From assembly GCF_001194135.2 (NCBI RefSeq), contig NC_068981.1:481781-513903 (forward strand): a stretch of DNA of 32,123 bases. Direction: 5' to 3'. Below the pieces are notes generated by a model. It had not been told where the DNA came from. It saw only the letters and a list, made by a program, of their open reading frames with translations, and ran no database searches. Both the position numbers and the translations under genes were made by a program. The stretch is from Octopus bimaculoides (Eukaryota). Every line of letters starts with the position of its first letter. The stretch's first letter is position 1. This document shows positions 1 to 32,123 of the stretch, piece after piece.

Positions 1-270
1 GCCATCGTTACCATCATCATCATCATCATCTTCATTGCCATCGTTACCATCATCATCATCATCATCTTCATTGCCATCATTACCATCATCATCATCATCA
101 TCATCATCTTCATTGCCATCATCATCATCATCATCATCATCATCTTCATTGCCATCATTACCATCATCATCATCATCATCTTCATTGCCATCATTACCAT
201 CATCATCATCATCATCATCATCTTCATTGCCATCATTACCATCATCATCATCATCATCTTCATTGCCATT
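1..270. repeat. Compound (CAT)n minisatellite, unit ~TTGCCATCRTTAC(CAT)nCTTCA
   Basis: Directly visible tandem units. Explains the poly-Ser ORF 35..292. Confidence 0.9.
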
Positions 271-739
271 GTTCTACGGCTGTATTCCATGATGGCTAGG
301 CTGGACAGGTTGTATCTGTTCTCATGGATAATTAGAATAGTGACCTCTCGCTCATGTGTTTCATTGTTGGTTTGGTTTCTATGCCAACCACTTTACACAC
401 TGTATGTGTTGTTTGCGTTTATTTCTTGGCCCCAAACAGAGATGCCACCTCCTACGAAAAGAACAGGGTTGCAGGGGCACAAAAAAAAACACAAACTGCA
501 CAAGTCCAGAGCCAACACCTAACTTTCGGTCCCAACAGCCTACCAGTGCCTGACCAGTGCCTGACCCATTTGAGCTTGCATCGATTGGCCACAGCCATAT
601 ACATGACCCCCCCCCATCATCCTCTCCCATGTGGTACCCTTGGTCATTGCTAATAACGACTGATGATCTAATAACATGTTGTTTGTGTTTATTTCTTGGT
701 AGAGTGCATACATATACACATCATCATCATCATTTTTAT

Positions 740-1156
740 ACTCTTTACTCTTTTTTACTCTTTAACTTGTTTCAGTCATTTGACTGCAGCCATACTGGAG
801 CACTGCCTTTAGTCGAGCAAATCAACCCCGGGACTTATTCTTTGTAAGCCTAGTACTTATTCTATCGGTCCCTTTTGCCAAACCGCTAAGTTACGGGGAC
901 ATAAACACACCACCATCGGTTGTCAAGCAATACTAGAGGGGACAAACACAGACACATAAACACACACACACACATATATCTATACATATATATGACGAGC
1001 TTCTTTCAGTTTCCATCTATCAAATCGACTCACAAGGTTTTGGTCAGCCCAAGGCTATAGTAGAAGACACTTGCCCAAGATGCCACGCAGTGGGACTGAA
1101 CCCGGAACCATGTGGTTGGTAAGCAAGCTACTTCCCACACAGCCACTCCTGCACCT
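740..1156 (-). mobile_element. SINE family A (tRNA-derived head, internal CA/TA microsatellite, AAGAGTA-repeat tail), full copy
   Basis: Minus strand reads head with A box TGGCTGTG and B box GGTTCAGTCCC, then ...CTTGGGCAAGTGTCTT... and a tail of AAAGAGTA repeats. About 10 related copies occur in the window. Confidence 0.85.
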
Positions 1157-1225
1157 TTATATCCATTTTTTTTTCCATTGTGTCTTAGGTTCAACAAAGT
1201 TTGACCTGAGCCCTTTCTTTCACCA

Positions 1226-1585
1226 ATCATCATCATCATCATCACTTAACATTTGTTTTCGATGCTGGCATGGGTTGGACGGTTTAACTGAGGACTGGCA
1301 AGCCAGTAGGTTGCACCAGGCTCCAGTCTGATCTGGCTATATTTCTACAGCTGGATGCCCTTCCTAAAGCCAACCACTCTGAGTGTGTAATGGGTGCTTT
1401 TTATGTGCCACTGGTATGGGAACCAGCCAGGTGGCACTGGCATCAACCATGTTTGGATGGTGCTTTTTACGTGCCACTGGCACAGGAGCCAGCCGGGTAA
1501 CACTGGCATCAACCATGTTCGGATGGTGCTTTTTACGTGCCACCAGCATGGGAGCCAGTCAAGGGGCACTGGCATCGACCAAGTT
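1226..1585 (-). mobile_element. SINE-like family B ((ATG)n tail, GGTTGGCGTTAGGAAGGGCATCC core) with three 66-bp internal tandem units
   Basis: Matches more than 15 other copies in the window. Unit starts at 1393, 1459 and 1525. Confidence 0.8.
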
Positions 1586-1744
1586 TGATATACTTGCTTT
1601 TCCAATAAGGTATTTCATGCTGAGGCACCACGCTGAAGAAGTTTTAGCTTTCTTTTATTTTTTACTTGTTTTAGTCATGCTGGGGCCATGCTGGGGCACC
1701 ACATTGAATTTTTAGTCATGTGAATCAGCCACAGTGCATATTAT

Positions 1745-2003
1745 TTTTTAAGCCTGGTCCCTATTCTATGGGTCTATAAACACACCAACACCGGTTGTCA
1801 AGCAGTGGTGGGAGGGGGCAAACACAGGCACAAACACAGATATATATGATGGGCTTCCTTCAGTTTCCGTCTACCAAATACACTCACAAGACTTTTGGTC
1901 AGTGTAAGGCTATAATAGAAGATACTTGCCCAAGGTACCATGCAGTGGAACTGAACCCGGAGGCTGTTGTTGAAAAGCAAGCTTCTTACCTTACAGCCAT
2001 GCC
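1745..2003 (-). mobile_element. SINE family A, diverged and partial
   Basis: Homologous to 740-1156. Confidence 0.7.
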
Positions 2004-2370
2004 TAGCTTGGTCACATTCACCCTGCCTCTCCATAATGCTGTGATGGATGCACCCAGGGTATTACTACATGACCGGGAATCCATACAGTATTACAGTAAC
2101 AAATGAGGGGACTTAATGTAGATGGGTGGATTTGATTGAGGTGTTTAAATCACTAGACTGGGTATCTTTTAGGTTCTATTATGATGTCACATCTCTCCCT
2201 TGTGTAGGTAGTGTAGGGTATCTAACTATCTGCTCATTGAGACTCTCTTTGGACGATTGCAATTTTTAGGGGTTAACCAGTTCCTAGACTGGGTACCTTT
2301 TCAGGTCCTATTGTAATGCCACATCTCTCCCTTGTGTAGGTAGAGTAGGATATCTAGTCAATATATGCAG

Positions 2371-2789
2371 GGATATCAAGACAAAATCCTGCTGAGGACA
2401 CCCCCTAACAGGACAAAGTCCTTTCTTCCCGAGGACAAAATCCCCCCCCCCCCAGGATAAAATCCCCTCTGAGGACAAAATCCCCATGGAGGACGAAATC
2501 CCCACCTGAGGATGAAATCCCCACCCAAGGACAAAATCCCCACCCGAGGATGAAATCCCCATGGACAAAATCCCTCCCCTAAGGACAAAATCCTCCTGGA
2601 GGGCAAAATCCCTCTGGAGAAATTTTATACAAAAATATCAACTAATAAATATTAAAAACTTTTTTTATAAAATTTCACTTTCCTAAAATATTTTTATTGT
2701 AGAAAGAACAATATGCTGAGGGATATTGACTGCCGGGGGATTTTGTCTGGTGGGGATTTTGTCCCTGGTGGGGATATTGTCTTAGTACC
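2371..2789. mobile_element. Non-autonomous DNA transposon (MITE) with GG termini, subterminal GGACAAAATCCCC repeats and an 8-bp TSD
   Basis: ATATGCAG at 2363-2370 and 2790-2797. Left end GGATATCAAGACAAAATCC versus reverse-complemented right end GGTACTAAGACAATATCCC. Confidence 0.8.
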
Positions 2790-3203
2790 ATATGCAGGGG
2801 TTAGTCCTTACAGTCTGATGCAGGTTGTTGAGAATAACAGTCTCCATTGTACCAGATGAAGACAAGGGTAGAAGGATTCTCTGTGGTGTTGTGTGGGTGC
2901 AGGGGTTAACTAGCAAGCTAAGCGAAGAGGGTGGGGGTATCCTAATTCATTCGATCAATCGTGTTTGTGCAACATCCAGTAGAGGGAGAGAAAGGGCACA
3001 TAAAACCATCTCCTGTAGACAGGAAGGTCCTTGATAATAAAGTAACAGAAATAATTGCTATTTGCTTAGCTTAAAACTTAGCATTCTTTATTCTGCCATG
3101 GCTTTCTTCAGAAACTGGTAATAATATGCTGCATTCATGAATCACTGGAGCTGATTATGGTTGATTACGTGCCTCAATGAATTTTCAGATGAAACTGTTG
3201 TGG

Positions 3204-3237
<34 letters not shown>

Positions 3238-3358
3238 CTATTTGTGTAGCCATTTGTATTTGGCTGGAATTGAATAAAGAGAACATTTATACAATTTTGT
3301 GGGGACAGAGAGAGAGAACAAGAGAAATACCATTTAGTGTGTTTACTTGGTGTCCAGT

Positions 3359-3405
<47 letters not shown>

Positions 3406-3726
3406 ATGCCAGTTGCTAAAGTAGACAGTTCATAACAATAAAAGGAACTGGTAATAATTATTCACTAAGCTTAAAAGTACCAAACTCATTTCCTGTGGCT
3501 TTCTTGATAACCAGGGAATAATAATAATAGATGATAATAATAATAATAATAATACCACATCCATGAGTCACCAGAGCTGAAAAATGGACAAATAGCCACC
3601 TAAATGGATTTTCAGATAGATAGATAGAGAGAGAGATGCTGTTCATAAGTCGTGTTTGTGGGAGAGAAAGGATATATACAGTTTGCAGAAATCAAAAAGG
3701 ACTTCCAGTAATGTTTAAAAGTTATA

Positions 3727-3727
<1 letters not shown>

Positions 3728-3759
<32 letters not shown>

Positions 3760-3984
3760 TATAATAATAATAATTTAACGTCCGTTTTCCATGCTAGCAT
3801 GGGTTGGACGATTTGACTGGGGACTGGCGAACCAAATGGCTACACCAGGCTCCAATCTGATTTGGCAGAGTTTCTACAGCTGAATGCCCTTCCTAACGCC
3901 AACCACTTCGAGAGTGTAGTGGGTGCTTTTACGTGCCACCGGCACGATGGCCAGTCAGGCGGCACTGGCAACGACCTCGTTCAA
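3728..3984 (-). mobile_element. Family B copy with (AAT)n tail
   Basis: Contains TTAACGTCCG...GCCCTTCCTAACGCCAACC. Confidence 0.8.
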
Positions 3985-4371
3985 TGGAATAATTGTAATT
4001 AAACAATATGTTAATGATATCACCTCACCAATGTAGTACGGGTGTGACAAAGTGTGGAAACAATTGTAGCGATATGGAATAAAAATTGTTGTTCAATCTA
4101 TTTTCTCTAACTTATCTCTTTAAACAAACACTATGAATATTATGGAATTCCAGATATATATCTAGTGACAGGACTATTCCCATTGTGTGATGACATCAGT
4201 TAGCCAATAACTGTGGATGAGCTTTGTACAACATTCTATAAGGTTTTTACCCAAATTTTATATAGCTGTAGTTATAGGTATTTATGTGTGTGTAGTTAGT
4301 TTGATGAAACAAGTGGATGTTTAAAAAGAAATACAAAGTATTAATTTATTGCGTTCTGCTGTTATAGTGTA

Positions 4372-4725
4372 TACTCTTTTACTTGTTTCAGTCATTTGAC
4401 TGCAGCCATGCAAATCGACTCCAGGACTTATTCTTTGTAAGCCTAGTACTTATTCTATTGGTCTCATTTGCCGAACCGCTAAGTTACGGGGACATAAACA
4501 CACTGCCATCGGATGTCAAGCGATGTTGGGAGGAAACACAAACATACACACACACACACACACACACTCAGAGTGGTTGGCGTTAGGAAGGGCATCCAGC
4601 TGTAGAAACTTTGCCAGATCAGATTGGAGCCTGGTTCAGCCATCTCGCATGCCAGTCCTCAGTCAAATCGTCCAACCCATGCTAGCATGGAAAGCAGATG
4701 TTAAACAATAATGATGATGATGATG

Positions 4726-4806
<81 letters not shown>

Positions 4807-4971
4807 TACAACAGGCTTCTTTCTGTTTCCGTTTACCAAATCCACTCACAGGGCTTTGGTTGACCCGAGGCTATAGTAGAGGACACTTGCCCAAGGTGCC
4901 ACACAGTGGGAATGAACCCAGAACCATGTGATTGGTAAGCAAGCTACTTACCACACAGCCACTCCTGCACC
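4372..4971 (-). mobile_element. Family A copy with a family B fragment (4571-4726, +) and a long (TA)n nested in its central microsatellite
   Basis: The 3' half (4372-4560) and 5' half (4810-4971) are collinear with 740-1156. Confidence 0.8.
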
Positions 4972-4990
4972 TATGTATAAGTCTTTAGAA

Positions 4991-5099
4991 AATACTAGGC
5001 TTACAAAAAATAATTCCTGAGGTCGATTTGCTCGACTAAAGGTGGTGCTCCAGCATGGCCACAATCAAATGACTGAAACAAGTAAAAGAGTAAAGAGTA
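4991..5099 (+). mobile_element. Family A 3' tail, inverted relative to the neighbouring copy
   Basis: TACTAGGCTTAC...GAAACAAGTAAAAGAGTAAAGAGTA. Confidence 0.75.
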
Positions 5100-5639
5100 G
5101 GAGAATAAGAACAAGAGGCTTATCTACATGATGTTGTGCCTTGGGAGGGTCATTTAGCCAATAATAATTAACACACACACCAGTTGAATATCACTTTTTT
5201 TTTTTATTGTTAGTCAATCGGTTAAGTATCTAACCAACAAACTAATCGATCATTTGTTTGTGTTGATTAAACAATCAATCACTTGATTGTTTGTCAAAAC
5301 CCGTTCATCACGATTCATGACCTCCTCAATGACATGCCCTCTCTCTCTCTCTTCAAGCTGGAATTCACCTGATCCTAAGTTTATTGTATCAGACCTAATC
5401 TTACATCTGAAAGCAATAACAGTCCCACTTTCAAGTTATTTGGGTAATAGGGTCAGAAAGCTCTCTTTGTGCAGTAGCTGTGTTGAGAGTACACAAGGTT
5501 TAACAGGTGACCCACAAAGGCCTCTCCTGTATTATTCTTATTCTATTTCATTCTGTTGAGCTTATAATATATCTTGATTATTTCTTTCGACACAGCTTTT
5601 TCTTTATTTTCATTTTATTTCATTTTATTTTTCTTACAG

Positions 5640-5745
5640 TTCCGATGAGTTGCTGGTGTGTGCCACACAGTTTGTGAAGTTGGTCCCCGAATTAATAAAT
5701 CTACAATTTGATGATGTGAGAAAAATACAAAAACAGACATATATA
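5640..5745 (+). CDS. Internal exon A of a spliced protein-coding gene (phase 2 to 0): xSDELLVCATQFVKLVPELINLQFDDVRKIQKQTYI
   Basis: Long pyrimidine tract ending ttcttacag| at 5639. One open frame (the other two stop). Donor ATA|gtaaga at 5746. Non-repetitive sequence. Confidence 0.75.
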
Positions 5746-6049
5746 GTAAGAAATAATCGTTTATTAATTACTGAAGCAAATAGAAAGTTATATTTTGTGT
5801 TTGATAGAATTAAAAACAGTTAATTAATTAGATTTTCTTTCTTTTGTAATTCTATAATTGATTTAGCTTCATTGAAATTCTGTGATAAATTTTTCTAGGT
5901 TTTTAATAATTTTATAATTATTGTCTATCTACCTGCTGCTGCTGCTGTTGTTGTTGTTCTTGTTGTTGTTGTTATTTCATGTACCCCCTCCCCTCAAGTT
6001 TTGATTCAGCTGTTTTATAATCAAAGCTATTCCAAACATGACCATCTTC

Positions 6050-6715
6050 TTTATCTCAGTCATTGGACTGCAGCCATGCTAGAGTACTGCCTTGTTTTAG
6101 TTGAATAAATTGACCCCCAGTAGTTATCTTTTTTTAAGCTGGTACATGTTCTACTGGTCTCCTTCGCCAAACTACTACATTACAGGGACATAAACAAACC
6201 AGCACCAGTTGCCAAGTGGTGAGTGAAGGAGGGGACACCCATATACGTAAGTGGGGGGGGCACATAGTTTAGCGGTCCAAAGACTGTGGTTTTGGTTCCT
6301 TTCATAACTCTTTTACTTGTTTCAGTCATTTGACTGTGACCATGCTGGAGCACCGCCTTTAGTCGAGCAAATCGACTCCAGGACTTATTCTTTGGAAGCC
6401 TAGTACTTATTCTATCGGTCTTTTTTGCCGAACTGCTAAGTGACAGGGACATAAACACACCAGCATCGGTTGTCAAGCGATGTTGGGGGACAAACACAGA
6501 CACACAAACATAAACACACACATACATATATATACACATATACACATATATACGACAGGCTTCTTTCAGTTTCCTTCTACCAAATCCACTCACAAGGCTT
6601 TGGTCGGCCCGAGGCTATAGTAGAAGACACTTGCCCAAGATGCCACGCAGTGGGACTGAACCCGGAACCATGTGGTTGGTAAGCAAGCTACTTACCACAC
6701 AGCCACTCCTGCGCC
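6050..6715 (-). mobile_element. Diverged family A tail (6050-6240) plus a full, young family A copy (6306-6715)
   Basis: Near-identical to 740-1156 and to the reverse complement of 24735-25136. Confidence 0.85.
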
Positions 6716-6726
6716 ATAAGTTGAAT

Positions 6727-6943
6727 ATTCTTTTCTACTCTAGGCACAAAGCCTGAAATTTTCGAGGAGGTGAGGCAGTTGATTAGATTGACCCCAGTAT
6801 GCAACTGGTACTTAATTTATCGACCTTGAAAGGATGAAAGGCAAAATCGACCTTGGCGAAATTTGAACTCAGCATGCCGAGCAAATGCGTAGCAGAATTT
6901 CATCTGCCATTATGTTCTAACATTTCTGCCTGTTCGCCACCTT
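6727..6943 (-). mobile_element. SINE family C (tRNA head AAGGCGGCGAGCTGGCAGAA, central GCCTTTCATCCTTTCGGGGTCGATAAATTAAGTACC domain)
   Basis: A/B-box-like head. Homologous to 8569, 16551, 17398, 21471 and 27728. Confidence 0.8.
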
Positions 6944-7061
6944 TCTTCATAATTTGAATATTAACAAAACCTTAAAGATATGAACTAGGATGTTAAATCA
7001 TCACAAAGGAAGTGTTTAACCCATGGCTGTTAACCCTTAAGTATTTATACTAACCACATCG

Positions 7062-7851
7062 CACCCACTACACGCTCTAAGTGGTTGGCGTTAGGAAGGG
7101 AATCCAGATGTGGAAACACTGCCAAATCAGATTGGAGCCTGGTGTAGCCATCTGGTTTCACCAGTCCTCAGTCAAATCGTCCAACCCATGCTAGCATGGA
7201 AAGCGGACGTTAAACGACGATGATGATGATGATGACATCAGGCCCACATATTCTACCTGTGTTATGTTCAAATTAGTCAGAAACAATATCTTGCACTTAT
7301 GCTGCTCCTTCATTGTAAATGTAAACAATGACATCAAAATCTTAAAGCTACAAGATAACGCATGATTAATTCCAAACATATTCAATGACCGGCACCTGTG
7401 CCAGTGGAGCACTAACAGCACCGTCCGAGCGTGATCATTGCCAGAGCAGCTGTCTGGCTTCCGTGCTAGTGGCACGTAAATAGCACTATTTGAGCATGAT
7501 TGTCACCAGCGTCACCTTACTGGCACTTGTGCCGGTGGCACATTAGAAAATCATTCGAGCAAGGTCATTGCCAGTGCCGCTGGACTGGCTCCTGTTCAGG
7601 TGGCACGTAAAAAACACCATTTTGAGCGTGGCCTTTGCCAGTACCGCCTGACTGGCCTTCGTGCGGGTGACACGTAAAAGCACCCACTACACTCTGGGAG
7701 TGGTTGGCGTTAGGAAGGGCATCCAGCTGTAGAAACTCTGACAGATGAGATTGGAGCCCGGTGTAGCCATCTGGTTTCACTAGTCCTCAGTCAAATCGTC
7801 CAACCCATGCTAGCATGGAAAGCTGACGTTAAACGACAATGATGATGATGA
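7062..7851 (+). mobile_element. Two family B copies (7062-7236 and 7388-7851)
   Basis: Core GGTTGGCGTTAGGAAGGG and (ATG)n tails. Confidence 0.8.
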
Positions 7852-8568
7852 ATGTGAATAAATAAACATTGGATTTGACAAAATAATCTGAACAATAAAG
7901 GGTTAAACAAACTGTAGATAAGAAATCTAAGCTGTTCATCATCAGCCACTCTTTGTGTCCATTTTCCCTGCTGACATGAATTGGTATGAATTGGATAATT
8001 TTTCTTTAGACAGTATATTATGGCTGGATAACTTTCCTGTCACCTGGCACTATCCTTTTTAGTTTTTTGTTTTCTTTTAAATAAGAAAGTCCCAAACAAG
8101 GTGTAGAGTTAGTGTAAGGGAGTATGAAGAAGGAGAAATTAAGATGAAAGGAATGAATTTACTCAAGACTTGAAAGAGTTCAGGTCATAAGGAGGAGGAT
8201 AACGATGAGATGGAAGAGGGTTCCAAAGACTATCAGTTTGAGGGAAAAAAAGCTATGACCGTAGAAACACTTTTTTGTTTATTGTAATACAATAACACCT
8301 GGATGAAGATGCTGTGAGTTTCGAGTGAGTCGAGATGATACAAAGTGATCTGGAACTAAGAGAGAAAGTTCGTCAGATCATTTCCTGTGGTAATAACGAA
8401 TAGAAAAGACTAAGACTGGTGATGCCATGTTGATGTGACAAGGGTTGCAGAGTTGAGCCAAGAGAGGGGCCAACCAAATTAGAGACTCACTTCTGAACCC
8501 AATCAAAGAGGTCAAAGTGACAAGATGGTGCACCTGTTCAACTATGACAACAATATTCCTTAATGACA

Positions 8569-8788
8569 AGGTGACGAGCTGGCAGAATCATTAGCATGCT
8601 CAGCGAAATGCTTATTATCATTTCATCCATCTTTACGTTCTGAATTCAAATTCCACCAAGGTTGACCTTGCATTTCATCCTTTCAGGGTCAATAAGATGA
8701 ATACCAGTTGTGTACTGGGATTGATGTCACCAACTTAGCCCCTTCCACAGACCTGCTGGCTTTGTGCCAAAATTTGAAACCAATATTC
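8569..8788 (+). mobile_element. SINE family C
   Basis: Homologous to the other C copies. Confidence 0.75.
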
Positions 8789-9159
8789 CATAAGGACAAA
8801 TTGTGAGCTTGTAAAGATACAAGATGGCTTTGAATGTAATGCAGTCCTTTGACCTGTGCAATGACCCAACCATACAGGAAGCAGACCAATCCATTGGCTG
8901 TAGGTATGAACTTCAAGAAAGATCAGGTGAGAAAGTGAGACCAGTAATTTCAAAGAAGACCTTTCCTCAAGGGATCTTGACTGTGCCACGATGTGATGCC
9001 TCAGACCTACAACACATACAAATGGAAGAAAAAATAGGGATCCTGCTCCCTACTGAAAGACAGATTAGTTTTACCGGGGCTGGAAGTTACTAGCCATCTC
9101 TCACCCCATTTCTTAACAGCCTGCAGATGCACCTTAAAACTAGCAGCAAGTGTGTGTAT

Positions 9160-9540
9160 GTGTATCTGTGTGTGTGTGTGTGGATGTTTATTTCTGGTGG
9201 TGGTGGTGGTGGTGGTGGTGGTGGTAATGAGATAATGGTGATGGTGGTGGTGGTCATAGTAGTAGTAGTTGTAGTGGAGGTGGTGGTAGTAGAGGTGGTG
9301 ATAGTGAGGTGGTAGTGGTAGTGAGGTTGTGGCAGTAGTAATAGAGGTGGAAGCAGTGGCAGTGTTGGTAACACATGGTGGTGGTAGCAGTTGTGGTGGT
9401 GGTGACAGTAGTAGTAGTAATAATAGTCATAGAGGTGGTGGTAGTAGTAGTAGTAGTAGTAGAGGTGGTGGTGACAAAGGCAGTGATGATAATGGTGGTG
9501 GTGATGGTATTGGCAGTGGCAATGATGCTGATGGTGCCAT
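9160..9540. repeat. Compound (TG)/(GGT)/(AGT)/(GAT) microsatellite
   Basis: Directly visible. Source of the poly-V/G/S/P ORFs. Confidence 0.9.
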
Positions 9541-9924
9541 TAATTTATATTCTCACAGCCAATCAGAGCTGCATTTGCTAATTTCCTTCCAATTTCTTTC
9601 TGTTGGTTGAAAAATTTATATTTTCCAAATTTGTTAATTTAACAATCGCTAATTCGGTTTGCGATTAAATGTAGGAAGTGATAAGCCACTGAGTAGTGAA
9701 AATTGTATATTTAGTGATCAATAACAATTTAGTAATGAAGAAGAAAATATTTGGAATATTGACTTATTGACTGCTTGAATATTAATTAATTAAATTTTTC
9801 AACTAATTTCAAAAATTGAAATCTATATCTTCTCTCTTACAATAAATAGATTAACGTTTTTATCATTTATTCAACAAGTCAGCAACAGAAAATTACTGTT
9901 TCTGAATTGTTATTTGTCCTGTTA

Positions 9925-10126
9925 GTGTGTGTGTGTGTATTTATGCACATGTATATGTGTATGTATGTGTGTGTGTGTATGTGATTATGTGCATGTATGT
10001 AATTGCGTGTACATGCATGTATGTGTGTACATATATGTATACATACATGCTTGTACGTGTGCATGTATGTGTATGTGTGTGTCTTTATGCACATGTATAT
10101 AAATGTATGTATATGTGTAAGTGTAG

Positions 10127-10170
<44 letters not shown>

Positions 10171-10385
10171 GTGTTGCCAGTACCGCCTGACTGGCCCTCG
10201 TGCGGGTGATACGTAAAAGCACCCACTACACTCTCTGAGTGGTTGGCGTTAGGAAGGGCATCCAGCTGTAGAAACTCTGCCAAATCAGATTGGAGCCTGG
10301 TGTAGCCATCTGGTTTCACCAGTCCTCAGTCAAATCGTCCAACCTATGCTAGCATGGAAAGCGGACGTTAAACGATGATGATGAT
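9925..10385 (+). repeat. Degenerate (TG/TA)n array (9925-10175) followed by a family B copy (10176-10385)
   Basis: Directly visible, plus homology to other B copies. Confidence 0.85.
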
Positions 10386-10704
10386 ATATATTCCAAGAAA
10401 GTTAGTTTGTGAATCCAACCAACTAAGGGATAATATCTATTCAATATACTGCTGGTAGAATACCCAGTTTTTAATACACTAGTGTTTTTCATTGCATGGC
10501 AATTACATTACCAAGTGTAATAAATGGGTGAGGGTAAAGAGTTATTTTACCATTAATTTATAGAGCAATAAGAAAATGGAGGGGATCAATAGGTGGTATT
10601 CATCAACTTATAGACATTATATTATGTCAATTTATTTTACTAAAAGGACAATTATAACAATATACATACATGCATAACATAATATGCCATTCCCTGCATA
10701 TTTG

Positions 10705-11030
10705 GTTTTATATCAGAGTGACCTTCTCCTAGAGACATGCTTCAACAAAAGCTGAGGGGCGCCTCACTCCCAGTGGTCTTTCAGCATGCCGGACACCATC
10801 CCAGAATTTCTGCGTACCTGTGCTATTGCTAGATAGCCGTTGAGCCTGCACTAGGTCCATCCGAGCTTTCAACAGGTCTTGTTTTTAATCCTGCTGGGTT
10901 TCTAGCAACCCTCCTCACCAGGGTAGCCTGGTGGGGGTGCCAGTTTAGTCGCCGGCAACCCGACCATGCAACAGGTTGTACTGGATTACATGTTACCAGT
11001 AGCACTTATGAGAGCCTCATACGTGACCTG
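10705..11030 (-). mobile_element. Probable 5' UTR fragment of an RTE-clade LINE
   Basis: GC-rich island ending on the minus strand in TCTCTAGGAGAAGGTCACTCTGATATAAAACC, which resembles RTE 5' regions as I recall them. No ORF. Confidence 0.45.
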
Positions 11031-11232
11031 ACATAATTAAATGACTCATAAGCTGATAATACATCATGTTCCTGAATGCCCAATATTTGGTACTCCATGT
11101 GACCTCAGTGAGTTTTGCCAACTTACAAGGGCACAGTAAAATGTGTTTCATTTGAATGAGAAAAAGAAAAGAATGTACATTATTTACATTGTTTACATTT
11201 GACGGATATTTGTCCTCATCTTGTTTGTTGTT

Positions 11233-11278
11233 AACACAACATTTCGGCTGATATACCCTCCAGCCTTCATCAGGTGTC
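11233..11278 (-). ncRNA. Minimal type-I hammerhead ribozyme motif (Penelope-type)
   Basis: Reads GACAC-CUGAUGA-A-GGCUG(GAGGGUAUAU)CAGCC-GAAA-UG-UU-GUGUU. Catalytic core intact, stem I GACAC/GUGUU, stem II GGCUG/CAGCC, GUU cleavage triplet. Confidence 0.75.
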
Positions 11279-11418
11279 TTGGGGAAATTTCGAACATGGG
11301 TTCTCATTCCTAAGGTATTTTCCGATGTCATTATTATTCAGATCACTGCCTGGAATCGAACACGGAATCTTGGGGTTAGTAGCCTGTGCTCTTAACCACT
11401 ACGCGATATGCCATGGGC

Positions 11419-11464
<46 letters not shown>

Positions 11465-11511
11465 TCGAAAAATACCTTAGGAATGAGAACCCAGGTTCGA
11501 AATTTCCCCAA

Positions 11512-11554
11512 GACATCTGATGAAGGCTGGAGGGTATAACAGCCGAAATGTGTC
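11512..11554 (+). ncRNA. Second hammerhead motif, probably inactive (cleavage triplet deleted)
   Basis: Reads GACAU-CUGAUGA-A-GGCUG...CAGCC-GAAA-U-GUGUC, lacking GUU. Confidence 0.6.
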
Positions 11555-12266
11555 AACAACAAACAAGATGAGGACAAATATCCATCAAATGTAAATAATT
11601 CCTCATCTCTTAAATATAGAACTGTAGAAAAGAATGTAGTTAAGAAAGATCCTTCAATTAAACAAATTGTCAAGATTGTAGCAAGAAAGATAATTCTTCT
11701 TTGGCAAAAGGCATCTATCCTTTGTGTTGCAATTGAGTCAGTTTGACCGAAAATCTTAAACTTTTATCCAAAGTACCAAGCATTACTGAAATCTGTGAAA
11801 AATAGCAAAAATGTGCCATCATTTTAAAAAAAGTGTAATGTGCTTAAAAACAAAGCAACAAAAGATTTATTTGACATTTCCTGTTGCAAGTGCAACTACT
11901 TTAAAAACTGCAGTTGTAGTAGAGACAAAGAAGTATGACAGAAAGAAGAAGATTTTTTACAGGATCAATGAACAAATTGAAAAATGATCATTGGCAGAAT
12001 AGATCAAGCAGTATCTAAACAGAACATTCAGAGGTTGTTTAGAAAGAATCGGTCAGATCACAATGGCTCTTCTATGTCAGCAAAGGATTCTGAATTGTTA
12101 ATTATTTTTATCACCAAAATGTGTCAAGAATCAAAAATTGGTTTAGATGCAATTTTTATTTTAATGTGTGTGTAATCTACACCTCATGTAGCACACATAT
12201 TTGGTGACCTAGTATTAAAAATAATAAAGGAAACAGTTAAAAAGTTGATTTATTTTACGTAATTAT

Positions 12267-13329
12267 AGGCATAGGAATGGCTGTGGTAAGTAGCTTGCTA
12301 ACAAACCACATGGTTCCGAGTTCAGTCCCACTGCATGGCACCTTGGACAAGTGTCTTTTACTATAGCCTCAGGCTGACCAAAGCCTTGTGAGTGGATTTG
12401 GTAGATGGAAACTGAAAGAAGCCCGTCGTATCATCATCATCATCATCGTCGTTTAACGTCCGCTTTCCATGCTGGCATGGGTTGGACGATTTGACTGAGG
12501 ACTGGTGAAACCAGATGGTTACACCAGGCTCCAATCTGATTTGGCAGAGTTTCTACAGCTGGATGCCCTTCCTAATGCCAACCACTCAGAGAGTGTAGTG
12601 GGTGCTTTTACATGCCCCCGGCATGAAGGCCAGTNNNNNNNNNNNNNNNNNNNNNNNNNNNNNNNNNNNNNNNNNNNNNNNNNNNNNNNNNNNNNNNNNN
12701 NNNNNNNNNNNNNNNNNNNNNNNNNNNNNNNNNNNNNNNNNNNNNNNNNNNNNNNNNNNNNNNNNNNNNNNNNNNNNNNNNNNNNNNNNNNNNNNNNNNN
12801 NNNNNNNNNNNNNNNNNNNNNNNNNNNNNNNNNNNNNNNNNNNNNNNNNNNNNNNNNNNNNNNNNNNNNNNNNNNNNNNNNNNNNNNNNNNNNNNNNNNN
12901 NNNNNNNNNNNNNNNNNNNNNNNNNNNNNNNNNNNNNNNNNNNNNNNNNNNNNNNNNNNNNNNNNNNNNNNNNNNNNNNNNNNNNNNNNNNNNNNNNNNN
13001 NNNNNNNNNNNNNNNNNNNNNNNNNNNNNNNNNNNNNNNNNNNNNNNNNNNNNNNNNNNNNNNNNNNNNNNNNNNNNNNNNNNNNNNNNNNNNNNNNNNN
13101 NNNNNNNNNNNNNNNNNNNNNNNNNNNNNNNNNNNNNNNNNNNNNNNNNNNNNNNNNNNNNNNNNNNNNNNNNNNNNNNNNNNNNNNNNNNNNNNNNNNN
13201 NNNNNNNNNNNNNNNNNNNNNNNNNNNNNNNNNNNNNNNNNNNNTGGGGTCGATTTGCTCGACTAAGGGCAGTGCTCCAGCATGACCACAGTCAAATGAC
13301 TGAAACAGGTAAATGAGTAAAGAGAGTAA
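12267..13329 (+). mobile_element. Family A copy with a nested family B copy (12431-12634, -) spanning an assembly gap
   Basis: Head at 12267-12430 and tail at 13245-13329. Confidence 0.7.
12635..13244. other. Assembly gap (610 N)
   Basis: N run. Confidence 1.
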
Positions 13330-13664
13330 TTTTAAAATTTCAAATGCATTGTGGATCCTGAAGGTACAAATGTTAGAGTTTAAGATTTCAACACTTTTGT
13401 TTTTAAAGGATTTCGCAAAAGAAAATTGATTCGTAACAATGAATGTAAAAATTAAAATGAGGAAAAGCAAACATCTTATAAATTGATTTTTTTTCGCTCA
13501 TTATTCAAAGTTTCAAGTGGGCTGCGGAGCCTGAAGATGTAAATTTAAGAACTTCAGATTTTAACAGAGTTGTTTTTAAAGGATTTCACAGTTAAAAAAT
13601 TTATTCTTGAAAATATATTTTGAAAATCAGTGTAAAAAATACCTTTTTTGCATCACCCTACTGT

Positions 13665-13985
13665 ATATGTATGTGTGTGCATGTATGTATGTGCATATAT
13701 ATGTGCGTGTGTATGTGTGTAGTTGTGTGTGTATGTATGTGTTTACATGTGTGTGTATGTAAGTGTATATGTGTATGTAAGTATATGTGTGTGTAGGTAT
13801 GTGTATATATGTGTGTAAGAATGTGTATATGTGTGTGAAGGTATGTATATATGTGTGTGTAGGTATGTGCATATGTATGTGTATGTATTTGTATGTATAT
13901 ATATACACACACACACACACACACATGTATCTATATATGTGTGTGTGTATGTATATTTATGTATGTGTATATGTGTGCGTACATG
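13665..13985. repeat. Degenerate (TG/TA/CA)n array
   Basis: Directly visible. Confidence 0.9.
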
Positions 13986-14250
13986 GAGATAGGTAGAAAG
14001 TATATTTTTATTCCAGTTAATTATCATGACTGGCTTGCATTCAGTCTGTCATTAACATTGATTGGTTTCTTCACATCAAAAATAACAAACACAAAAACAA
14101 AAGGTTCTGCTCTTGTCCCTCGTATCATACTTTAACCCTTCAGCACCTGACACAAAGCAACTTTCCTCCTTCTACTCCTCCTCAAATCCCCTTCACACTC
14201 AGTCCAGGGGTTTTTCCTGTACCTTTCCTGTCTTGCAAGTTACTTGGTGG

Positions 14251-14455
14251 CCTCCCTAATGCTCGAGGCACAAAAGGAAAAGCACCCTATACACAGTGTA
14301 AAGTGGTCGGTGTTAGGAAGGGCACCTGGCTCTGGAAATTATGCCAAAGCTGACATTGGAGTTTATTGTGGCCCTGATGCTCACTGGATCCTATCAAACT
14401 GTCTAACCCATGCCAGCATGGAAAGCAGATGTTAAATGGAGATGATAATGGTGAT
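14251..14455 (+). mobile_element. Diverged family B copy
   Basis: GTCGGTGTTAGGAAGGGCACC...CATGCCAGCATGGAAAGCAGATGTTAAATG. Confidence 0.7.
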
Positions 14456-14470
14456 ACTCTTTAATACTAC

Positions 14471-14775
14471 TGGCATTGCATCAGTTACGACATTGAGGGT
14501 TCCAGATGATCCAATCACCTGAATAGACCGATTGTGAAATTAGCATCCATGTGGCCAAGAACTTTACAGACACACATGCCATTAGTGCAGTGCTTGGGGA
14601 GATTCAGCATGACACAGAATGTGACAAGGTTGGCCCTTTTAAATTACAGCTACAACTCACTTTTGCCAGCTGAGTGGACTGGAGTTATGTGAAATGAAGT
14701 GTCTTGCTTAAAGAAACAACACACTGCTGGGAATCGATTTCATGACCTTACAATTGTGAGCTGAGTACCAATCCA
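14471..14775 (-). mobile_element. SINE family D (tRNA head plus CORE-like GTCCTTGAGCAAGACACTT...CCAGTCCACTCAGCTG domain)
   Basis: Reverse complement of the 27544-28071 copy. Confidence 0.7.
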
Positions 14776-15166
14776 TGTGACTCTGCTCAATCTTTAATAT
14801 TAAACTTATCCAGTGTGTCAAACATACTTATAACCTTTGACTGTATTTTGTAAATATTTGGTTTGATTTTGTTTTTAATATCACAAACTTCTTAATCAAA
14901 CCAATTGGATTTCTCCCAGGTCTAATCACTCTGATGTTGTTTGCTTTCCATCATTTGTTTTACTCCACTATTCAACTGTCCACATTTTCAGCATTGTTTA
15001 AATTTAGACAACAAAGTTATGAGGCTAAAACTAATTTAAACACATCTAATTTTGTTTCCTCCCTTCCAGAATGTTCATTCATTGTTGTTCTTCGAAGCAA
15101 TATTTTAGTCTGTCTATATTGGATTACTAAGTTGAATTAAGAGAAGACTATATATACATAGATTAG

Positions 15167-15206
<40 letters not shown>

Positions 15207-15551
15207 CACACATTTACATTGATCAGTCTGTAAGAACAAATACTAGGGGAGAAAAAAACAGCCCTCAAAAATAATGATAAATTTTCTGAATATTTCAATA
15301 ACTTTTATTTTGCTTGTTAATATTAATATCGAAGAAATTTATTGTTTTGAAATATTGTGAAATCAATAAATTATTATCAAAATGTGTAGTTTTTTAAAGA
15401 AAAATTGTTTTGTCTCAACAATTGATTTTTGCATTTGTGCATGAGTATGTGTATGTAGCTGTCCATGTTCTATGTTCTAGCTTGTAAACATCAAGGTGTG
15501 TGTGTATGTTTATATACATTTTGCTCATACACAATCATGTACATGAACATG

Positions 15552-15592
<41 letters not shown>

Positions 15593-15599
15593 TATCAAC

Positions 15600-15960
15600 A
15601 TGTCTTTTTTCCATTCTTGTATTGGTTGGCAGAGTCTTCTCCATCAGAGTGTCTTGCCACTTCTTGCAGTTCTTTGTCATCCTCTCTATGAGACCCAGAG
15701 TTCAGTTTTCAACACTTATTCCTTATGTTTCTTTTGGTCTTCCTCTTCTGTAAGCTCTTCCACTTCTATCACTTGGCACATCTTCATCCATCTGTCATTC
15801 TTTCTAAGCATCACACTTCCAAACCAACACAGACTCCTCTTTTGTGTGCTACAACTAATTTCTCTTATATCCAAGTTTCCCTTTTCCATCATTCATTCCT
15901 CTTAACATTACGCTCCAGCACAGCAGACTCATTGCATCTCTCTCTATCCTCCACATATTC
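15600..15960 (-). mobile_element. Decayed RTE-clade LINE ORF2 C-terminus and 3' end
   Basis: Minus frames give KRSLCWFGSVMLRKNDRWMKMCQVIEVE and, after a frameshift, RGRPKET*. This matches the RTE motif LRWFGHVxR...RGRPxKTW. Confidence 0.7.
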
Positions 15961-16199
15961 TTAGAATTCAATGCCAATATGTCACTTGCATTCACAAAAT
16001 TTCTCACTCTATGAGAGAATCCCTTTAATGCTAATGGAGATTATCGCTCTCTTAACTTTTTCTAACCCATTCTTGTTCTGGATATGTTTTTGAAAACACT
16101 CTTCACCAATGGGAAGAATGCAAACATTTAAATAGCAAAAGCTATATGTTACTTCTAGAGAGCCCTCCAAGCATTTGAAAGAATTTATCATAAGAGTGC

Positions 16200-17008
16200 T
16201 TTTTATGTAGCACCGGCCCTGACAGAGTCACTAAGTACCTTTTTGTTGTGCAAGGTAATTTGGTGACCCTGTTGGTGCTGGTGCTACAAAAAAAGTGCTG
16301 GGGCTTCATAAAGCACTGGTGATGATGTCACGTAAAAACACTAGTGATGGTGTCACGTAATTTGCACAGGTGCTGGTGCCACCAGTGGTGGTGTCACGTG
16401 AAAAGCACTGGTGCTAGTGCCACATACAAAGTAGTACCCAGTACACTCTGTAAAGTGGTTGGTGTTAGGAAGAGCATCCAGCTATGGAAACCATGTCAGA
16501 ACACAATGGAGCCTGGCGTGACTCCTGGCCTTGTTCTCTCCTGTCAAGCTGTTAGCACGCCAGGCGAAATGCTAAGCGGTATTTCGTTTGACTTTGTGTT
16601 CTGAGTACAAATTTCACCGAGGTCGACTTTGCCTTTCATCTTTTGGGGGTTGATAAATTAAGTACCAGTTGCGTACTGGGGTCAATCTAATCGACTGGCC
16701 CCCTCCCCCCAAATTTCAGGCCTGGTGCCTAGGGTAGAAAAGATTATTCATCGTTTAGTTTACTGTAGCCGTTCAGGTTAAAACAGGGAAGTGGAGCCAA
16801 GAACAGCTGTCTGTAGAAACTTGTGTATGGCAATGAAGGTAAAACCTACAAGAAAGAATTCTTGAAATAGACTGAGCAAATACAAAAGCTTTAGCCATCA
16901 GGCTAGTAGATGGGATTTTAATACCATCTGCCATGCTCAATATATGGGGAAAGAGTAGGCATACCAGCATGGAAAACAGACATTAAATGATGATGATGAT
17001 GATGATGA
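16200..17008 (+). mobile_element. Family B copy split at 16552/16961 by an inserted inverted duplication
   Basis: ...TCCTGTCAAGCTGT resumes ~410 bp later as CATACCAGCATGGAAAACAGACATTAAATGATGATG. Confidence 0.75.
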
Positions 17009-17593
17009 GTACACTTACTACTAACCACTCTTAGGCATCTGCTACATTCAAAGTTTTTCTTTTTCAGTATGTCTGTGGTTTTATTGCAGCTCTGCTTTAC
17101 TCATAGTTTCTTTGTATTAGGCACACTCTGTTGGACCCCTGCCTACTCTTTCTTCACATATTGAGCATGGCAGATGGTATTAGAATCCCATCTACTAGCC
17201 TGATGGCTAAAGCTTTTGTATTTGCTCAGTCTATTTCAAGAATTCTTTCTTGTAGGTTTTAGCTTCATGTGTAAAATTTTCTGACTCAGTCAACTATGAG
17301 AACTAAATCATTGCCATACACAAGTTTCTACAGACAGCTGTTCTTGGCTCCACTTCTCTGTTTTAACCTGAACGGCTACAGTAAACTAAACGATGAATGA
17401 TCTTTTCTACCCTAGGCACCAGGCCTGAAATTTTTAGGGAGGGAGCCAGTCGATTACATCAACCCCAGTGCATAAATGGTACTTAATTTATTGACCCTGA
17501 AAGGATGAATGGCATAGTCGACCTCGGCGGAATTTGAACTCAGAACACAACGACAGACGAAATACCGCTTAGCATTTCATCCAGCATGCTAAC
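16551..17593. repeat. Long inverted repeat: arm 16551-16961 versus arm 17140-17593, with a 178-nt loop
   Basis: Hand alignment: 7 mismatches in 251 nt plus a 43-nt indel for 16711-16961 versus 17140-17433. Outer family C portions are ~80% identical. Confidence 0.9.
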
Positions 17594-17615
17594 ATTTCTG
17601 CCAGCTTACCACCTT
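17398..17615 (-). mobile_element. SINE family C, full copy
   Basis: Head AAGGTGGTAAGCTGGCAGAAATGTTAGC on the minus strand. Confidence 0.8.
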
Positions 17616-18223
17616 AGATGAATGAAGGCCGAAAACAATAGATAATGGCTGAGGACTGAGCTATGATGAACATTTATCTGCGCATTAAATTCCTTGCTGA
17701 ATTTGTTGCTATTCTTACCTTACTGACAACACCTTTGTACATGGCTTGCACAGTTCTCACTAGCCATTTGTCTACATCTAGTTACCTTTGTGGCCACCAG
17801 AGCTTGGTGTGTTTCACCCTGTGTTAGGGTCATAGGCCTTCTCTCAATCAATGAATGCGAGGTGTTGTGGTGAGTTTTTTTTACTTAGCACTCATGTAGT
17901 CATTTTACGAGGAAGAGGGTATCTGTGGTACCCCTTTCTGGCACACAGTTAATCTGCATCTCATCTAAGCTAATTTCATTCCTAATTAGTTGTGCAACCT
18001 ATTGGTATTTTTGCTGTTTTTGAACTTGATGTTTCTTTCAAGAACATCTCTGCCTTTGTTGCATCTTATGAAGGTATGTATGTGTGTATGTGTCTGTGCA
18101 CCTCAACCAGTCACCCTCTTTCCAGCTGTGGGAAGGTTCGCTTTAAACTTTCTACTCTTGTAAGTTGCAAAGTGGCCCTACTAAAGTTGCTGTCACATAA
18201 AAAGCACCCAGTATCCCCTATAA

Positions 18224-18442
18224 CCCTTTTGCATTCAGATTACTTTCTCAAACCCAATGCTTATTTATTCATGTTTTGACTTGATCATGCATTATCTCAG
18301 AGCTTTGAGATTTCTATGATGTGATTGTTTTTATTTTTAGAATGACATTGTAGGGTCAGTGTGATAGGCTGAATCTGGCCAGTTTGAGCATAAAACAAGT
18401 AGAATATTTGGGCTGGGTATAGCCAGTTTAAATGCTAAAGGG
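18224..18442. mobile_element. piggyBac-type MITE nested in a family B copy (18190-18590)
   Basis: ATAA|CCCTTTTGCATT...AATGCTAAAGGG|TTAA. A partial related sequence lies at ~23135-23195. Confidence 0.7.
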
Positions 18443-18648
18443 TTAAAGCAACTGATGTTAAGAAGAACATCTAGCTGTAGAAACCATTCCTAAACTGAGA
18501 CATTGGAGTGCAATGCAGCACCCTGACTTGTTTTGTTCCTTTCCAACCATTCAACCTATGCTCACATGGAAAACAGGCATAAAATGCTGCTGCACAAACA
18601 GGCAGACAGATTACATGTATTCTTACATTTGTATGTCTGTATGTATGA

Positions 18649-18688
<40 letters not shown>

Positions 18689-18959
18689 ATATAACAGTGT
18701 TGCTAGAATACAGCTAGTTGTGAACTGGAGCTTGCTACGTATCTCTTTCTTATAAAAAAACCAATTACTTGATCTTAATTAATAACTTGCATGAATAATA
18801 TTCACAAATATAAAATTCTAATTTCCTTAAAGAAAAATATCTGAAATGTCATTTACTTTTTTAATAGTATTTTGTGATCGGTAATTTGAATGATTGCTTT
18901 ATTCTTTAACTGTGTATTGGTATTTTATACTTTTAAGAATCTTAAACTAAACCCAGATG

Positions 18960-19402
18960 NNNNNNNNNNNNNNNNNNNNNNNNNNNNNNNNNNNNNNNNN
19001 NNNNNNNNNNNNNNNNNNNNNNNNNNNNNNNNNNNNNNNNNNNNNNNNNNNNNNNNNNNNNNNNNNNNNNNNNNNNNNNNNNNNNNNNNNNNNNNNNNNN
19101 NNNNNNNNNNNNNNNNNNNNNNNNNNNNNNNNNNNNNNNNNNNNNNNNNNNNNNNNNNNNNNNNNNNNNNNNNNNNNNNNNNNNNNNNNNNNNNNNNNNN
19201 NNNNNNNNNNNNNNNNNNNNNNNNNNNNNNNNNNNNNNNNNNNNNNNNNNNNNNNNNNNNNNNNNNNNNNNNNNNNNNNNNNNNNNNNNNNNNNNNNNNN
19301 NNNNNNNNNNNNNNNNNNNNNNNNNNNNNNNNNNNNNNNNNNNNNNNNNNNNNNNNNNNNNNNNNNNNNNNNNNNNNNNNNNNNNNNNNNNNNNNNNNNN
19401 NN
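18960..19402. other. Assembly gap (443 N)
   Basis: N run. Confidence 1.
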
Positions 19403-19454
19403 TTACAAGCCAATATAGTGCCTTACCTTGTGTTAACTGTGAGGTGTATTTACT

Positions 19455-19486
19455 TTTAAGTTTATAGATTTGCTATATATATATAT

Positions 19487-19525
<39 letters not shown>

Positions 19526-19915
19526 GTTTAACGTCCGCTTTCCATGCTAGCATGGGTTGGACGATTTGACTGAGGACTGGTGAAACCGGATGGCAACACC
19601 AGGCTCCAATATATATGTATCTATTTGTGTGTCTGTGTTTGTCCCCCCACTATTGCTTGACAACTGATGTTGGTGTGTTTACATCCCTGTAAATCAGCAG
19701 TTCAGCAAAAGAGGCCGATAGAATAAGTATTAGGCTTACAAAGAGTAAGTCCTGGGGTCGATTTGTTCGACTAAAGGTGGTACTCCAGCATGGCCGCAGT
19801 CAAATGACTGAAACAAGCAAAAGAATAAAGTACTGGGATTGGTTTTATTCAACTAAAATCCTTCATAGCAATGCCCCAGCATGACCACAGTCCAGTGACC
19901 GAAACAAGTAAAATA
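19455..19915. mobile_element. Family B fragment (19488-19610, -) joined to a family A 3' half (19611-19830, +) and a second A-like tail
   Basis: Homology to the other copies. Confidence 0.7.
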
Positions 19916-19918
19916 GAT

Positions 19919-20812
19919 TTCTTTATTGAGCCATGCAGGGTCGAACACGGAGGGGACAATACAATGTAGAATTTTTCTTTTCAAGACCAATCAATAGGGA
20001 TTGAAAACATTTTGGGACATGTACAGAAAGAGATAAAGAGGTAACATTTTAACAACAGAAATTCTCAAAAGGGGGAGAAAATAAAACATTGACTTGGGTT
20101 ATCTGTGGAAAGAAAAACCTATGAAAAAACCATGGTAACCTCGGAAAGAAAAAAAAACATGAGAGTAAAGCGCCCTTTCTCTTTTTGTTTTATGGGTTCA
20201 TGCTCAAAGTAGGTCTGTCATTCATGCGTACCATCCTTGCTACATTCATCCACCTTTTATTAAACTTTTCATTAGACAAGACTTCCCTCTCTACCCTTAC
20301 CTGCCTTTTCAAGTAATACTTGAAAAAGTTGTTGAGAGGTTGGCCAGAGAGGAAAGTATTTGTTTTTAAGCCTTTCAAACGAGTCCCCCCCATACACATT
20401 CTTTCACTATAGCCACCAGCACCATGAAAACTGCTTTGCCTTCCCGGTTAAAGGAAGGTGGCAGGGCAATATTTATGATCGACTTGTCTAACATCCGGAC
20501 TTGTCCCACACGACAGCAGCCATTCAACATAGGCCCACAGTTCTGAAATATTTGGACATTGCACGAGTGTGTGCAGAACAGTTTCATCATTCTGACCACA
20601 TCTCGGGCAGGTCGGTTCAGTTTTTCTTGATCTGTGTCTGTAGACCTCATCTTGGATGAGCAATGTTCCTCAATAGCACTAACAGGCCAAGGATTTCTGG
20701 AAATTGTCCATAGGTCCTGGCTCAAAAGTGGTCCTGAAGAGGCGAGTCAGGTATTCCCTATTGACACCTAGAGTCTCCTCAAGAATGTCATCGCACCTCC
20801 TCTCTATCAATC
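19919..20812 (-). mobile_element. 5'-truncated Tx1/L1-clade LINE: ORF2 C-terminal zinc knuckle, stop codon and 3' UTR
   Basis: CPRCGQNDETVLHTLVQCP (zf-RVT-type CCHC), then FFKYYLKRQVRVEREVLSNEKFNKRW. Two in-frame stops and a frameshift. The 3' UTR ends at AATAAAG. Confidence 0.8.
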
Positions 20813-21025
20813 ATCTGAAACAAGTAAACTTCTGTGAATTCAGTTTGTGAATGGCAGAACTAAGCTATATATATGTATCTGAAACAATTATAGAACTTCT
20901 GTCTTGTTAATCTTTGCACCACAGAAAATTTAAAACAAAAACAAAAAAAAAAAACTATTTTGAGTTTCTTTCATTGAAGTTATAGATACGTTATTGTAAT
21001 GTTTTTCTCATATTTTATTGTGCAG

Positions 21026-21176
21026 TGTCTTCGTTATATTTGTGAAACAATGGATCGCAGTAAACTCGGAATTTCCGGGACGTTTTATTCAAATTTATCA
21101 TCGAAATCATCCCAGACTCTTCAGTGTATATTTATTTCTTCATACCAAAATGCTGCCATTTCTAATACACATGCAA
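21026..21176 (+). CDS. Internal exon B (phase 0 to 1): CLRYICETMDRSKLGISGTFYSNLSSKSSQTLQCIFISSYQNAAISNTHA
   Basis: Acceptor tttttctcatattttattgtgcag| and donor GCAA|gtaagt. This frame matches the phases of exons A and C. Confidence 0.75.
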
Positions 21177-21265
21177 GTAAGTGTGTTCAATATTTTCATG
21201 TTTCTTTTTTTATCGTTCTCAGAAATTTCTACACAGTCCTCGTAGAGACACTGACATGACAGTAC

Positions 21266-21407
21266 AACTCAAAAATTTACTTCCCAACCATGTGGTCTTG
21301 AGTTCAGTCCCACTGCATGACACCGTGGGCAAATCTCTTCTATTATTGCCTCAGGCTGATCAAAGCTTTGTGAGTGGATTTGGTAAACAGAAACTTTTAA
21401 AAGGCCT

Positions 21408-21450
<43 letters not shown>

Positions 21451-21704
21451 ATATATATATATATATATTCTTATTTCTTTACTGCCCACAAAGGGCTAAA
21501 CATAGAGGGGACAAACAAGGACAGACAGATGGATTAAGTCGATTAGATTGATCTCAGTGCGTAACTAGTACTTATTTAATCAACCCCGAAAGGATGGAAG
21601 GCAAAGTCGACCTTGGCAGAATTTGAACTCAGAATGTAGCGGCAGATGAAATATCGCTATGCATTTCGCCTGGCGTGCTAATGTTTCTGCCAGCTCGCCA
21701 CCTT
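21266..21704. mobile_element. Family A 5' half (21266-21448, +) abutting a family C copy (21471-21704, -)
   Basis: Homology to the other copies. Confidence 0.75.
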
Positions 21705-22424
21705 AAAAACTTTCTGCATCATGAGCAGCTTTCTGTATTTCTCATTTCATTCATTATTCTATTTCTGTACTACAATGCTTCAAGCAAACTACAACACTCT
21801 TTTTCAAAAGGAAATGTTTCATTATGTTTATATCAAATCAGACAAATTTCTCATTTGACCAGTGAGACATTGATGATGTGACAGCTGGAGGGAAAAAGGA
21901 CTGCTCCAGCTGGTACTCATCATCAGTTGATTAGAGTGGAGTGATGCACAGATACAAACATGATGCCTGCTCTGGGAATCAAACCTACATTCTTGTGATT
22001 ATGAGCCAAAGTACCTAATCACGGGGCCACATTGCTTTTGACTGTGTAACATTATGACTTTCAATGTTACTAAAGAACAGTTTTTTAAGACAGATTTTAA
22101 AAATATTAGAAATAAACTTAGCAAAGCAAACTGCCGCATGTCTTCACATGTAGTGTCTGGAAACGATTCTGAAAAATCAGGACTATTAATATTTGAAAGA
22201 ATTCTTGAAAGCATCTGGTTCCTAATCAATAGCTGGCTGAGAAGAATCACATGATTTATCATTGATTACACAGCAATCTAACGTGATGTGCATATCTTCA
22301 TTAATTTGGTTCTTTATATTTAGCTTTTATTCCAACAAGTTTGGAAATATTTAACTTGAAGTAAAATATTTTACATTTTATAAATTGGTTATTCTAAGTG
22401 CAAACAATTTACATCATTGTCATC

Positions 22425-22773
22425 ATCATTGTTTAACATCCTGCTTTCTATGCTGGCATGGGTGGGATGGTTTGACGAGAACCAGCCAGGCAGAAGCTTG
22501 CACCAGACTTCTCTAACTATTTTGGCAGGATTTTTACAGCTGGGTACCCTTCCAAACACCAACCACCCAGCAGAGTGGACTTAGTGCTTTTTACGTGGCA
22601 CAAGAACAGGTGAGGTCAGTTTTGGTAAGGTTTTTACAACTGGATGCCCTTCCAAACACCAACCACTTTACAGTGTGGACTGGGTGCTTTTAAGTGGCAC
22701 CTGCACTGACAGGGTCACCAAGTACTTGCAAGACAAAAAAAAACTATTTTGAGAGAGGAGGGAGCATCTTATA

Positions 22774-22819
<46 letters not shown>

Positions 22820-23060
22820 TTTTTTTTATTTTTATTATTATCAACATCGTTTAGAGTTTGTTTTCCATGCTTATATGGGTTGGATGGGTTTGACAGGAGC
22901 TGGCTAACTAGAGAGATACACCATATTCCAGCTGTCTGTTCTGGCATGGTTTCAACAGCTGGATGCTCTTCCTGATGCCAACCATTTTACAGAGTGGACT
23001 GGGTGCCTTTTATATGGTACCAGCACATGTGCTATTTATGCATTGGCATGTATTGATGAT
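22425..23060 (-). mobile_element. Two diverged family B copies (22425-22735 and 22845-23060) separated by (ATT)n
   Basis: GGATGCCCTTCCAAACACCAACC-type cores. Confidence 0.7.
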
Positions 23061-23580
23061 GATCATGGGTAACTACTCAGGGTAGGCAGTTGGTGACCTT
23101 TATGTTGTAAAACACACAAAAAATAAGCGAAACACAGGGTGAGAGGCTGAATCTGGCCAGTTTGAGCATAAAACAAGTAGAATATTTGGGCTGGGTCAAC
23201 TTTGCCTTTCATCCTTTTGAGGGTCAGAAAAATAAGTATCAGTTATACACTGGGGTCAATGTAATTGACTTAGCTCCTTCCATGAGATTGCTGGCCTTTT
23301 GTCAAAATTTCAAATCATTTTATATTTTGCAGTTGTTTAAAATAGAATTCACATTATTTAGAAATATATGTTTCAAATTTAATTTCCTAAAGCACTGGAG
23401 ATTTCAATTCAAACAAAATTTGTTTTTTAAAATGTGATGAATAAAATTAAATCTTCAGCATAATAAAATAAAATAAAATAAAATATCCCTAGAGCTGGTT
23501 TACAGTTTTCCATTTGTTTTTGCATACTGATGAAGTCATTATTTATTCATTCATTTGTAAATTTTTTCTCATTTCTCAAG

Positions 23581-23702
23581 AAACACCTGAGGTTAGTTCA
23601 TCTCTAAGTAGTGAAAGCAAAACCTACCTGTGTGTATCTTGTTTGTCCCTCATGGTTCATTTGCCACTTGCTAATTCTCCTGAAGATCAGAGTAAGAGAA
23701 GG
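23581..23702 (+). CDS. Internal exon C (phase 1 to 0): (K)TPEVSSSLSSESKTYLCVSCLSLMVHLPLANSPEDQSKRR
   Basis: Acceptor ttttttctcatttctcaag| and donor AGG|gtaagt. Only the phase-1 frame is open, as exon B requires. Confidence 0.75.
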
Positions 23703-23826
23703 GTAAGTACGACATGAAAACACTGTATTGCTCTTAACGATTATTAATTTTATAAGGATTGTTGATAATAAAAACAGCAGAGCTACTAACAAAATTCTCA
23801 GAAGTACACACACACACACACGCACG

Positions 23827-23872
<46 letters not shown>

Positions 23873-23876
<4 letters not shown>

Positions 23877-24294
23877 ATCATCATCATCATCGTTTAACGT
23901 CCGCTTTTCATGTTAGCATGGGTTGGATGATCTGACTGAGGACTGGCGAACCAGATGTCTACACCAGGTTCCAATCTGATTTGGCAGAGTTTCTATAGCT
24001 GGATGCCCTTCCTAACGCCAACCACTCTGAGAGTGTAGTGGGTGCTTTTACGTGCTACCGGCACGAAGGCCAGTCAGGCGGTACTGGCAACGGCCATGCT
24101 CAGAATAGTGTATTTTACGTGCCATCTGCACAGGAGCCAGTCAAGTGGCACTGGCAATGACCTTGCTCGAATGTTTTTTCATGTGCCACCGGCATAAGTG
24201 CCAGGAAAGCGATGCTGGTAACGATCACGCTCAAATGGTGCTATTTATGTGCCACTGGCATGGAAGCCAGACAGCTGCTCTGGCAATGATCACG

Positions 24295-24296
<2 letters not shown>
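23873..24296 (-). mobile_element. Family B, long young copy
   Basis: Near-identical to the reverse complement of 7388-7851. Confidence 0.85.
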
Positions 24297-24334
<38 letters not shown>

Positions 24335-24339
24335 TCCAA

Positions 24340-24560
24340 TCTAGTGATCATAAGTTCAATTCCCGGACTGAATGGCACATTGTAATCTTCAGCAAAACAC
24401 TTTATTTCATGTTGCTCCACTGAGTGACCCTGCAACAGAATAGCCTTCTGATCAGGGGAGATGTTGGCCTGCTCACTTTGCCAGCAGTGTGGCATCATTT
24501 GAAAACTAAAGAAACAACACAAAGTGCATTGTGATCAGTGATATATAACATCTGATAGTC
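24340..24560 (+). mobile_element. Partial family D-like SINE
   Basis: GTTCAATTCCCGG B box, followed by CAGCAAAACACTTTATTTCATGTTGCTCCA. Confidence 0.5.
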
Positions 24561-24565
24561 TAGTC

Positions 24566-24680
24566 CAGTGGTTCCCAAAGTGGGCAATACTGTCCCCTTG
24601 GGGGCAGTGGAAAGATCCAGTGGGGTATTGAAGAAAAGTGGGATGATAATGGGGTGCCCCAAAAAGGGTGGTAGATGTAA
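24566..24680 (+). mobile_element. Left end of a hAT/Charlie-like MITE (truncated)
   Basis: CAGTGGTTCCCAAAGTGGG terminus preceded by GTCTAGTC, which resembles the NTCTAGAN target preference. No right end was found. Confidence 0.55.
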
Positions 24681-24734
24681 AAAAAAAAAGAAAAAAATAT
24701 TAATTGGTTAATTAGGTTTAAGTTTTATTTGTGT

Positions 24735-25136
24735 AGGCGCAGGAGTGGCTGTGTGGTAAGTAGCTTGCTTACCAACCACATGGTTCCGGGTTCAGTCCCA
24801 CTGCGTGACACCTTGGCAAGTGTCTTCTACTATAGCCTCGGGCCGATCAAAGCCTTATGAGCAGATTTGGTAGACAGAAACTGAAAGAAGCCTGTTGTAT
24901 ACATGTATATGTATATATACGTGTGTGTGTGTCTGTGTTTGCCCCCACCCCCCCTACATCGCTTGACAACCGATGCTGGTGTGTTTACGTCTCCGTAACT
25001 TAGCGGTTCGGAAAAAAAGAGACCAATAGAATAAGTACTAGGCTTACAAAGACTAAGCCCTGGGGTCGATTTGCTTGACTAAAGGCGGTGCTCTAGCATG
25101 GCCGCAGTCACATGACTGAAACAAGTAAAAGAGTAA
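24735..25136 (+). mobile_element. SINE family A, full young copy
   Basis: GGCGCAGGAGTGGCTGTGTGG head through an AAAAGAGTA tail. Confidence 0.9.
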
Positions 25137-25461
25137 ATACCTGGAACCATGTGGTCGGGAAGTAAGCTTCATACCACACAACCACGTGTCTTCTCATTTT
25201 GACATCATATGATTGTTGTAAATAAAGGCCATACATCTCCAATATTCTATCAAAACCTGTCTTGCTTGGAAACAGGCAGTTGTTGGCAACAGCAAGAGCA
25301 CCCCACTGTAGAAAATCTGCCTAAAAAAAACTGGAAAAGTGGACATCAACATCAAAAGGACGCTGATATTTATATAATCATGTACACCCATCCTTCAAAC
25401 TTTTCATCTTGTGTTTATGTTAGACATCAGAACCATTAATTTTATTCTATATTTACTCCAG

Positions 25462-25569
25462 CTGGCCATGGACCTTGCAGAATTAATGGTTACTGAAAAC
25501 CATCAGACTGTGACAGATCACTTCCTGAATTTGATCTCCTCCCCTCCCATCAGTGGAAATGTTCTCACT
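25462..25569 (+). CDS. Internal exon D (phase 0 to 0): LAMDLAELMVTENHQTVTDHFLNLISSPPISGNVLT
   Basis: Acceptor ttttattctatatttactccag| and donor ACT|gtaagt. 108 nt, in frame with exon C. Confidence 0.75.
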
Positions 25570-25671
25570 GTAAGTATTAATCTTCATCCATGTTTCTCCT
25601 CTTCAGTTTTGATAAATAATACTCTGCCATCAGCTCCAGAAAGATTTTGGTTATATATTTTCTTTTGGTGC

Positions 25672-25839
25672 AAGCATGGCTGTGTGGGTAACGGTCTTGC
25701 ACTGCAATCATGTGGTTTTGGGTTCAGTCCTACTTCACAGTACCTTGAGTAAGTACTTTCTACTATAACCCACTGCTGACCAATTCCTTGTGAATGAATT
25801 TGGTAGATAGAAACTATGTGGAAGCTTGTCATATATTCA

Positions 25840-25904
<65 letters not shown>

Positions 25905-25999
25905 CTTTGTTTCACAACTGGTGTGGGTTTGTTTACATTCCCATAACTTAGTGGTTCAACAAAAGAGTCCAATAGAATAGGATAAGTGCCAGACTTTAA
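25672..25999 (+). mobile_element. Diverged family A copy running into a gap
   Basis: Homology and an internal (TG)n. Confidence 0.7.
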
Positions 26000-26349
26000 N
26001 NNNNNNNNNNNNNNNNNNNNNNNNNNNNNNNNNNNNNNNNNNNNNNNNNNNNNNNNNNNNNNNNNNNNNNNNNNNNNNNNNNNNNNNNNNNNNNNNNNNN
26101 NNNNNNNNNNNNNNNNNNNNNNNNNNNNNNNNNNNNNNNNNNNNNNNNNNNNNNNNNNNNNNNNNNNNNNNNNNNNNNNNNNNNNNNNNNNNNNNNNNNN
26201 NNNNNNNNNNNNNNNNNNNNNNNNNNNNNNNNNNNNNNNNNNNNNNNNNNNNNNNNNNNNNNNNNNNNNNNNNNNNNNNNNNNNNNNNNNNNNNNNNNNN
26301 NNNNNNNNNNNNNNNNNNNNNNNNNNNNNNNNNNNNNNNNNNNNNNNNN
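26000..26349. other. Assembly gap (350 N)
   Basis: N run. Confidence 1.
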
Positions 26350-26607
26350 GGCAAGGGGGCTGAGTTCCTTTTGAGTGTCGGGTCTCATGGAGGCAAGGGG
26401 GCTGAGTTCCTTTTGAGTGTTGGGCCTCATGGAGGCAAGGGAGCTGAGTTCCTTTCGAGTGTCAGGCCTCATGGAGGCAAGGGGGCTGAGTTCCTTTCGA
26501 GTGTCAGGCCTCATGGAGGCAAGGGGGCTGAGTTCCTTTCGAGTGTCGGGCCTCATGGAGGCAAGAGGACTGATTTCCTTTTGAGTGTTGGGCCTCATGA
26601 AGGCAAT
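26350..26607. repeat. 42-bp minisatellite, six visible copies (GGCAAGGGGGCTGAGTTCCTTTCGAGTGTCGGGCCTCATGGA), forming the 5' part of a family B copy that ends at ~26917
   Basis: Direct unit count. Downstream sequence aligns with 30130-30455. Confidence 0.9.
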
Positions 26608-27249
26608 GACCTAGACCTTTAGCATTATGTCGTGCTTGAGAAGAAGACCTATCAAGCCAAGCAAAATTGCAGTTGTGGCAGATAGTGGTGTCATGCAAAT
26701 TGGTACCTGTGCCACTGGCATATAAAAGCACCCTGGTGTCACGTAAATGGCACCTGTGCCACTGGCACATAAAAACACCCATTACACTCTCAAAGTGGTT
26801 GGCATTAGGAAGGGCACCCAGCCATTGAAAACCATGGTGAAGCCTTCCAGCGTGCCAGCCCAGTCAAACTGTCTAACCCATGCCAGCATGGACAACAGAT
26901 GTTAAATGATGATGATGGCCTTCATGTATAGAATGCAAATAATGATTTTTTACATGGTTCACTTTTTCTTAGTAAAACATCTCAGAATAAATAAAATATC
27001 AGCTGGAACTGATATTTTGTAGAACTCATCTCTCTGAAGAGAATTATTGATGTCTTTCTAAAAATACAAAGCATCATTTCATCTCTGTAGGTGTTCTATG
27101 TATACATAAACATGTTCCTATAATTCCAAATTTAGTTCTTATCCTTTATCTGCCCACTTTTATTTTATGTATCTATGACACAAGGGAACACAATCCTATC
27201 TCCTGTACATCGATTCCTCCTCTTGACCATGAGTGACATGTAACTAAAG

Positions 27250-27520
27250 CCTTTGCAATCACTTCAAATACTGGTGTTTTATAACCATTTAAAATCTCTT
27301 CAGGTGAACGTACATTCGCAACAAAGCGAAGTTTATGTCTCAAAGACTGAATTTCCTTGTCAAGGACCAGAAAACACTTCATCCTGCAATAGTTACTATC
27401 TCCAAAACACTGGAATCTCAGATGAGGTTCTGCTCCAAAATCCAGGATGCTACTGCTGCTGTGTTGTGCTGATATACTTAAGACCGTATCCAGCGAAAGG
27501 CATCTGTCTGACCTGAAGGC
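27250..27520 (+). mobile_element. Decayed CR1/Jockey-group LINE reverse-transcriptase C-terminal fragment
   Basis: Frame from 27308 reads TYIRNKAKFMSQRLNFL...TISKTLESQMRFCSKI...*DRIQRKA. This resembles the YIxxxAKxASQKLxFL...YK...MEYCSxIW...LDRIQxKA motif. Confidence 0.55.
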
Positions 27521-27543
27521 ACTTACGAATACAAACAGTGAAC

Positions 27544-28071
27544 ATGTGTGGCTTAATGGTTAGGGTGTTCAGTTCATGGTGGTGTATTGTGTCCTTGAGC
27601 AAGACACTTTATTTCACATTGCTCCAGTCCACTCAGCTAGCAAAAATGAGTCATACCTAGATTTCAAAGTTCCAGCCTTATCACATTCTGTATCAGGCTG
27701 AATCTCCTTACGAACAACGTTAAGGGTCTTCGTTAAGGCGGCGAGCTGGCAGAATCGTTAGCACTCTGGTATTTCATCTGCTGTTACATTCTGAGTTCAA
27801 ATTCTGTCAAGGTCGACTTTGCCTTTCATCCTTTTGGGGTCAATAAATTAAGTACCAGTTACGCACTGGGGTTGATATAATCGACTTAATCCCTTTGTCT
27901 GTCCTTGTTTGTCCTCTCTATGTTAAGCCCCTTGTGGGCAATAAAGAAACAAACGTTAAGGGTATATGTTGTTTGGTGAGTGCACAGCTACATGCACATT
28001 AATTTCATGAGAGGGCTGTTCCATTTGACCAGATCAACTAGAACCCTTGTTGTCATAACTGATGGAGTGCC
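27544..28071 (+). mobile_element. Family D SINE interrupted by a family C SINE (27728-27951) with 12-bp TSD AACGTTAAGGGT
   Basis: TSD at 27716-27727 and 27952-27963. Confidence 0.85.
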
Positions 28072-28229
28072 AGTTTTTTGCTAATATACACCAATCTGCA
28101 TTCCCCAGTCATGCTCTCTCCTCTCACTGCTACCACAAAAGTCAGTGTCACTTGCAGACAGCTAGTCTCATACCAATTCCTTTGAAGCACTTTTGACTCA
28201 TTTATCTCCCCTTCTCTCATTACCCATAT

Positions 28230-28630
28230 TGTGTCCAACTCATCAGGCTTTACACTAACTAATATGTCCGGGCCTTCCTTCTCAGACTGTTTGACCATGT
28301 TGTTCGACTTTCTAACTTAAACCCCGCTTACCATGTCCCCTTCACTGAGGATCTGGCAGGGTCGATAACTCTCGTTGGTTGACCACATGCCACTTGGTCA
28401 TGGCAGATGAAGATGTATCTTGCAGAGATGGGAACTGGCTGGGACTCTGCTTGATGGGTTGTCTGGGAAGACCTTGGAATATACTGACAAATGGTAAAGG
28501 CAGCAATGTGCTGTTTTTTCTCTGAATAGCAACTCTCTGGAATTTCCTTGTACATGTCTTTCTTGCTGTTGTCATTTTGCAACAGTTTATGCAGAGCATT
28601 AACAGAATCAATCTTATTAGTCTTAAGAAG
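28230..28630 (-). pseudogene. Possible decayed Academ-like (XPG/PIN-domain) transposase C-terminal fragment
   Basis: Frameshifted pieces ALHKLLQND..IAAFT.CQYIPRSS..AESQ..CK...W...PDPQ.GHG loosely match a recalled motif AFTC.LY...ESHQLPPC...W...PSP.GHGW. Confidence 0.3.
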
Positions 28631-28751
28631 CCAACAAAACCCATGGACTCGTGACAGATGTTGGGGCTTTCTTGTTTCTATCTGAGATGTATTGTTTTTT
28701 TTTTTTTTTTACACACAACACATCTAGAATAGATTTTCTCTCAAATGAAAA

Positions 28752-28960
28752 CCACTTGTCCTGGTGCCATATATAAAGAACCGGTACTGGAGCCATATGA
28801 AAAATGCCCCCAGTACACTCTGTAAAGTGGCTGACATTTTGGCTGTAGAAACCTTGCCAAAACAGAAAATGAAACCTGGTGTGACTCCTGGCCTCGCCAT
28901 CACCTGTCAAAACATCCAACCCATTCTAGCATGGAAAATAGGCATTAAATGATGATGAAG
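28752..28960 (+). mobile_element. Diverged family B copy
   Basis: CCAACCCATTCTAGCATGGAAAATAGGCATTAAATGATGATG. Confidence 0.7.
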
Positions 28961-29227
28961 ATTGGCCATTTTGATTTAATGCTATTTCAGTTGCATACTC
29001 TGAATTTTTATTCAACCTGGCAACTATTTGCAATATCAGTGAATATATCATTCATTGTATTTTTTTTTAATATGTCACAGGTAATGGATCTTGTCTATGC
29101 ACAATGATGCAAGTATTCATCATTGACAAGATCCAAGAAGGCTGAAATGCATCTGGTGTTCTCCCTAACCATTGTTGAGATGATCTTTCATCACCCTCTG
29201 ATACACATTGTGCTTTTTTTAACACAG

Positions 29228-29298
29228 CACGTCTATAAGAGATTTTATCTCGGATGAAAACAATACCATCTTGCCTGTTAGTGGTTTATATACATTAA
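29228..29298 (+). CDS. Weak candidate exon (phase 2 to 1): TSIRDFISDENNTILPVSGLYTL
   Basis: Acceptor gctttttttaacacag| and donor TTAA|gtatga, with one open frame. It is not phase-compatible with exon D unless an unseen exon lies between. Confidence 0.25.
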
Positions 29299-29319
29299 GT
29301 ATGATACGTAGGGTGGATG

Positions 29320-29530
29320 TACATGGCTTAGAGGTTAGGGTTTTGCACGCATGATTGTAAGATTGTGGTTTTGGTATTGGAATTGGGTGTTGTGTTCTTG
29401 AGCAAAATACTTTATTTCACTCAGATGACAAAAATAGTAATCCTGAAATGGACCAGCATCCCACCCAGGGAAGGCTACTTATGCAACATCATCATCATCA
29501 TCGTTTAACGTCCGCTTTCCATGCTGGCAT
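29320..29530. mobile_element. Partial family D head (+) followed by a short family B tail (-)
   Basis: GTGTTCTTGAGCAAAATACTTTATTTCAC, then CATCATCGTTTAACGTCCGCTTTCCATGC. Confidence 0.55.
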
Positions 29531-30129
29531 TTCTCTAGTTTTTCTACCCTATATATATTTTCTTAATATGATTTTCGTAATTTTGAAGAGAGTCAGCACA
29601 TATAGTCCTATTTGCTGCCAGCTATAACTGCACTTGCACGGTGGATTCAAAATATTTTAATCTATAAAGATGAAACATGCTGTCTATTTGTCCCATAATT
29701 ATACATTAATTATAGTGCCCTTGCTGATGAAAAACATGGATAGCAAATTATTTTATTTGTTCATTGATGTTCGAAACCTAGGTACAAGTGGTAACTATTG
29801 AAAGTGTTTTTATTTTTCGTCCCCTTTGAAATTACTCTTAACCATGATTTGGGCTTTGACTGCTCCTTTTAGCATGTAAGGTGTCCTGTTAGGGTCACCT
29901 CTTTTGTGTATAAATGTACACTAATTTTATATATATATGTGTGTGTGTGTATATATTTATCTCTCATGTATTTACATATTTCTCATTCGATGATGTCCTG
30001 TACTTGATGTATTTTATTTATATATACACATGCACACACGCACACACACATACATATGCATATTGATTCCTGTTTATATATATATAGACCTAGGAAGACA
30101 TGGGAAAATGTAGACAAGGGATGAGGTGA

Positions 30130-30455
30130 TGAAGCATGGTCTTTGAACAATGGGTCTCACAGAAGCAATGACAAGTGATCAAGACCTTTGGCAATTTGCT
30201 GTGCTCGAGAAGACTTCTCAGATTAAGTGAAATTGTAGTCGTGACTGGTCCTGGTGGCACATAGAAAGCACCCATACCAGTGACACATAAAAGGCACCCC
30301 ACTACACTCTTGAAGTGGTTGGCATAAGGAAGGGCATCCAGCTGTAGAAACCATACCAAATCAGATTGGAACCTGGTGCAGCTCTCCAGCTTACCAGTTG
30401 CAGTCAAACCAGCCAACCCATACCAGCATGGAGAGTGAATGTTAAATGATGGCAA
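30130..30455 (+). mobile_element. Family B copy with extended 5' region
   Basis: Homologous to 26600-26917. Confidence 0.75.
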
Positions 30456-31400
30456 TGGTGTTGTTTATACTTTAGTTTTAATGGCTGCTAACATTGATAA
30501 TTAAGTATTGTTATTATTATTGAATATTTTCTATAATAAAATATCCATTGTCATAATTCCATAATGATAAAAATTGTCAATTATTCAAATGGCTTTGTAT
30601 TCTCCATTGTTGTATGTGACAACCTCGCCCACCCCCAGCTGTGCATATGTGCTGCAGCTGCTCATAGAAGGAAGTTGGCTTACTGCCAATATTCCGGTTT
30701 ATTGTTATTTGTGACTCTTGAGTGATAATTATGGTAACACTTTCTAAAAGTCCAAATATTTATTCTTTCGTTATAAATAATTTCATGAAGTAAAATTAAT
30801 CATTTGTATCTAATTGTATAATTATTTTCTGCAGGAAAACATTGTAAACACTTGCTCAGAATATGATGGTTTTAAATCAATTTTCTATTTTAAGAAGATA
30901 ATTTGATAAAGTCTACATAAAGAGTAAATATTCATATTTGCATTGATTTATAAGATGATAACATATGGCAATTAAACAACATTGATCTCTGTTGTTGATC
31001 CTTTCATTAATTTTAGATCCAGTAAATTAATCTTTGCTCTTTCCTTTCTTTGGTCTATTGAATCTCATCTATGCGAATCAAACCCTTACTTTAATTTCAA
31101 TCTTGTCCTATACAATACTTCTGAAGTTTATTATTGATGTGCTATACAGTACAGAGTAAACCATGTATATGATTGTCTTCTCTCCATGAAGAAATTGTAT
31201 ATATATCTAGCCACTTCAATTAAGGACCTCACTAAACTGGAAAATCCAATTTGCATAAATAACATGCTGCTGGCAGTTAGGTCAGTTAATCAGTTATTGT
31301 TATGCCAAGCAGCAAGCTATGTATAATGGAGATATACTATATGGCATATCTATTATGGTAGCACAAGTTTTAGCTGTTGCTGTATGTGTACATGAGTTGG

Positions 31401-31778
31401 TTGGCACTCTGTCGGTTACAACGACGAGGGTTCCAGTTGATCCGATCAATGGAACAGCCTGCTCGTGAAATTAATGTCCAAGTGGCTGAGCACTCCACAG
31501 ACACATGTACCCTTACCATAGTTCTCAGGGAGATTCAGCGTGACACAGAGTGTGACAAGGCTGGCTGTTTTAAATACAGGTACAACAGAAACAGTAAGAG
31601 CGAGGGAAAGTTATGGTGAAAGAGTACAGCAGGGTTCGCTCCCCCCACTGCCGGAGCCTCGTGGAACTTTAGGTGTTTTCGCTCAATAAACACTCACAAT
31701 GCCCAGTCTGGGAATCGAAACCGTGATCCTATGATCGCGGATCCGCTGCCCTAACCACTGGGCCATTGCGCCTCCACA
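31401..31778 (-). mobile_element. SINE variant D2: tRNA head and different central domain, with the family D 3' tail
   Basis: Head GGCGCAATGGCCCAGTGGTTAGGGC...GGTTTCGATTCCC. The tail matches 14471-14650 and 27660-28071. Confidence 0.75.
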
Positions 31779-31832
31779 TGTGTAGATGAATATACTGGGT
31801 ATATGGGGATAAATGTTTATATTACTTTGGAA

Positions 31833-31916
31833 ATACAAAACTGGAATGATGCGGAGAAGATTAGCATGGCCCCAACATGAAGATGACATGCAAGTTCATG
31901 AAGCATTCTGTATTTT
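31833..31916 (+). pseudogene. U6: U6 snRNA pseudogene (decayed, 5' stem lost or degraded)
   Basis: ATACAAAACTGGAATGATGCGGAGAAGATTAGCATGGCCCC...GATGACATGCAAGTTCATGAAGCATTCTGTATTTT is collinear with canonical U6. The ACAGAGA box is mutated to GCGGAGA. Confidence 0.9.
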
Positions 31917-31928
31917 AAGAAAATAGGT

Positions 31929-32080
31929 GTGGGAATAGCTGTGTGGGTTACAAGCTTCCAGGTTCATCCTCACTGCACAGCATCTTGAGCAAGTGTCTTC
32001 TGCTATAACCTCAGGCCAACCAATGCCATGTGAGTGAAATTGGTAGCTGGAAACTGTATGGAAGCCTATGTGTGTATGTA

Positions 32081-32123
<43 letters not shown>
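31929..32123 (+). mobile_element. Diverged family A head running into (TG)(TA)n at the window edge
   Basis: TAGCTGTGTGG...CATCTTGAGCAAGTGTCTTCTGCTATAACC. Confidence 0.7.

What the first reader, a model, noticed from the sequence alone, without database searches (positions are those of the whole stretch)
16551..17593. Kilobase intronic fold-back with a sharp identity boundary (~97% core, ~80% flanks)
Seen: 16711-16961 is the reverse complement of 17140-17433 with 7 mismatches. The left arm lacks 43 nt bounded by TCAT microhomology, so the right arm looks ancestral. About 215 nt of the core is non-SINE sequence. The pairing continues outward through two inverted family C segments at only ~80% identity. 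The left arm splits a family B element without a TSD. Inference: a local templated inverted insertion (template switch or polymerase theta-like repair), followed by arm-to-arm gene conversion near the loop, or a second event. In the pre-mRNA this would be ~400 bp of dsRNA. Known: coleoid cephalopods show very extensive ADAR A-to-I editing, so this is a candidate hyper-editing site or small-RNA source.
Basis: partly seen in the sequence, partly recalled or inferred. Interest (0 to 1): 0.7.

Follow-up and report, generated by a model that had tools for sequence, protein, structure and literature searches.

The report
Inverted SINE pair extended by templated repair
A roughly 1-kb hairpin-forming inverted repeat is really present, and it is best read as a one-off DNA-repair scar in which about 250 bases next to one short mobile element were copied backwards beside a second, oppositely oriented copy; this is an ordinary kind of event with no shown function.

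Summary
Bases 16550-16961 are the reverse complement of 17140-17594, with one 43-nt gap in the left arm and a 178-nt loop.

Identity steps sharply after 16710, from 29/161 mismatches in the outer part to 7/251 in the inner part (Fisher p=1.4e-7). CpG decay explains only 10-11 of the 29 outer mismatches.

The right arm is ancestral. It holds a full-length family-C SINE flanked by a 9-nt direct repeat (TCATTCATC), followed by unique flank. The left arm sits inside a family-B SINE that has lost 9-11 nt and shows no target-site duplication.

In the SINE body, the two C segments are no more alike (81%) than unrelated C copies in the window (73-84%). Their common ancestor still had at least 13 CpGs.

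My preferred reading is as follows:
- Two old, separately inserted, inverted C copies supplied the homology.
- A later break repair or template switch copied about 250-294 nt of the right flank in reverse.
- One junction is seamless inside the SINE. The other is a 2-nt microhomology (CA).

An older whole-arm fold-back that was later re-homogenised remains a live rival.

Untested: "intronic", transcription, editing and small RNAs. No exon was found, and no outside copy of the locus could be retrieved.

This is a new member of a known kind, of modest interest.

The parts
16310..16549 (+). Family-B SINE, left part, ending ...CTGTCAAGC. This is the target that was broken.
   Evidence: MAFFT alignment with 15 other B copies in the window; BLAST of the B query; 41-nt tandem units in its 5' region.
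16550..16710 (+). Left outer arm: a family-C SINE segment that is 5'-truncated, starting at model position 22 of 206. It is 82% identical to the right-arm SINE.
   Evidence: nhmmer hit 16550-16734, model positions 22-206; 29/161 mismatches; identity matrices.
16711..16743 (+). The last 33 nt of the SINE-C 3' end, already inside the high-identity tract. The switch point lies within SINE homology.
   Evidence: Change point after 16710; the 3' end is shared with copy C6722; 40/41 identity between L and R over 16711-16751.
16744..16752 (+). Copy (TTATTCATC) of the right-arm SINE's 3' flanking repeat. There is no matching repeat on the 5' side of the left arm.
   Evidence: TCATTCATC at 17400-17392 and 17625-17617; alignment.
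16753..16961 (+). Reverse-complement copy of the unique flank 17391-17140. It lacks 43 nt between 16832 and 16833. Three mismatches cluster at 16944-16948.
   Evidence: There is no other copy in the window.
16962..17139 (+). Loop or spacer. 16962-17008 is the 3' remainder of the family-B SINE (TACCAGCATGG...(ATG)n). 17009-17139 is unique sequence.
   Evidence: The inner junction is GGCA|TACC, with CA shared with the B consensus CCCA|TGCC.
17140..17391 (-). Unique 3' flank of the right-arm SINE, which served as donor or template of the copy. It includes 17269-17311, the 43-nt segment absent from the left arm.
17392..17400 (-). 3' copy of the 9-nt direct repeat TCATTCATC, the candidate target-site duplication of the right-arm SINE.
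   Evidence: Shuffles gave P=0.03 for any match of 8 nt or more between the two 50-nt end regions.
17401..17616 (-). Full-length family-C SINE, with the head AAGGTGGTAAGCTGGCAGAAA... and the B-box-like GAGTTCAAATTCCGCC. This is the ancestral copy. Bases 17434-17594 pair with the left outer arm.
   Evidence: nhmmer 17615-17410, model positions 1-206; alignment of 7 copies.
17617..17625 (-). 5' copy of the 9-nt direct repeat TCATTCATC.

Best explanation
The structure has two layers of different age.

Layer 1 (old, ordinary). Two family-C SINEs inserted separately, in opposite orientation and about 430 bp apart.
- One is a full-length copy with a 9-nt TSD (now 17401-17616, minus strand).
- The other is a 5'-truncated copy inside a family-B SINE (now 16550 to about 16743, plus strand).
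- They have since diverged like any two copies of the family, to 82% identity.

Layer 2 (recent). This event happened in roughly the last 8-14% of the time since the two C segments shared an ancestor.
- A break or stalled fork occurred just 3' of the left C copy.
- It was repaired by DNA synthesis that used the inverted right copy as homologous template.
- The 3' end paired within the last roughly 33-41 nt of the SINE and copied outward through the right copy's TSD and 252 nt of unique flank.
- It skipped 43 nt between two ATGA repeats, either then or later.
- The new strand was released at 17140 and joined to the other break end at a 2-nt microhomology (CA).
- This removed the left copy's own tail and TSD, plus 9-11 nt of the B element.
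- The same product arises if the opposite end snapped back at 17140 and synthesis ran into the SINE until it could anneal to the left copy.

Consequence. The result is a 412/455-nt inverted repeat with a 178-nt spacer. If transcribed, it would fold into about 230-250 bp of near-perfect dsRNA plus about 160 bp of imperfect dsRNA.

Shown: the anatomy, the junctions, the identity step and the relatedness of the SINE copies.
Inferred: the order of events, the enzymology and any RNA consequence.
For: - There is a sharp step in identity after 16710, about 33-41 nt inside the SINE 3' end: 29/161 against 7/251 mismatches, p=1.4e-7.
- CpG transitions account for only 10-11 of the 29 outer mismatches (and my reading). 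The outer segments are therefore truly older.
- In the well-aligned SINE body (16599-16710), L-R identity is 81%. L-C6722 is 83% and R-C27768 is 84%. The two arm SINEs behave like unrelated family members.
- The common ancestor of the two segments had at least 13 CpGs. Five are still intact in both arms, three decayed in both arms but in different directions, and four decayed in one arm. This is the state expected of fresh copies from a master. Both CpGs of the inner tract are intact in both arms.
- The right SINE is full length (model 1-206) and is flanked by TCATTCATC on both sides. The left one starts at model position 22 and carries only the copy of the right element's 3' repeat.
- The left arm interrupts a B SINE that lacks 9-11 nt and has no TSD. 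The inner junction shares CA.
- The unique flank has no other copy in the window.
- Precedent 1: inverted Alu pairs of 83-85% identity mediate a first template switch, with the second junction at 1-9 bp of microhomology (PMC11293582).
- Precedent 2: foldback priming at one DSB end followed by end-joining capture at the other (PMC11724301).
Against: - Only five other C copies were available as comparators, so "no closer than unrelated copies" rests on small numbers.
- Over the 5' 49 nt, L and R are each other's best match (84% against 55-73%), and they share a few private states such as TTGTGTTC and TAAGCGG. These could be subfamily markers or shared history.
- The innermost 18 nt (16944-16961) hold 3 mismatches, P about 0.004-0.015 at the tract's rate. 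That fits an internal homogenised patch in older arms at least as well as it fits error-prone synthesis near a junction.
- The model needs an extra deletion of the left SINE's tail, its TSD and 9-11 nt of B.
- No orthologous or population data could be obtained.
Confidence: 0.42

Rival explanations
1. Old whole-arm fold-back followed by partial re-homogenisation. A single ancient snap-back insertion copied 17140-17594 into the break in the B SINE. The arms then diverged to about 82%. Later a gene-conversion-like or quasipalindrome template-switch patch re-copied about 233-276 nt between the arms.
For: - The whole left arm sits in B with no TSD and a 9-11-nt target loss. The geometry fits one snap-back primed at CA.
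- The best two-boundary model is a tract at 16711-16943 (4/233 mismatches) flanked on both sides by about 18% divergence (32/179). This improves log-likelihood by 3.6 over a single boundary.
- L and R are mutually closest overall, at 82% against no more than 81% for other pairs.
- Conversion of near-perfect inverted repeats into perfect ones is the classical signature of short-range template switching (PMC7954356).
Against: - The L/R ancestor still had at least 13 CpGs, while each arm has since lost about 40-45% of them. The fold-back would therefore have had to occur very soon after the right SINE inserted.
- In the SINE body, L-R is no closer than unrelated copies.
- From general knowledge, homologous conversion between arms about 15% diverged is strongly disfavoured.
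- The inner boundary rests on one cluster of 3 mismatches, which could be a single complex mutation.
Confidence: 0.27
2. A single recent event using two templates. Snap-back synthesis copied 17140-17433, then switched within the SINE to a different family-C copy elsewhere. It copied about 160 nt there and was then end-joined into B.
For: - One event explains the missing TSD, the target deletion, the seamless boundary inside the SINE, the unrelatedness of the L and R SINE segments and the 43-nt skip.
- Iterative template switches are typical of MMBIR-type repair (PMC11293582; PMC11724301).
Against: - No copy in the 32-kb window is closer than 83% to the left SINE segment.
- The model requires an ectopic homeologous re-annealing and then a junction with 0-3 nt of microhomology.
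Confidence: 0.12
3. The pattern is created or exaggerated by assembly. The window comes from a scaffold with gaps. Canonical k-mer graphs can merge the two arms of an inverted repeat and erase real differences, or misorient the spacer.
For: - Three runs of N in the window show scaffolding.
Against: - The arms differ by 36 substitutions and a 43-nt indel.
- The spacer is 178 nt of non-repeated sequence.
- The B SINE resumes in the correct orientation and register immediately after the left arm.
- No gap lies within 1.3 kb of the structure.
- Merging cannot create an 82%/97% step from uniformly diverged arms.
Confidence: 0.05
4. The arms are two copies of a longer composite mobile element, either a long SINE-C variant or a foldback or MITE-type element, rather than a local copy.
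For: The octopus-type repeat landscape is rich and poorly catalogued. Only 32 kb could be searched.
Against: - The right SINE ends at a 9-nt flanking repeat, before the unique part.
- Copy C6722, of the same subfamily, diverges exactly there.
- Independent copies would be uniformly diverged, not 82% in the head and 97% in the tail.
- No terminal repeat or TSD brackets 16550-17594, and there is no further copy in the window.
- Nothing was found in protein or metagenome look-ups.
Confidence: 0.04
5. The high identity of the inner tract is kept by selection on a functional long hairpin RNA, such as an endo-siRNA source or an ADAR-binding element. This could coexist with any of the origin models.
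For: - The predicted hairpin is very stable.
- Octopus shows the strongest hyper-editing signal of 19 species, and that signal is tied to long near-perfect dsRNA (PMC5625713).
Against: - There is no evidence of transcription.
- No Rfam family matches; all hits are far below gathering score.
- A young neutral duplication explains the identity without selection.
- Selection for pairing would not need to preserve the sequence of both arms.
Confidence: 0.05

Closest known systems
Inverted-repeat-mediated template switching (the first junction of DUP-TRP/INV-DUP events; Alu/Alu-mediated rearrangement)
   Same: One junction lies inside a pair of inverted, homeologous interspersed repeats, and Alu pairs of 83-85% identity suffice. 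The second junction has 1-9 bp of microhomology, sometimes with small deletions or templated bits (PMC11293582). Here junction 1 lies inside inverted SINE-C copies at 82% identity, and junction 2 is a 2-nt CA with a 9-11-nt loss.
   Different: The scale is about 250-300 bp copied across 0.4 kb, not kilobases to hundreds of kilobases. There is no triplication. This is a fixed or reference-allele event in an invertebrate, not a patient CNV.
Foldback (snap-back) templated inverted insertions at double-strand breaks
   Same: [quoted passage not shown] The outcome is an enlarged inverted repeat with a spacer (PMC11724301). The geometry here fits exactly.
   Different: The yeast events are 2 to about 150 bp, mostly under 14 bp, with a 41-nt loop. 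Here the copy is at least 252-455 nt with a 178-nt loop. The polymerase dependence is unknown.
Short-range template-switch mutations and quasipalindrome-to-palindrome conversion (four-point model)
   Same: They create or perfect nearby inverted repeats in one step and leave hairpin-capable DNA (PMC7954356).
   Different: Typical events span tens of nucleotides. Here the tract is about 233-294 nt and begins in a mobile-element homology.
Inverted SINE pairs as ADAR substrates (IRAlu-type dsRNA)
   Same: Neighbouring inverted copies of a repeat are predicted to pair into long dsRNA. Such pairs are the main hyper-editing targets across Metazoa, and the signal is highest in octopus (PMC5625713; PMC526178).
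   Different: Most of the near-perfect duplex here is duplicated unique flank, not repeat. Transcription and editing were not tested.

Membership tests
Local templated inverted insertion (foldback / MMBIR / TMEJ class) | The inserted DNA is the reverse complement of nearby sequence that is itself retained. | tested here: met
   16711-16961 equals the reverse complement of 17433-17140, and the donor is intact 178 nt away.
Local templated inverted insertion (foldback / MMBIR / TMEJ class) | No target-site duplication; a small loss at the target. | tested here: met
   The B SINE lacks 9-11 nt at the insertion and nothing is duplicated.
Local templated inverted insertion (foldback / MMBIR / TMEJ class) | Microhomology or homology at the junctions. 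| tested here: met
   The inner junction has a 2-nt CA. The other junction is either seamless within SINE homology or, under the whole-arm model, has 0-3 nt at 16549/16550.
Local templated inverted insertion (foldback / MMBIR / TMEJ class) | Dependence on a specific polymerase (Pol theta or Pol delta). | not testable with these tools
   This needs genetics.
Retrotransposed tRNA-type SINE (right-arm family C copy) | A multi-copy family with a shared 5' start and 3' end. | tested here: met
   There are 7 copies in 32 kb, and the right copy covers model positions 1-206.
Retrotransposed tRNA-type SINE (right-arm family C copy) | A flanking target-site duplication. | tested here: met
   TCATTCATC is found at 17625-17617 and 17400-17392; shuffle P=0.03.
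Retrotransposed tRNA-type SINE (right-arm family C copy) | A recognisable tRNA-like head. | tested here: inconclusive
   A B-box-like GAGTTCAAATTCC is visible, but ARAGORN calls no tRNA anywhere in the window.
Arm-to-arm gene conversion / quasipalindrome correction | A homogenised tract bounded on both sides by older, more diverged arm sequence. | tested here: inconclusive
   The outer boundary is clear. The inner boundary rests on 3 mismatches in the last 18 nt, P about 0.004-0.015.
Arm-to-arm gene conversion / quasipalindrome correction | The outer arm segments descend from one duplication. | tested here: inconclusive
   L-R identity is 82% overall, which is marginally the best pair. In the SINE body it is 81%, no better than unrelated copies.
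ADAR-edited inverted-repeat dsRNA | A long near-perfect intramolecular duplex. | tested here: met
   The MFE hairpin has dG -689/-667 kcal/mol and z -84/-52.
ADAR-edited inverted-repeat dsRNA | Both arms lie in one transcript, and the RNA carries A-to-G clusters. | not testable with these tools
   No exon was found in the window, and no RNA data are available.
MITE / foldback transposon | Terminal inverted repeats flanked by a TSD, with multiple copies. | tested here: not met
   The flanks CTGTCAAGC and TTTCTGCCAG differ. The right end simply continues into the SINE head. There is no other copy in the window.

The most novel reading that the evidence does not exclude
Closely spaced inverted SINE copies in this SINE-dense genome may routinely seed templated fold-back repair that drags adjacent unique DNA into the repeat. 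That would turn mediocre 80% SINE-SINE pairings into long near-perfect hairpins. It would then be a systematic source of the unusually high dsRNA and hyper-editing load reported for octopus. A second tight fold-back (11188-11599) in the same 32 kb is compatible with this idea but does not show it.
Probability: 0.12. Interest if true: 0.55.

Novelty: new member of a known kind. Interest (0 to 1): 0.3.

Why it matters
The locus is a clean natural record of a repair event with both junctions readable. The length copied (at least 250 nt) is greater than in the experimental foldback insertions I read about.

It also shows how a weak SINE-SINE pairing can become a long, near-perfect hairpin in one step. 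If such events are frequent in cephalopod genomes, they would help explain why these genomes hold so much dsRNA-forming sequence. This single locus has no demonstrated function, and inverted repeats are commonplace in this window (27 pairs of at least 60 nt within 4 kb).

Tried and rejected
- CpG decay as the cause of the identity step. Only 10-11 of the 29 outer mismatches are CpG transitions. The remainder, about 18 in about 150 sites, is still far above the 7/251 of the inner part.
- A long composite SINE or a MITE. Rejected on the 9-nt repeat at the SINE end, the C6722 comparison, the non-uniform divergence and the absence of a bracketing TSD.
- The right arm as the derived copy. Rejected because the right SINE is full length with flanking repeats, while the left arm interrupts a B SINE.
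- The 43 nt as an insertion in R. It matches nothing else in the window, and ATGA repeats flank it, so a deletion or skip is simpler.
- Finding the same locus elsewhere. All of the following came back empty:
  - exact-product look-ups of two ORFs spanning the junction and the core;
  - two protein searches;
  - two metagenome scans;
  - a literature search for the SINE sequences.
- Finding exons. I ran Pfam on joined unique ORF pieces (most of the 132 pieces of at least 40 aa; some low-complexity ones dropped). The only hit was a weak zf-RVT fragment at 20451-20669.
- Rfam and tRNA scans. Nothing came near threshold.

Full report
**1. What is there**

The repeat finder and a gapped local alignment agree. 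Window 16550-16961 (412 nt) is the reverse complement of 17140-17594 (455 nt). The alignment has one gap: 17269-17311 (43 nt) has no partner in the left arm. The arms are separated by 178 nt (16962-17139).

Column by column there are 36 mismatches. Twenty-nine fall in the outer 161 nt (16550-16710, 82.0% identity). Seven fall in the inner 251 nt (16711-16961, 97.2%). The maximum-likelihood change point is after 16710. None of 5000 permutations reached its likelihood ratio, and Fisher's test gives 1.4e-7.

Taken as RNA, either strand folds into one long hairpin. The free energies are -689 and -667 kcal/mol, against about -250 for dinucleotide shuffles. That result follows trivially from the repeat.

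**2. Anatomy**

The window holds seven copies of "family C". The right-arm copy is full length:
- It covers model positions 1-206 and has the head AAGGTGGTAAGCTGGCAGAAA.
- It lies on the minus strand at 17616-17401.
- It is flanked on both sides by the 9-mer TCATTCATC, at 17625-17617 and 17400-17392. I read this as its target-site duplication.

The sequence from 17391 down to 17140 is unique in the window apart from its left-arm copy.

The left-arm copy of C starts only at model position 22. It carries a copy of the right element's 3' repeat (TTATTCATC, 16744-16752) and 209 nt of the right element's flank.

The left arm lies inside a "family B" SINE. Alignment with 15 other B copies shows the following:
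- B runs up to ...CTGTCAAGC at 16549.
- B resumes at TACCAGCATGG...(ATG)n at 16962.
- 9-11 nt (CGTCCAACC(CA)) are missing and nothing is duplicated.

The inner junction reads GGCA|TACC. The CA could come either from B (CCCA|TGCC) or from the copied strand, so it is a 2-nt microhomology.

The 43-nt segment absent from the left arm is bounded by ATGA direct repeats and contains a small palindrome, GACTGAGTC.

**3. Why the identity steps**

I first asked whether the CpG-rich SINE head had simply decayed faster.
- Thirteen ancestral CpGs can be inferred in the outer segment.
- Five are intact in both arms, four decayed in one arm, three decayed in both arms but in different directions, and one changed otherwise.
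- This accounts for 10-11 of the 29 mismatches.
- The remaining roughly 18 mismatches in about 150 sites are still several-fold above the inner rate.

CpG decay is therefore not the explanation.

The same table is informative in another way. The last common ancestor of the two SINE segments still had essentially all its CpGs, and each arm has since lost about 40-45% of them. The two CpGs of the inner tract are intact in both arms. The outer segments therefore separated when the SINE was "fresh", and the inner tract is much younger. Jukes-Cantor distances are about 0.21 (outer) against 0.017-0.029 (inner), a ratio of roughly 8-14%.

**4. Are the two SINE segments sisters?**

- Over all 161 columns they are each other's best match, at 82% against 70-81% for other pairs.
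- In the well-aligned body (16599-16710) L-R is 81%, while L-C6722 is 83% and R-C27768 is 84%.
- Changes relative to the other copies are symmetrical: 13 specific to L and 11 specific to R.
- Many apparent "shared derived" states are simply CpGs that the other copies have lost.

With only five comparators this is not decisive. Still, there is no positive sign that the left SINE segment was copied from the right one.

**5. Preferred history**

Two C copies inserted independently, in inverted orientation and about 430 bp apart. The left one was 5'-truncated and landed inside B.

Much later, a break or stalled fork just 3' of the left copy was repaired using the inverted right copy as a homeologous template.
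- Synthesis primed within the last 33-41 nt of the SINE.
- The product was joined to the other end at CA.
- This removed the left copy's own tail and TSD, plus 9-11 nt of B.

The mirror-image version gives the same product. In that version the other end snaps back at 17140 and synthesises until it reaches SINE sequence that can anneal to the left end.

This history predicts three observed features: a seamless boundary inside the SINE, unrelated-looking outer segments, and a microhomology junction at the loop side.

It has two close precedents:
- Inverted Alu pairs of 83-85% identity mediate a first template switch, with the second junction at 1-9 bp of microhomology and small deletions (PMC11293582).
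- Foldback priming at one DSB end is followed by end-joining capture at the other, although those events reach only about 150 bp with a 41-nt loop (PMC11724301).

**6. The main rival**

A single old snap-back copied the whole 455 nt, and a later patch re-homogenised the middle.

In its favour:
- The best two-boundary model is a tract at 16711-16943 with 4/233 mismatches. It is flanked on both sides by about 18% divergence (32/179). The innermost 18 nt carry 3 mismatches (P about 0.004-0.015).
- Conversion of near-perfect inverted repeats into perfect ones is the classical outcome of short-range template switching (PMC7954356).

Against it:
- The fold-back would have had to follow the right SINE's insertion almost immediately, given the CpG argument above.
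- Conversion between arms about 15% diverged is disfavoured, from general knowledge.
- The three inner mismatches (16944, 16947, 16948) could be one complex change or error-prone synthesis next to a junction.

I put this rival at about 0.27, against 0.42 for the preferred history.

A one-step, two-template event gets about 0.12. In that model the SINE part is copied from a third C copy elsewhere. No candidate donor lies in the window; the best match is 83%.

**7. Artefact and transposon readings**

The window is a gapped scaffold, with N runs at 12635-13244, 18960-19402 and 26000-26349. Graph assemblers can blur inverted repeats. However, several points argue against an artefact:
- The arms differ by 36 substitutions and a 43-nt indel.
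- The spacer is unique sequence.
- B resumes in register right after the left arm.

Merging could at most have inflated the inner identity somewhat.

A composite "long SINE" or a MITE is rejected for these reasons:
- The SINE ends at its flanking repeat.
- The same-subfamily copy C6722 diverges there.
- Independent copies would not be 82% identical in the head and 97% in the tail.
- No TSD brackets the whole structure.

**8. What could not be tested**

- I found no exon. Pfam on the joined unique ORF pieces gave only a weak reverse-transcriptase zinc-binding fragment at 20451-20669. "Intronic" and the transcribed strand are therefore unknown.
- The taxon was not verified. The repeat sequences look to me like octopus SINEs, but that is recollection and not a test.
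- All attempts to retrieve the locus or its repeats from other assemblies failed.
- Editing and small-RNA production remain conjecture. They are reasonable conjecture, since hyper-editing tracks long near-perfect dsRNA made by neighbouring inverted repeats and is strongest in octopus. In that species 0.44% of random loci fall in such structures (PMC5625713). The same figure shows that loci of this kind are numerous there.

**9. Verdict**

The feature is real and accurately described. Its core interpretation, a templated inverted copy, stands. The two-tier identity is better explained by old inverted SINE copies seeding a younger templated event than by one insertion plus conversion, although the latter is not excluded.

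It is a new member of known kinds of event and has no demonstrated function. Interest is modest (0.3). The more interesting general idea is that inverted SINE pairs systematically seed such hairpins in this genome. That idea needs a genome-wide survey.

Noticed in passing
window 11188-11599: There is a second tight fold-back. The arms 11188-11338 and 11452-11599 are about 150 nt long and 94-95% identical, with one 3-nt indel. The 113-nt spacer holds a clear tRNA-like SINE head on the minus strand and an (AAT)n run. The arms look like the body of that same SINE family, one full copy and one 5'-truncated copy placed head-to-head. These are the only copies in the window.
   Followed up: partly
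window 12635-13244, 18960-19402, 26000-26349: Three runs of N show that the window is from a gapped, scaffolded assembly. This matters for trusting repeat structure.
   Followed up: yes
window 20451-20669 (minus strand): An ORF fragment with CPRCGQNDETVLHTLVQCP matches Pfam zf-RVT (E=1.7e-4, 22.6 bits, below the 27.5 cut-off). It is probably the C-terminal remnant of a non-LTR retrotransposon ORF2, a possible partner-type element for the SINEs.
   Followed up: partly
window 10190-10385 and 12439-12634: An inverted pair of family-B SINEs is 94% complementary over 196 nt and lies 2 kb apart. One arm abuts an N gap. It is another potential dsRNA-forming pair.
   Followed up: no
window 16310-16423, 1393-1587, 24046-24286, 26686-26780: The 5' region of family-B SINEs carries tandem units of 25-67 nt in variable copy number, with small internal hairpins (for example 16199-16234/16260-16295). 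This suggests a variable-length, repeat-bearing SINE head.
   Followed up: no
window 26350-26606: A 42-nt tandem array (6.1 copies, 93% matches) starts directly at the edge of an N gap, so its true length is unknown.
   Followed up: no
window 6738-6943: The family-C copy C6722 has a rearranged 5' half. A plus-strand partial model hit at 6869-6920 lies inside the minus-strand copy, hinting at a small internal inversion or hairpin.
   Followed up: no
whole window: 41% of the window has at least one other copy within the same 32 kb. There are 27 inverted pairs of at least 60 nt within 4 kb of each other, so inverted-repeat pairing potential is the norm here.
   Followed up: yes
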